Assembly (NCBI GenBank): GCA_001001485.1
Contig: LCKO01000005.1
Location: forward strand, 3,552-67,551
From: Candidatus Collierbacteria bacterium GW2011_GWB2_45_17
GTDB lineage: Bacteria > Patescibacteriota > Microgenomatia > UBA1400 > MFAQ01
DNA: 64,000 nt
Direction: 5' to 3'
The notes under the pieces were generated by a model. It was not told the DNA's origin, did no database searches, and saw only the letters and a program-made list of their open reading frames with translations. A program made the position numbers and the translations under genes. How positions within the stretch are numbered: the first letter of the stretch is position 1; the number at the start of each line of letters is the position of its first letter. Below are positions 1-64,000 of this stretch, one piece after another.

Positions 1-888
1 TATTACGAGCAAGTAGATGAAAATAAATTTCGAAGTGGCGTAGTAATCACTTGTTTTATTGCCTTTATAGCCTCCTCCGCGTACGCCATAACTTATGCCA
101 TGGGGTTTGACTACAGTTTCATCGGCATCGCTTTTATTCTTTCGGGGATCCTAAGCTTTGCCAGTTTCTATTTTTCCGACAGTATTATTCTTTCTATTTC
201 CGGTGCCCTACCGGCTACCAAGAAAGACCATTTTGACTTTTTCACCGTCACCGAGAATCTCGTCCGTGTGGCTCACGTCCCTATGCCCAAACTCTACGTC
301 ATCGAAGACACCGCTATGAACGCCTTCGCCACCGGCAGGGATCCGGAACACGCCGTAGTCTGCGCCACCACTGGGCTACTTTCCAGATTAAACCGAACCG
401 AGATTGAGGGTGTTATCGCTCACGAACTTAGTCATGTCCGAAATTACGACACTCGTCTAATGGGTATCGTTACCATCTTGGTTGGTCTCATCACTCTTCT
501 AGCCGACATTCTTCTTCGGACTCGTATTCGCGGACGTGGTCGTGACAACGAAGGAAATGTGGGAGTTGTACTCTTTGTCGCTGGTCTTATCCTAGCCCTC
601 CTTTCTCCGATCATAGCTAAATTAATTCAGTTAGCTATATCTCGCCGGCGTGAGTTTTTAGCCGACGCCTCTGGAGTCTCTCTAACAAAATACCCTGAAG
701 GTTTGGCCAATGCCCTTGAGAAAATCTCGGCCGACAAGGAACCGCTTGAGGCCGCAAACAAAGCCACCTCTCATCTCTACATTTCCAATCCCCTAAAAAA
801 CCACCACGACTCCGTTGCTTGGTTTGCCGGTCTTTTCAACACCCATCCACCAGTTCAGGAACGTCTCAAAGCCCTCAGAGGTGAATAG
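1..888 (+). CDS. htpX: Zn-metalloprotease HtpX (M48), 5' end cut by window edge
   Basis: Track ORF 100..888 continues in-frame with no stop back to base 1; HEXXH motif 'HELSHV' plus TM segments typical of HtpX. Confidence 0.8.
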   Translation, partial: YYEQVDENKFRSGVVITCFIAFIASSAYAITYAMGFDYSFIGIAFILSGILSFASFYFSDSIILSISGALPATKKDHFDFFTVTENLVRVAHVPMPKLYVIEDTAMNAFATGRDPEHAVVCATTGLLSRLNRTEIEGVIAHELSHVRNYDTRLMGIVTILVGLITLLADILLRTRIRGRGRDNEGNVGVVLFVAGLILALLSPIIAKLIQLAISRRREFLADASGVSLTKYPEGLANALEKISADKEPLEAANKATSHLYISNPLKNHHDSVAWFAGLFNTHPPVQERLKALRGE

Positions 889-1015
889 CATTAACTCTTA
901 CCGGTTCAAAACCCTAAGGCGCAATAAATTTTTGCTATTTTGGTGCCGGTTTTTTATCGAGCTTAATGCACTTCAAGCCATAATCCAGCTTTTTTATCTG
1001 CACCGGGGGGTCTCC

Positions 1016-2098
1016 ATGTCACAAATCTTCTACTTAGGAATTGCCTGGTCGATTGCTACGATTATCTTTGATATTCCCACTAGCATGATCGCAGATAAAT
1101 GGGGGAGGAAGAAGACGATAGTTCTCGGTGTGGTTATTAATATTTTCGCCAATCTGAGCATGTTTTTTGGTTACGGGTTCATTCCTTTCTTTATTAATAC
1201 TTTTCTCCTTTCGGTCTCCTTCTCTTTTTTCTCCGGGATTGAAGATGCATTCCTGTTTGATACTTTAAAAGAGATGAAACAAGAGGGCGTAGTTTTGAAG
1301 ACCTCCGGCAAATATGGCATTGCCGCCAAAGCCTCAAAGATTGTTACACCGCTTTTTGGTGTTTTGATTGCTGGTGGCCTAACCGCCTTACAGTTTAATC
1401 TTTTATTGGGTATCAATCTAATAAGTTCTGGCGTTGCTTTGGTCTTCGGCATTCTTCTAGTCGAACCCAAAAGACACATCGGGCGCAAACTCACTCACCT
1501 CAGGCTATTGAAGGAGACCTTCTCATTGCTACAAAAATCTCCGCTTCTCAGAACTTTTGCTTTTAACAAGACCTTTATTTTTATTGCCAGCTTTGTTTTT
1601 TGGAAATATTATCAAAAACCGTTGACTGATATGGGTATCTCGGTCTTATTGTTGGGTTTTCTCTATCCGATCTTTAATAGCGTGATTATTCTGATATATT
1701 CCAAAGCCGAATACATCTTCAATAGGTTTGATAAGAGATTAATTTTTGAATTTCCGATCTGGGTTACTCTCATTTGTAGTTTAATATTCGCTTTTTCGAC
1801 CAATAAATGGCTTTCCTATTTTGTTTCTATCTTCTTAATATTTACAGGGATTATCAGAGACCCTTTTTTCAATCAACAGGTACAATGGAGATTAAAATCA
1901 CAGAATAGATCTACAACAGGATCCGTAATGGGTCTGTTCAAAAGTTTCTTTGACATACCCATATTATTACTTTCTGGTTATCTAGCGTCATTTGGATCCT
2001 TGGCCATTATGTCAGTTCCGGCTTTGTTAAGCATCGTCACCCTAATTTTTTTCAGGATAAATAGTCGAGATATACTCCTGCATCCAATCGAGAAATAG
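1016..2098 (+). CDS. MFS-type transporter (multi-TM membrane protein)
   Basis: About 12 hydrophobic segments; MFS motif-A-like 'ADKWGRKK' after TM1; the track ORF start at 815 overlaps htpX, so the ATG at 1016 (MSQIFYLG) is chosen. Confidence 0.55.
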   Translation: MSQIFYLGIAWSIATIIFDIPTSMIADKWGRKKTIVLGVVINIFANLSMFFGYGFIPFFINTFLLSVSFSFFSGIEDAFLFDTLKEMKQEGVVLKTSGKYGIAAKASKIVTPLFGVLIAGGLTALQFNLLLGINLISSGVALVFGILLVEPKRHIGRKLTHLRLLKETFSLLQKSPLLRTFAFNKTFIFIASFVFWKYYQKPLTDMGISVLLLGFLYPIFNSVIILIYSKAEYIFNRFDKRLIFEFPIWVTLICSLIFAFSTNKWLSYFVSIFLIFTGIIRDPFFNQQVQWRLKSQNRSTTGSVMGLFKSFFDIPILLLSGYLASFGSLAIMSVPALLSIVTLIFFRINSRDILLHPIEK

Positions 2099-2213
2099 TA
2101 CCTACAAGGACTCTCCCCGAAGGCCCAACCGCAAACATCGCGAGACAAAAAAGGCCCTTCGTACTTAAACTCTACCTTCGTTTGACTGTATAATCTTTGA
2201 GGCTAGCCAATCT

Positions 2214-3578
2214 ATGATCAATCTTAAAATTACCAAACTCGAAAAGAGCTATAGCCAGCCCTTACTCGAAAATGTCACCCTGAATCATACAAGCAACGGC
2301 ATTGTGGCCTTGATTGGGGATAATGGCTCTGGCAAGACAACACTCCTAAAAATAATTGCCGATCTGGAAGAACAAGAAAGTGGCCGCATTGAGTGGACCG
2401 GGGAACCCAGAATTGGCTATCTTCAGCAAGAAATTGACTTTCTCCCGACTCTCTCCGGTGGCCAAAAGAAAATTGCTCTCCTGGCCGATCTAATATATTC
2501 CGGTCTTTACGATGTACTTCTTCTGGACGAACCCGATAATCATCTCGACATCGAAAATAAACAGTGGTTGGCTAGTGCTATGCAAGCTTTTGATGGTCTG
2601 ATTATTATGATTTCTCACGACCGGCATTTATTAAAGCAAATTACTACACATACTTGGCTGGTCGAAGACGGCAGTATCCGTACTTACCCATTTGGCTATG
2701 AAAAATTTGTCTTGGAATATCAAAAAGAACGCGATGATCTAGAGCACCTCTTCCATGTCCAAGATCGTGAGCATAAAAGATTAAAAGAATTGGTCGAAAG
2801 ATTCAGACAAAAAGCCGCCAGCGGGACCAAAGCGGCACGATACTACCACGCCCTGGAAAAACGTCTGGCTCGTTTTGAAACCGAAATGGTCAAAGATCCC
2901 AAGAAAAGGGATTCTCACATCGAGCTCAGTACCTCAGTTTCCGGTAAACAGATCAAGCACAAAATCGCCATCATGGTCAAAGATTTAAGTTTTTCTTACC
3001 CAGATAACCCAATTTTTGAAAAAGCCTCTCTATATATTGAGGTGGGGGAGAAAGTTGCTCTGATTTCTCCGAATGGTACCGGCAAGTCAACCTTAATCAA
3101 ATTAATCCTTAGCCAGCTGGAGCCCTCCGAGGGTGTTGCCAAAATAGGGGAGAATCTCAAGGTTGGCTATTATTCCCAGGAACATCTCGAAACCTTGGAC
3201 AAGGATGCCACTCCCATTGACTGTTTTACCAAACGTTTTCCTATTGCCGATTATCAGGCCGCCGCGGTTCTTCGCAAGTTCTATTTTGACAAGCACACTA
3301 TCAAATCCAAAATCTGGACTCTCTCCGGTGGCCAAAAAGCCCGTCTTCAATTGGCGCTCTTTCTCTACACCAATCCGGACATTCTGATACTCGATGAGCC
3401 AACAAATCACCTGGATCTTAAATCTGTCTCCGCCTTGGAAGAGTTTTTGGTGGATTACGAAGGTACGGTTCTCCTCATATCCCACGACCACGATCTACTA
3501 AATAACGTCTGTGATGTCGCCTACGATGTCAAAAACAAAAAAATTTCCCTCAGCCCCAACTTTCTAAATGAGGACTAA
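2214..3578 (+). CDS. ABC-F family ATPase (two tandem ABC domains, no TMD)
   Basis: Two Walker A sites (GDNGSGKTT, SPNGTGKST), two LSGGQ signatures (LSGGQKKIAL, LSGGQKARL), and the inter-domain linker typical of ABC-F; extended -10 TGTATAAT at about 2188. Confidence 0.8.
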   Translation: MINLKITKLEKSYSQPLLENVTLNHTSNGIVALIGDNGSGKTTLLKIIADLEEQESGRIEWTGEPRIGYLQQEIDFLPTLSGGQKKIALLADLIYSGLYDVLLLDEPDNHLDIENKQWLASAMQAFDGLIIMISHDRHLLKQITTHTWLVEDGSIRTYPFGYEKFVLEYQKERDDLEHLFHVQDREHKRLKELVERFRQKAASGTKAARYYHALEKRLARFETEMVKDPKKRDSHIELSTSVSGKQIKHKIAIMVKDLSFSYPDNPIFEKASLYIEVGEKVALISPNGTGKSTLIKLILSQLEPSEGVAKIGENLKVGYYSQEHLETLDKDATPIDCFTKRFPIADYQAAAVLRKFYFDKHTIKSKIWTLSGGQKARLQLALFLYTNPDILILDEPTNHLDLKSVSALEEFLVDYEGTVLLISHDHDLLNNVCDVAYDVKNKKISLSPNFLNED

Positions 3579-3596
3579 TACTGCTAAAATTGGATT

Positions 3597-3896
3597 GTGC
3601 ATAAAGTCATAGTTACACCGGAAGAGGTCAAAAAGATTGCCAAGTTGGCTCATCTCAAACTTCAAGATAGCGAAGTAGAGCTCTTTGCTGGTCAATTTAC
3701 CGAAACGGTCGACGTCATTAATCAGTTAAACGAGATCGACACCTCAGAAGTGGCGGCCACCTACCAAGTCACAGGCCTCAGCAATATTACCCGCGAAGAC
3801 ATCGTCGATACAACTAGAATTCTTCCCCAAGAAACCGCATTGCGAGAGGTTATTCGAACTCACGAAGGTTTTTTTGTTGTTCCCCGCATCATATGA
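3597..3896 (+). CDS. gatC: Asp/Glu-tRNA amidotransferase subunit C
   Basis: About 99 aa, GTG start, typical GatC N-terminus (PEEVKKIAKLAHLKL...); overlaps the gatA start (ATGA). Confidence 0.75.
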   Translation: MHKVIVTPEEVKKIAKLAHLKLQDSEVELFAGQFTETVDVINQLNEIDTSEVAATYQVTGLSNITREDIVDTTRILPQETALREVIRTHEGFFVVPRII

Positions 3897-5317
3897 AACA
3901 ATTACACGAACTAACTATAGCCGAAGTCCACGAAGGGTACCGAAAGGGAGATTTTACCTGTGTCGATTTGGTCCGCCATTTTCTAAATCGCATTGAAAAA
4001 TATAATCCCAAATTAAATATTTTTTTGGCTCTTAACGATCAGGCCTTAATTCAAGCCGTTGCCGTCGATAGGGAAATCGCGGAGAAGGGGATTACGAGAG
4101 ATCTCCTGGGAATCCCCATGGCCATTAAAGATAATTTTTTAACTTTAGGCCTCTCCACTACCGCCAGCTCAAACATTCTTAAGGGATATTTACCTCAGTA
4201 CGAATCTACCACTACAAGGAGACTCCTTGAAGCAGGCGCCATCTTTCTCGGTAAAACCAACCTGGACTCTTTTGCCCATGGTAGTAGTACCGAGACCTCT
4301 GACTTTGGACCCACACTCAATCCCTGGAACACTAAAAGACTCCCCGGAGGCTCTTCCGGTGGCTCGGCGGCTGCTATCTCCGCTCAGCTCGCCACCGCCG
4401 CTCTGGGCAGTGAAACTGCCGGCTCCATCCGTCAGCCAGCCGCGTGGTGCGGTGTCACCGGCTTCAAACCATCTTATGGGAGGGCTAGCCGGTACGGTGT
4501 AATTGCGATGGCGAGCTCAACGGACTCCCCTGGTCCTCTGGCTCGCACTATCGTCGACACCGCTCTCATTACTAATGTTATCTCCGGTAAAGATCCACTG
4601 GACGCCACCACTAGCCCAAAAGAAGTCGAAAACTATCCGCAGTTTTTGGGTAAAAAAGATTTGTCTGGAGTCAAAATTGGTTTGGTCAAAGAATACCTGT
4701 TACCCACCATGCGCGAAGATGTAAAACAGCTCATCTTAGACGCCGCCGACAGACTTCGCTCCTTGGGAGCTACGGTTACAGAGGTATCTCTCATGGATCC
4801 AAAGTACGCGATCGGTACTTACGCTGTTATCTCTCGTTCGGAAATCAGCTCCAATCTCGCTCGATTTGATGGCATTCGTTTCGGACATTCAAGGGAGGCT
4901 TTTTGTCCGGAATCCAAGAGACGTATTCTTTTGGGAACCTACACACTTTCTGCCGGTTACTACGATGCCTATTACAAAAAAGCTGAAGCTGTACGTACCA
5001 AAATGATAGATCAATTCACCAAGATTTTTAAAACCTATGATGCCCTCATTGGCGCCGTTTCTCCCGGTCCGGCTCTTCCGGTCGGGGCCACTAAAGGTCA
5101 ACCGATGTTTGGTGAGATGGAAGATGTACTTTTGGAGCAGAGTTCCGTCGCAGGTCTCACTGGAGCCAGCGTACCCTGTGGCTTCGTAGACGATTTACCT
5201 ATTGGCTTACAAATTACCTGTGATCAGTTTCAAGAGAAAAAAGCTCTGATGATCACCGATTGTTATCAGCGAAACACTTCTTATAATTTGTTCCCCGATC
5301 TAGAAAAAACCTCATGA
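3893..5317 (+). CDS. gatA: Asp/Glu-tRNA amidotransferase subunit A (amidase signature)
   Basis: Amidase signature GGSSGGSAAA with Ser-cisSer-Lys context; 474 aa. Confidence 0.9.
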   Translation: MKQLHELTIAEVHEGYRKGDFTCVDLVRHFLNRIEKYNPKLNIFLALNDQALIQAVAVDREIAEKGITRDLLGIPMAIKDNFLTLGLSTTASSNILKGYLPQYESTTTRRLLEAGAIFLGKTNLDSFAHGSSTETSDFGPTLNPWNTKRLPGGSSGGSAAAISAQLATAALGSETAGSIRQPAAWCGVTGFKPSYGRASRYGVIAMASSTDSPGPLARTIVDTALITNVISGKDPLDATTSPKEVENYPQFLGKKDLSGVKIGLVKEYLLPTMREDVKQLILDAADRLRSLGATVTEVSLMDPKYAIGTYAVISRSEISSNLARFDGIRFGHSREAFCPESKRRILLGTYTLSAGYYDAYYKKAEAVRTKMIDQFTKIFKTYDALIGAVSPGPALPVGATKGQPMFGEMEDVLLEQSSVAGLTGASVPCGFVDDLPIGLQITCDQFQEKKALMITDCYQRNTSYNLFPDLEKTS

Positions 5318-6615
5318 AAACTACTCCCATAATTGGTCTTGAAGTTCACGTCGAGCTGGAAACCAAGTCCAAAATGTTCTGCGGTTGCCCCGCCAATCAC
5401 TTTGGTAAAAAACCAAATACTCAAACCTGCCCTGTCTGCCTTGGTCTCCCCGGAGCCCTTCCGGTACCAAATAATAAAGCCATTGAATCCTGCATCAAAA
5501 TTGGTCTAGCTCTCAATTGTTCCGTCAATCGACTTTCCAAGTTTGATCGTAAGCAGTATTTTTATCCGGACCTGACCAAAGGTTATCAAATTAGTCAGTA
5601 CGACCAGCCATTTTGTTCCGATGGATCTGTATTGTTAGATTCAGGCAAAAAAATTGGCATCGAAAGAGTTCATCTGGAAGAAGATACCGGTAAACTTCAG
5701 CACACCGAGTTAAACGGAGAGAGGGTCACCTTGATCGATTTCAATCGTGGTGGAGTTCCTTTGGTGGAGATAGTATCTCGCCCGGATATGGAGAGCAGTG
5801 CCGAAGCCAAAGAGTATCTCAAGAAAATTCACGAAATTATCCGCGTCTTAGGTGTATCCAACGCCGACATGGAAAAAGGCCAGATGCGTCTCGAACCCAC
5901 GATCAATTTGAACATCGGTGGCAAATATACTCCCATAGTTGAGATTAAAAATATCAACTCCTTTAACTACGCCTCCCAAGCGATCGAGTACGAAATCAAA
6001 AGACAAGTCGAAGAATTCGAAAAAACAGGTGTCGAAAAATCGACCACCAACAAAACTACCCGCGGTTACGACCCGATCAAGAAAGTTACCTTTCTCCAGC
6101 GCGCCAAAGAAGAAGCCAAAGATTATCGCTACTTCCCCGAGCCGGACATTCCCCCCTTTATTATCGAAGAAGATTTGGTGGAAAAATTAAGACTGGAGAT
6201 TCCTCTGTTACCTGAGCAGGCAATTGAGAATCTCGTCTCTCTTGGAGTCGAAAAAAAAGACGCCAAAATTCTGATTAGCAATCAAAATCGCGTGGCAATT
6301 GAACGCCTCAAAAGTCTGGCCGATGATCCAGAAGTCAACCTCAAAAAAATGGCCAGTTTAATCGTGAACGGTAAATTAAGCACGACCGGTGATGTCAAAG
6401 CCGAGTATCTGAGTCTCACCAAAGTCGGCACTACCGATAGGGGAGAGCTGGAAAAAGTCATTCGTGAAATAATGGCCAGTAATCCGGCACTGGTGGATCA
6501 ATACCGACAGGGCAAAGTTAATTTAGCCGGTTTTTTTGTTGGCCAAGCGATGAAAGCTACCCATGGCTCCGCCAACCCCCAAACTCTGACCAAACTCATC
6601 ACCGAGCTCTTGTAA
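5314..6615 (+). CDS. gatB: Asp/Glu-tRNA amidotransferase subunit B
   Basis: N-terminus MKTTPIIGLEVHVELETKSKMFCGC is canonical GatB; operon overlap with gatA. Confidence 0.9.
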   Translation: MKTTPIIGLEVHVELETKSKMFCGCPANHFGKKPNTQTCPVCLGLPGALPVPNNKAIESCIKIGLALNCSVNRLSKFDRKQYFYPDLTKGYQISQYDQPFCSDGSVLLDSGKKIGIERVHLEEDTGKLQHTELNGERVTLIDFNRGGVPLVEIVSRPDMESSAEAKEYLKKIHEIIRVLGVSNADMEKGQMRLEPTINLNIGGKYTPIVEIKNINSFNYASQAIEYEIKRQVEEFEKTGVEKSTTNKTTRGYDPIKKVTFLQRAKEEAKDYRYFPEPDIPPFIIEEDLVEKLRLEIPLLPEQAIENLVSLGVEKKDAKILISNQNRVAIERLKSLADDPEVNLKKMASLIVNGKLSTTGDVKAEYLSLTKVGTTDRGELEKVIREIMASNPALVDQYRQGKVNLAGFFVGQAMKATHGSANPQTLTKLITELL

Positions 6616-6647
6616 AAATGAGCGCTATCATCCAAGATTAGAGAGTT

Positions 6648-9600
6648 ATGCCAAAGTTTACCCATCTACACGTACACACCGAGTTCTCCCTTTTAGATGG
6701 ACTCAGTAAAATTAGCAAACTGGTCGCCAAAACCAAAGAATTCGGGCAAACTCACGTCGCTATCACCGACCACGGTTCGCTATACGGAGCCATCGAGTTC
6801 TACAAAAAAGCCACCAAGGAAGAAATTAAACCGATCATTGGCTGTGAAATCTATCTAGCTAAAGAATCCAGATTCGACAGAACCAAATCCGACGCCAATC
6901 ATCTGATTCTCTTAGCCGAAAATTTTGAGGGCTATCAAAACTTGATGAAAATTGTGACCCTCGGCTACACCGAAGGTTTTTATTATAAACCGCGTGTCGA
7001 CAAAGAGACTTTGGCAAAGTACTCCAAAGGTCTCATTTGTACTACAGCCTGCCCAGCCGGTAGAATCCAAAAACTTCTTTTGGAGGAAAGTTACAATTCA
7101 GCCAAAAAAGAACTCCAGGAATATGAGCAGATCTTTGGTTCCAAAAATATTTTTATCGAACTCCAGCGTCACCACTACGATAAGTACGCCATCGCCCCGG
7201 AAGTTCCTTCGGAAATAAAACCCAAACTTCTGGAGCTTCACCAAAACGAAATAAAAAATGGCGAAAGTTTAGTAAAGCTCTCTCGGGATCTGGGCATCCC
7301 GCTTATTGCCACCAATGACTCACATTATATAAATCAGGAAGATGCCGCCGCTCAAGACGCTCTTGTTTGTATTCAAACCGGAAAAATGCTCGACGATATT
7401 CACCGTATGCGCTATGTCGACACCCCCGATTTTTATCTCAAAAGTCCGGAGGAAATGTCTGCTGATTTTACCGACCTATCCGAAGCCATCGAAAACACCC
7501 AAGTAATTGCCGACCGTTGTGACGTTCAAATTAAACTGGGAGAGTGGTATTTTCCCAAACTAGGCTTACCCAAAGGCAAGTCCGCCGGTGAAGTACTGCG
7601 CGAAAAAGCCTACCAAGGTTGCCAGGAAATATTCGGCTCAGTTACCGAAGAACAAACCGTCAGATTAAACTACGAGCTGGAAATTATCGAAAAAAAGGGT
7701 TACTCACCATACTTTCTCCTTGAGTCCGGTATAATTAACTTTGCGAATGACAGGGGAATTTATACCAACACCAGAGGTTCTGCCGCCGGCTCTCTGGTTT
7801 CCTACTGCATCGGCATAACCACCGTTGATCCTCTCTATTTTCGCCTTCCCTTTGAGCGTTTCCTAAATCCATTTCGACCTTCACCCCCCGATATTGACCT
7901 AGATGTGGCCGATATTCACCGAGACGCTCTCATCAAATACCTTTCCGATACTTATGGTGCCGAAAAAGTTGGACAAATATGTACCTTTGGTACTATGAAG
8001 GCTCGAGCCGCCGTTCGCGATATTGGTCGTGTCATGGGTCTGCCTTACTCAAAAGTCGATAAAATAGCCAAAATGATTCCCGAGGGTAGTCAGGGTTTTC
8101 CGATGACTCTAAAAAAAGCCTTAGAAACCACACCGGAACTAGCCAAGTCGAGGGACAGCGATCCGGAAATCAAAAAACTGCTTAGTCTGGCTCAAAAGGT
8201 TGAAGGCAATGCCCGTCACATCTCCGTTCATGCCGCCGCTGTCATTGTTGGTCCAGACGATCTGGTCAAATTTACCCCGCTTCAAACGGAAACCGGTGGA
8301 GGGGACAGGGTCATTACTCAGTACGAAATGCATGCCTGCGAAGATATTGGGCTAATCAAGCTGGATATCTTGGGAATTTCAAACCTAACTATTTTAGCTA
8401 ATTCCGTTAAGCTGGTAGAAAAATTACATGACGTTAAGATTAATATCAAAAAGTTACCACTGGATGACAAAGAAACCTTCGCTATGTTATCCAGAGGAGA
8501 AACCTTTGGAGTTTTTCAAATGGCCGGCGGTGGAATGACAAAGTACTTAATTGATCTGAAGCCGGAAAGAATTGAAGACGTCATGGCTATGGTGGCCCTT
8601 TATCGCCCTGGTCCCATGGGTAGTATTCCGGATTATATAGCCAGAAAACATGACCCAAGTAAGATCACATATTTTGTTCCCGGGTTGGAAAAAATTTTAG
8701 ATCGCTCCTACGGTATTATCACCTATCAAGATGATGTTTTGCTCATGGCTATCGAACTAGCGGGCTACAACTGGGAAGAAGTCGATAAATTCCGAAAAGC
8801 TATTGGGAAAAAAATTGTTTCAGAAATGGAAGCTCAGCACATTAAGTTTGTCGATGGTTGTGTCACTCACTCACATATTCCTCATGAAAAGGCTGAAAAT
8901 TTATTCAAGCAAATAGAAACTTTTGCTGCTTACGGCTTCAACAAAGCCCACGCCGCTTCTTATGGCATTGTCGCCTATTGGACAGCCTATATCAAAACAC
9001 ACTATCCAGTTGAATATATGACCGCTCTGATGTCTGTCGAGGCGGGGGATACCGACAAGATTGTCTTAGCCATCGCCGAATGTGAAAAATTGGGAATTAA
9101 AGTTCTTCCTCCGGATGTGAATGAATCCCTGACGGACTTTACCATTATTGACCTCCTAGAATCTGAATGGCTACCGGAAGGCCGAGCTAGGAATACCGGA
9201 AAGGCTATTCGTTTTGGTCTTTCAGCCATAAAGAATGTGGGAATCTCGGCTATTACAGCTATTTTGGAAGCCAGAAAAAACGTACCTTTCAATTCATTTA
9301 CCGGCTTTTTAAAGAAGGTAGATTTACAAAAAGTAAACAAAAGAGTCGCCGAGTCTCTTATCAAGGCCGGGGCGCTAGACCGCTTTGGCAATCGTGCTCA
9401 ACTACTTTCAGCTCTCCCTGTAATTCGGGAAAACTCAGTTAAACTTCAAAAAGGAAAGGATGAAAATCAAGTCAGTCTTTTTAATACCGACCAGACAGAC
9501 AGTGATACCACCGATCATCTTCCCAACATACCAGAAATGACTCTGGAAGATAAGCTAAAATTGGAAAAAGAACTCCTAGGCTTCTATCTTTCAGACAATC

Positions 9601-10154
9601 CGGTCAAGAAGATTGTCCGTCAGGCGTCGGACATTATTAGCCATAAAATATCCACTCTAGATGCTACTCTTCATCTAAACCAGACAGTGGCTCTTGCCGG
9701 CATCCTTTCTCGAGTAAAGCTGGTAAACACCAAAAAAAACAATTCCAAGATGGCCTTTGCTACCCTGCAAGACGACACCGGCACTATCGACTGTATTATC
9801 TTCCCTAAGTTATTTGCCGAAAACCCCCAAATCTGGATCGAAGACTCACCTCTAGTTGTCAAGGGGAAGGTTGACAACCGAGAGGACAAACTTCAAATTG
9901 TGGCTGAATCTGTTACCCTTATCGATTTAAAACGGACACCCCCGGAACTGCAACATGAAATATTCATCAAGTCAGGAACCCCCAAGGAAGTGATGCAGAC
10001 AGTCTCGGATTTGCTCAAAAGACACCCCGGGGAACACGAAATGGTCATCGTTATCCAGTCTGCCAACAATATTAAAAAAATTACTCTTCCTCACAGGGTT
10101 GACTTCACCGATGACCTGGCTAAACAGGTGGAAAAAATCCTCCACGACTGGTAG
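6648..10154 (+). CDS. dnaE: DNA polymerase III alpha subunit
   Basis: PHP domain (HLHVHTEFSLLDG), polymerase core and OB-fold; 1168 aa. Confidence 0.9.
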   Translation: MPKFTHLHVHTEFSLLDGLSKISKLVAKTKEFGQTHVAITDHGSLYGAIEFYKKATKEEIKPIIGCEIYLAKESRFDRTKSDANHLILLAENFEGYQNLMKIVTLGYTEGFYYKPRVDKETLAKYSKGLICTTACPAGRIQKLLLEESYNSAKKELQEYEQIFGSKNIFIELQRHHYDKYAIAPEVPSEIKPKLLELHQNEIKNGESLVKLSRDLGIPLIATNDSHYINQEDAAAQDALVCIQTGKMLDDIHRMRYVDTPDFYLKSPEEMSADFTDLSEAIENTQVIADRCDVQIKLGEWYFPKLGLPKGKSAGEVLREKAYQGCQEIFGSVTEEQTVRLNYELEIIEKKGYSPYFLLESGIINFANDRGIYTNTRGSAAGSLVSYCIGITTVDPLYFRLPFERFLNPFRPSPPDIDLDVADIHRDALIKYLSDTYGAEKVGQICTFGTMKARAAVRDIGRVMGLPYSKVDKIAKMIPEGSQGFPMTLKKALETTPELAKSRDSDPEIKKLLSLAQKVEGNARHISVHAAAVIVGPDDLVKFTPLQTETGGGDRVITQYEMHACEDIGLIKLDILGISNLTILANSVKLVEKLHDVKINIKKLPLDDKETFAMLSRGETFGVFQMAGGGMTKYLIDLKPERIEDVMAMVALYRPGPMGSIPDYIARKHDPSKITYFVPGLEKILDRSYGIITYQDDVLLMAIELAGYNWEEVDKFRKAIGKKIVSEMEAQHIKFVDGCVTHSHIPHEKAENLFKQIETFAAYGFNKAHAASYGIVAYWTAYIKTHYPVEYMTALMSVEAGDTDKIVLAIAECEKLGIKVLPPDVNESLTDFTIIDLLESEWLPEGRARNTGKAIRFGLSAIKNVGISAITAILEARKNVPFNSFTGFLKKVDLQKVNKRVAESLIKAGALDRFGNRAQLLSALPVIRENSVKLQKGKDENQVSLFNTDQTDSDTTDHLPNIPEMTLEDKLKLEKELLGFYLSDNPVKKIVRQASDIISHKISTLDATLHLNQTVALAGILSRVKLVNTKKNNSKMAFATLQDDTGTIDCIIFPKLFAENPQIWIEDSPLVVKGKVDNREDKLQIVAESVTLIDLKRTPPELQHEIFIKSGTPKEVMQTVSDLLKRHPGEHEMVIVIQSANNIKKITLPHRVDFTDDLAKQVEKILHDW

Positions 10155-10163
10155 AATGTGCCA

Positions 10164-10694
10164 ATGGCAAATCAAATCACCTGGCAGGACAAGATTCAAT
10201 TTGGTGTCGGTGACACCATTAAAGTGTCGTTGGCTGTAAAAGAAGGTGAAAAAACCCGAATTCAAATATTTCAAGGTATTGTTATTGCTATCCGTGGTAA
10301 AGGAACCGGAAAAAACATTATCGTGCGTAAAATTGCTACCGGCAGTGTGGGTGTCGAAAAAATCCTACCCATCAATACTCCCACCATCACCGGCATCGAA
10401 ATCGTTAAAAAAGGCAAGGTCCGTCGAGCCAAACTCTACTTCTTAAGAACTCTCTTAGGTAAAAAGGCTACCAAAGTTAAAGATGTCTTCGTCAAAAAAG
10501 GCCAAAAGGCCGAAATAGAGGTTCCTGTCGAGGCTACGATCGAAACTCCTGAATCGGGAGAAACAAAAGCCGAAAAGACTCGTCCAGAGCCGATCAAGGT
10601 CAAAAATGCTCCAAAAGTAGAAGTAGTCAAAGTCAAAAAGATCAAAAAGGGTCCCAAAAAGATTGTCCGCAAGGAAAAGATCTTCGTCCGCTAG
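10164..10694 (+). CDS. rplS: 50S ribosomal protein L19 with Lys/Glu-rich C-terminal extension
   Basis: Core L19 sequence (GDTIKV...IFQGIVIAIRG...RRAKLYFLR), then an extra tail of about 60 aa rich in K and E; ATG at 10164 preferred over the track GTG at 10158. Confidence 0.85.
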   Translation: MANQITWQDKIQFGVGDTIKVSLAVKEGEKTRIQIFQGIVIAIRGKGTGKNIIVRKIATGSVGVEKILPINTPTITGIEIVKKGKVRRAKLYFLRTLLGKKATKVKDVFVKKGQKAEIEVPVEATIETPESGETKAEKTRPEPIKVKNAPKVEVVKVKKIKKGPKKIVRKEKIFVR

Positions 10695-10696
10695 CA

Positions 10697-12706
10697 ATGT
10701 CACCTGAAAAAAGAAACCCCGAAAAAGTACTTGGTGAACTGGAACATATCCCTGTGGCAAGACTTCGAAAAATAATTCGAGAACAAATACGAGAGCATCC
10801 AAACTTTGTTCTCATTGGAGAAACCGGCTCCGGAAAGACGACCTGTCTACCACCTCTACTTCTCGAACTGAGGGACGAACTGGGACTCACCGGCAAGATT
10901 GGCGTCACTCAACCCAGACGAGTAGCCACCAGAAGCGTGACTACTAGAGTTTCAGACATGATGGGCTGTGATGTGGGGGGATCAGTCGGCTATCATGTGC
11001 GATTTGAAGATTTTACCTCTGACAGTACCGACATTACTTTTATGACCGATGGTATTCTCCTGAGAAAAATTCAATTTGATCCTTTTCTTTCCGAGTTCTC
11101 TATTATCATGATCGATGAAGCGCACGAACGCAGTTTAAACATCGATCTTTGCCTCGGGTTATTAATCGATGTCAACAATACTCGTATCGGCACAGGCATG
11201 GAACCTCTTAGACTGGTCATCACCTCCGCCACCATCGAGAGAAATAAGTTCGCCGAATACATCGGTTTAGAAGATAAAGATAACTCGACTGAAATACCCG
11301 GGAAAATGTTTCCCGTAAAAGTATTTTACGAACCAGAAATCCCGTGGAGATATGACTATATGAAGGCCGCCGCCGATAAGGTGGAGTACCTATTAGAAAA
11401 TCATCTGGACGGAGATGTTCTCATCTTTATGCCTGGAAAAAAGGAAATTAACACCACCGTCGAATATTTAAAAGCTCTGACCAATAGAACTAAGCTGGAT
11501 ATTCTTCCTCTTCACGCGGAGTTGTCACCGGAAGAACAAGACAGGATTTTTTTACCCTCAAAAAATCGAAAGGTCATCGTCTCAACCAACATCGCTGAAA
11601 CATCGGTCACCATTGACGGTATCGTTCACGTTATCGACTCCGGCTTGATCAAACAAACCAGTTTTGATCCCAAAACAGGCATCGAGCAACTAATTTTGGT
11701 AGAACACGCTCTCAGTGGTCTAGACCAAAGAAAAGGTCGAGCGGGAAGAACCGCCCCCGGATATTGTTATCGATTGTTTACCGAGGACAGTTTGAGGCGT
11801 CGAAAAAAATTTCCATCCCCGGAAATAGAACGTTCTAATTTAAGTCAGGTAGTTCTAGCTATGAAAAAGGTTGGTATAGAAGATATTGAAAAGTTTAACT
11901 TTATCGATCCTCCCAATCGCGGAGCCATTCATCAAGCCATCAAAAATCTCACTTTATTAGGTGCTCTGGACGGAAGGGGGAAGATAACCAAAATAGGTGA
12001 GTTTATGGTCGATCTGGGGATTGATCCAAGGCTGGGACGGATGGTTATCGAAGCCACTAGACCGGATAGCTATTGTCTCAACAAGATCTGCACTATCGCT
12101 TCTTTTTTGGATGGAAAAAATATCTTCATTCGTCCGGAAGAAATCACTCAGGAAAGAGAAGCTAAGCGTCTCCATGAGAGATATAAAAAGGAAAAGGATT
12201 CGGACTTTATGGTTATTCTTAATATCTGGAACGCGTATGTCAAAAGCGGTTATGATAGTGACTGGGCCAAAGCCAATTATTTAAACGAGAAAACTCTGGA
12301 AGAAGCCAGAAAAGTTCGCTTGGAACTGCTGGATGTCTTGAAAAATCACCACTTATCGGTAGATGACAGTTTAAAACACAAGGTAAATGAAGACTCACTG
12401 GGGAAAGCCATTACTGCTGGCTTAATTACCAACCTCATGAAATACTCCGGCCGATCATGCTATCGAAAGCTGGATAATACCAAGGAAGATATTCATATTC
12501 ACCCTGGATCAATCTATTTTAGACAAAATCTTGGACCGCAGGCTATTTTGGTCTCCGACGAAATATTTATTAACACTCATGGCAAGGCCTATGCCAGCAA
12601 CTGTCTTCTGGTCAAGCCCGAGTGGATCCGTGAGCTCGCTCCACATTTAATGGGACAGATACTCAGCCGTCCCTCACGTAAAAACGTCTTCCGCCGCCAC
12701 CGCTAA
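10697..12706 (+). CDS. DEAH-box ATP-dependent helicase (HrpA/HrpB-like)
   Basis: Walker A GETGSGKTT, 'IDEAHERS' DEAH box, HA2/OB C-terminal region. Confidence 0.8.
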   Translation: MSPEKRNPEKVLGELEHIPVARLRKIIREQIREHPNFVLIGETGSGKTTCLPPLLLELRDELGLTGKIGVTQPRRVATRSVTTRVSDMMGCDVGGSVGYHVRFEDFTSDSTDITFMTDGILLRKIQFDPFLSEFSIIMIDEAHERSLNIDLCLGLLIDVNNTRIGTGMEPLRLVITSATIERNKFAEYIGLEDKDNSTEIPGKMFPVKVFYEPEIPWRYDYMKAAADKVEYLLENHLDGDVLIFMPGKKEINTTVEYLKALTNRTKLDILPLHAELSPEEQDRIFLPSKNRKVIVSTNIAETSVTIDGIVHVIDSGLIKQTSFDPKTGIEQLILVEHALSGLDQRKGRAGRTAPGYCYRLFTEDSLRRRKKFPSPEIERSNLSQVVLAMKKVGIEDIEKFNFIDPPNRGAIHQAIKNLTLLGALDGRGKITKIGEFMVDLGIDPRLGRMVIEATRPDSYCLNKICTIASFLDGKNIFIRPEEITQEREAKRLHERYKKEKDSDFMVILNIWNAYVKSGYDSDWAKANYLNEKTLEEARKVRLELLDVLKNHHLSVDDSLKHKVNEDSLGKAITAGLITNLMKYSGRSCYRKLDNTKEDIHIHPGSIYFRQNLGPQAILVSDEIFINTHGKAYASNCLLVKPEWIRELAPHLMGQILSRPSRKNVFRRHR

Positions 12707-12715
12707 CTTTCTTAG

Positions 12716-12757
12716 GGCCAGGCCTTAGAGGGTCCCAGATCTGCAAGGCCTGGCCCT
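12716..12757. terminator. Bidirectional hairpin between convergent genes
   Basis: GGGCCAGGCCTT ... AAGGCCTGGCCC is a perfect 12-bp inverted repeat between the helicase and Nudix gene ends. Confidence 0.45.
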
Positions 12758-12771
12758 GTTGAACTCCATCA

Positions 12772-13461
12772 TCAATCCGTATACACGATCTCCTTCTTCT
12801 TAAACCGATACAGCTCCGCCGGTCGGTGAGCTCCGCCTGAGGACTTTACCCCCACCGGTAGCAGTAAATCAATCGAAAGCATTTTTTTACGAAAGTTTCT
12901 TTTATCAAGCGATTTATTAAGGATAACTTCATAAACATTCTGCAAATCAGTCAAGGTAAAATGATCGGGTAACAAACCAAAGCTGATATTGGTGTACCCC
13001 AGCTTACTTCGAAGTCTCTCCAAGCCGTAAAGGAAAATATCTTGGTGGTCAAAGGCCAGTTTGGGAAGATCGGCAATGGGAAAAAATTCTGCCTGGTAAA
13101 CATCACCAGAAGCTCGCAAAGACCAATGTGACTTGGTTACCAGAGCCATATAGGTTACCGAAATTACTCTAGTCCTTGGGTCGCGTTTTGGACTGCCAAA
13201 GGTATAGAGCTGTTCCAGGTAGACATTTTTTACTCCGCTTTCCTCTTCCAGCTCTCTCACAGCCGCTTCGTCCAGAGACTCGTTCATCTTCACAAATCCA
13301 CCTGGAAGTGACCAAGAGTCCTTAAAGGGCTCGTCTTTTCTACGAACCAATAAGATCTTAAGGTGGTCGGAATCAATTGTAAATAACAACACATCTACGG
13401 CCAAAGACGGTCTGTCATATTTAGTCACATCATATCCTTTTACCATGTGTCCATTATACAC
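12772..13461 (-). CDS. nrtR: NrtR-like Nudix-related transcriptional regulator (Nudix + C-terminal winged helix)
   Basis: Nudix box GGFVKMNESLDEAAVRELEEESG; C-terminal 'FTLTDLQNVYEVILNKSLDKRNFRKK', which resembles the NrtR wHTH signature. Confidence 0.55.
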   Translation of the reverse strand: MYNGHMVKGYDVTKYDRPSLAVDVLLFTIDSDHLKILLVRRKDEPFKDSWSLPGGFVKMNESLDEAAVRELEEESGVKNVYLEQLYTFGSPKRDPRTRVISVTYMALVTKSHWSLRASGDVYQAEFFPIADLPKLAFDHQDIFLYGLERLRSKLGYTNISFGLLPDHFTLTDLQNVYEVILNKSLDKRNFRKKMLSIDLLLPVGVKSSGGAHRPAELYRFKKKEIVYTD

Positions 13462-13471
13462 TAAGAACTAG

Positions 13472-15049
13472 CTACTTTCCAGACGCCTCAATCTCAGTTA
13501 GCATTGCTTTTGATTGCCACAGTTTTGGGTTCAGTCGCAACGCTTCGGTAAAACCTTGTTTAGCTTTTTCCACGTCACCTAGCTTCAGATAGGAGTTTGC
13601 TCGATTGTGAACAGCGTCAGCGTAGAGTGGATTAAGTTCGATTGCTTTGGTAAATTCCTCAATTGATTTCACCAAGTTCCCCTGATTGGCATAGGCGTCT
13701 CCCAAATTATTATGATTTTGCGAGCTACTTGGAGAAATAAATTCCGCCGAAAACCAGAGGGTGTCGGCCGTTCTCCAGTCTCGAATTCGGTCCAGACTTC
13801 TCAAAGACATCGCCAAAACTACCACCCCGACAAAAACATAAAGTGTTTTATTCCATCTTTTATTTGAAAACAAACTATCAAGACAGATAGCTAAAATCAC
13901 CGCCAAACCTGCAAACATCAAATAGGCATATCTTTCAGCTACGAGCGACCCTACTCGAATGGGCAAGAGTAACAACAGTAGAGACGAAATCGAAAATACC
14001 ATCCAAAACCATACGTCTCGATTCCTTTTACTCACCATCATTAGGCACCAACCGACAATTACTGTCAGACTGCCATATTTAAGTAAGTTAGGAAGACTCA
14101 AGTCCAGTTCCGAGTGATACAATGTCAATCCAGCCGGCCACAAATATAACCAAATATAATAACCAATGGTGATCAAAAATTTAGAAATTGGATTGTCCCA
14201 TGATCCAATAGTGGTGTAGTTCTCAATTTTTAAAACCTCAATCCGTTCTCCCAGTACCGACAACATTTCCAACCCTCTCACCAAAGCCAGTCCGAACCAG
14301 GCGATAAGAAGCCACCGTTTTGTTACAAGTTTGCCTCTATACCAGTCCCACCAGAGTAACAACAGTGGTAGAAAAACGTATTTTTCGTTTGACATCAACG
14401 TCATCGTCCACAAGCCGATTTCTGTAAAATTTTTAAGTGGAGTGCGCTTGTCGTCTAGATGAAGATACAAACTCCCCATGGCCAGCATTCCCCCTAACGC
14501 ATAAGGCATACCCGAAATCCACACCACGGACTCCAGAATGGGTGGGGCTACGATAAAAAAAAGACAAGCCATCATGGCTGTTCGAAATGGGTTTGATCTT
14601 CGAACGATCAAAAAAAGCAACGTCGATGTTACCAGATGAAAAACAATATTTGCCAAACGGAAAGCCCAAGGCATCACTCCAAAGGTATTTGCTATCAGAA
14701 AGTGAACCATATTTGCCCAAAATCCGAGAATGGCGTGTGTGGCAAGGCTCCATGTTCCTAATTGGGGGTTGTTCAGAATCGCCGGAATATCATCGGAGAC
14801 AAAGGCGTTTCCCAGGCTGGTAGAAAGTACCAAAAAAGCCATCACCAAAACTACCCCTAAAATTTGTACTTCGTAACTCTGAGGAACAAACATTTCCTCT
14901 TTTATACCCAGTAAATCTCTTGCCTCACTTACCGAAATCTCTAAATGATCGGCAATTTCTACCGCACCAAGCTTATACTTGTGTTTTTTAAACCACTTTT
15001 TCTGTTTAGTACTTAGTTGAATCTCCATTTGCCTCACACCTTCAATCAT
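13472..15049 (-). CDS. GT-C fold PMT/ArnT-like membrane glycosyltransferase with C-terminal TPR repeats
   Basis: More than 10 TM helices, DD loop motif (VSDDIPAIL), three C-terminal TPRs; the N-terminal 50 aa look like a fused HTH and the true start may be the internal MFVPQ. Confidence 0.5.
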   Translation of the reverse strand: MIEGVRQMEIQLSTKQKKWFKKHKYKLGAVEIADHLEISVSEARDLLGIKEEMFVPQSYEVQILGVVLVMAFLVLSTSLGNAFVSDDIPAILNNPQLGTWSLATHAILGFWANMVHFLIANTFGVMPWAFRLANIVFHLVTSTLLFLIVRRSNPFRTAMMACLFFIVAPPILESVVWISGMPYALGGMLAMGSLYLHLDDKRTPLKNFTEIGLWTMTLMSNEKYVFLPLLLLWWDWYRGKLVTKRWLLIAWFGLALVRGLEMLSVLGERIEVLKIENYTTIGSWDNPISKFLITIGYYIWLYLWPAGLTLYHSELDLSLPNLLKYGSLTVIVGWCLMMVSKRNRDVWFWMVFSISSLLLLLLPIRVGSLVAERYAYLMFAGLAVILAICLDSLFSNKRWNKTLYVFVGVVVLAMSLRSLDRIRDWRTADTLWFSAEFISPSSSQNHNNLGDAYANQGNLVKSIEEFTKAIELNPLYADAVHNRANSYLKLGDVEKAKQGFTEALRLNPKLWQSKAMLTEIEASGK

Positions 15050-15171
15050 ATACCAGCCACAAATTGATCTTCATCTTCGTCGCACCGGAATACATCGGAA
15101 CGTACGTGATCTACATTCCCTACGAGACACTACTTGATCTAACTCTCAGGTGTCCAATTATGGGCACCTTT

Positions 15172-15308
15172 TTATAACAAAACTTCTAGTTATTGGCCCT
15201 GCCTGCCGGTTTACCCGCCGGTAGGCGGGTTCTCTCAACACATGGTTCAAATTAACAATCTCGCCATAAAATACCCACTGATTAAGAGAATATTTTACCA
15301 GTGGGTAT
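15172..15308 (+). repeat. 5' GC-rich structured module, copy A (shortened)
   Basis: Shares blocks with the copies at 16327 and 48716 (ttataacaaaa, agttattggc, gcctgccgg, a hairpin CCCGCCggtaGGCGGG, ctctcaacacatgg, cgccataaaata, a hairpin ATACCCACTG/CAGTGGGTAT, ttgagacagcat); ends at the start codon of the downstream gene. Confidence 0.7.
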
Positions 15309-16222
15309 TTGGTACTTGAGACAGCATATGACCTTACGGTCAAAGTGCCTCATACAACAATTCGTGCAATTAATTATCGGTTTATAATTAACAAACATAT
15401 GACTAAAGGTGAAAAACTCAAACATTTGCAAATGTACTTCAATCCCAACACTGTGGAATCATTTTCAAAACTAGAACAAAACGAAAAGAACTACATGGTT
15501 GCGGAAGCAGTAGATAGAATTATTATTAATGAGATAAAAGATATACCCAATCCCTTGATGGTGGCCGAACTAGGGGGAGGAGCTCATCCTGATAGATATG
15601 AGGCTCTCTTTAAAAATTGCTTCAAGAACCTAACGGTCATATCGATTGGATTGATGTTTCAGAATTGATGTTGGAGCAAGCCAAACGGTATTTGCGAGAG
15701 ACAAATCTGGAAGAACGTAACAAAGTAATTTCCTTTATTGAAATGGAAATATTGGACTATCTGAGTACCTTGGGTGACAACAGTCTTGACTTGGTTATTA
15801 TGAAGTATACTTTTGAACACATTGAGAATATTGATCAACTATTTTCATTACTTAGTCACAAACTTAAAAAAAATGGTAGGTTTGTTGCCACTCTGAGCAG
15901 TCTTAGTCCTCAACTAAAAAGTTCATCTACAAATGCACGATTTCTTTACAATGGTCAAGAATTTCCTCTAGATGAAACTAGAGAAATGACAGATGGTGAC
16001 ACTTTTACGATTCGTTTCTATAAACAATCCGGAAACCCCAGTGCGGGACATTTGGAAGGCGCAGAGACAACAAAATATTATCATTCAGAAAATAAGATGA
16101 AAGATCTTTCTCGGAAATACAACCTTGATATTCAGGTTGGTGATTGGAAAGAGATCGAAGGTGTTAGTCAAGGCAATCTCGAACAACTAAGCTTGGGAGT
16201 CTTGGTACTTAGAAAAAGATAA
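15309..16222 (+). pseudogene. Class I SAM-dependent methyltransferase interrupted by a 1-nt frameshift
   Basis: ORF 15309..15668 carries motif I (VAELGGGAHP); a second ORF starting at the track's TTG at 15617, in another frame, carries the post-I 'IDWIDVSELMLEQAK', motif II LDLVIMKYTFEHI and motif III KKNGRFV; the frames switch near 15630-15650. Confidence 0.5.
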
Positions 16223-16304
16223 ACAACTTACGGGAGAGTTAAAAAAGCCCTTCGCATCGCTCCGTGCGTGGGCGGGCGCACGGGCGATATCCCAGAAATC
16301 TGGG
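16218..16304 (+). repeat. 3' module: conserved GC hairpin (copy 1)
   Basis: gataaacaacttacgggagagttaaaaaagcccttcgcatcgctccgtgcgtgggcgggcgcacgggcgat is near-identical to 19483..19553; stem ATCGCTCCGTGCG/CGCACGGGCGAT; followed by the hairpin CCCAGAaatTCTGGG. Confidence 0.75.
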
Positions 16305-16326
16305 CGAAACTTCTTTGAGGTGAGGT

Positions 16327-16846
16327 GTTACAACGAAATTCGAACTTATTTTCGGGACCATTACTAGTTATTGGCTCACCGCTCGGCAAAATTGCCTCGC
16401 GGTTCGCCAACCCCGCCTGCCGCGGGGTATACCGTCGCGCGACACCACTGCCTGCCGGCAGGTCACCTCCAACTGCGGTTGTCAGTGAGCCATACGAACT
16501 CGGTATCCCGCCCTCGTCGTCAATGTGAGTTTCGATACTTCGAACCAAAGCAATCTCACTCCACTGACTCTCGGTCGGAATGAATTTCTCTACGAGCTAG
16601 CGCCAGCTATCGCTGTCGCATCTTTATGTTCGTCCGCCTAGGCGGACGAAGCTCTCAACATATGGCTCGAATTTCAATCTCGCCATAAAATACCCACAGA
16701 TAGGAAACCTATTTTATCAGTGGGTATTAAATCCTTGAGACAGCATTGGCCTATGGGCCAAGTGCTTGCTTCGCAGGCACAGATTCAAGATAGCGACTGG
16801 TTTATAATGTGCGTAAACAATAATAACAAACCCTTTCATTCTAACT
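16327..16846 (+). repeat. 5' GC-rich structured module, copy B (full length)
   Basis: About 520 nt, GC-rich, homologous to 48716..49239 in conserved blocks, with sequence-variable hairpins between them; abuts the ATG at 16847. Confidence 0.8.
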
Positions 16847-17518
16847 ATGAATATAGACGAATTAATAATTAAACTCTCAATAGGTGATAAGCAAGAAATA
16901 AAAGAGGCAATTTGTTATATTGAAAAATTACCCAAAATAAGCAAAGAGAGAGTTCCTTCTGAGTACAAAGAATTACTGTTTTGGGCATTTAGAAATTATA
17001 GTTGTGTAAAAAGCTCGGTGCACAAGGTTGCTATTCTCAAGGGACTCAAATCACCATTTATGTACCTAGGGGCAAGGTATTATGAAGAATGTTCGGAATT
17101 TTTACTTCAAACCATACAAAGTTCGGACGGCAATATCAGAGAGCAAACCTATCATGCAGTCAATTGGTTTCTGACAGATATTACACCAAATGAGTTGTCC
17201 AGAAGAAAGAAAGATTATGAAAGACAGAAGGGTTGGTTGGTTGACTTTGTCATCAGATTAAACCAAGTTGCCAAAGAACACAAAGTCGAAGCAAAGGGGC
17301 TGCTTTATCTGAACGAAATGAGACCTTGTCCGTACAAATCGATCCAAAAAATACTAAGAAGAATTCTTACTAGCGAATGGTATCTGGAGATTATTCACCT
17401 GGCAGGATACGTTGAGCACCCTCACACACTGAGATTTTTGAAGATGAAAGATATGATTTTTGGGAAATTACTCCGCTTCAACTCGAACTTCACGAAACGC
17501 AATTCACCATGGAGATAA
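16847..17518 (+). CDS. Hypothetical protein (all-alpha, 223 aa)
   Basis: Long ORF directly after module B; no recognisable motif. Confidence 0.5.
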   Translation: MNIDELIIKLSIGDKQEIKEAICYIEKLPKISKERVPSEYKELLFWAFRNYSCVKSSVHKVAILKGLKSPFMYLGARYYEECSEFLLQTIQSSDGNIREQTYHAVNWFLTDITPNELSRRKKDYERQKGWLVDFVIRLNQVAKEHKVEAKGLLYLNEMRPCPYKSIQKILRRILTSEWYLEIIHLAGYVEHPHTLRFLKMKDMIFGKLLRFNSNFTKRNSPWR

Positions 17519-17540
17519 GAAAGGGTATAAAATAATCCTG

Positions 17541-17729
17541 ATGGACGAGAAGAAAACTAAATTTTACCAGTCTTACGCGAACCTTCCTCTAGAACTGCGT
17601 TCAGAGATATGCATCGTCATTGACGGTGAGCCGATAACATGGAATATAGCAAAGTTCGAGCTAGATAATGGTACAACCAAAGGACTTGAGATTCTTCAAA
17701 AATTATTTGATCTAAACATTCTAAAATGA
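17541..17729 (+). CDS. Hypothetical small protein (about 62 aa)
   Basis: Track ORF 17460..17729 overlaps the upstream gene; the internal ATG at 17541 (MDEKKTKF) is the more likely start. Confidence 0.35.
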   Translation: MDEKKTKFYQSYANLPLELRSEICIVIDGEPITWNIAKFELDNGTTKGLEILQKLFDLNILK

Positions 17730-17959
17730 CGCAAAAAATAACTGATGATGAAATAAGGAGCTTGGTTATCGAAAGACTCAAGTCTATCTCGGATGAATCA
17801 AGCTTGATGATTGGTGGCGATAAAAAACTTTCAAAGTCAGACATGATAAAAAGTGTCCAAAATGGTGACGATACGGGAAAAAAAATCATCGATATGCAAA
17901 TGACATATCTGAGAGATCTGGCGAGTGGAAAATTGATGGAAAATATAATGTCACTTTAA
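17726..17959 (+). CDS. Hypothetical small protein (77 aa)
   Basis: ATGA overlap with the upstream ORF; co-oriented, tightly packed operon. Confidence 0.4.
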   Translation: MTQKITDDEIRSLVIERLKSISDESSLMIGGDKKLSKSDMIKSVQNGDDTGKKIIDMQMTYLRDLASGKLMENIMSL

Positions 17960-17963
17960 AATT

Positions 17964-18605
17964 ATGGCCGGAATTATTATCACTCGGCCAAACCACGATC
18001 AAATTACCACCTATATTTCTTTATGGTCAGAGGCAGTGATTTTGTTCGCCAAAACAAAAGGGCACTCCATATTCGATTTGTTTAGCAAGAAAGCAGATCG
18101 AAAGTCGTTAGAACAATATCTTACAACCAACAATCTAAGTTTTTTATTTCTGAACGGACACGGATCTTCAGATGAAATTTGTGGGTACAACGATGAAGTC
18201 TTACTCGACGATGAAACCCAACCCACTCTCATTCTAGGTTTAATAATATACGCCAGAAGTTGTAATGCCGGTGAAAATCTAGGTCAGATATTAGTTACCA
18301 AGGGAGTCAAAGCTTTTATCGGTTACACAAAGTCTTTTTCTTTTGCTACTAGTAATAAATTTGTCTTCAGACCCAAAGAAGACCCACTAGCTAGATTATT
18401 TCTAGAACCCTCAAATCTTGTGGCAACCACTATCATCAAAGGGAACACTGTCCAAGAAGCCCACCAAAGGTCAGTATTGGAGATGAGAAAGACGCTTTCC
18501 GAAATGATTCTGTCCAATATTCCAAATAAAAAGGATTACGCATTTGCGCTTTACAACAACATGCTTGGTCAGACTGTAATTGGGGACGGGCAGGCCAAGA
18601 TATAA
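17964..18605 (+). CDS. Caspase-like clan CD cysteine peptidase (C14/CHAT-like core)
   Basis: His block 'FLFLNGHGSSDE' and Cys block 'LIIYARSCNAGE' lie 48 residues apart, each after a hydrophobic beta-strand; an N-terminal hydrophobic strand precedes them. Confidence 0.5.
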   Translation: MAGIIITRPNHDQITTYISLWSEAVILFAKTKGHSIFDLFSKKADRKSLEQYLTTNNLSFLFLNGHGSSDEICGYNDEVLLDDETQPTLILGLIIYARSCNAGENLGQILVTKGVKAFIGYTKSFSFATSNKFVFRPKEDPLARLFLEPSNLVATTIIKGNTVQEAHQRSVLEMRKTLSEMILSNIPNKKDYAFALYNNMLGQTVIGDGQAKI

Positions 18606-18611
18606 GACAGT

Positions 18612-19397
18612 ATGGATTTAATTGCAGATATTAAAGATGTAGTATTTTTCCAAGATTTCTTGGCATTTTTAAGGTATCTTGAAAGACAACCAATTTCCAA
18701 AACAGTGAAGGGTAACATATCCAGAAAAGACATTGTTTCTTTGGCTGACACAATGAAGTGTATTAAAGATAGAATTGCTGAATATTCTAAATATGACTGG
18801 AAAATAGTCGGCGAATGGCAGTTAAAGGATATCGACAAAATCAAGAAAATAGCCGAGGTAATGTTTTTGACCTACAACAGAAAGGAAAAATTGCTTTTAT
18901 CAAAAAACGGCAGAGGTTACATTAACCATAATGATAGGTTGATTCAGTACAAAGAGATGGTCCTTCACTATTTTGAGAGATTGAGTTGGGACTATTTTCA
19001 TCCAAGCATGGATACAAGGAACAGTATTCCATTTTTGGATGTTCTCCAAGCAAGTCAAAATATTTTGTGGCGAATATTTTTATCAAACGGAACAAAATGG
19101 ATTGAGTTCAAACAATTTCAAGAATCGCTAATAAACAACTTTTGTATAGATGATTGTATCGATTCAGAGGATACTTACAATGGAGCATATCAGGCGGATA
19201 TAGAACACGGATTTCTTCGTCCTCTACTTGAGTTTGGCTGTATTGATACTGAGACTGAAGTAATTTCGCAACGTTTAGAATTTACTAGAATAACAAAATT
19301 TCGACCTACAAATCTTGGTTTGTATATTTTTAGAGAAGAAGTAGAGAATTCTCTCTACACAGGTACTTGTCCCATCAGAGATTTGTGGAAAAAATAA
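18612..19397 (+). CDS. Hypothetical protein (261 aa)
   Basis: Last gene of the 5-gene island; no recognisable motif. Confidence 0.5.
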   Translation: MDLIADIKDVVFFQDFLAFLRYLERQPISKTVKGNISRKDIVSLADTMKCIKDRIAEYSKYDWKIVGEWQLKDIDKIKKIAEVMFLTYNRKEKLLLSKNGRGYINHNDRLIQYKEMVLHYFERLSWDYFHPSMDTRNSIPFLDVLQASQNILWRIFLSNGTKWIEFKQFQESLINNFCIDDCIDSEDTYNGAYQADIEHGFLRPLLEFGCIDTETEVISQRLEFTRITKFRPTNLGLYIFREEVENSLYTGTCPIRDLWKK

Positions 19398-19482
19398 GGC
19401 GCAAAAAGTCGCGCGACCGGATACCACTGGCGAAGATTTGTGAATCTTCGCTAAAAACATCGGCTCGAACTACTTTTTGAAA

Positions 19483-19569
19483 GATAAACAACTTACTGGA
19501 GAATTAAAAAAGCCCTTCGCATCGCTCCGTGCGTGAGCGGGCGCACGGGCGATGGGTCAGAGTACTGAC
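19483..19569 (+). repeat. 3' module: conserved GC hairpin (copy 2)
   Basis: gataaacaacttactggagaattaaaaaagcccttcgcatcgctccgtgcgtgagcgggcgcacgggcgat, then the hairpin GTCAGagtaCTGAC and a T-run; lies between the island and the convergent tRNA-Glu. Confidence 0.75.
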
Positions 19570-19585
19570 GATTTTTTCTTAAAGG

Positions 19586-19658
19586 TGACCCCGGGCGGAT
19601 TCGAACCGCCGATATTCAGGATGAAAACCTGACGTCCTAACCACTAGACGACGGGGCC
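19586..19658 (-). tRNA. tRNA-Glu(TTC)
   Basis: Manual fold: acceptor GGCCCCG/CGGGGTC, anticodon loop TTTTCAT, T-loop TTCGAAT; coordinates +/-2. Confidence 0.85.
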
Positions 19659-19663
19659 GTGAG

Positions 19664-19737
19664 TGGGTCAGCCGGGACTCGAACCCGGGACACCCTGCTT
19701 AAAAGGCAGGTGCTCTAACCGACTGAGCTACTGACCC
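19664..19737 (-). tRNA. tRNA-Lys(TTT)
   Basis: Acceptor GGGTCAG/CTGACCC, anticodon loop CTTTTAA, T-loop TTCGAGT. Confidence 0.85.
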
Positions 19738-19943
19738 ATCTTAATATTTTAATCGAACTCGCGACACTTCCGCAAAGCGGAATGCTCTAACCTCCGCCAG
19801 AGGCGGATCAGCCTTTGGCTAAGACTGAAGCTATCCTGTCCCGATCTATCGGGATGACCCAACAAACCACGCTCATATTTTATCATTTTCTCTGGCTAAA
19901 ATAAAACCTCAATCGAACAGTTCTGGTTGTGTAGAATGTAGAT

Positions 19944-20414
19944 ATGAAGATTTTAGGCATCGATCCTGGAATAGGTAGGTTGGGGTGGGGGATAGTCAGC
20001 CATGATAAAGGGGTTGACAGCTATATTGATTCCGGTTGTTTTGAAACACAGGCTAACTCGGATCTGCCGGAAAGGCTCCTCAAAATCCACGACTTTATTC
20101 AAAACTTGATCAATCTTCATACTCCAGACGCTCTTGCCGTTGAATCCCTCTTCTTCGAAAAAAATGTCAAAACAGCTATCGATGTGGCCGCGGCCAGAGG
20201 TGTAATCTTACTGGTGGGTCAGCAATCAGGCTTGGCGATCTCCCAGTACACCCCCCTTCAAGTCAAGTCTTCTCTTACCGGCTATGGTCAAGCCGAAAAA
20301 AGCCAGGTGGAGTTTATGGTGGGCAAGATTCTTCATCTAAAAGAGAAAATTAAACCGGACGACGCCGCCGATGCAGTGGCCATTGCTCTCACCCACGCCT
20401 TTCGGGTTAGATAA
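19944..20414 (+). CDS. ruvC: Holliday junction resolvase RuvC
   Basis: N-terminus MKILGIDPGIGRLGWGIV, catalytic Asp/Glu pattern, 156 aa. Confidence 0.85.
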   Translation: MKILGIDPGIGRLGWGIVSHDKGVDSYIDSGCFETQANSDLPERLLKIHDFIQNLINLHTPDALAVESLFFEKNVKTAIDVAAARGVILLVGQQSGLAISQYTPLQVKSSLTGYGQAEKSQVEFMVGKILHLKEKIKPDDAADAVAIALTHAFRVR

Positions 20415-20430
20415 TCAGATACCAGAAATA

Positions 20431-20460
20431 AAAAGACCCCGTCAAACGACAGGGTCAGGC
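20431..20460. terminator. Hairpin between convergent ruvC and a membrane-protein gene
   Basis: GACCCcGTC aaac GACaGGGTC stem-loop after an A-run. Confidence 0.4.
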
Positions 20461-20469
20461 GAAGATCTT

Positions 20470-20865
20470 TTAATTTGAGGATGAGGAGGACGATCGTGGC
20501 GCACAGACAACACCAATTACGGCGAAAACAAAACCAATTATGAGCGCCTGCCACCATAAAGCTCCTAAAATCCATGGTAGGACAAACAAACCGGATAAGT
20601 ACGACGTAACATACAAGCCTGTGTATTTGAAGATACCATCAATTACAAAGACAAGTACGCCACCGGTCAGAATAGATAGAGGTAGGGCAACCACTTGCAA
20701 CAAAAGGTTTACCAATATCAAGACCAGATCAACCAGGGCCATAATCAGAATCGCCCAGAAAGCAGCCCAGAGCAGAGATGCTCCAGGTACAATCGTGATC
20801 CAACCTAGTGCGCTAAAGCCTAACAAGGCTAGTACCGTGAAAATATACTTAGCAATACATCCCAT
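20470..20865 (-). CDS. Small integral membrane protein (4 TM), hypothetical
   Basis: Strongly hydrophobic 131-aa ORF with a poly-Ser C-terminus. Confidence 0.45.
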   Translation of the reverse strand: MGCIAKYIFTVLALLGFSALGWITIVPGASLLWAAFWAILIMALVDLVLILVNLLLQVVALPLSILTGGVLVFVIDGIFKYTGLYVTSYLSGLFVLPWILGALWWQALIIGFVFAVIGVVCAPRSSSSSSN

Positions 20866-20996
20866 TTGTGCCTCCAGTATTTTATGGTGCGATTTATCTT
20901 ACAGGCCATATTGTACCAGAAAACAATTTGGAGTCAAATAAATGGTACCAGTAAAAAGCCCGAATAGTCAGCATGGGACCGTGTTAGAATGAAACC

Positions 20997-21554
20997 ATGA
21001 TCGGCTATCTTGAAGGCAAAATAAAGTATGCCAGCCAAGGCAAAGTAATTCTCTTTGTGAGCGGCATTGGCTTCACCGTTTTTATTCCCGGCAATTTATC
21101 CTTTTTGGAAAAAGATTCAGCCAAACTTTTTATTCACACTCATCTTCGGGAAGACAATCTTTCTCTCTTTGGTTTTACCGCTGTCACAGACCTAGATTTG
21201 TTTGAGCTTCTTATTTCGGTTTTCGGAGTCGGACCTAAAATTGGTTTGGCCATTTTAACCGCCACCGGATCGGAAAATGTAATTAAAGCTATTGAAACCA
21301 GCAATCTTGGCTTCTTTACCTCTATCACCGGCGTCGGCAAAAAAACCGCTCAAAAAATAATTCTCGATCTTAAATCAAAAGTCGGTCGAGGAGAGATCAA
21401 TCTAAAGAATCTTGAAGGATCATCCGAGATCATCGATTCTCTAATATCTCTTGGTTTCCAAAAACAAGAAATTGCTCCGATTATGGGAGAGATCGACAAC
21501 TCGCTTCCACTAGAATCTCAAATTAAATCTGCTCTAAAGTTACTTCACAAATGA
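20997..21554 (+). CDS. ruvA: Holliday junction helicase subunit RuvA
   Basis: MIGYLEGK N-terminus, HhH motifs (GVGPKIGLAIL, GVGKKTAQKI). Confidence 0.85.
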   Translation: MIGYLEGKIKYASQGKVILFVSGIGFTVFIPGNLSFLEKDSAKLFIHTHLREDNLSLFGFTAVTDLDLFELLISVFGVGPKIGLAILTATGSENVIKAIETSNLGFFTSITGVGKKTAQKIILDLKSKVGRGEINLKNLEGSSEIIDSLISLGFQKQEIAPIMGEIDNSLPLESQIKSALKLLHK

Positions 21555-22507
21555 TCAATCCTTCCGAATCCATCAGACCGTCCAACTGGCTTGATTTTGC
21601 CGGCCAACCGCAAGTCGTAAAGTCGCTCAAGATCGCCATTTCGGCGGCTAAGTCCCGAGAGGAACCCATGGAACATACCCTTCTTTATGGTCCACCGGGT
21701 TTAGGTAAAACCACACTGGCTCACATTATTGCTAATGAAATGGGAGTTAATTTGAAAATTACCTCCGGTCCGGCTCTTACTCGAGCCGGAGATCTAGCCT
21801 CGATACTGACGGCCCTGGAACCAGGCGACGTCCTTTTTATTGATGAAATCCACCGCTTAAACAAAACCGTCGAGGAAGCTCTTTATCCAGCCATGGAAGA
21901 TTACGCTATCGATATCATTTTAGGTAAGGGACCGGCGGCCAAAAACCTTCGTCTCGATCTCAATCCCTTTACCTTGGTGGGGGCCACCACTCAAGCCGGA
22001 AAAATAAGCTCTCCACTCAGAGATCGCTTTGGTATCGTGCATCGGCTTCGTTTTTACATTCCTGAAGAACTTCAAGGTATCATTCAAAACGCGGCTAAAA
22101 AATTGTCCTTAAAACTAAACGATGAATCGGCGCTGGAAATTGCCAAACGTTCCCGTGGTACTGCTCGCATTGCTTTGAAGCTTTTACGACGAGTGCGTGA
22201 CTACACCTTCGTCGAACACAACTCGGTTACTTCACCGAACAATATCAAAACCGCCCTCGATTTTTATCAAGTCGATCACGAAGGTTTGGATGAAACAGAC
22301 CGCAGACTTCTAAAGGCCATTATTGAGCAACATCAGGGAGGACCGGTCGGACTGGAAACTCTGACCGCCTTGATTTCCGAATCTCTTGAGACCATTACCG
22401 ATCTGTACGAACCGTATTTGCTTCAGTCAGGCTTTCTCGCCAAAACCAGTAAGGGTCGGGTCGCTACACCCAAGGCCTATGACCACCTAAAGATTTCTCA
22501 CGTATAA
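21551..22507 (+). CDS. ruvB: Holliday junction helicase subunit RuvB
   Basis: AAA+ Walker A GPPGLGKTT, sensor motifs, RuvB winged-helix C-terminus; overlaps ruvA. Confidence 0.9.
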   Translation: MINPSESIRPSNWLDFAGQPQVVKSLKIAISAAKSREEPMEHTLLYGPPGLGKTTLAHIIANEMGVNLKITSGPALTRAGDLASILTALEPGDVLFIDEIHRLNKTVEEALYPAMEDYAIDIILGKGPAAKNLRLDLNPFTLVGATTQAGKISSPLRDRFGIVHRLRFYIPEELQGIIQNAAKKLSLKLNDESALEIAKRSRGTARIALKLLRRVRDYTFVEHNSVTSPNNIKTALDFYQVDHEGLDETDRRLLKAIIEQHQGGPVGLETLTALISESLETITDLYEPYLLQSGFLAKTSKGRVATPKAYDHLKISHV

Positions 22508-22514
22508 TCGTTTT

Positions 22515-23648
22515 GTGCGCATTTTATCTATAATTATCAATCTATTTTTGTCCCTATCCCTGACGGGTAAAGTTCTGGCGATCTACGATCCTCTATCTGT
22601 CCCCAATAATAAAATTGGTATTCACCTGCTTTTTCCTGAAGAGCTGTCTCAGGCCGCCAAAATTATCAATCGACAGGGTGAAGCCGCCTGGGGTTATGTC
22701 ACCATTCCCATTCAAGCTAATGATCGAAATCTTCAAAAATGGCAAACCTTTCTCGATGAATGCGTCAAACAAAAAGTCATTCCGATTATCCGTATTGCTA
22801 CCGTCCCCGAGGGATCGAACTGGATCAAGCCAAACGACTACGACCTGATCGATTTTGCCAACTTCCTCAATGATCTAATTTGGCCGGTTCAGAATAGATA
22901 TCTCATTTTCTTTAACGAAGTCAATCATTCCAATGAATATGGCGGAACTCTTAGTCCCGAAAACTATGCCGATATTCTGGATAACGCCATCAATATCTTT
23001 AAAACAAGATCGGAAGACTTTTTTATTCTTCCGGCCGGTCTGGACAACGCCGCCACCGATCGGAGAAATTCTATCGATTGGAAAACCTATCTCGCTCGTA
23101 TGTTTCAGCACAAACCAGATATTTTTAACCGACTGGATGGCTGGACTTCCCACGCTTACGCCAACCCAGACTTCACGGTAAGGCCTGACTTATCCGGCAG
23201 TAACAAAATCGACTCCTTCAAATACGATCTTCAGTATCTTAGAAATTTTACCCAGAAGAAATTACCGGTCTTCATCACCGAAACCGGTTGGTCGAACAAA
23301 TACCTCTCCGACCACCAGATAGCCCTTTACTATCAATATGCGTTCTCACAAGCCTGGTCAGATCCCTCTATTGTGGCCGTCACCCCTTTCCTCTTAAACG
23401 CTCAAGACGGTCCCTTCCAAAAGTTTAGTTTTTTAGACAACAATCAAAAAGAAAAAGAGTTTTCTGCCACTCTTTCCGTGCTGGCTCAAAAAGGAGAACC
23501 GCTACTGACTACCGAAATTCCTCAGTTTGATATGGCCAAATCATCGATCGGAACTACGCAGGAGCTGATCGGGGACCAGATAAATTTATTTATCAGTTTA
23601 GAAAAACTCTACCATAATCTTGTGCTATATATTAATCAGATTCAATGA
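22515..23648 (+). CDS. Secreted glycoside hydrolase, clan GH-A (GH5-like)
   Basis: GTG start, signal peptide; acid/base 'FFNEVNH' (NE) and nucleophile 'FITETGW' (TE) motifs in the GH-A spacing. Confidence 0.55.
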   Translation: MRILSIIINLFLSLSLTGKVLAIYDPLSVPNNKIGIHLLFPEELSQAAKIINRQGEAAWGYVTIPIQANDRNLQKWQTFLDECVKQKVIPIIRIATVPEGSNWIKPNDYDLIDFANFLNDLIWPVQNRYLIFFNEVNHSNEYGGTLSPENYADILDNAINIFKTRSEDFFILPAGLDNAATDRRNSIDWKTYLARMFQHKPDIFNRLDGWTSHAYANPDFTVRPDLSGSNKIDSFKYDLQYLRNFTQKKLPVFITETGWSNKYLSDHQIALYYQYAFSQAWSDPSIVAVTPFLLNAQDGPFQKFSFLDNNQKEKEFSATLSVLAQKGEPLLTTEIPQFDMAKSSIGTTQELIGDQINLFISLEKLYHNLVLYINQIQ

Positions 23649-24331
23649 TCACTCTCATTCACGGAGAAGACACTCTTAGTTCCTACAAACGGCTCACTGA
23701 GCTAATCGAAGTCTCCAAAACGGCTCAGCTAGAGATCGTGGTCAAAGACGCCTCCGAGCTTGATTTGGCTCAACTGCGTCAAGATACCAGCATCGTCAAT
23801 TTATTTGGCGTCAAAAATTGTTTGGTTATCAAGAATTTACTGGGAGGGACTAAGTCCAAAACCAAAGACGCTCTGATCCAATCTATCGTCACAGGTTCCG
23901 AGTCAGAGATTATTCTTTACGAATCCAAAAAACTCACCGAGGCCGTCTTAAAACCATTTTCCAAAGCCAAGATCGAAGCCTTCAATATCAATCCGGTCAT
24001 TTTCAAATTTTTGGACTCTCTTCTCCCCGAAAATACTCAGGTGATTCTCTCAGGTTGGAATAAATTAATCGAACTCGGTCATGAGCCCGAATACGTTTTT
24101 GCCATGCTCGTCCGTCAAGTTCGTCTACTGATCCAAGCCAAATCCGGCGCCTCGTATCTAAAACTTTCTCCTTACCCTAAAAAACTTATCACTTCCCAGG
24201 CAACCTTCTTTACTCTAAACCAACTACTTGATCTACATAACCGACTCTATCAGATCGACAAGAGGGTTAAGACCGGTCTCTCGTCCCTGCCTCTAGAACA
24301 GCTTCTCTTGCAATTCTTCTATAGCATTTAG
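23645..24331 (+). CDS. holA: DNA polymerase III delta subunit-like (HolA), short form
   Basis: N-terminal 'LIHGEDTL' and the helical pattern of delta subunits; 228 aa. Confidence 0.45.
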   Translation: MITLIHGEDTLSSYKRLTELIEVSKTAQLEIVVKDASELDLAQLRQDTSIVNLFGVKNCLVIKNLLGGTKSKTKDALIQSIVTGSESEIILYESKKLTEAVLKPFSKAKIEAFNINPVIFKFLDSLLPENTQVILSGWNKLIELGHEPEYVFAMLVRQVRLLIQAKSGASYLKLSPYPKKLITSQATFFTLNQLLDLHNRLYQIDKRVKTGLSSLPLEQLLLQFFYSI

Positions 24332-24369
24332 TACAATACGCAGGTACGTTCATATCTCAAGGAGGCATC

Positions 24370-24705
24370 ATGACGTCGGTTCTAAGTCAAAAAATTGCTC
24401 AATTACGGTCTGGGGATGAAATCATCATCTTAAAAGGTGAGGGTTATCTACCGGTTTTCGAAGAAACCGAAGCTATTATTGCCTTTGTGGATGGTGGATC
24501 CGCCATCTGTAATGACGGCACTTGTATCTCTGAGAATTGCATCAGCGACTTGATTCCTACCGGTCGGCGCTATGAAACCTACAAAGTGAATGGCGAGGCT
24601 ATGCGACTTTGGGGTTTAGTCCTTGCCGCTCGTAAAGAAGCTCTTGATCGCGACCTCGAACCGGATTGGAGTGTGCCTGTTTCTTTTCCTACCGAGCCTG
24701 AATAG
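24370..24705 (+). CDS. Hypothetical protein (111 aa, Cys-rich middle)
   Basis: RBS-like AAGGAGG at 24359 precedes the ATG. Confidence 0.45.
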   Translation: MTSVLSQKIAQLRSGDEIIILKGEGYLPVFEETEAIIAFVDGGSAICNDGTCISENCISDLIPTGRRYETYKVNGEAMRLWGLVLAARKEALDRDLEPDWSVPVSFPTEPE

Positions 24706-24714
24706 TCTCATTTT

Positions 24715-24742
24715 AGCCCCGATTAACACCCGGGGCTTTTTA
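24715..24742 (+). terminator. Rho-independent terminator
   Basis: AGCCCCG attaacac CCGGGGCT followed by TTTTT. Confidence 0.7.
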
Positions 24743-24744
24743 TA

Positions 24745-24753
24745 TGCTATAAT
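24745..24753 (+). promoter_or_regulatory. Extended -10 element TGCTATAAT upstream of the DEAD-box helicase
   Basis: TGn-TATAAT match; a hairpin GGGCTgttAGCCC in the 5' leader. Confidence 0.4.
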
Positions 24754-24859
24754 AAACCCATCATTGTTCTTAGGTAGGGCTGTTAGCCCTGAGGTAGACT
24801 CGATCTCGATTGTCTAGCTTTTATTTTCCAGAGGACAATCGGGGAATTCCCCAACAAAT

Positions 24860-26065
24860 ATGTTTAATTCACGCCCGTCCTATGGCCGGAGGCCCGTTAA
24901 TCGTGGTTTCAGACCTGCCGGCAACAGTTTTCAACGTCCTGCCCGCCGTGGCGGGAATCGGTTTATGCCCAAAGCCCTCGATCAGAGATTCTTTATTTGC
25001 GCCGCTACCCCGCCAACCGAGTCAGAATCGGTTATCAATCATACTTTTGCTGACTTCGATCTTCATACTCAGGTTCACGTCAACATTGCCAACAAGGGGA
25101 TGATCACCCCCACACAGATCCAAGATCAAGCCTTGGAGCACGCCCTTAACGGTAAAGATATTATTGGTCTGGCCGACACTGGTACCGGTAAAACAGCCGC
25201 ATTCGCTCTACCTATAATTCAAAAACTACTGGCCAACCCTCACGAAACTTGTCTAATTGTGGCTCCCACTCGTGAGTTGGCCATTCAGATTCGAGATGAA
25301 ATTCGGGCTCTTGCCACCAACCTACCGATTTATTCCTGTGTCCTCATTGGCGGTTCCGATATTCGTCGACAATTGGAGGATCTCAAACGCCGCCCACATG
25401 TTTATATTGGCACTCCGGGTAGGCTCAGAGATCTTTATAATCGGCGTGCCTTAAATCTTCAAAATACTCGTACCGTCGTTCTGGACGAGGTCGATCGCAT
25501 GCTCGATATGGGTTTTATCAAAGAAATCACTGAACTAATGTCTTTTCTACCCAAAGAAAGACAAACTTTGCTATTTTCAGCTACTTTGGATCAAAAGGTC
25601 GAAGACATTGCTCGTAGATTTCTAACGAATCCCCTAAAGATCTCCGTCAAAAACGGTCCTACCTCTCACAACGTCGACCAAAATATCATCCGCACTCACG
25701 GTAATAAGATGGAGGTTTTAAGTGATCTGCTTCGAAAACAAGAGTTCAAAAAGGTCTTGATCTTTGGTCGAACCAAGTTTGGGGTCGAAAAAATTTCAAT
25801 CGCTTTGCAAAAAGCCGGTTTTCCGGCCGATGCTATCCATGGAGACAAGCGTCAAAACCAGCGAGAAAATGTCCTTCGAAGGTTTCGAGCCGATCAAATT
25901 CGGATATTAATTGCCACTGACGTCGCCGCCAGAGGCATCGATGTTAAAGACATCTCTCACGTCATCAACTACGACGCTCCGGCCACCCTAGACGACTACA
26001 CCCACCGTATCGGGCGTACCGGCCGTGCCGGCAAAATGGGGACTGCCCTCACCTTCGTCGAATAA
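24860..26065 (+). CDS. DEAD-box ATP-dependent RNA helicase with N-terminal RGG/Arg-rich tail
   Basis: Q-motif TPTQIQ, Walker A DTGTGKTAAF, DEVD box, SAT, HRIGRTGR. Confidence 0.85.
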   Translation: MFNSRPSYGRRPVNRGFRPAGNSFQRPARRGGNRFMPKALDQRFFICAATPPTESESVINHTFADFDLHTQVHVNIANKGMITPTQIQDQALEHALNGKDIIGLADTGTGKTAAFALPIIQKLLANPHETCLIVAPTRELAIQIRDEIRALATNLPIYSCVLIGGSDIRRQLEDLKRRPHVYIGTPGRLRDLYNRRALNLQNTRTVVLDEVDRMLDMGFIKEITELMSFLPKERQTLLFSATLDQKVEDIARRFLTNPLKISVKNGPTSHNVDQNIIRTHGNKMEVLSDLLRKQEFKKVLIFGRTKFGVEKISIALQKAGFPADAIHGDKRQNQRENVLRRFRADQIRILIATDVAARGIDVKDISHVINYDAPATLDDYTHRIGRTGRAGKMGTALTFVE

Positions 26066-26076
26066 GCTTACATACA

Positions 26077-26094
26077 AGTGTTTTATATACACTA
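26077..26094 (+). promoter_or_regulatory. Candidate NrtR operator (AGTGT-N7-ACACTA) overlapping the pncB promoter
   Basis: Inverted repeat AGTGT...ACACT and the shared 8-mer ATACACTA just upstream of the extended -10 TGGTATAAT (26097..26105). Confidence 0.3.
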
Positions 26095-26166
26095 TGTGGT
26101 ATAATACCCCCTAGTAATAGTACGCACCCTAAAAATCTGAGAACAGTCCCACAATCGGAGGCACAA

Positions 26167-27366
26167 ATGACGTTGAAAAAAACACGTTACACCACTGATG
26201 GCTACAAGTTATCGGTAGGATATATTCTTTGGTGGCTGAACATGGTAATGGGAATGAAAATTCAAGGCCGATATATGTTTGTAGATCGCAACGGAACCCA
26301 TTATCCCGATGGATTTGCAGATCGACTTAAAGATAAATTTGTCGAGAACGAAGAGTTACCTGCTCGTCCAGAAATTGCGTCATATCTTGCCGAAAAATAT
26401 CCCTTTTTACCAGATGAATACATTAAATGGTACGACAGAGTCTTCTATTTCGATAGCAGTCAAATAGACCTCAGTCAAAAGGGTGGAGACCTTCGAATTT
26501 TTTACGAAGGTCCAATTCACACCGTCAAACATCACGAAATTATTTCACTATTTGATATTTCGAACTTGACTACTAAGGTGTTTGGTTACAAGCCGGAATC
26601 AAATTGGCAAGATCGAATTCATCACGACGCCAAAGCTCTCAAAGAAAAAGGCGTGACCCACTCTCACGGCGGAGGCCGAAGAGCCTTGTCTCGAGATCAC
26701 CACGATGAAGTTCTTGGTATCCTTCAAAAGTATAAAAAGGGAGTGGGGGATAAAGGTGGATTTTTTGGCGAGTCTTTCATTGACATGGCCTGGGCACACG
26801 GTCTCCCCATCATGGGTACCATGGGGCACGAATACCCCATGACTTGCGCAGGTGTCTGGGGTGTAGAAAATGCGAATAAAAAAGCTAGAGAAATTTGGCT
26901 CAATATGTATGGCAAGAACTTGGGCTATTGGTTAGACGATACCTGGGGGACAGAATGGTCAGATATGGACATGACCAAAGACGAAGCTCGGAAATTCAAA
27001 GGATCTCGTCATGACTCATGGCCGTTTGAATGGTATGTTGACCAAAAGTTAGGTATGTATAAGCGATTGGGTATTGATAGCCGTGAAAAGGAAATAATTA
27101 CCAGCGAAGGTATGAAAACCTTGAAAGACATAATTCATACAGTCGAGTACCGAGCCGGTGAATTTAAATCAGCTGCGTTACTTGGCAAGTATTGGTCAAA
27201 TCCTTTCGCATACAACATTGTCAACAAGTTGGTCGCTGTAAAAGTTGGTGACGGACCATGGAAAGACGTTTGTAAGATCTCCAACGATATGTCCAAAGCC
27301 ATTGGTAAACCAGAAGTCATTAAGGAAGTTCTGGAGATAAGAGCCAAGGCAATGGCAAATAAATAA
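26167..27366 (+). CDS. pncB: Nicotinate phosphoribosyltransferase family
   Basis: N-terminal 'TTDGYKLSVGY' resembles E. coli PncB 'DTDAYKLHM'; 'MGTMGHEYPM' resembles 'MGTQAHEW'. Confidence 0.55.
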   Translation: MTLKKTRYTTDGYKLSVGYILWWLNMVMGMKIQGRYMFVDRNGTHYPDGFADRLKDKFVENEELPARPEIASYLAEKYPFLPDEYIKWYDRVFYFDSSQIDLSQKGGDLRIFYEGPIHTVKHHEIISLFDISNLTTKVFGYKPESNWQDRIHHDAKALKEKGVTHSHGGGRRALSRDHHDEVLGILQKYKKGVGDKGGFFGESFIDMAWAHGLPIMGTMGHEYPMTCAGVWGVENANKKAREIWLNMYGKNLGYWLDDTWGTEWSDMDMTKDEARKFKGSRHDSWPFEWYVDQKLGMYKRLGIDSREKEIITSEGMKTLKDIIHTVEYRAGEFKSAALLGKYWSNPFAYNIVNKLVAVKVGDGPWKDVCKISNDMSKAIGKPEVIKEVLEIRAKAMANK

Positions 27367-27378
27367 ATACTAAACACA

Positions 27379-27400
27379 CCCTCTTAATCGAGGGTGTTTT
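27379..27400 (+). terminator. Rho-independent terminator after pncB
   Basis: CCCTCttaatcGAGGG followed by TGTTTT. Confidence 0.55.
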
Positions 27401-27418
27401 ATTATTGCTATACTGAAT
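27401..27418 (+). promoter_or_regulatory. Promoter -10 (TGCTATACT) within an 18-nt motif identical to 39036..39053; transcript is likely leaderless
   Basis: attattgctatactgaat is identical at both loci; the ATG begins 7 nt after the -10. Confidence 0.45.
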
Positions 27419-27420
27419 TA

Positions 27421-28827
27421 ATGCAGTTAAATCCGTATATTTTTCGTGGCTATGACATACGTGGTTTGGTCGGGAAAGATCTAAACAAGGAAATTTATTA
27501 CCTACTTGGTAGGGGATACGCTACTTTTCTGGTCGAAAGGAAAATAAAATTATGCCCGGTCGGTCGGGACAATCGAGCCACCAGCAAGTCTTATTCCAAA
27601 TACTTCATTAAGGGTCTAAACGATGGCGGCATCGATACGATAGACCTCGGGCTTTCTCTCAGTCAAATCGTCTACTTCTCCTCATACCACTACCTCACCA
27701 AGGCCTGTGCTATCATCACCGCTTCTCACAACACCAAAGAGTTTAATGGTCTAAAACTGGGTAAGAGCTACTCTGAAACTCTGGCTTTGAATGAAATCCA
27801 GGAAATAAAACAAATTATTGACGCGAAAAGATTTTCGGTAGGCCATGGTATAAACTCCAAGAAAAATGTTTTTCCCGGTTATCTGAAACACATAGAAGGT
27901 TACTTCAAACTTGGACGAAAATGGAAGATCGTCATTGACACTCTCAATAATACGTCTGGGAAATTTTATCCAAAACTTTTTCGTCGAGCTGGCTGTCGAG
28001 TCACTCACCAAAATCCTTGGTTATTCAGCTCCTTCCCCAACGGCACCGACCCTACCGATATCCACGTTTTGAATAACTTGTCTAAAAGAGTAGTTCAGGA
28101 AAAAGCCGACTTGGGTTTTGCTTTTGATGCCGATGGCGATCGGATGTCTGTCGTCGACGGTACCGGCAAAATTCATTGGATGGACACGATCACCGCCATT
28201 TTTGCCGTCGATGTCCTTGAAAACATTCCCGGCGCTACCATCATCTTCAACAATCTCTGTTCTCGAGCAGTTCCGGATACCATTCAAAAACTTGGTGGAC
28301 ATCCGTTGATGTGGAAAACCGGACACTCATATATCAAAGCCAAAATCAGACAAACCGGTGCCTTGCTTGGAGGAGAACTTTCCGGACACGTTTTCTTTAT
28401 GGACAATTTTTTTGGTCACGACGACGCCGCTTACGCCTGCTTAAGACTACTATCATTTTTAGAAAAACACCACGAAACCTTAGCCGACGCCTGTTCGTCG
28501 ATTGAAACCCATATTAGTAGTCCTGAAATAAAACTGGGAGTACCGGACAATCTCAAGTTTGACCTGGTGGAGAATCGGATTAGGCACGACTTGGTCGCTA
28601 CCTGGCCAGAAGCCAAGGCTATTGATATTGACGGCATTAGGCTTGATACAGAGAAAGTCATGGTGGTGGTTCGAGCCTCTCAAAACGGTCCTTATATCAC
28701 CGTTAGATTTGAAGGAACCGATCAAAAGCTTTACAATGAAACCAAAGATAAATTAAATAATTTACTCAGGCAACACCTCGAAATTGATTGGACAGACACC
28801 ATCAACGGTTACGCCCTAACATCATGA
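27421..28827 (+). CDS. Phosphoglucomutase/phosphomannomutase (alpha-D-phosphohexomutase)
   Basis: Active-site 'TASHNTKEFNGLK', Mg loop 'FDADGDR', sugar-binding 'GGELSGH'. Confidence 0.85.
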   Translation: MQLNPYIFRGYDIRGLVGKDLNKEIYYLLGRGYATFLVERKIKLCPVGRDNRATSKSYSKYFIKGLNDGGIDTIDLGLSLSQIVYFSSYHYLTKACAIITASHNTKEFNGLKLGKSYSETLALNEIQEIKQIIDAKRFSVGHGINSKKNVFPGYLKHIEGYFKLGRKWKIVIDTLNNTSGKFYPKLFRRAGCRVTHQNPWLFSSFPNGTDPTDIHVLNNLSKRVVQEKADLGFAFDADGDRMSVVDGTGKIHWMDTITAIFAVDVLENIPGATIIFNNLCSRAVPDTIQKLGGHPLMWKTGHSYIKAKIRQTGALLGGELSGHVFFMDNFFGHDDAAYACLRLLSFLEKHHETLADACSSIETHISSPEIKLGVPDNLKFDLVENRIRHDLVATWPEAKAIDIDGIRLDTEKVMVVVRASQNGPYITVRFEGTDQKLYNETKDKLNNLLRQHLEIDWTDTINGYALTS

Positions 28828-29882
28828 ACATTCTGGACAATTCAAAAAACTACCGGCAAATCGACGATAGTGATCTCTACGGATCCTTAACCAAAGTTGG
28901 TCGTCAATTTGAGTCCGGCTGGACGGTAGCTCAGTTTGTCAGTCTAAACTTTGAAACGAGCAAAATCAAAAATATTGTTTTTGTTGGCATGGGTGCCAGC
29001 AATCTTTCTGCTTACATCGCCCACTCTCTCGCCCCATTTCTTCTCAATGTCCCCTTTGAAATCGTCAGTAACTATAGACTTCCTGCCTACTCCGACAAAA
29101 GCACCTTAGTCATTCTTTCCAGTTATTCAGGCAATATCGAAGAAGTTCTGTCCTGCGCCTCGGACGCCAAAATGAGGAGCTGTTACATAGTCGTCATCAC
29201 CTCCGGAGGTAAGATGGCTAGTTTAGCCGAGACCGAACACTACCCCCTGATACGATTGGATGAAAAATTTAATCCTTCGCACTGTCCCAGAGCCGGTCTG
29301 GGCCTATCTTTAGGAGGAGTTATTGGTTTATTACTCCGGCTAAATCCACCATCTCAAAAACACTTTGACGTCAAAGAAATTATTCGTACCATCGAACGTG
29401 TTCTAGACATGGTGAGCATCTACAAAGACATCGCCGAAAATCCGGCCAAGACCCTCGCCGCCAAACACAAAGGACAGGGTATTATTATTTTTAGTGCCAA
29501 CCATCTCGAAGGAGTCGGTCGGTCAACAGCCAACTTTCTTAACGAATCGGCTAAAACGATGGCGGAAAACTTCAGCTTTCCGGACTTAAATCATCATCTC
29601 TTGGAAGGATTTTTATACCCTCAGGGGTTGAAAGATCAATCCAGCATCATCATCCTCAACTCTTCTCTCTATCCGGAAGTCCTTCAAAAGAAAATAGTCT
29701 TAACTAAGGATATTCTTCTTCAACAAAAGTATCGGGTCACTGTCATCAAGCCGGAAACTTCGGATCCGGTTCTCCAAGTTTTTGAGTCACTGGTCTTTTT
29801 GATTTCTTTTAGTTATTATTTAAGTATCGTTAACAAAGTAAACCCAGCCACCAATCTCTGGGTAGACTACTTTAAAACATGA
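28824..29882 (+). CDS. Bifunctional phosphoglucose/phosphomannose isomerase (SIS domain)
   Basis: SIS fold pattern (VFVGMGASN..., ILSSYSGN); ATGA overlap with pgm. Confidence 0.7.
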   Translation: MNILDNSKNYRQIDDSDLYGSLTKVGRQFESGWTVAQFVSLNFETSKIKNIVFVGMGASNLSAYIAHSLAPFLLNVPFEIVSNYRLPAYSDKSTLVILSSYSGNIEEVLSCASDAKMRSCYIVVITSGGKMASLAETEHYPLIRLDEKFNPSHCPRAGLGLSLGGVIGLLLRLNPPSQKHFDVKEIIRTIERVLDMVSIYKDIAENPAKTLAAKHKGQGIIIFSANHLEGVGRSTANFLNESAKTMAENFSFPDLNHHLLEGFLYPQGLKDQSSIIILNSSLYPEVLQKKIVLTKDILLQQKYRVTVIKPETSDPVLQVFESLVFLISFSYYLSIVNKVNPATNLWVDYFKT

Positions 29883-32155
29883 ACACCACGCCTGCCCTGG
29901 TACTTCCATTTTCCAAAATTAGCAAAGAAGACATCTCCTTAGTTGGAGGCAAGGGTGCCAACCTGGGAGAAATGTACTGTCTTGGCCTACCTGTACCCAA
30001 TGGTTTTGTGGTCACCGCTCAAGCATATCAGTCTGTCATCGACCACAACGCTCTTCAGCCGGTAATCCGAGAAATTATTAGACAAACAGACGTCAACCAT
30101 CAAAAAGAGTTACAAAAAGCCTCGATCAAAATTCAACGCCTCATCAACACGGCCGATATCCCTCAAAATCTCATTGACGAAATCTTCGAAAGCTATCAAG
30201 ATCTGAAACCGGGTGACCAGAGACCCTTGGTCGCGGTTCGTTCATCGGCCACCGCCGAAGACCTTCCCGACGCCTCCTTTGCCGGCCAACAAGAGTCATA
30301 TCTCGACATCCAGGGAGAATCAAATCTGATTCAGGCCATCCGACAGGCTTGGGCCTCACTTTGGGGAGCCAGAGCCATCTTTTATCGCGCCACCAAGGGT
30401 TTTGATCACTTTAAAGTTTTGCTGGCGGCTCCCGTTCAGCTTATGATCCAGTCCGAGGTTTCCGGTGTCGTTTTCTCAGTCAATCCGGTCAGTCGAAACA
30501 AAAATCAAGTAGTCGTGGAAACTGTCTGGGGACTAGGTGATTACATCGTTCAAGGAGTCGTCAACCCCGATCATTACATCGTCAACAAAGATAGCTTAAC
30601 CATTCATTCCAGACAATCGGTTCCGCAAACAATCATGGAGGTCAGACAAATTCCCAATGGGGTCAAAAAAATCAATGTGCCTAAAGAAAAAGTTTTTGCC
30701 AGAAAACTTACCGATGAGCAAGTGATCGAAGTGGCTAAGTTGTCGCTCAAAGTTCATCAGCATTATTTTTTCCCTCAAGATAGCGAATTCGCCGTCGAAA
30801 ATAACAAAATATTTCTGGTTCAAACCAGACCCATTACTACTCTTAACTTAGAAAAGAGCCAGCAAAAAATTTCGGAAGGCCAACTAATCAAATTAAAACA
30901 AATACTTCAAGGTCAGCCGGCCTCCTTCGGCATCGGAGTGGGTAAAGTGGTCAAGATAAAAAAGGCCAGCGAAATAAACCGTGTCAAAGAAGGCGACGTC
31001 CTGGTCACCGAGATGACCTCACCGGACTTCGTCCCGGCTATGAAGCGGGCTTCAGCCATCGTCACCGATAAGGGAGGTCAGACCTCTCACGCCGCCATTG
31101 TCTCTCGTGAACTAGGCATTCCGGCCGTGGTGGGAACCAAGATCTCCACCAGGATTCTCAAAGACCATCAGCTGATCTCTGTCAATGGCTCAACCGGCAC
31201 CATTTATAACGGCGTTCCGGAAAAAGTCAAAGTAGTCGAAACCAAAGAATTCAAAGAAGAAGAATTTCCCAAAACCGCTACCAAAGTTTACGTTAATCTC
31301 GGAGAGCCGGATCTGGCCTCCTTGGTGGCTCAAGGAAACGCTGATGGCGTCGGACTTCTTCGGGCTGAATTTATGATGGCTCAGATCGGGGTCCACCCAA
31401 AAAAAATGATTCGAGACGGCAAATCTCAAGTGTTCATTCACAACCTGGCCGAAAACTTAGCTAAGTTTACCGATAGTTTTGGAGATCGGCCAGTCGTTTA
31501 CCGAGCTTCGGATTTTAAAACCAACGAGTATCGCAATCTAATCGGTGGTCAAGATTATGAGCCAATTGAACCCAATCCCATGCTCGGCTTTAGGGGTGCT
31601 TACCGGTATCTGAGTGATGAGTCTGTTTTTAATCTCGAGTTGGAAGCTATTAAAACTGTCCGGAACAAAATGGGTTACAAAAATCTGCACCTCATGGTGC
31701 CATTTTGCCGGACAGTCGAAGAGCTTGTCAAAGTTAAAAGAATTATTTCTGCCAGCGGACTGACCAGATCAAACTCTTTTAAGCTTTGGATGATGGTCGA
31801 GATTCCTTCAAATGTAATTCTACTTGAAGACTTCATTCAAGTTGGCATCGATGGCATTTCCATCGGCAGTAACGATCTCACCATGCTGATTTTGGGAACG
31901 GATCGCGACAACGAAACTGTCGCTTCCGAATTCGACGAAAGAAATCCCGCCGTTACCTGGGCCTTGGAGCGGGTTGTAAAAACTGCCGCCAAACATCACA
32001 TAACCAGCTCTCTCTGCGGTCAGGCCGCTAGCCTATATCCGGATTTAGTAGAACAATTGGTCGGTTGGGGTATTACATCGGTTTCGGTTAGCCCGGACGC
32101 TGTCGACAATACTCGCCGTGTCATCTCCCAAATAGAGAAACGTCTACTAAAATGA
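29879..32155 (+). CDS. ppsA: Phosphoenolpyruvate synthase / pyruvate, water dikinase
   Basis: PEP-utilising His domain 'GGQTSHAAIVSRELGIPAVVG', N-terminal ATP-grasp region, C-terminal TIM barrel. Confidence 0.85.
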   Translation: MNTTPALVLPFSKISKEDISLVGGKGANLGEMYCLGLPVPNGFVVTAQAYQSVIDHNALQPVIREIIRQTDVNHQKELQKASIKIQRLINTADIPQNLIDEIFESYQDLKPGDQRPLVAVRSSATAEDLPDASFAGQQESYLDIQGESNLIQAIRQAWASLWGARAIFYRATKGFDHFKVLLAAPVQLMIQSEVSGVVFSVNPVSRNKNQVVVETVWGLGDYIVQGVVNPDHYIVNKDSLTIHSRQSVPQTIMEVRQIPNGVKKINVPKEKVFARKLTDEQVIEVAKLSLKVHQHYFFPQDSEFAVENNKIFLVQTRPITTLNLEKSQQKISEGQLIKLKQILQGQPASFGIGVGKVVKIKKASEINRVKEGDVLVTEMTSPDFVPAMKRASAIVTDKGGQTSHAAIVSRELGIPAVVGTKISTRILKDHQLISVNGSTGTIYNGVPEKVKVVETKEFKEEEFPKTATKVYVNLGEPDLASLVAQGNADGVGLLRAEFMMAQIGVHPKKMIRDGKSQVFIHNLAENLAKFTDSFGDRPVVYRASDFKTNEYRNLIGGQDYEPIEPNPMLGFRGAYRYLSDESVFNLELEAIKTVRNKMGYKNLHLMVPFCRTVEELVKVKRIISASGLTRSNSFKLWMMVEIPSNVILLEDFIQVGIDGISIGSNDLTMLILGTDRDNETVASEFDERNPAVTWALERVVKTAAKHHITSSLCGQAASLYPDLVEQLVGWGITSVSVSPDAVDNTRRVISQIEKRLLK

Positions 32156-33426
32156 GTAAAATAAAATCAGTCTACGCTCGAGAAATTCTCGACTCGCGCG
32201 GCAATCCCACCATCGAGACCACCGTCTGGTCAGACAACGCCCATGGTGCCGTCGCTTCCATACCTAGCGGCGCCTCAACCGGACGTTTAGAAGCCTACGA
32301 AATGAGAGATAGTGATCCCAACCGGTTTGGTGGTCTAGGTGTTCTAAAAGCTTGTGCCAATGTTAATCAAATCATCAGTAAATACATTGTTGGCCAAGAT
32401 CCTCTAAAACAAAACGATATCGATCAAATCCTCTTAAATACCGATGGTTCAGCCAACAAATCAAAACTAGGGGCCAACGCCATTCTATCGGTTTCCCAAG
32501 CCTGTTTTGAGCTGGGAGCCGCCTGCGCTGAAATACCTACTTTCGAGTACGCAGCTCAAAAATATGGTTTTCCACCTGCTTCACCTACTCATCTACCTTC
32601 CCCAATTTTTAATCTCATTAATGGCGGCAAGCACGGAGCCGGTAATCTTGATTTTCAAGAGTTTCATGTTATTCCGTCCAGCCGAAAGACTTTCTCTGCC
32701 TCACTGGAGATGGGTAGCGAACTATATCATTTACTCAAGAAAGTTCTCATCGAAAAAAAGGCTACTTCCTCTGTTGGAGATGAGGGTGGCTACGCTCCCA
32801 ATTTAGTTTCCAACACCGATGCCATCGAACTTTTGGTCGAAACTATCGAAGCCAGTCCATACAAATTAAACGAAGACCTTTATCTGGGACTGGATATCGC
32901 CGCTTCCACTTTTTTTCAGGGTGGAAAATATAAAATAAGCGATGTCAAAGACCCCATGACCGGTATTCAAATGGGGGATTTTTTAATCGATTTAAACCGA
33001 AAATACAGTCTCTTGTCCATTGAAGACCCCTTTGATCAGGAAGCTTGGACTGACTGGGAAAATCTCTTCGCTAATATAGGCAAACAACTGATGATCGTTG
33101 GTGACGATCTTTTAGTCACTAACAAAGCCAGACTCGAAGAAGCCATCAAACGAAGTGCCTGCAACGCGGTCCTCATCAAACCAAATCAAATTGGCACTAT
33201 TTCGGAGACTGTTGCCGTGATCAAATTAGCTAAAAAAAATAATTTCTCCGTTATCATTTCACACCGCTCAGGCGATACCGATGAAGACTTTTTGGCAGAC
33301 TTTGCCGTCGGAGTTGGAGCTGACTTTGTCAAGTTCGGCGCTCCCGGTAGGGGAGAGCGAGTCGCCAAATACAACCGCCTACTCTTTATTCAAGAATACC
33401 TAGAAAGCCTCCACCCCACCTCATGA
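32152..33426 (+). CDS. eno: Enolase
   Basis: N-terminus 'SKIKSVYAREILDSRGNPTIET' and the enolase signature region. Confidence 0.95.
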   Translation: MSKIKSVYAREILDSRGNPTIETTVWSDNAHGAVASIPSGASTGRLEAYEMRDSDPNRFGGLGVLKACANVNQIISKYIVGQDPLKQNDIDQILLNTDGSANKSKLGANAILSVSQACFELGAACAEIPTFEYAAQKYGFPPASPTHLPSPIFNLINGGKHGAGNLDFQEFHVIPSSRKTFSASLEMGSELYHLLKKVLIEKKATSSVGDEGGYAPNLVSNTDAIELLVETIEASPYKLNEDLYLGLDIAASTFFQGGKYKISDVKDPMTGIQMGDFLIDLNRKYSLLSIEDPFDQEAWTDWENLFANIGKQLMIVGDDLLVTNKARLEEAIKRSACNAVLIKPNQIGTISETVAVIKLAKKNNFSVIISHRSGDTDEDFLADFAVGVGADFVKFGAPGRGERVAKYNRLLFIQEYLESLHPTS

Positions 33427-34925
33427 AAAAGGTTATCCTCTGTATTCTCGATGGCTGGGGAATCGCGCCTGACTCACCAGGCAACGCTATCACCAGAGCC
33501 AAGCCACAGACTTTCAATTATTTACTCCAAAATTTTCCCCAAACCCAACTATTAGCCGCCGGTCCGGCTGTTGGCCTACCGGAAGGTCAAGATGGCAATA
33601 GTGAAACCGGTCACCTAAACATCGGCGCCGGCAGAATCGTCTACCAAGATCTCTCGCTTATAAACATGGCCATCGCCGACGGCAGTTTTTTTACCAATCG
33701 AGCTCTCCTTGATACCGTTAAACATCTCTCTTCTTTTGATTCTCGCCTTCATCTTTTAGGCCTCATCGGCTCATCCGGAGTTCATGCTTTCAATGAACAT
33801 CTCTACGCCCTCATGTTATCTGCCAAAAACCATAATCTTCAACACGTCTACTTGCATCTCATCACCGACGGTCGCGATAGTGATCCTCATAATGCCCTGG
33901 AACAAATCAAGGCTGTCCAAAAAAAGGTTGTCGAGCTGGGAACTGGTCAAATTGCTTCACTCATGGGTCGTTACTTTGCTATGGATCGTGACAATCATAT
34001 TGAAAGAACCCAAAAGGCGTTTGATTGTTTAATCGGATCCGATAATGTTCCCCAGAAAGAGGCTGGCTCATATTTAGAAAAACTATATTCTCAAGGAGTT
34101 ACTGATGAGTTTATTTCTCCCGCCTCTATTGGCGACGACTCAGAGACGACTCGAATCAAAGCTGGTGATGCCGTCGTATTTTTCAACTTCAGAACTGACC
34201 GTCCAAAACAGTTGACCGAAATGTTTCTTAACTCGGGTCTTCCCAATCTACGATTCGTCACCATGACCAACTATCGAGAATCTTTTTCCAATCCGGTTAT
34301 GTTTCCCCTAACTACTATCACTAACACTCTTGGAGAAATCGTTTCCAACTCAAAACAGCTTCAACTTAGAGCGGCCGAAACCGAAAAAATTGCCATGGTT
34401 ACTTACTACTTCAATGGCCAAAGCGAGGATGCCTTTCTCGGAGAGGCGCGTTTATTTATCAATTCACCCAATATTTCCACCAGCGATCTTCAGCCACGTA
34501 TGTCTACCGACAGGTTAATCGGCGAGTTTACCAAACACTTTAAAGAAACCGATTTTTCTCTTGGTATTCTCAATATTGCTTGTCCGGACATGGTGGCGCA
34601 TACCGGTAAAATCGACAAGACCATCGAAGCAGTTCAAGCGGCCGACGAAGCTCTGGGGAATCTCATAAATCTCGCCAAAGAAACTGATTCCTATCTTCTC
34701 ATCACCGCTGATCACGGTAATGCGGAAGAACTTCTAAATTCAGCCGGCGAAGTGGACACCAAACACTCGCTTCATCCGGTACCGTTCATAATTTACCATC
34801 TCAATGATTATCATTTTCAGCTACAATCCGGCAAACTTGGCGATGTCGCCCCCACCATTCTCAACCTCCTGGATCTCCCCCAACCCGCCGAAATGAACGG
34901 CAAAAACCTAATCCTCCGCTCATAG
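33423..34925 (+). CDS. gpmI: 2,3-bisphosphoglycerate-independent phosphoglycerate mutase
   Basis: N-terminus 'ILCILDGWGIAPDS' and 'ITADHGNAE' metal site. Confidence 0.9.
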   Translation: MKKVILCILDGWGIAPDSPGNAITRAKPQTFNYLLQNFPQTQLLAAGPAVGLPEGQDGNSETGHLNIGAGRIVYQDLSLINMAIADGSFFTNRALLDTVKHLSSFDSRLHLLGLIGSSGVHAFNEHLYALMLSAKNHNLQHVYLHLITDGRDSDPHNALEQIKAVQKKVVELGTGQIASLMGRYFAMDRDNHIERTQKAFDCLIGSDNVPQKEAGSYLEKLYSQGVTDEFISPASIGDDSETTRIKAGDAVVFFNFRTDRPKQLTEMFLNSGLPNLRFVTMTNYRESFSNPVMFPLTTITNTLGEIVSNSKQLQLRAAETEKIAMVTYYFNGQSEDAFLGEARLFINSPNISTSDLQPRMSTDRLIGEFTKHFKETDFSLGILNIACPDMVAHTGKIDKTIEAVQAADEALGNLINLAKETDSYLLITADHGNAEELLNSAGEVDTKHSLHPVPFIIYHLNDYHFQLQSGKLGDVAPTILNLLDLPQPAEMNGKNLILRS

Positions 34926-34975
34926 CGTCATTGCGAGGTCGCCTAGGCGACCGCAGTAATATCTCTTCCTGAAAG
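34926..34975. repeat. Small dispersed repeat unit (CGTCATTGCGAG + hairpin GTCGCCtaGGCGAC)
   Basis: 12-mer CGTCATTGCGAG is shared with five other loci; the hairpin is analogous to GTCCGCCtaGGCGGAC in modules B and C. Confidence 0.7.
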
Positions 34976-34996
34976 GTGTCTTCCTTGTAGGTAGTC

Positions 34997-35722
34997 CTAC
35001 GAGGAGACTCCTTGCAGGACATCCACCAACGATAATATCAATGTTGCCTCTCCTTTAAGCTTTCTTGTTCTTACAATCTCTAAAATTTCTAAAATACTTC
35101 CCCGAAAAATCTTTTCCGATATTTTGGTCATATCCAAAGCCAAACAAACTCTTGTCTCACCACCAAACACCACTACCATCTCTGCCAAGATCTTTTCTAA
35201 TCTCACGGTGGACTCGTAAAATACCGCCGAGAACTTCATTATTTCTGCCATCTGCTTCACATATTTGAGCATTTCACTTCTTTTTCCTGGTTTTTTGGGT
35301 AAAAATCCCAAAAACATATATTTATCGGTTGGCAGTCCCGATACGGCCAGCGCCGCACTCTCGGCCGTGGGCCCAGGCACAACCGTAACATCCCATCCTA
35401 AGGCAAGACCTTCGCTTACTAGTTTGTATCCTGGATCTGAAATTAGAGGCATTCCGGCATCGCTTACCAGCACTGCCTCTTCCAACAAGTTCATCTCAGC
35501 TAGCAAGGAGGGGAGTACTCGATGTTCATTAAAGTCATTAACAAACTTGAGTTTGGCCTTCTTTTCTTGAACTTTACCCAGACTTGTCAACTTACTCCAT
35601 AAATTACCAAACATGCGGGTATCCTCGCAAACTATGAATTTAGCCTCTGACAACACCCTCAAGACTCTCTCCGAGATATCTTCTACATTCCCAATCGGCA
35701 ACCCCACTATAGTTAGTTTCAT
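34997..35722 (-). CDS. rsmI: 16S rRNA (cytidine1402-2'-O)-methyltransferase
   Basis: Tetrapyrrole-methylase fold with 'LTIVGLPIGNVEDIS' N-terminus. Confidence 0.8.
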   Translation of the reverse strand: MKLTIVGLPIGNVEDISERVLRVLSEAKFIVCEDTRMFGNLWSKLTSLGKVQEKKAKLKFVNDFNEHRVLPSLLAEMNLLEEAVLVSDAGMPLISDPGYKLVSEGLALGWDVTVVPGPTAESAALAVSGLPTDKYMFLGFLPKKPGKRSEMLKYVKQMAEIMKFSAVFYESTVRLEKILAEMVVVFGGETRVCLALDMTKISEKIFRGSILEILEIVRTRKLKGEATLILSLVDVLQGVSS

Positions 35723-35750
35723 TAGCCTATTTTACTTCAAATACAGATCT

Positions 35751-35810
35751 CGTCATTGCGAGGTGCTCAGTGGCTCTCCTGGATACCCCTTGCGGGTAAA
35801 TCTCACTCCA
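35751..35810. repeat. Small dispersed repeat unit (CGTCATTGCGAG ... AATCTCACTCCA)
   Basis: Both terminal motifs are present, flanking a variable internal hairpin; lies between rsmI and lexA. Confidence 0.7.
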
Positions 35811-35811
35811 C

Positions 35812-36432
35812 CTATATATACTTCCTAATCACACCGACACATTTACCTTGCACCTTGACATTGATCGCGAAAATAGGGGACATGGACGAGTTCGCCGGTT
35901 CCAGACGAACTCGGGTTCTTTCTCTGAAAAATCTCTTTAGAGTAGCCAGACCGTTTTCCAAAAGTGCTACCACAATATCTCCATCCTTCACAGCACCAAT
36001 CTCGCACTCCTCGATCAGGACATAGTCACGGTCAAAAATCCCCTCTTCAATCATCGAATCACCTTTAACCTGGAGAACAAAGGCTCGTTTTTTGCCCGAT
36101 ACCATCGAGGCGGACACTTTCATAGTCGCGTTTGGATCGGTATAAGGCTCGATTGGCCGGCCAGCGGCGATAAAACCCAAAATCGGTAACTCTAAACCGG
36201 CATTTTCCACACTCGGTCTATCTATCACTTCGATTCCCCGAATAACCCCATCAAACTTGCGAATGACTCCCTTTTTTTCCAAAGCCTGAAGATGCTCATG
36301 CACAGTGGCCAGAGAAGAAACTCCGATTGCCTGAGCAATTTCCGAAAGAGTAGGGGAGTAGCCACTCTTTTGAATGAACTGAGAAATAAACTCCACGATC
36401 TGTCTTTGTCTTTTGTATAGTGTTACGGCCAT
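35812..36432 (-). CDS. lexA: LexA repressor (S24 peptidase + wHTH)
   Basis: C-terminal 'GDSMIEEGIFDRDYVLIE' Ser-Lys dyad region; N-terminal wHTH; the ATG at 36432 (MAVTLYKRQ) is preferred over the track start at 36474. Confidence 0.85.
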   Translation of the reverse strand: MAVTLYKRQRQIVEFISQFIQKSGYSPTLSEIAQAIGVSSLATVHEHLQALEKKGVIRKFDGVIRGIEVIDRPSVENAGLELPILGFIAAGRPIEPYTDPNATMKVSASMVSGKKRAFVLQVKGDSMIEEGIFDRDYVLIEECEIGAVKDGDIVVALLENGLATLKRFFRERTRVRLEPANSSMSPIFAINVKVQGKCVGVIRKYI

Positions 36433-36481
36433 ATAATCATTATTACCAAACATTACCCAAATGTCAAGTAGCACAAAATGA

Positions 36482-36522
36482 CGTCATTGCGAGAAGGTAC
36501 TCCGACGTGGCAATCTCACTCC
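36482..36522. repeat. Small dispersed repeat unit (CGTCATTGCGAG-aaggtactccgacgtg-GCAATCTCACTCCA)
   Basis: Near-identical flanks to 48884..48918 with a different central hairpin; sits in the divergent lexA/uvrB promoter region. Confidence 0.7.
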
Positions 36523-36544
36523 ATCCAAAGTAAAATACCTGTAA

Positions 36545-38593
36545 ATGAAATTTAAACTAGAGTCTTCCTTCCAGCCAACTGGGGATCAACCCAGCGCTAT
36601 TGAGAAACTATCAACTGCGATTGATCAGCAAAATCCTCATCAAACCCTAGTGGGAGTCACCGGATCTGGAAAAACCTACACCATTGCGAATATCATCCAA
36701 AAAACTCAGCTACCCACTCTGGTTATGTGTCACAACAAAACACTAGCTTCTCAGCTCTATCAAGAATTCCGTGATTTTTTCCCCCACAATGCTGTTTCTT
36801 ACTTTGTTTCTTACTACGACTACTACCAGCCGGAAGCCTACATTCCTCAAACCGATACCTATATCGAAAAAGAAGCCGATATCAATCCGGAAATAGATAA
36901 ATTTCGTCTTTCCACCACTGCCAATTTACTTACCCGTCCCGATACTATCGTCGTCGCCTCTGTTTCCTGTATCTACAACATTGGTTCACCAGTTGACCAG
37001 GAGAAAAACCTTTTACCATTAGCCAAGGGTCAAATAATCTCTCGCGATACCGTTCTGATGCGCTTATCTGATCTTCAGTACACTCGCACAAACTCTGAAC
37101 TAACTCGGGGAATGTTTCGTGCCGTCGGGAATACCGTCCAGCTCTATCCATCCTACAAAGACCTGGTTATCTCCATGACCTTCGATGGCACGACATTGAG
37201 CAATATTGAAATTCTCGATCCGTACAACTTCACCAAAATTGAAGACGAAGGTCCGGATAGTACTGGCTTTATCACTATTCACCCAGCCAAACTGTTTTTA
37301 ACAAATCCCAAAACTCAAGGAGAAGCCATTGTCAATATTCGCCGTGATCTGGAGCTTCAAATAAAAAATTTCAAAGACGCTGGCAAAATCATTGAAGCTC
37401 ATCGTCTAGAACAAAAAGTCAATTACGATCTATCCATGCTGGAAGAAGTCGGCTATGTCAGTGGCATCGAAAACTACTCACGCTACTTTGACGGTCGCCA
37501 ACCGGGATCGGCACCTTACTCTCTTCTTGAATACTTCCACCACAACGCCAAAAAATTTAACAAGCCAGGATTCCTAACAGTTATAGACGAATCTCACATC
37601 AGTCTTCCACAAGTCAGAGGTATGTATAATGGTGACCAAGCCAGAAAAGATAATCTAATTAATTTTGGCTTTCGTCTTCCCAGTGCCAAAGATAATCGAC
37701 CTCTAACCTATACCGAGTGGCAATCTCGCACTCCCATCAAGCTTTATTGCTCCGCCACACCTAGCGAACATGAGTTATCTCTTTCATACGGGAGTAAAAT
37801 TCCCACCGTGGCCGAACAAATGATTCGTCCGACTGGTCTTCTCGATCCCGCTGTCACCGTTTTCCCAGCCATTGGTCAGATCGATCACCTCACTCAGGAA
37901 GTCATCAAGAGGACAGCAAAAGGGGAACGTACTCTCATTTTGACTATGACCAAAAGAATGGCCGAAGATCTCTCAGACCACCTCAAAGAAAAATTTCATT
38001 TAAAAGTCGAGTATCTTCACTCAGATATTCATACCCTTGACAGAGCCGACATCCTCGACAAACTTCGTCTGGGTGACTTTGACTGTTTAGTGGGAATCAA
38101 TCTGCTTCGTGAAGGTCTCGATCTACCCGAAGTTTCCCTGGTTGCTATACTCGACGCCGACAAAGAAGGCTTTCTTCGCACACCTACCGCACTCATTCAA
38201 ACCATGGGTCGTGCCGCCCGCCATGTAAATGGAGAAGTCTATCTCTATGCCGACAAGACCTCAAAATCCATGAACATCGCCATCGACGAAACCCTCCGCC
38301 GCCGCAAAATCCAAATGGACTATAACGTAGCCCACGGTATCACCCCCACTGGAATTAATAAACCCATCCGTGAGAGACTCATGAAACGAGATATGAGTGC
38401 CCCAACTCCACGAATTAAAGAACTGGCCGAACACGGCTGGTCAGAGATAGACGATATCAATCCCGAGGCTCTCACTCCTCAAAAGAAAAAACTCTTAGTC
38501 ATCAAACTCAAAAAAATGATGAACCAAGCCGCCAACTCCTGGAACTTTGAGCTCGCCGTCCGCTACCGCGACACCATCAAAAAACTCCAATAG
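36545..38593 (+). CDS. uvrB: Excinuclease ABC subunit B
   Basis: Helicase motifs (GVTGSGKT, DESH), beta-hairpin region, C-terminal UvrB/UvrC interaction helix. Confidence 0.95.
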   Translation: MKFKLESSFQPTGDQPSAIEKLSTAIDQQNPHQTLVGVTGSGKTYTIANIIQKTQLPTLVMCHNKTLASQLYQEFRDFFPHNAVSYFVSYYDYYQPEAYIPQTDTYIEKEADINPEIDKFRLSTTANLLTRPDTIVVASVSCIYNIGSPVDQEKNLLPLAKGQIISRDTVLMRLSDLQYTRTNSELTRGMFRAVGNTVQLYPSYKDLVISMTFDGTTLSNIEILDPYNFTKIEDEGPDSTGFITIHPAKLFLTNPKTQGEAIVNIRRDLELQIKNFKDAGKIIEAHRLEQKVNYDLSMLEEVGYVSGIENYSRYFDGRQPGSAPYSLLEYFHHNAKKFNKPGFLTVIDESHISLPQVRGMYNGDQARKDNLINFGFRLPSAKDNRPLTYTEWQSRTPIKLYCSATPSEHELSLSYGSKIPTVAEQMIRPTGLLDPAVTVFPAIGQIDHLTQEVIKRTAKGERTLILTMTKRMAEDLSDHLKEKFHLKVEYLHSDIHTLDRADILDKLRLGDFDCLVGINLLREGLDLPEVSLVAILDADKEGFLRTPTALIQTMGRAARHVNGEVYLYADKTSKSMNIAIDETLRRRKIQMDYNVAHGITPTGINKPIRERLMKRDMSAPTPRIKELAEHGWSEIDDINPEALTPQKKKLLVIKLKKMMNQAANSWNFELAVRYRDTIKKLQ

Positions 38594-38636
38594 TCTTCAG
38601 GGTGCAAACAACCTCTGTTTAATATAATATATAAAC

Positions 38637-39014
38637 GTGGAACATGCCCAACTTGAATCAGACCATTTTGTAGAGCATTATGACTTTGACGATGAAATGC
38701 GCGAGCACTATACTAAGCAAGCCGAGATTTTGGACGATGAAATTAGAAAAGAAAGAAGTGAATCTAAAAAAGCAAGACTGGTAAAAACCGCCGACACATA
38801 TTATGAAGCTATTTCTGAAGTAGAAGGTCTCGACAAAGGCGAAGCCGTGGACTGGATACAGAATCATGCTGGAGGCAAAAAAAGTTCTGAGATGGCAGAC
38901 GCTGTCGAGGTGGGAGGGTTTGTCTGGTCCAGACAAACGGCTTGTGATCGGTTATCGTCCTGGGAAGATATTCTTGGTACAGTATCTTACCTAATTAGCA
39001 AAAAAAGAGGATAG
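38637..39014 (+). CDS. Hypothetical acidic protein
   Basis: ORF with GTG start; the internal ATG at about 38697 is also possible. Confidence 0.35.
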   Translation: MEHAQLESDHFVEHYDFDDEMREHYTKQAEILDDEIRKERSESKKARLVKTADTYYEAISEVEGLDKGEAVDWIQNHAGGKKSSEMADAVEVGGFVWSRQTACDRLSSWEDILGTVSYLISKKRG

Positions 39015-39034
39015 ATATTCACCTAGCGATATAA

Positions 39035-39370
<336 letters not shown>

Positions 39371-39432
39371 GTAGTGTAAATCCATTTTCATATTCGGGTA
39401 ATCTGTGGAAAAACAGTGTAGAATAGACTGTT

Positions 39433-42357
39433 ATGTCTGTCATCTCACCATCAACTCATCTGATCATCAAAGGTGCTCGTCAGCATAATCTTAAAAACGT
39501 CAATCTGACCCTTCCGAAAAATAAACTCGTCGTCTTTACCGGTGTCTCCGGTAGCGGCAAGTCCAGCATGGCTCACGACACCATCTATGCCGAAGGCCAA
39601 CGCCGCTATGTAGAATCCCTCTCCTCATACGCCCGCCAGTTTTTAGGTGTCATGGACAAGCCAGATGTGGACCAAATCGAGGGTCTTTCCCCAGCTATTC
39701 TCATCGACCAAAAGCAGGGGAGTCACAACCCCCGCAGTACCGTCGGAACCGTCACCGAGATCTATGACTATCTCCGTCTTCTCTTCGCCCGTATAGGGCA
39801 CCCCCACTGCCCTAAATGTAGTCGGGAAATCCTTCCCCAGGACATCAATCAGATCTACAAAGCAGTCGTCGAACTGGCAGTTTCACATCCTAGCTACCTC
39901 AAGCAAAAAGGCGTCCGTCTTCTCATACTCGCTCCCATCGTCAAAGGTCAAAAAGGCGAGTTTAAGGAACTCTTCCCGGGGCTATCTAAACAGGGAATCC
40001 AAGAAGTTCGGGTAGACAATAAGATTCTTTCTACTCAAACAACACTCTCACTCTTTAAAAATAATCGCCACAACATCGAAGCCGTCATCGATAAACTGGT
40101 CATCGGTCAAGTAAGTGGTAGTCCAGAGTATGAAAAACAACGCCTGGTTGATTCTCTCGAGCAGGCCCTAAAAATTTCCGATGGAGAAGTATTTGTCAGT
40201 CTTGTCACCGATCCCTCTTTGTCCTTTCCGGAAAATCCTGAAGAAATGGAAGACCATCTTTTTTCTCAAAAATTAGCCTGTCCGGTAGATAACATTTCTA
40301 TTCCGGAAATCGAGCCCCGATATTTTTCCTTCAACGCCCCCGAAGGCGCTTGTCCCGAATGTACCGGTCTGGGAACCAAAATGGTCCTTGATACAGAATC
40401 GGTAGTTTCTCCCTCACTCAGTTTACTGGAAGGCGCTATTATTCCCTTAGCCTCACAGTTCGAATCCAGAACTTGGTTAGCCAAACTGGTTCTTGAGGCC
40501 ATGGAATCGCTCGGCTTCCCAGGCAACAAACCTCTTTTAGATCTGACAACTGATCAAAAACAAGCCCTCTTTACTGGTACAGGATCAAAAATATATTCGA
40601 TCAAAGGAATTAATCGACACGGAAAACGCGTCATTCGTAAAATGACTTTTGATGGCTTATCTAAAGAGTTCGAAAGACGTTATGAAGAATCCAACTCAGT
40701 TACTTTCAAAGAAGAAATTTCCAAGTATTTAATTCGAAAAACCTGTCCTGTTTGTCTTGGTACGCGACTAAAGCCAGAAGTGCTGGCTGTTCATGTTAAT
40801 AATCATTCCATCAGCGAACTTACTTCATGGTCTACCTCCAAATCAGCTGACTTCTTTCAAACTCTTTCAAAAAAACTAACTTCTACCGAGCAACAAATCA
40901 GTGAACCTATCTTGAAAGAAATAGGGGATAGGCTAAGTTTCCTCATGTCCGTCGGTCTCGACTACATCACTCTAGCGCGCGAGTCCGGTACTCTTTCCGG
41001 TGGAGAACTTCAAAGAATTCGTTTGGCCAGTCAAATCGGTTCTCGTCTAACAGGCATACTTTACGTCTTGGATGAACCCACCATTGGTCTGCATCAAAGA
41101 GACAATGCCAAACTAATCAAAACACTTAAAGACCTGGTGACGCTGGGAAATTCTTTAGTTGTCGTCGAGCATGATCAACAAACCATGGAAAGCGCCGATC
41201 ATTTGGTGGAGTTTGGTCCCAAAGCGGGGTATCTCGGAGGCAGAATTACTTTTGAGGGGAGCATCGATGAAATGAAAAACTCCGACTGTCTTACCGGTCA
41301 ATATCTTTCGGGTAAAAAATCTATTACAGCTATCAAACCCCAAAATCCAACCGAGAGTCCGGCTTCCATTCGCTTAACCGGCTGTACCCATCACAATCTC
41401 AAAGACGTCGATGTCGAGTTTCCTTTGAATAAATTCATTACCGTTACCGGCGTTTCCGGATCCGGCAAATCTTCCTTGGTTGTCGACACTCTCTACGAAG
41501 CTCTTTCCCAAAAACTTAACCCCACGCACCGCAAAGAAGACATTAAGTTTGGCACCATTACCATACCCGATATAGTCAAAAGAGTCTCTTTAATTGATCA
41601 AAGTCCCATTGGTAAAACACCCAGAAGCAATCCGGCAACCTACACAAAAGTTTTTGACTATGTCCGTCAACTTTTTGCCAATACCCAAGAGGCCAGATAC
41701 CGAGGATACGGACCAGGACGATTTAGTTTTAATGTCAAAGGTGGACGCTGTGAAACCTGCGAAGGCGATGGTCAACTCAAAATTGAAATGCAATTTCTAG
41801 GAGATATTTATATCACTTGTGAAACCTGTAAGGGTAGTCGCTTTAACGATCCCACGCTGGAAATCGAGTACAAAGATAAAAGTATCGCTCAAATTCTGGA
41901 CATGACCATGGATCAAGCCGGAGAATTTTTTAGGAACATTCCCGCCATCAGTAAAAAAATAGAGACAATCAAAAAGGTGGGCCTTGGCTATATTAAAATG
42001 GGACAAAGTGCGCCCACTCTTTCCGGTGGAGAAGCCCAAAGAGTTAAGCTGGCCACCGAACTGGCCAAGACGGGTAGTGGACACACAATTTATATTCTCG
42101 ACGAACCTACCACCGGACTGCACTTCGATGACTTAAGCAAGCTTGTTCAAACCTTAGTTGATCTCGTCAATCAAAACAACACCGTTATCGTCATCGAACA
42201 CAATCTAGACGTCATCAAGAATGCCGACTATATTATTGACATCGGCCCTGAAGGTGGTGACGCTGGTGGAGAGTTAATCGCCTCCGGTTCTCCAACAAAA
42301 GTAACCACCAAGTACGATACTCCGACTGCCCAAGAATTAAAAAAGATCATCCATTAA
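39433..42357 (+). CDS. uvrA: Excinuclease ABC subunit A
   Basis: Two ABC ATPase modules (GVSGSGKSS twice), zinc-finger CxxC pairs, 974 aa. Confidence 0.95.
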   Translation: MSVISPSTHLIIKGARQHNLKNVNLTLPKNKLVVFTGVSGSGKSSMAHDTIYAEGQRRYVESLSSYARQFLGVMDKPDVDQIEGLSPAILIDQKQGSHNPRSTVGTVTEIYDYLRLLFARIGHPHCPKCSREILPQDINQIYKAVVELAVSHPSYLKQKGVRLLILAPIVKGQKGEFKELFPGLSKQGIQEVRVDNKILSTQTTLSLFKNNRHNIEAVIDKLVIGQVSGSPEYEKQRLVDSLEQALKISDGEVFVSLVTDPSLSFPENPEEMEDHLFSQKLACPVDNISIPEIEPRYFSFNAPEGACPECTGLGTKMVLDTESVVSPSLSLLEGAIIPLASQFESRTWLAKLVLEAMESLGFPGNKPLLDLTTDQKQALFTGTGSKIYSIKGINRHGKRVIRKMTFDGLSKEFERRYEESNSVTFKEEISKYLIRKTCPVCLGTRLKPEVLAVHVNNHSISELTSWSTSKSADFFQTLSKKLTSTEQQISEPILKEIGDRLSFLMSVGLDYITLARESGTLSGGELQRIRLASQIGSRLTGILYVLDEPTIGLHQRDNAKLIKTLKDLVTLGNSLVVVEHDQQTMESADHLVEFGPKAGYLGGRITFEGSIDEMKNSDCLTGQYLSGKKSITAIKPQNPTESPASIRLTGCTHHNLKDVDVEFPLNKFITVTGVSGSGKSSLVVDTLYEALSQKLNPTHRKEDIKFGTITIPDIVKRVSLIDQSPIGKTPRSNPATYTKVFDYVRQLFANTQEARYRGYGPGRFSFNVKGGRCETCEGDGQLKIEMQFLGDIYITCETCKGSRFNDPTLEIEYKDKSIAQILDMTMDQAGEFFRNIPAISKKIETIKKVGLGYIKMGQSAPTLSGGEAQRVKLATELAKTGSGHTIYILDEPTTGLHFDDLSKLVQTLVDLVNQNNTVIVIEHNLDVIKNADYIIDIGPEGGDAGGELIASGSPTKVTTKYDTPTAQELKKIIH

Positions 42358-42358
42358 A

Positions 42359-44167
42359 TTGACGAAAAAACTAACTGCCTTTTCTCTGATGCTTGTTACC
42401 GGTATATTGCTATTTTTTCCGAAGCAGATAAACGCTCTGGCCAAGTTCAACACCACTTATCAGATTAACTACCGGGTTGAAGATGATGGAATAACTCACG
42501 TTAATTTTGTCATCAATCAAAAAAACAATCTCTCGGTAGTCTACGCCACCGACTTCGGCATCAGCGTTAACGAAACTAAACTTGAAAACATTAAAGTAAA
42601 AGACGAAGGGATGTATGTCACCCCAGAAGTCATTAAAAGTCTTAATCAAACTTCCATCTCCTTTCCTTTTGTCAATAAAGTAGTCGGCAAAGATAAAAAC
42701 CACACCTTTACCATTGAGTATGACACTAGAGATATTGCCCAAAAACACGGTAATACCTGGCAAATTGATATTCCCAGATTGGAACCGGACGAAAACGTCT
42801 CGAACCAAACCGTGATTCTCACCGTACCCAAAGGTTTTTCAACACCGGCCTATATCGATCCAAAACCAGACATCGTCAGCGATAATATTTACTATTTTAG
42901 CGGCAGTAAAATCAGTCACAAATCCATCAGCGCAATTTTTGGTAAAACCCAGTTTTATCAGGGTACCATTAACTATCGTTTATCCAATCCGGATCGAGAT
43001 AGGATCAAAACGGAGATTGCACTTCCTCCCGACACTTCGTATCAAACGGTTTTTTACCAAAAACTAAGTCCCAAACCAAGCAGTGTCTACACCGATAAAG
43101 ACCGTAATGTTCTGGCAGTTTACTTTCTAAATCCCAAAGAAAATCTCGATATCACCTTGGACTTTACCGTCAAACTGGACTTCACTCCCAAACCATCTTT
43201 AACCCAACCATCCGACTCCTACCTAACCAAAAATGCCATTTGGAACTATGACAACAATGTCTTTACCACTCCGGAAATCAAAAGTTTAACCACCGCCAAA
43301 TCAATTTACGGTTTTGTCGTCGATAAATTGAAGTATGACTACACCAAAATTAACCGCCAAAAACCAACGCGAACTCCAGCCGCCGAGTCTCTAATCAATA
43401 ACCTTAGTGCCATCTGTACCGACTTTACCGATGTCTTCGTTGCCTTAGCTCGAAAGGCGGGTATTCATGCCAGAGAGCTGGAAGGTTTCGCTATTTCCGA
43501 AAACCCCGATCTAAAGCCATTATCTCTGACTCAAGACGTACTTCACGCCTGGCCGGAATACTTCGACAAGACAAAAGCCAGCTGGATCCAAATCGACCCA
43601 ACCTGGGCTAACACGACAAGGGGTATTGATTACTTTAACAAACTGGACTTTAACCATATTGTTTTTGCCATTCACGGAATGGATCCTGAGTACCCAGTAC
43701 CCGCGGGTGGATACAAAAATGGAGACAAAACTCTCAAAAGTATTGCTATCAAATCTATCGATGAAATTCTTTTTCCGAAACCCACCTTTAGCGTAGAGTT
43801 TGTAAAACAAGAAGGAAACGATCTGGAATTTAAAATTGTCAACCAGTCGGGAGTTTCCTACTACGGTAACGCTAAGATCTCAGGTAACGAATTTATAGAG
43901 GTCGGCGAACAGTTTATGGACATAGCCCCGTTTTCGGATGGGATATTTAGGATCAAAACCCAAAAACAGCCCTTTGTCAGTAAAGATGACTTGAAAGTTA
44001 TAATCTACCTAGATGGAAAACCATATCCAGCCACTGTTATCGTCGGCTCAGCCTCCACTCAGGCTTACGTTCTCGCCGGAATTGGCCTCTTTTTGGCATT
44101 CGCTTTTATCATTGCCTGGAGTCTACATCTTCGAAGACAAAAACAAAAAACCTCTCTATATCGGTAA
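42359..44167 (+). CDS. Secreted/membrane-anchored transglutaminase-like cysteine protease domain protein
   Basis: Signal peptide; Cys-His-Asp triad context (AICTDFTDVFVALAR / LHAWPEYF / IQIDPTW); C-terminal TM anchor; TTG start, alternative ATG at 42389. Confidence 0.55.
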   Translation: MTKKLTAFSLMLVTGILLFFPKQINALAKFNTTYQINYRVEDDGITHVNFVINQKNNLSVVYATDFGISVNETKLENIKVKDEGMYVTPEVIKSLNQTSISFPFVNKVVGKDKNHTFTIEYDTRDIAQKHGNTWQIDIPRLEPDENVSNQTVILTVPKGFSTPAYIDPKPDIVSDNIYYFSGSKISHKSISAIFGKTQFYQGTINYRLSNPDRDRIKTEIALPPDTSYQTVFYQKLSPKPSSVYTDKDRNVLAVYFLNPKENLDITLDFTVKLDFTPKPSLTQPSDSYLTKNAIWNYDNNVFTTPEIKSLTTAKSIYGFVVDKLKYDYTKINRQKPTRTPAAESLINNLSAICTDFTDVFVALARKAGIHARELEGFAISENPDLKPLSLTQDVLHAWPEYFDKTKASWIQIDPTWANTTRGIDYFNKLDFNHIVFAIHGMDPEYPVPAGGYKNGDKTLKSIAIKSIDEILFPKPTFSVEFVKQEGNDLEFKIVNQSGVSYYGNAKISGNEFIEVGEQFMDIAPFSDGIFRIKTQKQPFVSKDDLKVIIYLDGKPYPATVIVGSASTQAYVLAGIGLFLAFAFIIAWSLHLRRQKQKTSLYR

Positions 44168-45350
44168 ATCGATTAATCTAAAGAGCCGGATCAGACAACA
44201 TTACGAAGGATTTAGAGAGGGTACTTCTAAAGCTCTCCAATTCTTTCCCCAAACCAAAACACTTTACCTTAAGCCGGTAAAAAACGATATCGAGGCCGTT
44301 ATTATCGAAGCCAATTACATTAAACAGTATCAACCGCGTTATAACAGCATCGTCAAAGATGATCGTTCAAATCTTTACCTTATATTTACCAACACGCCGA
44401 GTACCAAGATTTCCATTGTTCACGCCACCGATATCCAAGATCTAAACCTGGATAACCTTAAAGGTCAAGTATTTGGACCTTACGCTTCCGGAGCAGTAGC
44501 CAAAACTTTATACAAACAGCTAAGAAACATCTTTGGTTTTTGTCTAGCTCCCTTTAACTCCCAAAACCGAATGTGCTTTAACTACCACTTGGGGCACTGC
44601 CCCGGTGCTTGTGTAGGAGAAATAACCTCCTCAAAATACTCTGCTCACTTAGGTAGACTAAAAAAATTCCTTTCCGGGCAATTCATTATTCTTGATAAAT
44701 CTCTTAACCAGGAAATAAAAACCGCCATTAAAAAACAGGCTTACGAACAGGCAAATGAAATTAAGTCTCAAATAAACGGTCTTCACTACATTCTCAGTAC
44801 CAAAGATTCCAGCCTGCTTCTCAAACTTTCGGACGCTACCGACGCTCTTCAGTATAAAATCGTCCAGAAACTTAAACACCCACTACTTAAAAAACCTCCG
44901 ATTCGAATCGAGTGTTACGATCTGGCCCATCTCCAGGGAGAAAACTATGTCGGCTCATTAGCTGTCTTTATTAAAGGAGCTCCATCAACTCAAGACTATC
45001 GACATTTTAATATTCGCTTGCCTGATCGTTCCGACCCCTTTGCCATGAGGCAAATAATCGAAAGACGGTTTAATCATAAAGAGTGGGGTACTCCAGATTT
45101 AATCGTCCTCGATGGTGGTATACCCCAGCTATCCATTGCCACACCGGCAATTCCACCACACATTCCCGTAATCGCCTTAGCCAAAAAGAAAGAAACCATC
45201 TATTTTTACGACTCTGAGTACAAAATTGTCACCCTTAATTTGCCCATCGAAGATCCGGTTCTAAATCTATTTCGAAACCTAAGAGACGAAGCCCATCGTT
45301 TTGCCAACTCCTTCCACATAAAACAACGCCGAAAAAGCCTAATATCGTAA
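44013..45350 (+). CDS. uvrC: Excinuclease ABC subunit C, short form (GIY-YIG + RNase H-like endonuclease, no HhH)
   Basis: GIY-YIG 'PGVYIFEDKNKKPLYIGKS...EANYIKQYQPRYN' and C-terminal 'IECYDLAHLQGE...LIVLDGGIPQL'; start ambiguous (ATG 44013 or TTG 44082); overlaps the upstream gene by at least 85 nt. Confidence 0.75.
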   Translation: MENHIQPLLSSAQPPLRLTFSPELASFWHSLLSLPGVYIFEDKNKKPLYIGKSINLKSRIRQHYEGFREGTSKALQFFPQTKTLYLKPVKNDIEAVIIEANYIKQYQPRYNSIVKDDRSNLYLIFTNTPSTKISIVHATDIQDLNLDNLKGQVFGPYASGAVAKTLYKQLRNIFGFCLAPFNSQNRMCFNYHLGHCPGACVGEITSSKYSAHLGRLKKFLSGQFIILDKSLNQEIKTAIKKQAYEQANEIKSQINGLHYILSTKDSSLLLKLSDATDALQYKIVQKLKHPLLKKPPIRIECYDLAHLQGENYVGSLAVFIKGAPSTQDYRHFNIRLPDRSDPFAMRQIIERRFNHKEWGTPDLIVLDGGIPQLSIATPAIPPHIPVIALAKKKETIYFYDSEYKIVTLNLPIEDPVLNLFRNLRDEAHRFANSFHIKQRRKSLIS

Positions 45351-45365
45351 TATACTTAAATAACG

Positions 45366-45779
45366 ATGAAAATTTTCTTTCGCCATATCCTCATCAATCT
45401 TCTCGTTATTTACCTGACAGATCTTATCTACCCCGGTTTCTCCATACTGCATGACACCAAAACTCTTCTTTCGGCAGCCGTCATCTGGCTACTACTAAAC
45501 AAGATCGTCAAACCCATCATCAAGTTACTTCTTCTACCCATAAACCTTATCACTCTCAATCTCTTTTCATGGGTAATCAGTCTCATTACTTTATTTTTAC
45601 TTCAATCTATCGTCGGCGGTATTACCGTCTCGGCATACAGTTTCCCCGGACTAAGTACGGGGGGATTCGTTTTTCCGGCTTTCTATGTCGGAATATTTCT
45701 CTCCTATCTCATTGCCTCCTGTATCCTCAATCTCATCCACAACTTTATTATCTGGCTTATTCGTAAGGACTCTGAATAG
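45366..45779 (+). CDS. DUF360 / phage-holin-4_2 family membrane protein
   Basis: About 137 aa, 4 TM, 'LINLLVIYLTDLIYPGF...LLLNKIVKPIIKLLLLPINLITLNLF' resembles the PF04020 pattern. Confidence 0.55.
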   Translation: MKIFFRHILINLLVIYLTDLIYPGFSILHDTKTLLSAAVIWLLLNKIVKPIIKLLLLPINLITLNLFSWVISLITLFLLQSIVGGITVSAYSFPGLSTGGFVFPAFYVGIFLSYLIASCILNLIHNFIIWLIRKDSE

Positions 45780-45797
45780 GGGATATAATTAGACACT

Positions 45798-46019
45798 ATG
45801 CAAGTCACCCTCATCATTCAAATAATCGTTTCGCTGATTCTGATCGTTTTGGTCACTCTTCAATCAAAAGATAGCTCCCTTGGTGCCGGGTTTTCGTCTG
45901 CCACTCAATCGGGTTTCCATACCAAAAGAGGTCCGGAAAAAATAATTTATCTGGCCACTATCGTCTGCTCAATTCTATTTTTAATTCTTTCTTTTCTAAA
46001 TATCGCCGTTTGGAAATGA
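45798..46019 (+). CDS. secG: Preprotein translocase subunit SecG
   Basis: 73 aa, two TM, 'LQSKDSSLGAGFSS' loop typical of SecG. Confidence 0.7.
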   Translation: MQVTLIIQIIVSLILIVLVTLQSKDSSLGAGFSSATQSGFHTKRGPEKIIYLATIVCSILFLILSFLNIAVWK

Positions 46020-47350
46020 TTAATCCTTTTCGAGAAAGAATTTGGTTTATTAGAGGATTCATTAAAAAATATTCCATACAGATCATCCTTAGTCTTGTGG
46101 TAACCGTCACGATAGCTCTTTTGGGTACCTTTTTTCTATCAAAAATTCCCGAGAAAAGGTCAATCTATCGGATTGGAATTGTCGGCCAATTTGGCTCCGG
46201 TCAGCTACCTCCGTACATTATCAATTTTCTTAAAGCCGGACTTGTTACCTTAGATAGCAAGCACGAACCTCAACCAGGATTAGCCGAAAAATGGGATATT
46301 AGCGATGACGGAAAAACCTATACTTTTTATCTCCGTTCGGGTCTAAAGTGGAACGACAGCAAGGCGGTAAATGCTACCGATATTAAGATTTCTATTCCCA
46401 ATATTGTGGTCGAAACCGTTGACCCCAACATCATTCGTTTTAAAATTCCCACCAAATTCTCACCCTTTCTGTCACTGTTAAATATTCCTCTTTTGAGCTC
46501 AAGTGGAAAAATCATCGGCGACTACGATATCCGTCTCAAGCAAAAAAGCTCCGGCGTCATCTCCCAAATTACTGTCAATACATCAAACAAGGTGTTAAAC
46601 TTCAACGTTTTTCAGACTCCCAAACAAGCCATCACCGCCTTCAAACTGGGTCAAGTTGACATGGCTCTCGCTCTCCCTTCCGAATACGAATCGGACGTCG
46701 TCAAATATGGAAAAATTCAAAAGCAAATTGATTTAAACCGAGTGGTAACTCTGATCTTTAATCAGCAAGATCCCAATCTGAAGGATAAAAATGTTAGGCA
46801 AGGTATCGCCTACAGCCTAAAGGATAAAACCCTTGGTCAGACAGAGGCTTTAACCACTATTAGTCCGGTTTCTTGGGGCTTCAATCCTCTGGTAAAAACC
46901 TACCCTTATAATCTTCCGAGAACCAAGGAACTAATTAAAACTGCGGTGATCTTGGAACTCGCTACCACCCCAGAACTTCTCTCGGTTGCCGAAAATATTC
47001 GAACACAGCTAAACTCAGATAAAATTTCCATCAGTACCAAGGTTGTTTCGTCTACCCCTGAACAATTTCAACTATTCTTGACTCCCTACAATATCCCTTC
47101 CGACCCGGATCAATATCGCGACTGGCACTCAACCCAGGCAACCAACATCGGTCGGGGGTCGGACGAAAAAATCGATAAACTTTTAGAAGACGGCCGTATA
47201 ATATTAGATCAAAAAGAAAGAAAGCGAATTTACTTTGATTTCCAAAAAACCTTCTCCGAAGAACTTCCCGCTTTAGTGCTTTATCATCCCTCAACCTTCG
47301 ATCTGGCCAGAAGAGAATCTCTTTTTCAAATCATCAATAGCGGTAATTAG
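46010..47350 (+). CDS. ABC transporter substrate-binding protein, family 5 (peptide/nickel type) with N-terminal TM anchor
   Basis: 'GLAEKWDISDDGKTYTFYLRSGLKWNDSKAVNATDI' matches the SBP_bac_5 signature region. Confidence 0.65.
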   Translation: MEMINPFRERIWFIRGFIKKYSIQIILSLVVTVTIALLGTFFLSKIPEKRSIYRIGIVGQFGSGQLPPYIINFLKAGLVTLDSKHEPQPGLAEKWDISDDGKTYTFYLRSGLKWNDSKAVNATDIKISIPNIVVETVDPNIIRFKIPTKFSPFLSLLNIPLLSSSGKIIGDYDIRLKQKSSGVISQITVNTSNKVLNFNVFQTPKQAITAFKLGQVDMALALPSEYESDVVKYGKIQKQIDLNRVVTLIFNQQDPNLKDKNVRQGIAYSLKDKTLGQTEALTTISPVSWGFNPLVKTYPYNLPRTKELIKTAVILELATTPELLSVAENIRTQLNSDKISISTKVVSSTPEQFQLFLTPYNIPSDPDQYRDWHSTQATNIGRGSDEKIDKLLEDGRIILDQKERKRIYFDFQKTFSEELPALVLYHPSTFDLARRESLFQIINSGN

Positions 47351-47431
47351 TGGGCGGGGAGGGACTCGAACCCTCATGAGTTGCCTCGCAGCGTTCTGAA
47401 CACTGTGCGTCTACCATTTCGCCACCCGCCC
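47351..47431 (-). tRNA. tRNA-Leu(CAG), class II
   Basis: Acceptor GGGCGGG/CCCGCCC, anticodon loop TTCAGAA, 13-nt variable arm, T-loop TTCGAGT; abuts the stop codon of the upstream gene. Confidence 0.85.
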
Positions 47432-47476
47432 AACCACACATATTATCTCATTATTCTTGGTATAATTAACAGGCAT

Positions 47477-47549
47477 GCCGAGGTAGCCAAGGTAGTCACG
47501 GCGGGAGTCTGAAAAACTTCAGATAAGTGTGCAATTCACTTCCTCGGCA
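47477..47549 (+). tRNA. tRNA-Phe(GAA)-like, non-canonical T-loop (TGCAATT, G55)
   Basis: Perfect 7-bp acceptor GCCGAGG/CCTCGGC followed by ACC; anticodon stem GGAGT/ACTTC, loop CTGAAAA; 4-nt variable loop; T-stem AAGTG/CACTT. Confidence 0.5.
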
Positions 47550-47574
47550 CCGTTCTTGTTAAAATATTACGTAT

Positions 47575-47648
47575 GCGGGAATAGCTCAGTTGGCTAGAGC
47601 GTCTCCTTGCCAAGGAGAAGGTCGAGGGTTCGAATCCCTTTTCCCGCT
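47575..47648 (+). tRNA. tRNA-Gly(GCC)
   Basis: Acceptor GCGGGAA/TTCCCGC, discriminator U, anticodon loop TTGCCAA, T-loop TTCGAAT. Confidence 0.9.
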
Positions 47649-47678
47649 CACTTTGATTCTAAATCAGTTCATTATTAT

Positions 47679-47762
47679 GCGCGGGTGCTGTAATGGTAGC
47701 CAGGCTAGCTTGAGGTGCTAGTGCCCGTAAGGGCGTGGAGGTTCAAGTCCTCTCCCGCGCAC
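47679..47762 (+). tRNA. tRNA-Leu(GAG), class II
   Basis: Acceptor GCGCGGG/CCCGCGC, anticodon loop TTGAGGT, long variable arm, T-loop TTCAAGT. Confidence 0.85.
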
Positions 47763-47773
47763 AAATAGAAATG

Positions 47774-47846
47774 GACTCTTAGCTCAGTTGGTTAGAGCGC
47801 CTCGTTTACATCGAGGAGGTCGAAGGTTCGAATCCCTCAGGGTCCA
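47774..47846 (+). tRNA. tRNA-Val(TAC)
   Basis: Acceptor GGACTCT/AGGGTCC, anticodon loop TTTACAT, T-loop TTCGAAT, one T-stem mismatch. Confidence 0.85.
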
Positions 47847-47866
47847 CTTGATATAATTAACCATCC

Positions 47867-48694
47867 ATGAGCACATCTCCGACCGAGTTCGAAAAATTTC
47901 TCCTTAAGGAATATTTCAGGCTTGGCTCCATCAACAAAGTTTTTACCGCCCACCATTTAGATCTTCCCATTTCCTTCGCCGGTTACGCCCGCTTACTCAC
48001 CAAATTTAGCATCATCAAATCTGCTGGACCAAATAGTCGATTTTCAGAGTCATTAGACATCTTAACCAAACTCAGCAGTTACAAAATTCCTCTTGAAAAA
48101 GTCTATCACCGTTTCGCACCTCGTAGGATCCAAGTTTCCGTCAATACCTTACACCGCATTCTTCACTACACTAGGCTTGGCCTTACTAGGCGTCAGGGGA
48201 CTGCATTATTGATTACTTCAAGTCAGGACTCCCAAAGTTTCTTGACTGGTAGAGAACAAAATACGCCCAATTCCCAATTGGGTAAGAGGGGAGATCTCGC
48301 ACTACCCATGGGACACTCTAGAACCGGAGAAAACCCCAGAGATGCCATCGTCCGTGTGCTACAGCAAGAAGTCTTCACCGATCAAACCATTGAAGGACAT
48401 TTCCCTTGGAAAATTGTTCCCGATCATCCTCAACCGGTCATGTATATCAGTATTGCCGACATTAAGGTCACTGTTTATCATCTTATCTTTGACCACGATT
48501 TTCAATTCTCCAGTTTCAAGCTAAATACTCTCAAATATCGCAACCTAAATCGTCTCCTAACAGATAATCTCCGCCCGGGAATCGAGGATATTCTTAAACA
48601 ACATGCCGGTCTCCTCAAAAATACCAAGAGAATTACGGTTCCTGAATTTAGTTCCAAGTTGAACTTGGCCTTGCTGAAAGTCAAAGATTCATAA
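47867..48694 (+). CDS. Hypothetical protein (275 aa), possible degenerate Nudix-like box
   Basis: 'GHSRTGENPRDAIVRVLQQEV' loosely fits GX5EX7R...E, but the catalytic Glu residues are replaced. Confidence 0.4.
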   Translation: MSTSPTEFEKFLLKEYFRLGSINKVFTAHHLDLPISFAGYARLLTKFSIIKSAGPNSRFSESLDILTKLSSYKIPLEKVYHRFAPRRIQVSVNTLHRILHYTRLGLTRRQGTALLITSSQDSQSFLTGREQNTPNSQLGKRGDLALPMGHSRTGENPRDAIVRVLQQEVFTDQTIEGHFPWKIVPDHPQPVMYISIADIKVTVYHLIFDHDFQFSSFKLNTLKYRNLNRLLTDNLRPGIEDILKQHAGLLKNTKRITVPEFSSKLNLALLKVKDS

Positions 48695-48715
48695 AAAAAT
48701 ATGATTCTGTTGTCT

Positions 48716-49239
48716 GTTATAACGAAATTCGAACTTATTTTCGGGACCATTACTAACTTATTGGCTCACCGCTCAACACTTCGTGTCTCGCGGTTCGCCA
48801 CCGCCTGCCCTGCCGGTCCGCCTTTGGCGGAGGCGGAACCACTTGCGCGCGAGAAGCGGTATCCCGCCCTCATCGTCATTGCGAGGTTCGGTACCCCAAA
48901 CCGTGGCAATCTCACTCCATTCGGATTCGGTCGGGATGATTGCTCTTACGAGCAAGCGCCAGCATTCGCTGTCGCATCTATATGTTCGTCCGCCTGAGGC
49001 GGACGAAGCTGTTCTCAACATATGGCTCAGAACATCGTCATTGCGAGGAATGAAATGACGAAGCAATCTATATAGATTGCATTTCCTCGCCATAAAATAT
49101 CAGATAGTTAGGAGTGTATTTTACTATCTGATATTTAGTGATTGAGACAGCATTGGCCTAGCGACCAATGTGCCTGCTTTGCAGGCACAAGAAATATATT
49201 TTGAACTTGTATAATTACAATTATGTTGAAAAAAATAAT
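48716..49239 (+). repeat. 5' GC-rich structured module, copy C (full length)
   Basis: Homologous to 16327..16846 (first 55 nt nearly identical; blocks ctcgcggttcgcca, cggtatcccgccctc, gcaatctcactcca, cgctgtcgcatct, GTCCGCCtgaGGCGGAC, ctcaacatatggctc, cgccataaaata, ttgagacagcattggcc, GTGCCTGCtttGCAGGCAC); the internal hairpins change sequence while keeping their pairing. Confidence 0.8.
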
Positions 49240-49854
49240 ATGATTAAATTCGTTTATTTTGATGTTGGTGGAGTAGTTGTTAAGGACTTTAGTGGCACAA
49301 ACAAATGGAATGAGTTGAAAAATGGTATGGGGATAAAGCCCAATCAAGAGGTAGTATTCGATGAGATATTTGATATTTATGAACCAGAGGTTTGTATTGG
49401 CAGAGATGTGGAAACTTTAATTCCATTATTAAACACAAAACTATATTTGAGTTTGCCAGAAAACTATTCATTTCTTTTGGATTTTGTTAATCGCTTTGAA
49501 AGAAACGAATCAATCTGGCCAATTATCAAAAGAATCAAAGAGAGATATAAAGTTGGACTTTTGACCAATATGTACCCAAACATGTTGAATCAGATTTATA
49601 AGGCTGATCTTATGCCAGATACAAAGTGGGATGTGATTATAGATTCCAGTATCGAGAAAGTCAGGAAACCTCAAATCGAAATGTTTAAGTTGGCTGAAGA
49701 CAGATCAGGGTTCAAGGGGGAAGAAATACTTTTTATAGAAAATGGCAAAAAACACATTGAGGCCGCAAACGAATTCGGATGGCAAACTTTTCTTTACGAT
49801 CCGTCATTTACTGTAGAGTCAAATAAGAGCTTGGAAGAAACGCTTCTCAAATAG
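49240..49854 (+). CDS. HAD-superfamily hydrolase (atypical motif I DVGG)
   Basis: 'KFVYFDVGGVVV' motif I-like, motif II 'VGLLTN', Lys and FIENG motifs III/IV; the ATG at 49240 is chosen because the track start at 49168 lies inside a module hairpin. Confidence 0.55.
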   Translation: MIKFVYFDVGGVVVKDFSGTNKWNELKNGMGIKPNQEVVFDEIFDIYEPEVCIGRDVETLIPLLNTKLYLSLPENYSFLLDFVNRFERNESIWPIIKRIKERYKVGLLTNMYPNMLNQIYKADLMPDTKWDVIIDSSIEKVRKPQIEMFKLAEDRSGFKGEEILFIENGKKHIEAANEFGWQTFLYDPSFTVESNKSLEETLLK

Positions 49855-49877
49855 AAAATAGCCAAATTTCCACCTTT

Positions 49878-49935
49878 TGAGCTCTGGTGGGCGGGCGCGC
49901 GGGCGACTACCCCGAAAACGGGCGGGGAATCCCTT
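49878..49935 (+). repeat. 3' module: degenerate GC hairpin (copy 3)
   Basis: ggtgggcgggcgcgcgggcgac shares the GTGGGCGGGCGC(A)CGGGCGA core; then the hairpin CCCCGaaaaCGGGCGGGG; lies between the HAD gene and the convergent tRNA-Gln. Confidence 0.55.
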
Positions 49936-49939
49936 TCTG

Positions 49940-50011
49940 TTGCCGAGCTAGGATTCGAACCTAGGATATCCTCCTTCAAAGGGAGGCGTCCTACCACTAG
50001 ACGACTCGGCA
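49940..50011 (-). tRNA. tRNA-Gln(TTG)
   Basis: U1:A72 acceptor TGCCGAG/CTCGGCA, anticodon loop CTTTGAA, T-loop TTCGAAT. Confidence 0.85.
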
Positions 50012-50145
50012 ATACTGCCTATATTTTACAACGTACTTGGCTTTAGTTGGGGATTTTGACACAAACAACTGACTGTACAGAGCAAAGTTTCAATAGGCGG
50101 GACATCCACTAAAAACCGCCCATGTAATCACAGGCGGTCGTAAGC

Positions 50146-51222
50146 TTAGTTAAGGAACAAAATGTCATAGTTGAAAAATGAATCCTTATTTTCAAGAACT
50201 GGGGTTTCCTGTCCGCTCGACAGGTCGTACTTATACAAATTGGTGTGCCCAAAGATTTGAGCATCAGTCCGGAATTGTTTCTCAAAGAGAATGAAGGTCC
50301 CGTCCAAAGACCACGCAGGGGAGCTCCCTTCGGCGACTATTTTCGGATCGGAGCCGTCGGAGTTCGCCATATAAACAGAACCAACTCCCTCAGGTGTATA
50401 ACCGGTATAAGCGAACCTACTACCATCCTGGGACCAGACAATATCACGAGCCTCCTGGTTGATGAGAACTTTCCGACCGGATCCATCGAAGTTAATTTGA
50501 ACAATGGTGTCATTCAAGTAGCTGGCGAAAATCAGGGTACCGCTGGGGCTAATTGCTTGGGAAACGGCCTTGTCGGCGATCAGATTCATATATAACAGTG
50601 AGCCCTCGTCCAGTACCATGTGGTATAGCTTGTTTCCTTCGCCTTCCCAGTTTGAATTAAAAACGATATCGTATATTCCGTTTTTGACTACCGGGCTCCA
50701 GACAAAAGACATGACATTGAACCGATCACTGCAAGAACCGGTGGGGGGCAAGTCATACTCTGAGCAATTTATGGTATAAACCCAATTCATAGTGTCCAGG
50801 CACCAGTTGTCAGAACCGTCTGAATTCATGATGCAGAAGCCACCCTTATTGGTTCCAGTGAAGTAGGCAATATATTTGCCGTCAGGGGAAACGGTTGGAT
50901 TGAACTCGTTGACCATATGGGTATTTGTAAGGTTGGTCTTTTTACCAGATTTGAGATCTAGTACCCAGATGTCGCCATTTCCCTGGTTGTTTTCCTCGTC
51001 TTCGGAAGCCACATAAGCCAGCCTCCTATCAGGAAAAAGTGAGGGATTCCAGCCATTTACTACTAGTTTAACTGTTTGGCTGGAGTCGTGCTGAACAATA
51101 GTTTGGTCGGTGAAATCGCCGGTAGCGTCATAGGACACCGACAGGAACCTGTAACTCGGTGCCTGAGAACAGGAAAACAGAGCAATAATCACCAACAAAA
51201 GACTTGATATGCGTTGTTTCAA
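50146..51222 (-). CDS. Lipoprotein with TolB-like beta-propeller (PD40 repeats)
   Basis: Lipobox LFSC, repeated 'Y...SPDG..I.F' WD40-like PD40 motifs. Confidence 0.6.
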   Translation of the reverse strand: MKQRISSLLLVIIALFSCSQAPSYRFLSVSYDATGDFTDQTIVQHDSSQTVKLVVNGWNPSLFPDRRLAYVASEDEENNQGNGDIWVLDLKSGKKTNLTNTHMVNEFNPTVSPDGKYIAYFTGTNKGGFCIMNSDGSDNWCLDTMNWVYTINCSEYDLPPTGSCSDRFNVMSFVWSPVVKNGIYDIVFNSNWEGEGNKLYHMVLDEGSLLYMNLIADKAVSQAISPSGTLIFASYLNDTIVQINFDGSGRKVLINQEARDIVWSQDGSRFAYTGYTPEGVGSVYMANSDGSDPKIVAEGSSPAWSLDGTFILFEKQFRTDAQIFGHTNLYKYDLSSGQETPVLENKDSFFNYDILFLN

Positions 51223-51289
51223 GTTGATCCTCCATGAATCTTTGATTTGACAATTTTAGAGAACAGTCAGGTGAATAATAACACGGCCG

Positions 51290-51650
51290 AAGCCAAATGT
51301 CAAGGTTATAGGACGAGAGCGCCGAATAACATTTTCTACACGTCATTTCGACCAACCTGCCCGCAGGCGCTAAAGCGCAGCTTTTGCAGGCGGGAGTGGA
51401 GAAATCCCATTCCACGAGTATGAGATCCTTCGACTTCGCTCAGGATGACGTTGGTGGAGGGAGATCTCCCACTTCTGGGATCAACGACCCCGACTACGCT
51501 CGGGATGGCGAGGCCGCGTCACCGCCTCTACGGGATCTCGCCAAGGGCGATGACCAAAGGCGCTGGTCGGCAATAACCCCTATATTTTATAACACCGGAG
51601 TAAACATTCCCCGCTACCAGCGCCAACTCAGGTGTTGAAAACAAAGGCCC
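51290..51650. repeat. GC-rich non-coding-looking region with internal direct repeats
   Basis: ccttcgacttcgctcaggatgacg and ccccgactacgctcgggatggcg are similar direct repeats; cacgtcatttcgacc resembles the CGTCATTGCGAG family; GC content is far above that of flanking genes. Confidence 0.5.
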
Positions 51651-52337
51651 GATCTGGAAACTGGAACCAAAGAGCACTCCCACTAATAAACCATAAAATA
51701 TTTGTGCCGACCTCCTCGGCGGGGTTGTCAGCGGTTCTGTGAGCATAATTGTTCCAAAAAAGAAGATCGGCCAAGAAATAAATATTTGAGAATACAGTTC
51801 CACCACATCTACTCCCTTAATCATTCCTAACACAGACACGGTCGTTACCGCCCCCATAAAAAAAGTTAAAAACAAATTAAGCCGCCTTAATTTTCGAAGG
51901 ACAAGTATTCCAATCACCATTACCGCCGGTAGCATCAGTCCACTTCCCACCCACCAAACAACCGACCCAAATTTCAATAAACTCAAAATTAAAAGAGAGA
52001 TGGCCGCTGGATTTAAAATATGTTTCTTCTTGATTACAAAGACATATTTTGATGAAATAGCTATCAAGCCTGCCAGCGCGACGACTGATAGATCGACGGG
52101 GGAAAGCACTAAAGTTAAAATAAAAGCTGTAATCAAAGTCGATTCAATGTTTGTCTTTATTTTAAGCAAAAACGAAAGAATTATATTCGTCGTCACACAG
52201 GTAAGACACAAGACAGCTGAAGATAACAGTATCTCCCAGCCTGTATAAGGCAGACTTCCCAAAAATCCCAAAACTGTAGCGTAGCCCAGGGTAGTCAATA
52301 GGCCATAAAGCATCAATTTTCTTAGCATAAAATACAT
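51528..52337 (-). CDS. RnfD/NqrB-family-like polytopic membrane protein
   Basis: Multi-TM; 'FGTIMLTEPLTTPP' resembles the RnfD/NqrB 'FFMxTDPxTSP' motif; start taken at MYFMLRK (52337); 3' end uncertain because the ORF runs into the GC-rich repeat. Confidence 0.4.
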   Translation of the reverse strand: MYFMLRKLMLYGLLTTLGYATVLGFLGSLPYTGWEILLSSAVLCLTCVTTNIILSFLLKIKTNIESTLITAFILTLVLSPVDLSVVALAGLIAISSKYVFVIKKKHILNPAAISLLILSLLKFGSVVWWVGSGLMLPAVMVIGILVLRKLRRLNLFLTFFMGAVTTVSVLGMIKGVDVVELYSQIFISWPIFFFGTIMLTEPLTTPPRRSAQIFYGLLVGVLFGSSFQIGPLFSTPELALVAGNVYSGVIKYRGYCRPAPLVIALGEIP

Positions 52338-52386
52338 TTTATACTCCTCACTTGCTTTACCCATACCAAAATGTATATAGTTACCC

Positions 52387-53157
52387 ATGCCTGACTTTTC
52401 ACCAGAGTCAACCAAGTCACTGTTTACAGAGAAATATAAAAATGATGTTCTCGGTAACTCGTATTCAGAAATTACCCAAAAACTAGATTCAATCTCGCCA
52501 AAAATTTATGGAGACTATCGAAAAATACTTGTTTTTGGCACCGTTTTCGAGACTTTAGCAGTTCAAGAACAATTAGCCAATACTCCCGAGACCCTATCGC
52601 AAAAAGGCATGAGAAGGTTGGTTGAAGATTTATATCAACAATCTCAGCTAGCATTGGGTGAACTTACACCGATTAGTACCCCTGACTTTGTTAGCGTTAT
52701 CTTTGACAAAAATGGGGAACTTATTGTTGATCAAATTGTGGAAATGAAGACGTCAGGTAAGGCACTTGAAGTCGGTATCGGAAAAGAACAACCAAAAAAA
52801 TCGGTCGAAACTATCGAAAGAGTTGTTAGCTTAATAAATTCCATTATTGAGAACAAAAGCGTTTCACACTTGTCTTCAAAAGATAAAATTTCAAACAAAA
52901 AAGAGGAGAAGAGACAAGTGTTTCTAAATAAAATTCTTAAGAAAATCGCTGAGTTAGATATTAATGAAACAATAACCCTTTCTCCAAGCCTGGAATACGT
53001 GATTATTTTGCCGCAAGGAGAAAATAGAGACATCTCGGATTTAAAATTACATAGTAAAGATGGGACGGCTATAGAGGCCAAGATCATAAATAGTCAATTT
53101 TCCAAAAAAGATATCCATCATGTCATTGACCATTATGCTGAAAACGATATAGAATAA
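52387..53157 (+). CDS. Hypothetical protein (256 aa)
   Basis: Long ORF, no motif recognised. Confidence 0.45.
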   Translation: MPDFSPESTKSLFTEKYKNDVLGNSYSEITQKLDSISPKIYGDYRKILVFGTVFETLAVQEQLANTPETLSQKGMRRLVEDLYQQSQLALGELTPISTPDFVSVIFDKNGELIVDQIVEMKTSGKALEVGIGKEQPKKSVETIERVVSLINSIIENKSVSHLSSKDKISNKKEEKRQVFLNKILKKIAELDINETITLSPSLEYVIILPQGENRDISDLKLHSKDGTAIEAKIINSQFSKKDIHHVIDHYAENDIE

Positions 53158-53165
53158 ACCCTGCT

Positions 53166-53582
53166 ATGGACAACACCAATGAAGCCGTTACCAGCCTTTT
53201 TGCCATCGAGAATCTGATCAAAACACACATCTCTCACATCGACACGGTCAAGATCGAGCTGGCCAAGCAAGCCGAGATGTTTAATGACATTTTGAACAAC
53301 GACGCCGGCTATAAAAAAGCGGCCGATGAGAGCAAGGAGATAAACAAGAAAAAAGCCGAAGCTAAACAAAATATTCTCAAATCTCCGTCCAACGCCTCCT
53401 TAAATCAAAAAATAAAAGACATGCGCCAGGAAATCAAGGAACTTAAAAATGCTCTCAGTAACTATCTCCAACAATATCAAAAAATTGCCGACACCGATCA
53501 GATCGAAAGTGAGGATGGTGAAGTCCGCCAAATCGTCTTCAATGCCCACCTGGTGAAGCTCTCAGGCCGATTCTCAAAGTAG
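53166..53582 (+). CDS. Hypothetical coiled-coil protein (138 aa)
   Basis: Heptad-rich, K/E-rich. Confidence 0.45.
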   Translation: MDNTNEAVTSLFAIENLIKTHISHIDTVKIELAKQAEMFNDILNNDAGYKKAADESKEINKKKAEAKQNILKSPSNASLNQKIKDMRQEIKELKNALSNYLQQYQKIADTDQIESEDGEVRQIVFNAHLVKLSGRFSK

Positions 53583-53616
53583 CTTTTAGTGCGATTATAG
53601 GGTATAATTACTCAGT

Positions 53617-55443
53617 ATGCTAAACATCAGAAACATTGCCGTCATTGCTCACGTCGATCATGGCAAAACCACTCTCATCGACGCTTTCATCAAACAGTCA
53701 CATATTTTCCGTGACAATCAAGACGAAATGAGTCAAACCACCCTTCTCGACAGCAATGTACTGGAAAGAGAGCGGGGAATCACTATTTTGGCCAAGAATA
53801 TCTCAGTTAATTACAAAGGCACCAAGATCAATATCATCGATACTCCTGGCCACTCCGACTTCTCTGGCGAGGTCGAAAGAACTCTGGGTATGGCCGATGG
53901 AGCTCTCCTTATCGTCGACGCCCAAGAAGGTCCCATGCCTCAGACTCGTTTTGTGCTCAAAAAAGCCTTCGAACTTGATCTCAAAGTCATTGTGGTCATC
54001 AACAAGATTGACAAGCCAAATGCCGATATTTCCAAAACCGAAAGCAGAATTTCCAACCTTTTCCTTGAACTAGCCACCGAAGATCATCATATCGACTATC
54101 CCATTCTTTACGCTGTGAGTAAATCAGGTAAAGTTTTTGATACTTTACCGGAAAATTTTGAAGCACCGGGAAATGTCATTCCTTTACTGGATAAAATTTT
54201 GGAATTTATTCCCAATCCCACTAACGACCAAAAAGGTAGCTTTAAAATGCTCATTTCTTCTTTAAATCATGACTCTCACCTGGGTCGCATTATCGTCGGT
54301 AAAATTTTTCGCGGATCCATAAAACCAGGCCAAAAGGTACTTCTTCTTGGAGAAACTCCCAAGTCACACCAAATTAACAAAGTTTTTACCTCCGAAGGAC
54401 TGGGCCGCTTAGCCGTTGAAGAGGCCTACGCCGGTGACATCGTTTCTCTTACCGGAATCACCAACTGTAAAATAGGTCAAACCATATCAACCTTAGGAGA
54501 TACCGAACCTTTAGCCTCAGCCATCATCACCGAACCCACTCTTCACATCACCGTCGGACCAAACACCTCACCCTTATCCGGCAGGGAAGGGGAGTTTACC
54601 ACCGCTCGTCAAATAGAAGAGCGCTTAGCCAAAGAGCTAGAGATCAATCTATCTCTAAAACTTGAAAAATTGGAGAGTGGCAAATATAAAGTCTCAGGAA
54701 AGGGTGAACTTCACCTGGCGGTACTGTTGGAAACTTTGCGTCGTGAGGGATATGAGGTTGAGGTGGGTAAGCCCGAAGTAATTTACAAAATCATTGATGG
54801 TCAAAAGTGTGAACCCTACGAAGATGTCAATATCGTGGCTCCTCAGGAATATTTAGGCACTATTACTCAAGAAGTCGGCAAACGACTGGGAGTCCTGTCT
54901 CACATGGACCCTGTCAGTGATAAGGAAGTCGAGTTTGTGTATAAAATGCCTACTCGAGCCATCCTTGGACTCCGCTCTCTTCTACTGACCGCCACCAAAG
55001 GCACCGTCATCTTTAACAGTCAATTTTTGGACTTTGAGCCGGTAGGGGAGAATCTGCCCAAAATGCGCCGAGGTGTTCTGATAGCCACCAACTCCGGCGA
55101 AGCCCTCTCGTATGGCCTTCAAGCCGCTCAGGAGCGTGGTAGCACCTTCGTGGAGCCGGCCGACGCTATTTATGAAGGTCAAATCGTCGGTGCCAACGCC
55201 AAAGCTGAAGATATCGAGATCAACGCCTGCAAAGGCAAGCAACTTACCAACATGCGCTCTAAGTCCTCAGACGGCGTTATCCAGCTCGTTCCCGCCATCA
55301 AATTCTCCTTAGAACAGTGTCTGGACTTCTTGGAAAGCGACGAGCTTTTGGAAATCACTCCCAAGAACCTGCGACTACGCAAAAAATACCTCACTCAAGT
55401 TGAACGTCGTCGTCACCGTGACGAAATCAAAAACACCTACTAA
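53617..55443 (+). CDS. typA: Translational GTPase TypA/BipA
   Basis: G1 AHVDHGKTTL, G3 DTPGHSDF, G4 NKID, EF-G-like domains, 608 aa. Confidence 0.9.
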   Translation: MLNIRNIAVIAHVDHGKTTLIDAFIKQSHIFRDNQDEMSQTTLLDSNVLERERGITILAKNISVNYKGTKINIIDTPGHSDFSGEVERTLGMADGALLIVDAQEGPMPQTRFVLKKAFELDLKVIVVINKIDKPNADISKTESRISNLFLELATEDHHIDYPILYAVSKSGKVFDTLPENFEAPGNVIPLLDKILEFIPNPTNDQKGSFKMLISSLNHDSHLGRIIVGKIFRGSIKPGQKVLLLGETPKSHQINKVFTSEGLGRLAVEEAYAGDIVSLTGITNCKIGQTISTLGDTEPLASAIITEPTLHITVGPNTSPLSGREGEFTTARQIEERLAKELEINLSLKLEKLESGKYKVSGKGELHLAVLLETLRREGYEVEVGKPEVIYKIIDGQKCEPYEDVNIVAPQEYLGTITQEVGKRLGVLSHMDPVSDKEVEFVYKMPTRAILGLRSLLLTATKGTVIFNSQFLDFEPVGENLPKMRRGVLIATNSGEALSYGLQAAQERGSTFVEPADAIYEGQIVGANAKAEDIEINACKGKQLTNMRSKSSDGVIQLVPAIKFSLEQCLDFLESDELLEITPKNLRLRKKYLTQVERRRHRDEIKNTY

Positions 55444-55462
55444 CATTTTCCACTCAGGGGTG

Positions 55463-55479
55463 ATACACTACTAGTGTAT
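55463..55479 (+). promoter_or_regulatory. Candidate NrtR operator: perfect palindrome ATACACTA-C-TAGTGTAT upstream of nadE
   Basis: 17-bp perfect inverted repeat 34 nt upstream of the nadE start; shares ATACACTA with the pncB upstream region. Confidence 0.35.
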
Positions 55480-55512
55480 TAGCGACACTTTGTACTTTTA
55501 CAGGAGGTCACT

Positions 55513-56463
55513 TTGAAAATCTTAAACTATAGGCAGGCTCGCAAAATCGAGGATATGGCCGTTACCGATTTGGCCAAATATATCAAGACAGCCGGACTCA
55601 AAACTATTGTTTTGGGAATTTCCGGCGGACTCGACTCAGCCGTCATGGCCATACTTGGTCTCAAAACCATCAACAAACTTCAGAAAGAGGGTTATCAATG
55701 CGCCCACATCTACGATTTTATCGGAGTAGAAAGCCACTCGGACGATCTAAAGAAAGCTCGAGTCCTGTCTCACGAATTTGGCTTTGATCTTAGCGAATAC
55801 GATTATACCGAGTGGTATCGTCAATCTCCCATTCGTCTTAATTCACACGCCGACCAATGGAAAATTCGCGTAGCCAACGGTAATCTCAAATGTCGTCTTC
55901 GTATGCTCCATTTATATGATCGTTCTCAGCTTTTTGGCGGCATCGTTCTCGACACAGATGATTTCTCGGAACTTCTCATGGGTTTCTGGACTCGTCATGG
56001 AGATGAGGGAGATGTAAAAATAATCCAACATCTTACCAAAGACGAAGTTCGAGATTTGGGAGAGTATTTAGGTATTTCCAAACTGATTCTTGAAGCGGCT
56101 CCAGGCGATGGTTTGGGAATCACCGATACCAACATGGCCAAAGATCAGCTCAAAATGGACTACATGAAAACAGATTACATCGTCAGTCATCTTTATCAAA
56201 GCGGTCTGAACTATAACAGTGACATCTCCTTACTCCAAACCCAAAGGTGTCTCAGAATTATCAAAGAAATTGCCGAAGAAATTTCAGAGTCGGTCGAAAA
56301 TGTCACCCATGTAGTCAAACAAGCTCTCAAGACGGCCTTCAAAAGAAAGTACGGTGATAATGTGGCCATCTTATTATCCTCCCGTACCAAATTGGGTCTA
56401 CCGGAACTCGGAACTCCAATATTTAACAAACTATATCTGGAGGCCATCAAAAAATCTCAATAA
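55513..56463 (+). CDS. nadE: NH3-dependent NAD+ synthetase
   Basis: PP-loop 'GISGGLDSAV'; TTG start preceded by the RBS GGAGGT. Confidence 0.8.
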   Translation: MKILNYRQARKIEDMAVTDLAKYIKTAGLKTIVLGISGGLDSAVMAILGLKTINKLQKEGYQCAHIYDFIGVESHSDDLKKARVLSHEFGFDLSEYDYTEWYRQSPIRLNSHADQWKIRVANGNLKCRLRMLHLYDRSQLFGGIVLDTDDFSELLMGFWTRHGDEGDVKIIQHLTKDEVRDLGEYLGISKLILEAAPGDGLGITDTNMAKDQLKMDYMKTDYIVSHLYQSGLNYNSDISLLQTQRCLRIIKEIAEEISESVENVTHVVKQALKTAFKRKYGDNVAILLSSRTKLGLPELGTPIFNKLYLEAIKKSQ

Positions 56464-56470
56464 TACCCCG

Positions 56471-56495
56471 AAACCCCGCCAATGCGGGGTTTTTA
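56471..56495 (+). terminator. Rho-independent terminator after nadE
   Basis: CCCCGCcaatGCGGGG followed by TTTTT. Confidence 0.7.
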
Positions 56496-56499
56496 ATTG

Positions 56500-56573
<74 letters not shown>

Positions 56574-56578
56574 ATGAG

Positions 56579-56662
56579 TGCCGGGGGCGGGAATCGGACC
56601 CGCACTCCTTTAGAGGGAACGGGATTTTAAGTCCCGCGTGGCTACCATTTCACCACCCCGGC
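56579..56662 (-). tRNA. tRNA-Leu(TAA), class II, T-loop TCCGATT (C55)
   Basis: Acceptor GCCGGGG/CCCCGGC, anticodon loop CTTAAAA, long variable arm. Confidence 0.8.
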
Positions 56663-56746
56663 CCAAACATATCTATTTTAACCCAAAATACATCACTGTC
56701 ATTCCGGACTTGATCCAGAATCCAGAAAACTTGATATGATTATGAT

Positions 56747-57079
56747 ATGAAATTCAATCTTCGCCTCTCGTATTTGTATCTATTCTCCTTCGTCGGGCTC
56801 CTAATTACCATTATTGGTAGTATCCAAATACTCGATCTGGGGCTCAAAACCTACGTTTTTAAAGTCTCCGAGTATACCTACTATGCTGAGCCGATAAAGT
56901 CCCCTGATGGTATATCCACCGACCTCTCCGTCGAAGAACAAAAACAACGCAATCAACTAGAACAAGCCAACCAGCGCAAACGCCAGCTTTCTACCTCTCT
57001 TTCCATGATTCTCGTCGGCGTGCCTGTATATCTGTATCACTGGAAAACCATCAAGAAAGAAAATCGGCCAGAAAATTGA
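56747..57079 (+). CDS. Hypothetical 2-TM membrane protein (110 aa)
   Basis: Two hydrophobic helices flank a Q/E-rich loop. Confidence 0.45.
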   Translation: MKFNLRLSYLYLFSFVGLLITIIGSIQILDLGLKTYVFKVSEYTYYAEPIKSPDGISTDLSVEEQKQRNQLEQANQRKRQLSTSLSMILVGVPVYLYHWKTIKKENRPEN

Positions 57080-57232
57080 GCTGGAGATGGGATATGGCTC
57101 GGACGGAATTGAGACAAATTGTGGTGCAAATTGAGGCTCTCGAATCATTAAATACAGGCTCAACTTAGACCCATAATTTGACTTATGCAAGCTTGGCAAT
57201 TATAATAAGTAACATTCATCTTGGAGGTCCAC

Positions 57233-57619
57233 TTGAACATTTCAAAATTAGTAAGAGAAAACGAATCTGTTTTTCGAGAGATTCTTCATGACTTAAAAGT
57301 CAGGTTTCCACTTTTTGTACCCGAAACGTTAGATGCTGACGGAGACATTGACTCACTCCTAAGTTTATTTACACCAACATTTGCGAGTAGTGGTTTTGGA
57401 ATCGGAGAATTTGAAGTAGGTCCAGAGAATCTCGACCAAACAGAAGGTCAGCAAAAATTTAAACTTCACAGTAATGAATTAAAAATAAATGAAGCTGTAA
57501 TTGAAATTCACAATTTTCAGACCTTGTCAGGATACAACATGATTCTTCTATACGACATTACCCCCAACCAGCCACTGCAATTTAAGAGGCATGCTCCAGG
57601 AATGATAACGCGGTCCTGA
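57233..57619 (+). CDS. Hypothetical protein
   Basis: RBS GGAGG at 57223; TTG start at 57233 is in-frame with the track ORF. Confidence 0.35.
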   Translation: MNISKLVRENESVFREILHDLKVRFPLFVPETLDADGDIDSLLSLFTPTFASSGFGIGEFEVGPENLDQTEGQQKFKLHSNELKINEAVIEIHNFQTLSGYNMILLYDITPNQPLQFKRHAPGMITRS

Positions 57620-57733
57620 GTCGCCATAAACCCAGACTCTTAAGATGTTACTGAAAATAACTCTCTACCTAAGCACCTAGAAATGGGTGCTTTTTATATG
57701 AGAAACAGTGTGGAGAATTCTATACTCCAAGTG

Positions 57734-57804
57734 AGCGGGTGAGGGGAGTCGGACCCCTTTCATCAGCTTGGAAAGCTGAGGTATTACCGGTATACGACAC
57801 CCGC
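57734..57804 (-). tRNA. tRNA-Gly(TCC), T-loop TCCGACT (C55)
   Basis: Acceptor GCGGGTG/CACCCGC, discriminator U, anticodon loop TTTCCAA. Confidence 0.8.
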
Positions 57805-57861
57805 TAGCAGAGAAATTTTATCATAACAACCTTTTCCTTAGGATCAAACATCATCTCAAAT

Positions 57862-58317
57862 CTACTTGGGCTTTACTAAGTTCTCAAAAAACCCATTTTC
57901 TTCTAGCTCTTTAATGTATTTGAAGAGCTTATTGTAAACTTCGAGAGCTAGCTCCGGTCGATAAAACATTCCTGCGCTAGTACGAGTGACCAGCCCGACA
58001 GCTTTCATGTCTTCATCAAAAAGTTTGTCCTGACAAAGCATTACCTCTCTAAAACGTTGTCCTTCGGATCTAGATCCTGGTATAGCTCCCAAGGTAATTC
58101 TGACACCACGTTCGTCGGAATACTTGCTATTTTGAACCTTGAAAGTCTGCGTAATCCCACTCTTAACCAACTTTCTATATTCCCAAAGGACATCGCCCTT
58201 TTCCTTTGGCAATTTTACATACCCTAGAGCCAGCGCCAGCTTCTCTGGCGTGTTTATCTCCTTGTGTCTTTTACTCTCAACGACTGATTGATCAATATCT
58301 ACTTCTGGTCTGTTCAT
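57862..58317 (-). CDS. Hypothetical protein (about 151 aa) between two tRNAs
   Basis: The track ORF's 5' extension overlaps tRNA-Pro, so the ATG at 58317 (MNRPEVD) is chosen. Confidence 0.45.
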   Translation of the reverse strand: MNRPEVDIDQSVVESKRHKEINTPEKLALALGYVKLPKEKGDVLWEYRKLVKSGITQTFKVQNSKYSDERGVRITLGAIPGSRSEGQRFREVMLCQDKLFDEDMKAVGLVTRTSAGMFYRPELALEVYNKLFKYIKELEENGFFENLVKPK

Positions 58318-58326
58318 ATATTCAAT

Positions 58327-58400
58327 GCTACTAATGTCGGGGTGAGAGGACTCGAACCTCCGGCCTCTGCGTCCCAAACGCAGCGCTCTAGCCATCTGAG
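58327..58400 (-). tRNA. tRNA-Pro(TGG)
   Basis: Acceptor CGGGGTG/CACCCCG, anticodon loop TTTGGGA, T-loop TTCGAGT. Confidence 0.85.
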
Positions 58401-58509
58401 CTACACCCCGATATCATCATTTTACCATTCAAGCTTGTTTTTGAGGTAAAATACCTATGGCTCGTCATATGTGGAAGAATGTGGTTTACCGCGTGACGAA
58501 GCTTTACGT

Positions 58510-58585
58510 GGTGGCTGTAGCTTAGTTGGTTCAAAGCGCCTCCCTGTGGAGGAGGAGATCGGGAGTTCAAATCTCCTCAGCCACC
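58510..58585 (+). tRNA. tRNA-His(GTG) with genome-encoded G-1
   Basis: G-1 pairs with discriminator C73; acceptor GTGGCTG/CAGCCAC; anticodon loop CTGTGGA; T-loop TTCAAAT; followed by the hairpin ACCGTTccaaaAACGGT. Confidence 0.85.
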
Positions 58586-58599
58586 CAATAGATACCGTT

Positions 58600-59700
58600 C
58601 CAAAACGGTCACGTTTCGTCTAAAAAAAGATTGGTATATCAATACCTGGTTTTTTAGAGATCTGAAGGGGTATTTTACCGTTCAGAGGTTTGAATTTACC
58701 CTCACAATCAGTCAGTTTCTTAGTTCTTCTTCGCAGGAAGTAGCCATTAAGCCAAGTATCGGCGTGAGACATTGACTCAAAACCCTTAATGGTTTTGAGT
58801 CTTCCTTGTAAGTGAGAGTTAAAACACTCGATGAGATTGGTGGTGATTGGTAATCCTTTAAAGTTTCTCCAACCAAGGAGTAAGTCAGAGGACTTCGCTA
58901 AGTCAGTTAAGATAGCCAGACAGATTGGGTCATATTTCCACTTGTCAAACAAATACCTCGCCCTCTGGTTGTGATCTTCCAACGATCTCTTGCGGGAGAG
59001 TAGGTCTTCAATCAGGTGGACGAACTCAAGATGGAGAAAATCAGTCTTTAGATCAAAACAGTTTCTGACGTTTTGTTTGTAGTGGTTCTGGCAGAGCTGA
59101 ACCACCGCTCTCGGAAAGATATTCAGACAGGCGTCTCTGATGACTTGATTGTCGTCGCAGACCATGGCCTGGAGTGGGTAGTTAGCCAGCTTAAGCGAAG
59201 AGAAGAACTTAAGGAGAGTCAAATACCCCTCGTTGACTCCAAGTCTGTAAGAGGGAATATCGTGGCTCTGGTAGTCAACACCGTAGACGACCGGTAGTTT
59301 CCGGTCGTAGCCTTTGACCTTGACATATTTTCCGTCAACCAAAAGAATACCGGTATATTTAGAAGCGAAGTTACGAGTAATATCGGCACAATGAGGAAGC
59401 TTAGAAAGAACCTCGTTTACTCTCCGGAAGACAGTCCCCACTCCCAGGCCAGATTGATCAGCCAGAGAGCGAAAGGGTACTCCATCGAGATGAAGTAGCG
59501 CTAACTTGCCGTCGTCAACCGACGATCTACTTCTGTTGATTTGAAACCAATGGCTACACGATGAACAAGAATATTTAACCTTACCTCGACGCGAGCCTCT
59601 TTTCTGAGTGATTAACCAGCCGCAAGACGGACACTTGGGGTTTTTTCATACCTTAATCATACATTTGACTAGTCAAAACAGATGTTTTGTTGGATGCAGA
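58600..59700 (-). mobile_element. IS1595-family insertion sequence (boundaries approximate)
   Basis: Single transposase with an N-terminal zinc ribbon and a DDE domain; located between tRNA-His and a hypothetical gene; no clear terminal inverted repeats identified. Confidence 0.55.
58620..59649 (-). CDS. IS1595-family DDE transposase, frameshifted near the start (A6C4 run)
   Basis: N-terminal 'KCPSCG...KYSCSSCSHWFQ' zinc ribbon; 'LLVDGKYV', 'VCDDNQ', 'TNLIECFNSHLQGRLK' DDE/N-x3-E-x2-N-x2-LK motifs; the ATG MKKPQ is in a different frame, separated by the aaaaaacccc homopolymer. Confidence 0.65.
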
Positions 59701-59862
59701 CGTGATATATTTAAGAAAAACGAGACCGAAATGGAACGGTCTCCACCCCAAATAAAATCTCTCGCTTGTCGGGAGATTTGTGTCAACGAGACCGAAGACT
59801 TCGAGTCAATTTAGAAATAACCACAGAAAAGTATCATTATTCAATCATGGTAAGCTAAATAT

Positions 59863-60261
59863 ATGACCGAGCCAGACGAAACATCACGAAAGGCAGAAAA
59901 ACAAACAAGACTAAAGATTGAACAATATATTACACTGGCCGAAAAATTATCTCTCTATCTAGAACCAATCCCTTTCTCGGGAATAGATGAAGAATCACTT
60001 GTAAGACTGAGGTTTACAGATTCCCAATATCCTGGATTCTCAACACCAATAGACAAAATAATAACCAGAATGGAACAAGAGGGGATAAAGATAACCTTTG
60101 GAACACATCCAGGTAGCGGAAACGTTTACGTATTGCCCTACTTAAGTAACGATATCGAAAACGATAGTATAAGCCCGCGCCATTTGAAACTATCCGTCGA
60201 CATGGACGAGGTACTAAAATCTTTAATATTAGCCAATAAAGCATCACAAAAAGTCCCCTAA
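59863..60261 (+). CDS. Hypothetical protein (132 aa)
   Basis: ORF with ATG start; no motif recognised. Confidence 0.45.
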   Translation: MTEPDETSRKAEKQTRLKIEQYITLAEKLSLYLEPIPFSGIDEESLVRLRFTDSQYPGFSTPIDKIITRMEQEGIKITFGTHPGSGNVYVLPYLSNDIENDSISPRHLKLSVDMDEVLKSLILANKASQKVP

Positions 60262-60596
60262 TGGCAACCATAGACGATTTTAATCAAGTTGACATCAGAA
60301 TAGGAAAAATAATAGAAGTCTTAGACTTTCCGGAGGCAAGGAAGCCCTCATACAAGCTCACTATAGATTTTGGTGAAGAGATTGGGATAAAACACTCCAG
60401 TGCTCAACTAGTCAAACATTACATCAAAGAAGGGTTACTTGGCAAATTGGTTCTGGGAGTCGTGAATTTACCACCTAGACAAATTGGGCCTTTTATCTCC
60501 GAGTCACTCACTTTGGGAGTACCGGATGAAAACCACGACTGTATTCTAATTGTTCCAGACAAAGACCAGGCCGTGATTGGCGGAAAACTATATTAA
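60261..60596 (+). CDS. tRNA-binding domain protein (CsaA/Trbp111/EMAP-like OB fold)
   Basis: 'FNQVDIRIGKIIEV...KHSSAQLVKHY...GKLVLGVVNLPPRQIG' resembles the CsaA/MetRS-C 'F.K.DLRVGKI.E...SG.....E.LVGK.V.VV.NL.P'. Confidence 0.6.
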   Translation: MATIDDFNQVDIRIGKIIEVLDFPEARKPSYKLTIDFGEEIGIKHSSAQLVKHYIKEGLLGKLVLGVVNLPPRQIGPFISESLTLGVPDENHDCILIVPDKDQAVIGGKLY

Positions 60597-60767
60597 TTAC
60601 TGACAACGGGAACAAATAACGCTATCAAAGCGCAATATGTACACAAACCGATTCCAAGAACTTATCAGAACCCCAATTTCCACATTAACCGCCTAAATAA
60701 TGGTAAAATCAACAGGCTATGTCGATAGAGTAGCCATTATTCAAAAATTTCTATCAAAAAAAATATT

Positions 60768-60977
60768 ATGACAGGAACTATCAAAACAAAAACAGATCGG
60801 GGTTTTGGATTCATTTCTCGAGATGGGGAGACCAAAGATCTATTTTTTCACTCAAATGATCTAAAAGACGTTACTTTTGAAGAACTTCAAGTTGGTGCCG
60901 CTGTGACCTTTGATGTCGAAGTCGGTGATAAAGGCCCCAGTGCTAAAAACGTCCAGTTAGAGGCTAAAGCCGTCTAA
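60768..60977 (+). CDS. cspA: Cold-shock protein (CspA family)
   Basis: RNP1 'RGFGFI' and RNP2-like 'FFHSN', 69 aa. Confidence 0.9.
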   Translation: MTGTIKTKTDRGFGFISRDGETKDLFFHSNDLKDVTFEELQVGAAVTFDVEVGDKGPSAKNVQLEAKAV

Positions 60978-61033
60978 TTCGCCGGAAATTTAAGCCAAGA
61001 AAAAAGACCTCGCGATTTGCGGGGTCTTTTGTT

Positions 61034-61936
61034 TTACGGCGAGATTCCGAAAATGGTCAGATTGTCGATCACTTGCCCAAAAATCGTAATGAAGTAGATT
61101 TCCATTCTGTCACTATTGGCCTCAATCAAGATCGCCCCATGGCTATCCAGGTAACGCACCAAACTGTCCGGGCGAACTTGATCAAAACTACTTATATCAT
61201 TTGCTCCACCTAATCCATTAATTATGTATGGAAATCCATTAATCTCTAGCCTTTCGTAGTTATGACAATGACCGGCGATGACAACATCGGCACCCCACTC
61301 TTTAAATGGCCAAGCCAAAGTTTGGTTGCTTCCAAATATGCATGAGCTATATGGCGGTTCGTGCATAAAAACGATGTTGTACTCGGCCGTCGAACCCTCA
61401 ATCTGTTTCTTGAACCACCTCCCTTGTATGGAGTCGGTCGACCGTCCGTCCGGCTCGCGGGCATCGCTATCCAAAATAAAAGCGTGAATCAAATTGTCTC
61501 CAAAAACAACATCGTAGTACCTACCTTGAGCCGGGGGATAATCTTCAAGATAGGTAATAAAATCAAACTGAGGAATTTCATCGGCTTCCCAGCCGGCATC
61601 CCATGGATATCCCCAATCATGATTACCTAAAGCGGGAAAATATTTTTCTTGACGTATCCATTTACCATAAGGAAGTATGACGTTTCTCCAATAAGTATCT
61701 GCTCCACCCACCGGATAATTGTTGTCTCCAACAGTTATAACCGCCTCAACTTCCCAAGAATTTACCAATCTGGCTACCGACGCGGCGGAAAGATTTGGTC
61801 TGCCAAAGTCACCAATTACACCCAACATAACAGCATTAGGAGGCATTGGCAATGGGATCGAGTAGATCTCAATTGCTCCTAAAACAAAAAATACCAAAAT
61901 AAATGAGATCAGAAATACAATCAGACGATTTTTCAA
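61034..61936 (-). CDS. Calcineurin-like metallophosphoesterase with N-terminal TM/signal
   Basis: Motifs GDFG (I), GDNNY (II), GNHD (III), MHEPP, GHCHNYE. Confidence 0.7.
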   Translation of the reverse strand: MKNRLIVFLISFILVFFVLGAIEIYSIPLPMPPNAVMLGVIGDFGRPNLSAASVARLVNSWEVEAVITVGDNNYPVGGADTYWRNVILPYGKWIRQEKYFPALGNHDWGYPWDAGWEADEIPQFDFITYLEDYPPAQGRYYDVVFGDNLIHAFILDSDAREPDGRSTDSIQGRWFKKQIEGSTAEYNIVFMHEPPYSSCIFGSNQTLAWPFKEWGADVVIAGHCHNYERLEINGFPYIINGLGGANDISSFDQVRPDSLVRYLDSHGAILIEANSDRMEIYFITIFGQVIDNLTIFGISP

Positions 61937-61984
61937 CGGAACCTCCTCTCAACATTTAAAAGAACGTTGAGAGAAGAATAGCAC

Positions 61985-62476
61985 CTATTCTTTCTTTTTG
62001 GTAGTTTTCTTGGGCTTCTTAACAATCTCCTCCAGAATCTTTTCGGTTATCACGTTTTTAGCTATCATTTCATCTTTAGGAGTGAGAAGTTTAATTATTT
62101 TATCGAGCTTGGAATTTATAACCTCAAGGTTAGAGCCATCACCTCTACTAGACCTACCGCCTTCGGTCTTGCCGGCAAAGCAGTTACTGCACAAAACGGG
62201 CTTACCACTCGTGGGTCTAAAGGGAACCTGACAACTACTGCCACACTGATCACAGGTAGCGCTAAACATCTGTCTATCATCTCTCTTATCAAACATTCTT
62301 GGAGCTCTTGAACCTCCATTGATTTCCTCAAAACATTTACTGCAAAAAACTTCTTTCCTACCGTTAGGCATGAAAGGAACCTGGCAGGATGCTCCACACT
62401 TGGCGCAGATAGCGTCATGCATCGTGGGTCTCTCAGTGCTTCGGAACCGCTCGTTACCTCTGTTTGAATATGTCAT
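61985..62476 (-). CDS. Duplicated zinc-ribbon protein (2x CxxC-x3-C...CxxC) with Lys-rich C-terminus
   Basis: Two near-identical modules 'ICAKCGASCQVPFMPNGRKEVFCSKCF' and 'TCDQCGSSCQVPFRPTSGKPVLCSNCF'; KKPKKTTKKKE tail. Confidence 0.5.
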   Translation of the reverse strand: MTYSNRGNERFRSTERPTMHDAICAKCGASCQVPFMPNGRKEVFCSKCFEEINGGSRAPRMFDKRDDRQMFSATCDQCGSSCQVPFRPTSGKPVLCSNCFAGKTEGGRSSRGDGSNLEVINSKLDKIIKLLTPKDEMIAKNVITEKILEEIVKKPKKTTKKKE

Positions 62477-62502
62477 AACCTATATCTTACCATCAAAACC
62501 CA

Positions 62503-63738
62503 CTACACCCCAAACTTTCTCGCCGCTTTTTTCCAAAACTGCCTGGCTCCGTCAGCCCCAATTTCCCCTGATTTCAGGGATTTGTTTGAAAACCGGAAAT
62601 TTTTGGCCGTCATCATGGCAAACAATCCCGACTGCACCCCCCAAAAAATAAAATCTGCGGCTTTCATCGGCTCATTCGGTAATCTGACGGCTCTCAGATG
62701 AGTTAGCGATCCCGTCCTCGACAGCAATTGATGTCTTTCCAAAAACTCCATATTTTCAACTTCCTGTCTGCCCACCGCCGAGGTAAAAAGCAGTAAACTT
62801 CCTCCCACCCGCTTAGGATCCAGTATGGCTTTAAACGCTTGTTCGCTGGGTTTGGTAACTTCAAGGTGGATTAGGTTATTTTTATACAAGAACTCATAAA
62901 GAGAAATCATCTCGGTATCATTTTTACCTACTAGCACCTTCACTCTATCCAACCTCCTCATCAAAGAAATAAACATTTTAGTAAAGGGAGATTTTTTCAC
63001 CAAGATCAAGAATTCAAACCGCTTAGAAAGACCGTTTAGAGCTTTTACTAACTTAATGATGTATCCCAAACCCACTGCCGCACCGGAAATTGGGATCGCC
63101 ACCCTGATAGTCCCCGAATCTTTAGTGAGCGACTTATGTCGGTTACCAAGTCTCTTTGGCAGTTTCCTGGTCAACACGGAACAGAGTGGATAGGGGATTA
63201 CTTTGCCTACAAAGTCGATTCCCTTCATCTTTGCGTAAGTTTCAAATTTATCTCTGACATGTTTACTGGGAACAAAAGTAAGATCTGCTCCACGGACACA
63301 CCAAATATGTTGTGATGTGTCGTCCGTCACTTGAACAATTAATCTCACTACCCTTCCGGTTTCCCGCATCAGCCTCTCTTTTACCGCCCCGATTTGATGT
63401 GCCATACCAAAATGAGTGGCAATTATCCAAACCTCATCTTTACCGGTACTTCTCACCACAATATCTTTCAGTTGTTTAAACAACGCACCAGAACTCAGAA
63501 CTAGGAATTTTCGGTAAAGAGCGGTAAATATATCTTCGGCTAATCCATACTGTGACCGTAAAAAAATAAACTTACCAATCGGATTGATACTGGTAAAGCG
63601 ATGAATCCAGGTCATAAATCTATCAACTGATCCCAAAAGAACGTAGTCGGTTTTTTCGGGACGAGTCTCCACCAAGGCCTCGGTCACCCTAAGATGTCCC
63701 AGCCCGGCCGGGGCGTAAGTAAAAATCATCAACTTCAT
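62503..63738 (-). CDS. GT28-family-like glycosyltransferase (MurG/MGDG-synthase-like)
   Basis: N-terminal 'YAPAGLGHLRVTEAL' resembles the GT28 G-loop 'GGTGGH'; two Rossmann-like halves. Confidence 0.45.
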   Translation of the reverse strand: MKLMIFTYAPAGLGHLRVTEALVETRPEKTDYVLLGSVDRFMTWIHRFTSINPIGKFIFLRSQYGLAEDIFTALYRKFLVLSSGALFKQLKDIVVRSTGKDEVWIIATHFGMAHQIGAVKERLMRETGRVVRLIVQVTDDTSQHIWCVRGADLTFVPSKHVRDKFETYAKMKGIDFVGKVIPYPLCSVLTRKLPKRLGNRHKSLTKDSGTIRVAIPISGAAVGLGYIIKLVKALNGLSKRFEFLILVKKSPFTKMFISLMRRLDRVKVLVGKNDTEMISLYEFLYKNNLIHLEVTKPSEQAFKAILDPKRVGGSLLLFTSAVGRQEVENMEFLERHQLLSRTGSLTHLRAVRLPNEPMKAADFIFWGVQSGLFAMMTAKNFRFSNKSLKSGEIGADGARQFWKKAARKFGV

Positions 63739-63814
63739 GGTGCACCAAGAGGGATTTGAACCCCCAACCTACGGTTCCGAAGACCGGCGCTCTATCCAGT
63801 TGAGCTATTGGTGC
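63738..63814 (-). tRNA. tRNA-Arg(TCG) with encoded CCA
   Basis: Acceptor GCACCAA/TTGGTGC, then A-CCA; anticodon loop CTTCGGA (one 27:43 mismatch); T-loop TTCAAAT; the CCA overlaps the start codon of the downstream gene by 1 nt. Confidence 0.75.
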
Positions 63815-63857
63815 ATAGGGATATTTTACCCTGAAATGAGGTAAAATAGGCAAGTTC

Positions 63858-63931
63858 GGGTCAGTAGCTCAGTTGGTTAGAGCACCTGCCTCTTAAGTAG
63901 GGTGTCGCGGGTTCGAGTCCCGCCTGACCCA
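63858..63931 (+). tRNA. tRNA-Lys(CTT)
   Basis: Paralog of the tRNA-Lys(TTT) at 19664; anticodon loop CTCTTAA, T-loop TTCGAGT. Confidence 0.85.
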
Positions 63932-64000
63932 CCCCCTTTCTTGACTTATGCTTTAGTTTCTGCCAAGCTAATTTAGCTTATGGCGAAAAAAATTTTATAC

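Follow-up and report, generated by a model that had tools for sequence, protein, structure and literature searches.

Between typA/bipA and nadE, in the 64,000-nucleotide stretch of DNA that we analysed (the window), there is a perfect 17-bp palindrome (ATACACTACTAGTGTAT) that begins 20 nt past the typA/bipA stop (55443) and leaves 33 nt between its end and the nadE start codon, TTG. An earlier note had read this palindrome, together with a related site at the pncB promoter, as an operator of a compact, lineage-specific NAD regulon under an NrtR-like regulator encoded in the same window. The locus raises the question of whether the palindrome is indeed what such a regulator would bind. The palindrome is present as described, but we find that the operator lies in a different register, and we consider it highly probable that the window encodes a conventional NrtR repressor with three operators, lying over the promoters of pncB, nadE and nrtR, in a small groundwater bacterium, a Collierbacteria-like member of the CPR. 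The features on which this reading depends are collected in Table 1.

Table 1. Genes, predicted operators and promoter elements of the candidate NrtR regulon, in order along the window.
Feature	Position (strand)	Sequence	Description	Basis or score
nrtR	12772..13446 (-)		224 aa, ATG at 13446; Nudix N-terminal and NrtR winged-helix C-terminal domains	
Predicted nrtR operator	13444..13464 (-)	TTAGTGTA-TAATG-GACACATG	One core mismatch	Matrix score 17.6, third in window
Predicted nrtR promoter	13453..13481 (-)	TGGAAA-17-TATAAT		Promoter scan, 10/12 matches
Predicted pncB NrtR operator	26075..26095	CAAGTGTT-TTATA-TACACTAT	Exact core	Matrix score 21.0, best in window
Predicted pncB extended -10	26097..26105 (+)	TGGTATAAT	TGgTATAAT	TATAAT aligned in 6 relatives
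pncB	26167..27366 (+)		Divergent nicotinate phosphoribosyltransferase	
Probable extended -10 of nadE	55461..55469 (+)	TGATACACT	TGaTACACT	Alignment; function inferred
Perfect palindrome	55463..55479	ATACACTAcTAGTGTAT	Arms ATACACTA-C-TAGTGTAT, 17 bp	
Predicted nadE NrtR operator	55471..55491	CTAGTGTA-TTAGC-GACACTTT	Exact core	Matrix score 19.0, second in window
nadE	55513..56463 (+)		316-aa NAD synthase without glutaminase domain, TTG start	

The regulator had been described as a Nudix domain fused to a C-terminal winged helix-turn-helix resembling that of NrtR, and this description holds. The start of the open reading frame 12772-13461(-) is placed at the ATG at 13446 by the public gene calls and by all homologues, and an identical 224-aa product is called in NCBI GCA_001001635.1 (LCKV01000002.1) and in a groundwater scaffold in ENA. 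Pfam NUDIX matches residues 22-140 (8e-22), Pfam NrtR_WHD (PF21906) matches at 1.5e-26 over positions 2-61 of the 61-position model, and the NCBIfam model 'ADPR responsive transcriptional repressor' matches at 4e-52, under its equivalog cutoff (177 vs 400 bits). Full-length homology extends to two solved structures, PDB 5bs6 (AraR; 2.6e-41) and 3gz5 (Shewanella NrtR; 3.9e-37, residues 4-217), and both alignments run through the DNA-binding domain. Because it is homologous to these NrtR and AraR structures, the C-terminal domain is, on homology, a winged helix; its DKRNFRKK helix, the recognition helix, is invariant across 80 homologues. By its sequence, then, the window protein is a genuine NrtR-family regulator.

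The Nudix box GX5EX7REUXEEXGU is intact in the translation (GFVKMNE-SLDEAAV-RELEEESGV) and conserved in the homologues, in contrast to most NrtR family members, in which this signature is degenerate (PMC2330246). Because the signature is intact and conserved in this subfamily, the window NrtR may hydrolyse its effector ADP-ribose besides, or instead of, sensing it; ADP-ribose hydrolysis has been reported for the cyanobacterial protein NuhA (PMC2330246).

What a regulator of this kind binds can be asked of its homologues. A protein scan of species-representative genomes with the window NrtR gave 80 loci, at 49-67% identity and covering 1.145 Mb, from Chloroflexota, Acidobacteriota, Myxococcota, Planctomycetota, Omnitrophota, Gammaproteobacteria and cyanobacteria, with further loci on MAGs labelled Woesearchaeota or other archaea. 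The pattern AGTGT-N7-ACACT occurs 45 times in the 1.145 Mb, against about 1.1 expected (length over 4^10); at the other spacings from N0 to N15 the count is 0-2 throughout, so that the enrichment is at N7 only. The consensus of 93 sites with at most one mismatch is TTAGTGTA-(A/T-rich N5)-TACACTAA. A site lies within 260 bp upstream of nrtR in 31 of 77 loci, where 0.0115 would be expected per zone, and tandem sites 22-27 bp apart are often seen. Sites are also found 4-60 bp upstream of NAPRTase genes (L014 and L039, recognised by Pfam; L045, L054, L060, L064, L066, L067 and L075, recognised from N-terminal sequence only), of nadA (L003, L034) and of other NAD-linked genes. The regulon is not, as had been proposed, specific to one lineage, since the motif is common to NrtR homologues of 49-67% identity across many phyla.

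In the window the operator takes the same form, a 21-bp palindrome TTAGTGTA-N5-TACACTAA with the core AGTGT-N7-ACACT, and each of its three copies sits at the promoter of one of the window's NAD-related genes, which are three in all: pncB, nadE and nrtR. The cores at 26077-93 and 55473-89 are exact and that at 13446-62 has one mismatch; set side by side, the three regions read cAAGTGTtttatatACACTAt (pncB), cTAGTGTattagcgACACTTt (nadE) and tTAGTGTataatggACACAtg (nrtR, minus strand). The exact core occurs twice in the window against 0.01 expected, and none of 100 shuffles reaches two. On a weight matrix built from the sites in the NrtR-homologue loci, the three copies take the first three ranks and the next best score in the window is 7.4; 1000 shuffles gave on average 0.033 matches scoring 17.6 or more, and no single shuffle gave as many as two. 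The core pattern itself came initially from the three window sites, so the matrix ranking of the window is partly circular, while the matrix flanks and the enrichment in other loci are independent of the window. Most published NrtR motifs have 21-bp palindromic symmetry and a GT-N7-AC core (PMC2330246), and the window operators share both (~21-bp palindrome, GT-N7-AC core). What survives of the proposed regulon is the NrtR regulator with operators at pncB and nadE; the 17-bp palindrome that had been highlighted is not one of these operators, and the site at nrtR had been missed.

A further one-mismatch core at 34751-34767 lies inside the gpmI coding region, has a matrix score of 6.2, and was treated as chance. 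A Pfam scan of 40 more ORFs of the window for further NAD genes (nadD, pncA, niaP, pnuC and similar) found none, and the MFS transporter at 815-2098 has no operator and no NiaP-specific match.

At pncB, the gene product matches Pfam NAPRTase (1.9e-14) and, over its full length, the NCBIfam nicotinate phosphoribosyltransferase models (1e-51, under their cutoffs), and its homologues carry the NAPRTase name in Candidatus Collierbacteria. The upstream region reads AGTGT (26077-81)-TTTATAT-ACACTA (26089-94)-tg-TGGTATAAT, with 2 nt between the site and the -10, so that AGTGT-N7-ACACTA abutting the extended -10 had been read correctly. The operator fills the -35/spacer region directly upstream of the -10, and transcription is predicted to start at about 26112. 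Among relatives of the gene, the operator followed by TATAAT is kept with an exact core in L100, L103, L104 and L105, four relatives of 46-74% identity, and with one mismatch in L106; one relative, L102, has no operator. These contigs (L100-L106), and the nadE contig L081 considered below, are short, and conservation in them is known from the sites, not from an nrtR gene.

Two other observations concern the sequence around pncB. In the 5' UTR, between the -10 and the Shine-Dalgarno sequence, there is a conserved motif at 26122-26136 (ACGCACCCTAAAAAT), with counterparts in L100, L102, L103, L105 and L106 (GCACACTAATAAAT, GTACACTAATAA, CGTACACTGAAATT, ACGTACCCTAAAAAT and GCACACTAAATTT). It resembles the NrtR right half-site TACACTAA, has no left half at N7 and a low matrix score, and is found even in L102, which is without the main pncB operator. 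Downstream, pncB is followed by tightly spaced central-carbon genes on the same strand (26167-34925 (+)), encoding PGM/PMM, a PGI-like SIS protein, a PPDK/PpsA-type PEP-utilising enzyme, enolase and iPGM. A likely internal promoter at 27406 argues against co-transcription of pncB with these genes: in the PGM/PMM gene, TGCTATACT (27406-14) lies 6 nt before an internal ATG at 27421, giving an apparent leaderless gene, and this suggests that the GTG start at 27394 is wrong.

At nrtR the operator is merged with the promoter, having the -10 TATAAT within its spacer and the nrtR ATG as its last 3 nt. The -10 ends 6 nt before the ATG, and because of this we predict a leaderless nrtR transcript starting at 13446. 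The closest homologue, L001, has the same overlap of operator, -10 and start codon (AGTGTATAATTGACACATG). L001 (CAZGSP010000061.1) is labelled 'uncultured Pseudomonadales' and is syntenic with the CPR window (NrtR 67% identity, adjacent ribosomal protein L19 86%); its bin is probably mislabelled or contaminated. A two-hexamer promoter scan found the nrtR promoter only and no promoter at nadE or pncB, and the -10 assignments for those two genes were made from extended -10 matches and alignment only.

At nadE, the product matches Pfam NAD_synthase (1.2e-35) and NCBIfam nadE (2.4e-35), and the TTG start is backed by alignment with the ATG starts of homologues and by an AGGAGG Shine-Dalgarno sequence at 55502-55507. 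The operator sits directly 3' of the -10, starting 2 nt after it, and spans the predicted transcription start near 55476. It has only the right arm in common with the palindrome, and its centre is 10 bp downstream. When the registers around the palindrome were scored on the family matrix, only 55470-55492 was positive; the register of the palindrome itself scores -33, against +19 for the register centred 10 bp downstream. The syntenic typA-nadE locus L081 (TypA 84%, NadE 64% identity) keeps the operator (AAAGTGTActatcaACACTTTG) at -38 from nadE, compared with -40 in the window, and in other relatives it is found exactly at -52 (L082) and with one mismatch at -58 (L093); the more distant nadE relatives L083-L091 have no operator. 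Absence of the sites from related genomes had been named in the earlier note as evidence against the regulon, and relatives do carry N7-register operators upstream of both nadE and pncB.

If the operator takes only the right arm of the palindrome, the left arm requires another explanation. Upstream of nadE, the window sequence GTGATACACTAC aligns with GTGTTATACTAC (L081), GTGATATACTAC (L092), GTGTTACAATAA (L082) and TTATTACAATAA (L093). The aligned element, to which the left arm aligns in 5 of 5 relatives, reads as an extended -10 of the form TGnTAYAMT, in which the window sequence falls together with TGTTATACT (L081), TGATATACT (L092) and TGTTACAAT (L082), while L093 has TACAAT but no TG; extended -10 boxes also precede other genes of the window and a tRNA cluster. 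This -10 takes in 7 of the 8 bases of the left arm (ATACACT, 55463-55469), and the left arm is most simply read as the nadE extended -10, TGaTACACT. The palindrome would then be composite, the -10-like TACACT(A) joined to the operator left half TAGTGTA(T), and owe its symmetry to the chance resemblance of the -10 hexamer TACACT to an operator right half-site and to its place beside a true left half-site. Because relatives show the C residues of TACACT among their variants, and all five aligned sequences have A next after the hexamer, the perfect symmetry of the -10 with the half-site TAGTGTA is only a modest coincidence, which we estimate at roughly 1 in 10. In the pncB relatives L104 and L105, the upstream region reads TTGACA-N18-TACACT, so that there the right half-site of the operator could itself serve as a -10; this TACACT matches the TGaTACACT reading at the window nadE.

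The left arm ATACACTA could instead, or in addition, be an orphan NrtR half-site in a composite operator of three half-sites, for example the remnant of a tandem arrangement, serving a second dimer or a stronger occlusion of the -10. It matches the half-site exactly over 8 nt, tandem operators 22-27 bp apart are common in the homologue loci, and TACACT is apparently usable both as a half-site and as a -10-like hexamer, as in L104 and L105. However, the partner half-site that should lie 7 nt upstream of the left arm is absent (55453-57 reads CTCAG, 0/5 of AGTGT), the composite spacing would be 20 bp and so outside the observed 22-27 bp, and the relatives carry TATACT or TACAAT at this place, which are better -10 boxes and worse half-sites. 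We regard this arrangement as unlikely.

That the whole palindrome ATACACTA-C-TAGTGTAT (55463-55479) is the nadE operator, as the earlier note supposed, seems to us very unlikely, despite its perfect symmetry, its position upstream of nadE and the presence of its 8-mer ATACACTA in the pncB and nrtR sites (the 8-mer occurs four times in the window: in both arms, in the pncB site and in a copy overlapping the nrtR start). The half-sites of the palindrome are everted and wrongly spaced for the family: ACACT-N3-AGTGT occurs once in the 1.145 Mb, which is background, against the 45 occurrences of AGTGT-N7-ACACT, and tandem sites account for the small counts of ACACT-Nk-AGTGT at k = 4-5 and 8-10. 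Both other sites, at pncB and nrtR, have N7 spacing, and one protein with one geometry fits all three genes only in the N7 register; on the family matrix, as noted, the palindrome's own register scores strongly negative. In L081 the palindrome is lost (the left arm is TTATACTA) though the N7 operator is kept. Nor is such a palindrome, taken by itself, beyond chance: perfect 8-N1-8 palindromes number 4 in the window against 1.1 expected in shuffles.

An RNA hairpin, whether it ended or stabilised typA transcripts at their 3' end or formed a structure in the nadE 5' UTR, is extremely unlikely as an account of the palindrome. The predicted hairpin has a stem of 9 bp and a loop of 3 nt, and the fold of 55441-55512 has z = -2.08, but 7 of 200 shuffles fold as well, the stem is AU-rich with no U-run after it, a terminator scan of 55350-55560 finds none, and the hairpin is absent in L081; if transcription starts near 55476, the nadE mRNA would hold only half of the palindrome. 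Hardly credible is the reading of the regulator as an AraR- or NadQ-type relative that controls non-NAD functions, with the sites at NAD genes coincidental, since against its best PDB match (the Bacteroides arabinose regulator AraR) and its matches to Pfam AraR_C (6.7e-14) and the NadQ C-terminal domain (1.3e-15) stand the higher score of NrtR_WHD (92.7 bits vs 52.3 for AraR_C), the limitation of the NadQ match (PDB 7q91) to residues 112-217 where the NrtR and AraR structures match full-length, the position of all window sites and homologue-locus sites at NAD genes or nrtR, and the finding of no ara/xyl (pentose-utilisation) genes in the window.

We return to the NrtR repressor with three N7 operators. 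Because each operator overlaps core promoter elements, binding should repress all three genes: bound NrtR, presumably a dimer given the two-fold operator symmetry, would obstruct RNA polymerase at the pncB, nadE and nrtR promoters. The Synechocystis, Shewanella and Mycobacterium proteins suggest by analogy that ADP-ribose, which NAD consumption yields, would bind the Nudix domain and release the repressor; PncB (niacin salvage), NadE (the final step of NAD synthesis) and NrtR itself would then increase. We infer binding, repression and effector, as we do the transcription starts and the -10 assignments.

In protein, operator class, targets and autoregulation, this system matches published NrtR regulons, a kind of system familiar from textbooks since 2008. 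The genes of those regulons include nrtR, pncB and nadE, and ADP-ribose abolishes DNA binding by NrtR in vitro (PMC2330246). The regulons of Chloroflexi, Pirellula and Cyanobacteria (PMC2330246) have the same domain architecture, the same operator class and the same targets pncB, nadE and nrtR as the window; those listed include nrtR-pncA, pncB and nadCAB in Roseiflexus, and pncB-nrtR-pncA and nadE in Blastopirellula (Rodionov et al. 2008, PMC2330246). Among our loci, those labelled Roseiflexaceae (L032), Pirellulaceae (L075) and cyanobacterium (L052) have the identical AGTGT-N7-ACACT core at the gene positions given in that study. The window differs from these regulons in that the host is a CPR bacterium, the three genes are scattered over 42 kb instead of being clustered, and nrtR is apparently leaderless with the operator ending on its ATG.

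Other characterised members of the family stand at various distances. Shewanella oneidensis NrtR (PDB 3GZ5, 3GZ6, 3GZ8), a structurally and biochemically characterised ADP-ribose-responsive repressor of prs-nadV, is homologous to the window NrtR in both domains, and its system likewise has tandem palindromic operators and ADP-ribose as anti-repressor; its targets are prs-nadV, compared with pncB, nadE and nrtR in the window. Mycobacterium smegmatis NrtR represses its own gene and NAD biosynthesis genes and is released by ADP-ribose (PMC6800001), resembling the window NrtR in auto-repression, which here is predicted, but its 23-bp palindrome is GTTTTCGA-N7-TCGAAAAC, and it regulates de novo nadABC and not salvage (PMC6800001). 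Bacteroides thetaiotaomicron AraR (PDB 5BS6) belongs to the NrtR family, has the same two-domain fold and is the best-scoring solved structure, but it controls pentose-utilisation genes and responds to arabinose, and the window is without such genes or sites. Our literature search found no paper tying NrtR to CPR bacteria and none giving this motif as text together with NrtR. What is new here is the CPR host, with the leaderless and promoter geometry as a small added detail.

Several of the homologue loci deserve mention in their own right. On contigs of MAGs that carry the labels Woesearchaeota, Nanobdellati, Methanosarcinales or 'uncultured archaeon', NrtR homologues are found at 51-57% identity (L003, L006, L010, L011, L015, L033-L035, L039, L041 and L044), and the same operator stands before nadA, NAPRTase and other genes. 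One of them, L034, has an NAD island comprising a nadE-Nudix fusion, a cytidylyltransferase, a nucleoside hydrolase, nadA, an FAD oxidoreductase, NAD kinase and nrtR. In L010 (2030-3439) and L034 (7596-9062) an operator immediately precedes the gene of an FAD oxidoreductase that is of DAO/Mqo type and not recognisable as NadB, and in L034 this gene adjoins nadA; the enzyme may be a non-orthologous substitute for aspartate oxidase or dehydrogenase. Exact NrtR-type sites are also found upstream of SPFH/Band_7 genes in two unrelated MAGs (L029:5796-6698, and L071 with the site at 535), an unexpected non-NAD candidate member of the regulon.

The window has other features of interest. Three near-identical, G+C-rich perfect palindromes, TTCGTCCGCCTAGGCGGACGAA (16629-16650), TTCGTCCGCCTGAGGCGGACGAA (48985-49007) and GGTCGCCTAGGCGACC (34937-34952), the last between convergent genes, probably represent terminator hairpins or else a small repeat. 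Between 35815 and 45350, lexA is divergent from uvrB, with uvrA and uvrC near, forming a compact SOS/excision-repair cluster. There are also a fragment of a Mutator-family transposase at 58623-59441(-) and 15 tRNA genes.

For annotation, the nadE locus teaches that a -10 box beside a half-site can yield a striking perfect palindrome, and that the register of an operator call should be set by the family geometry, GT-N7-AC. More broadly, NrtR with TTAGTGTA-N5-TACACTAA could be a horizontally mobile NAD-sensing module, its half-site TACACT mimicking the bacterial -10 hexamer, since the pair recurs almost unchanged, with protein identity of 49-67% and an invariant recognition helix, in CPR bacteria, MAGs labelled DPANN or other archaea, and a dozen bacterial phyla; we offer this as a tentative idea that we think somewhat doubtful. 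Should the archaeal labels prove correct, archaeal nadA, pncB and NAD-island genes would be under a repressor of bacterial type. For the CPR, a group with very few characterised regulators, the window provides a testable three-operator regulon, and, if true, this CPR genome would count NrtR among its few dedicated metabolic regulators. The implication would be that CPR bacteria, with their reduced genomes, still adjust both niacin salvage and the final step of NAD synthesis to the turnover of NAD.
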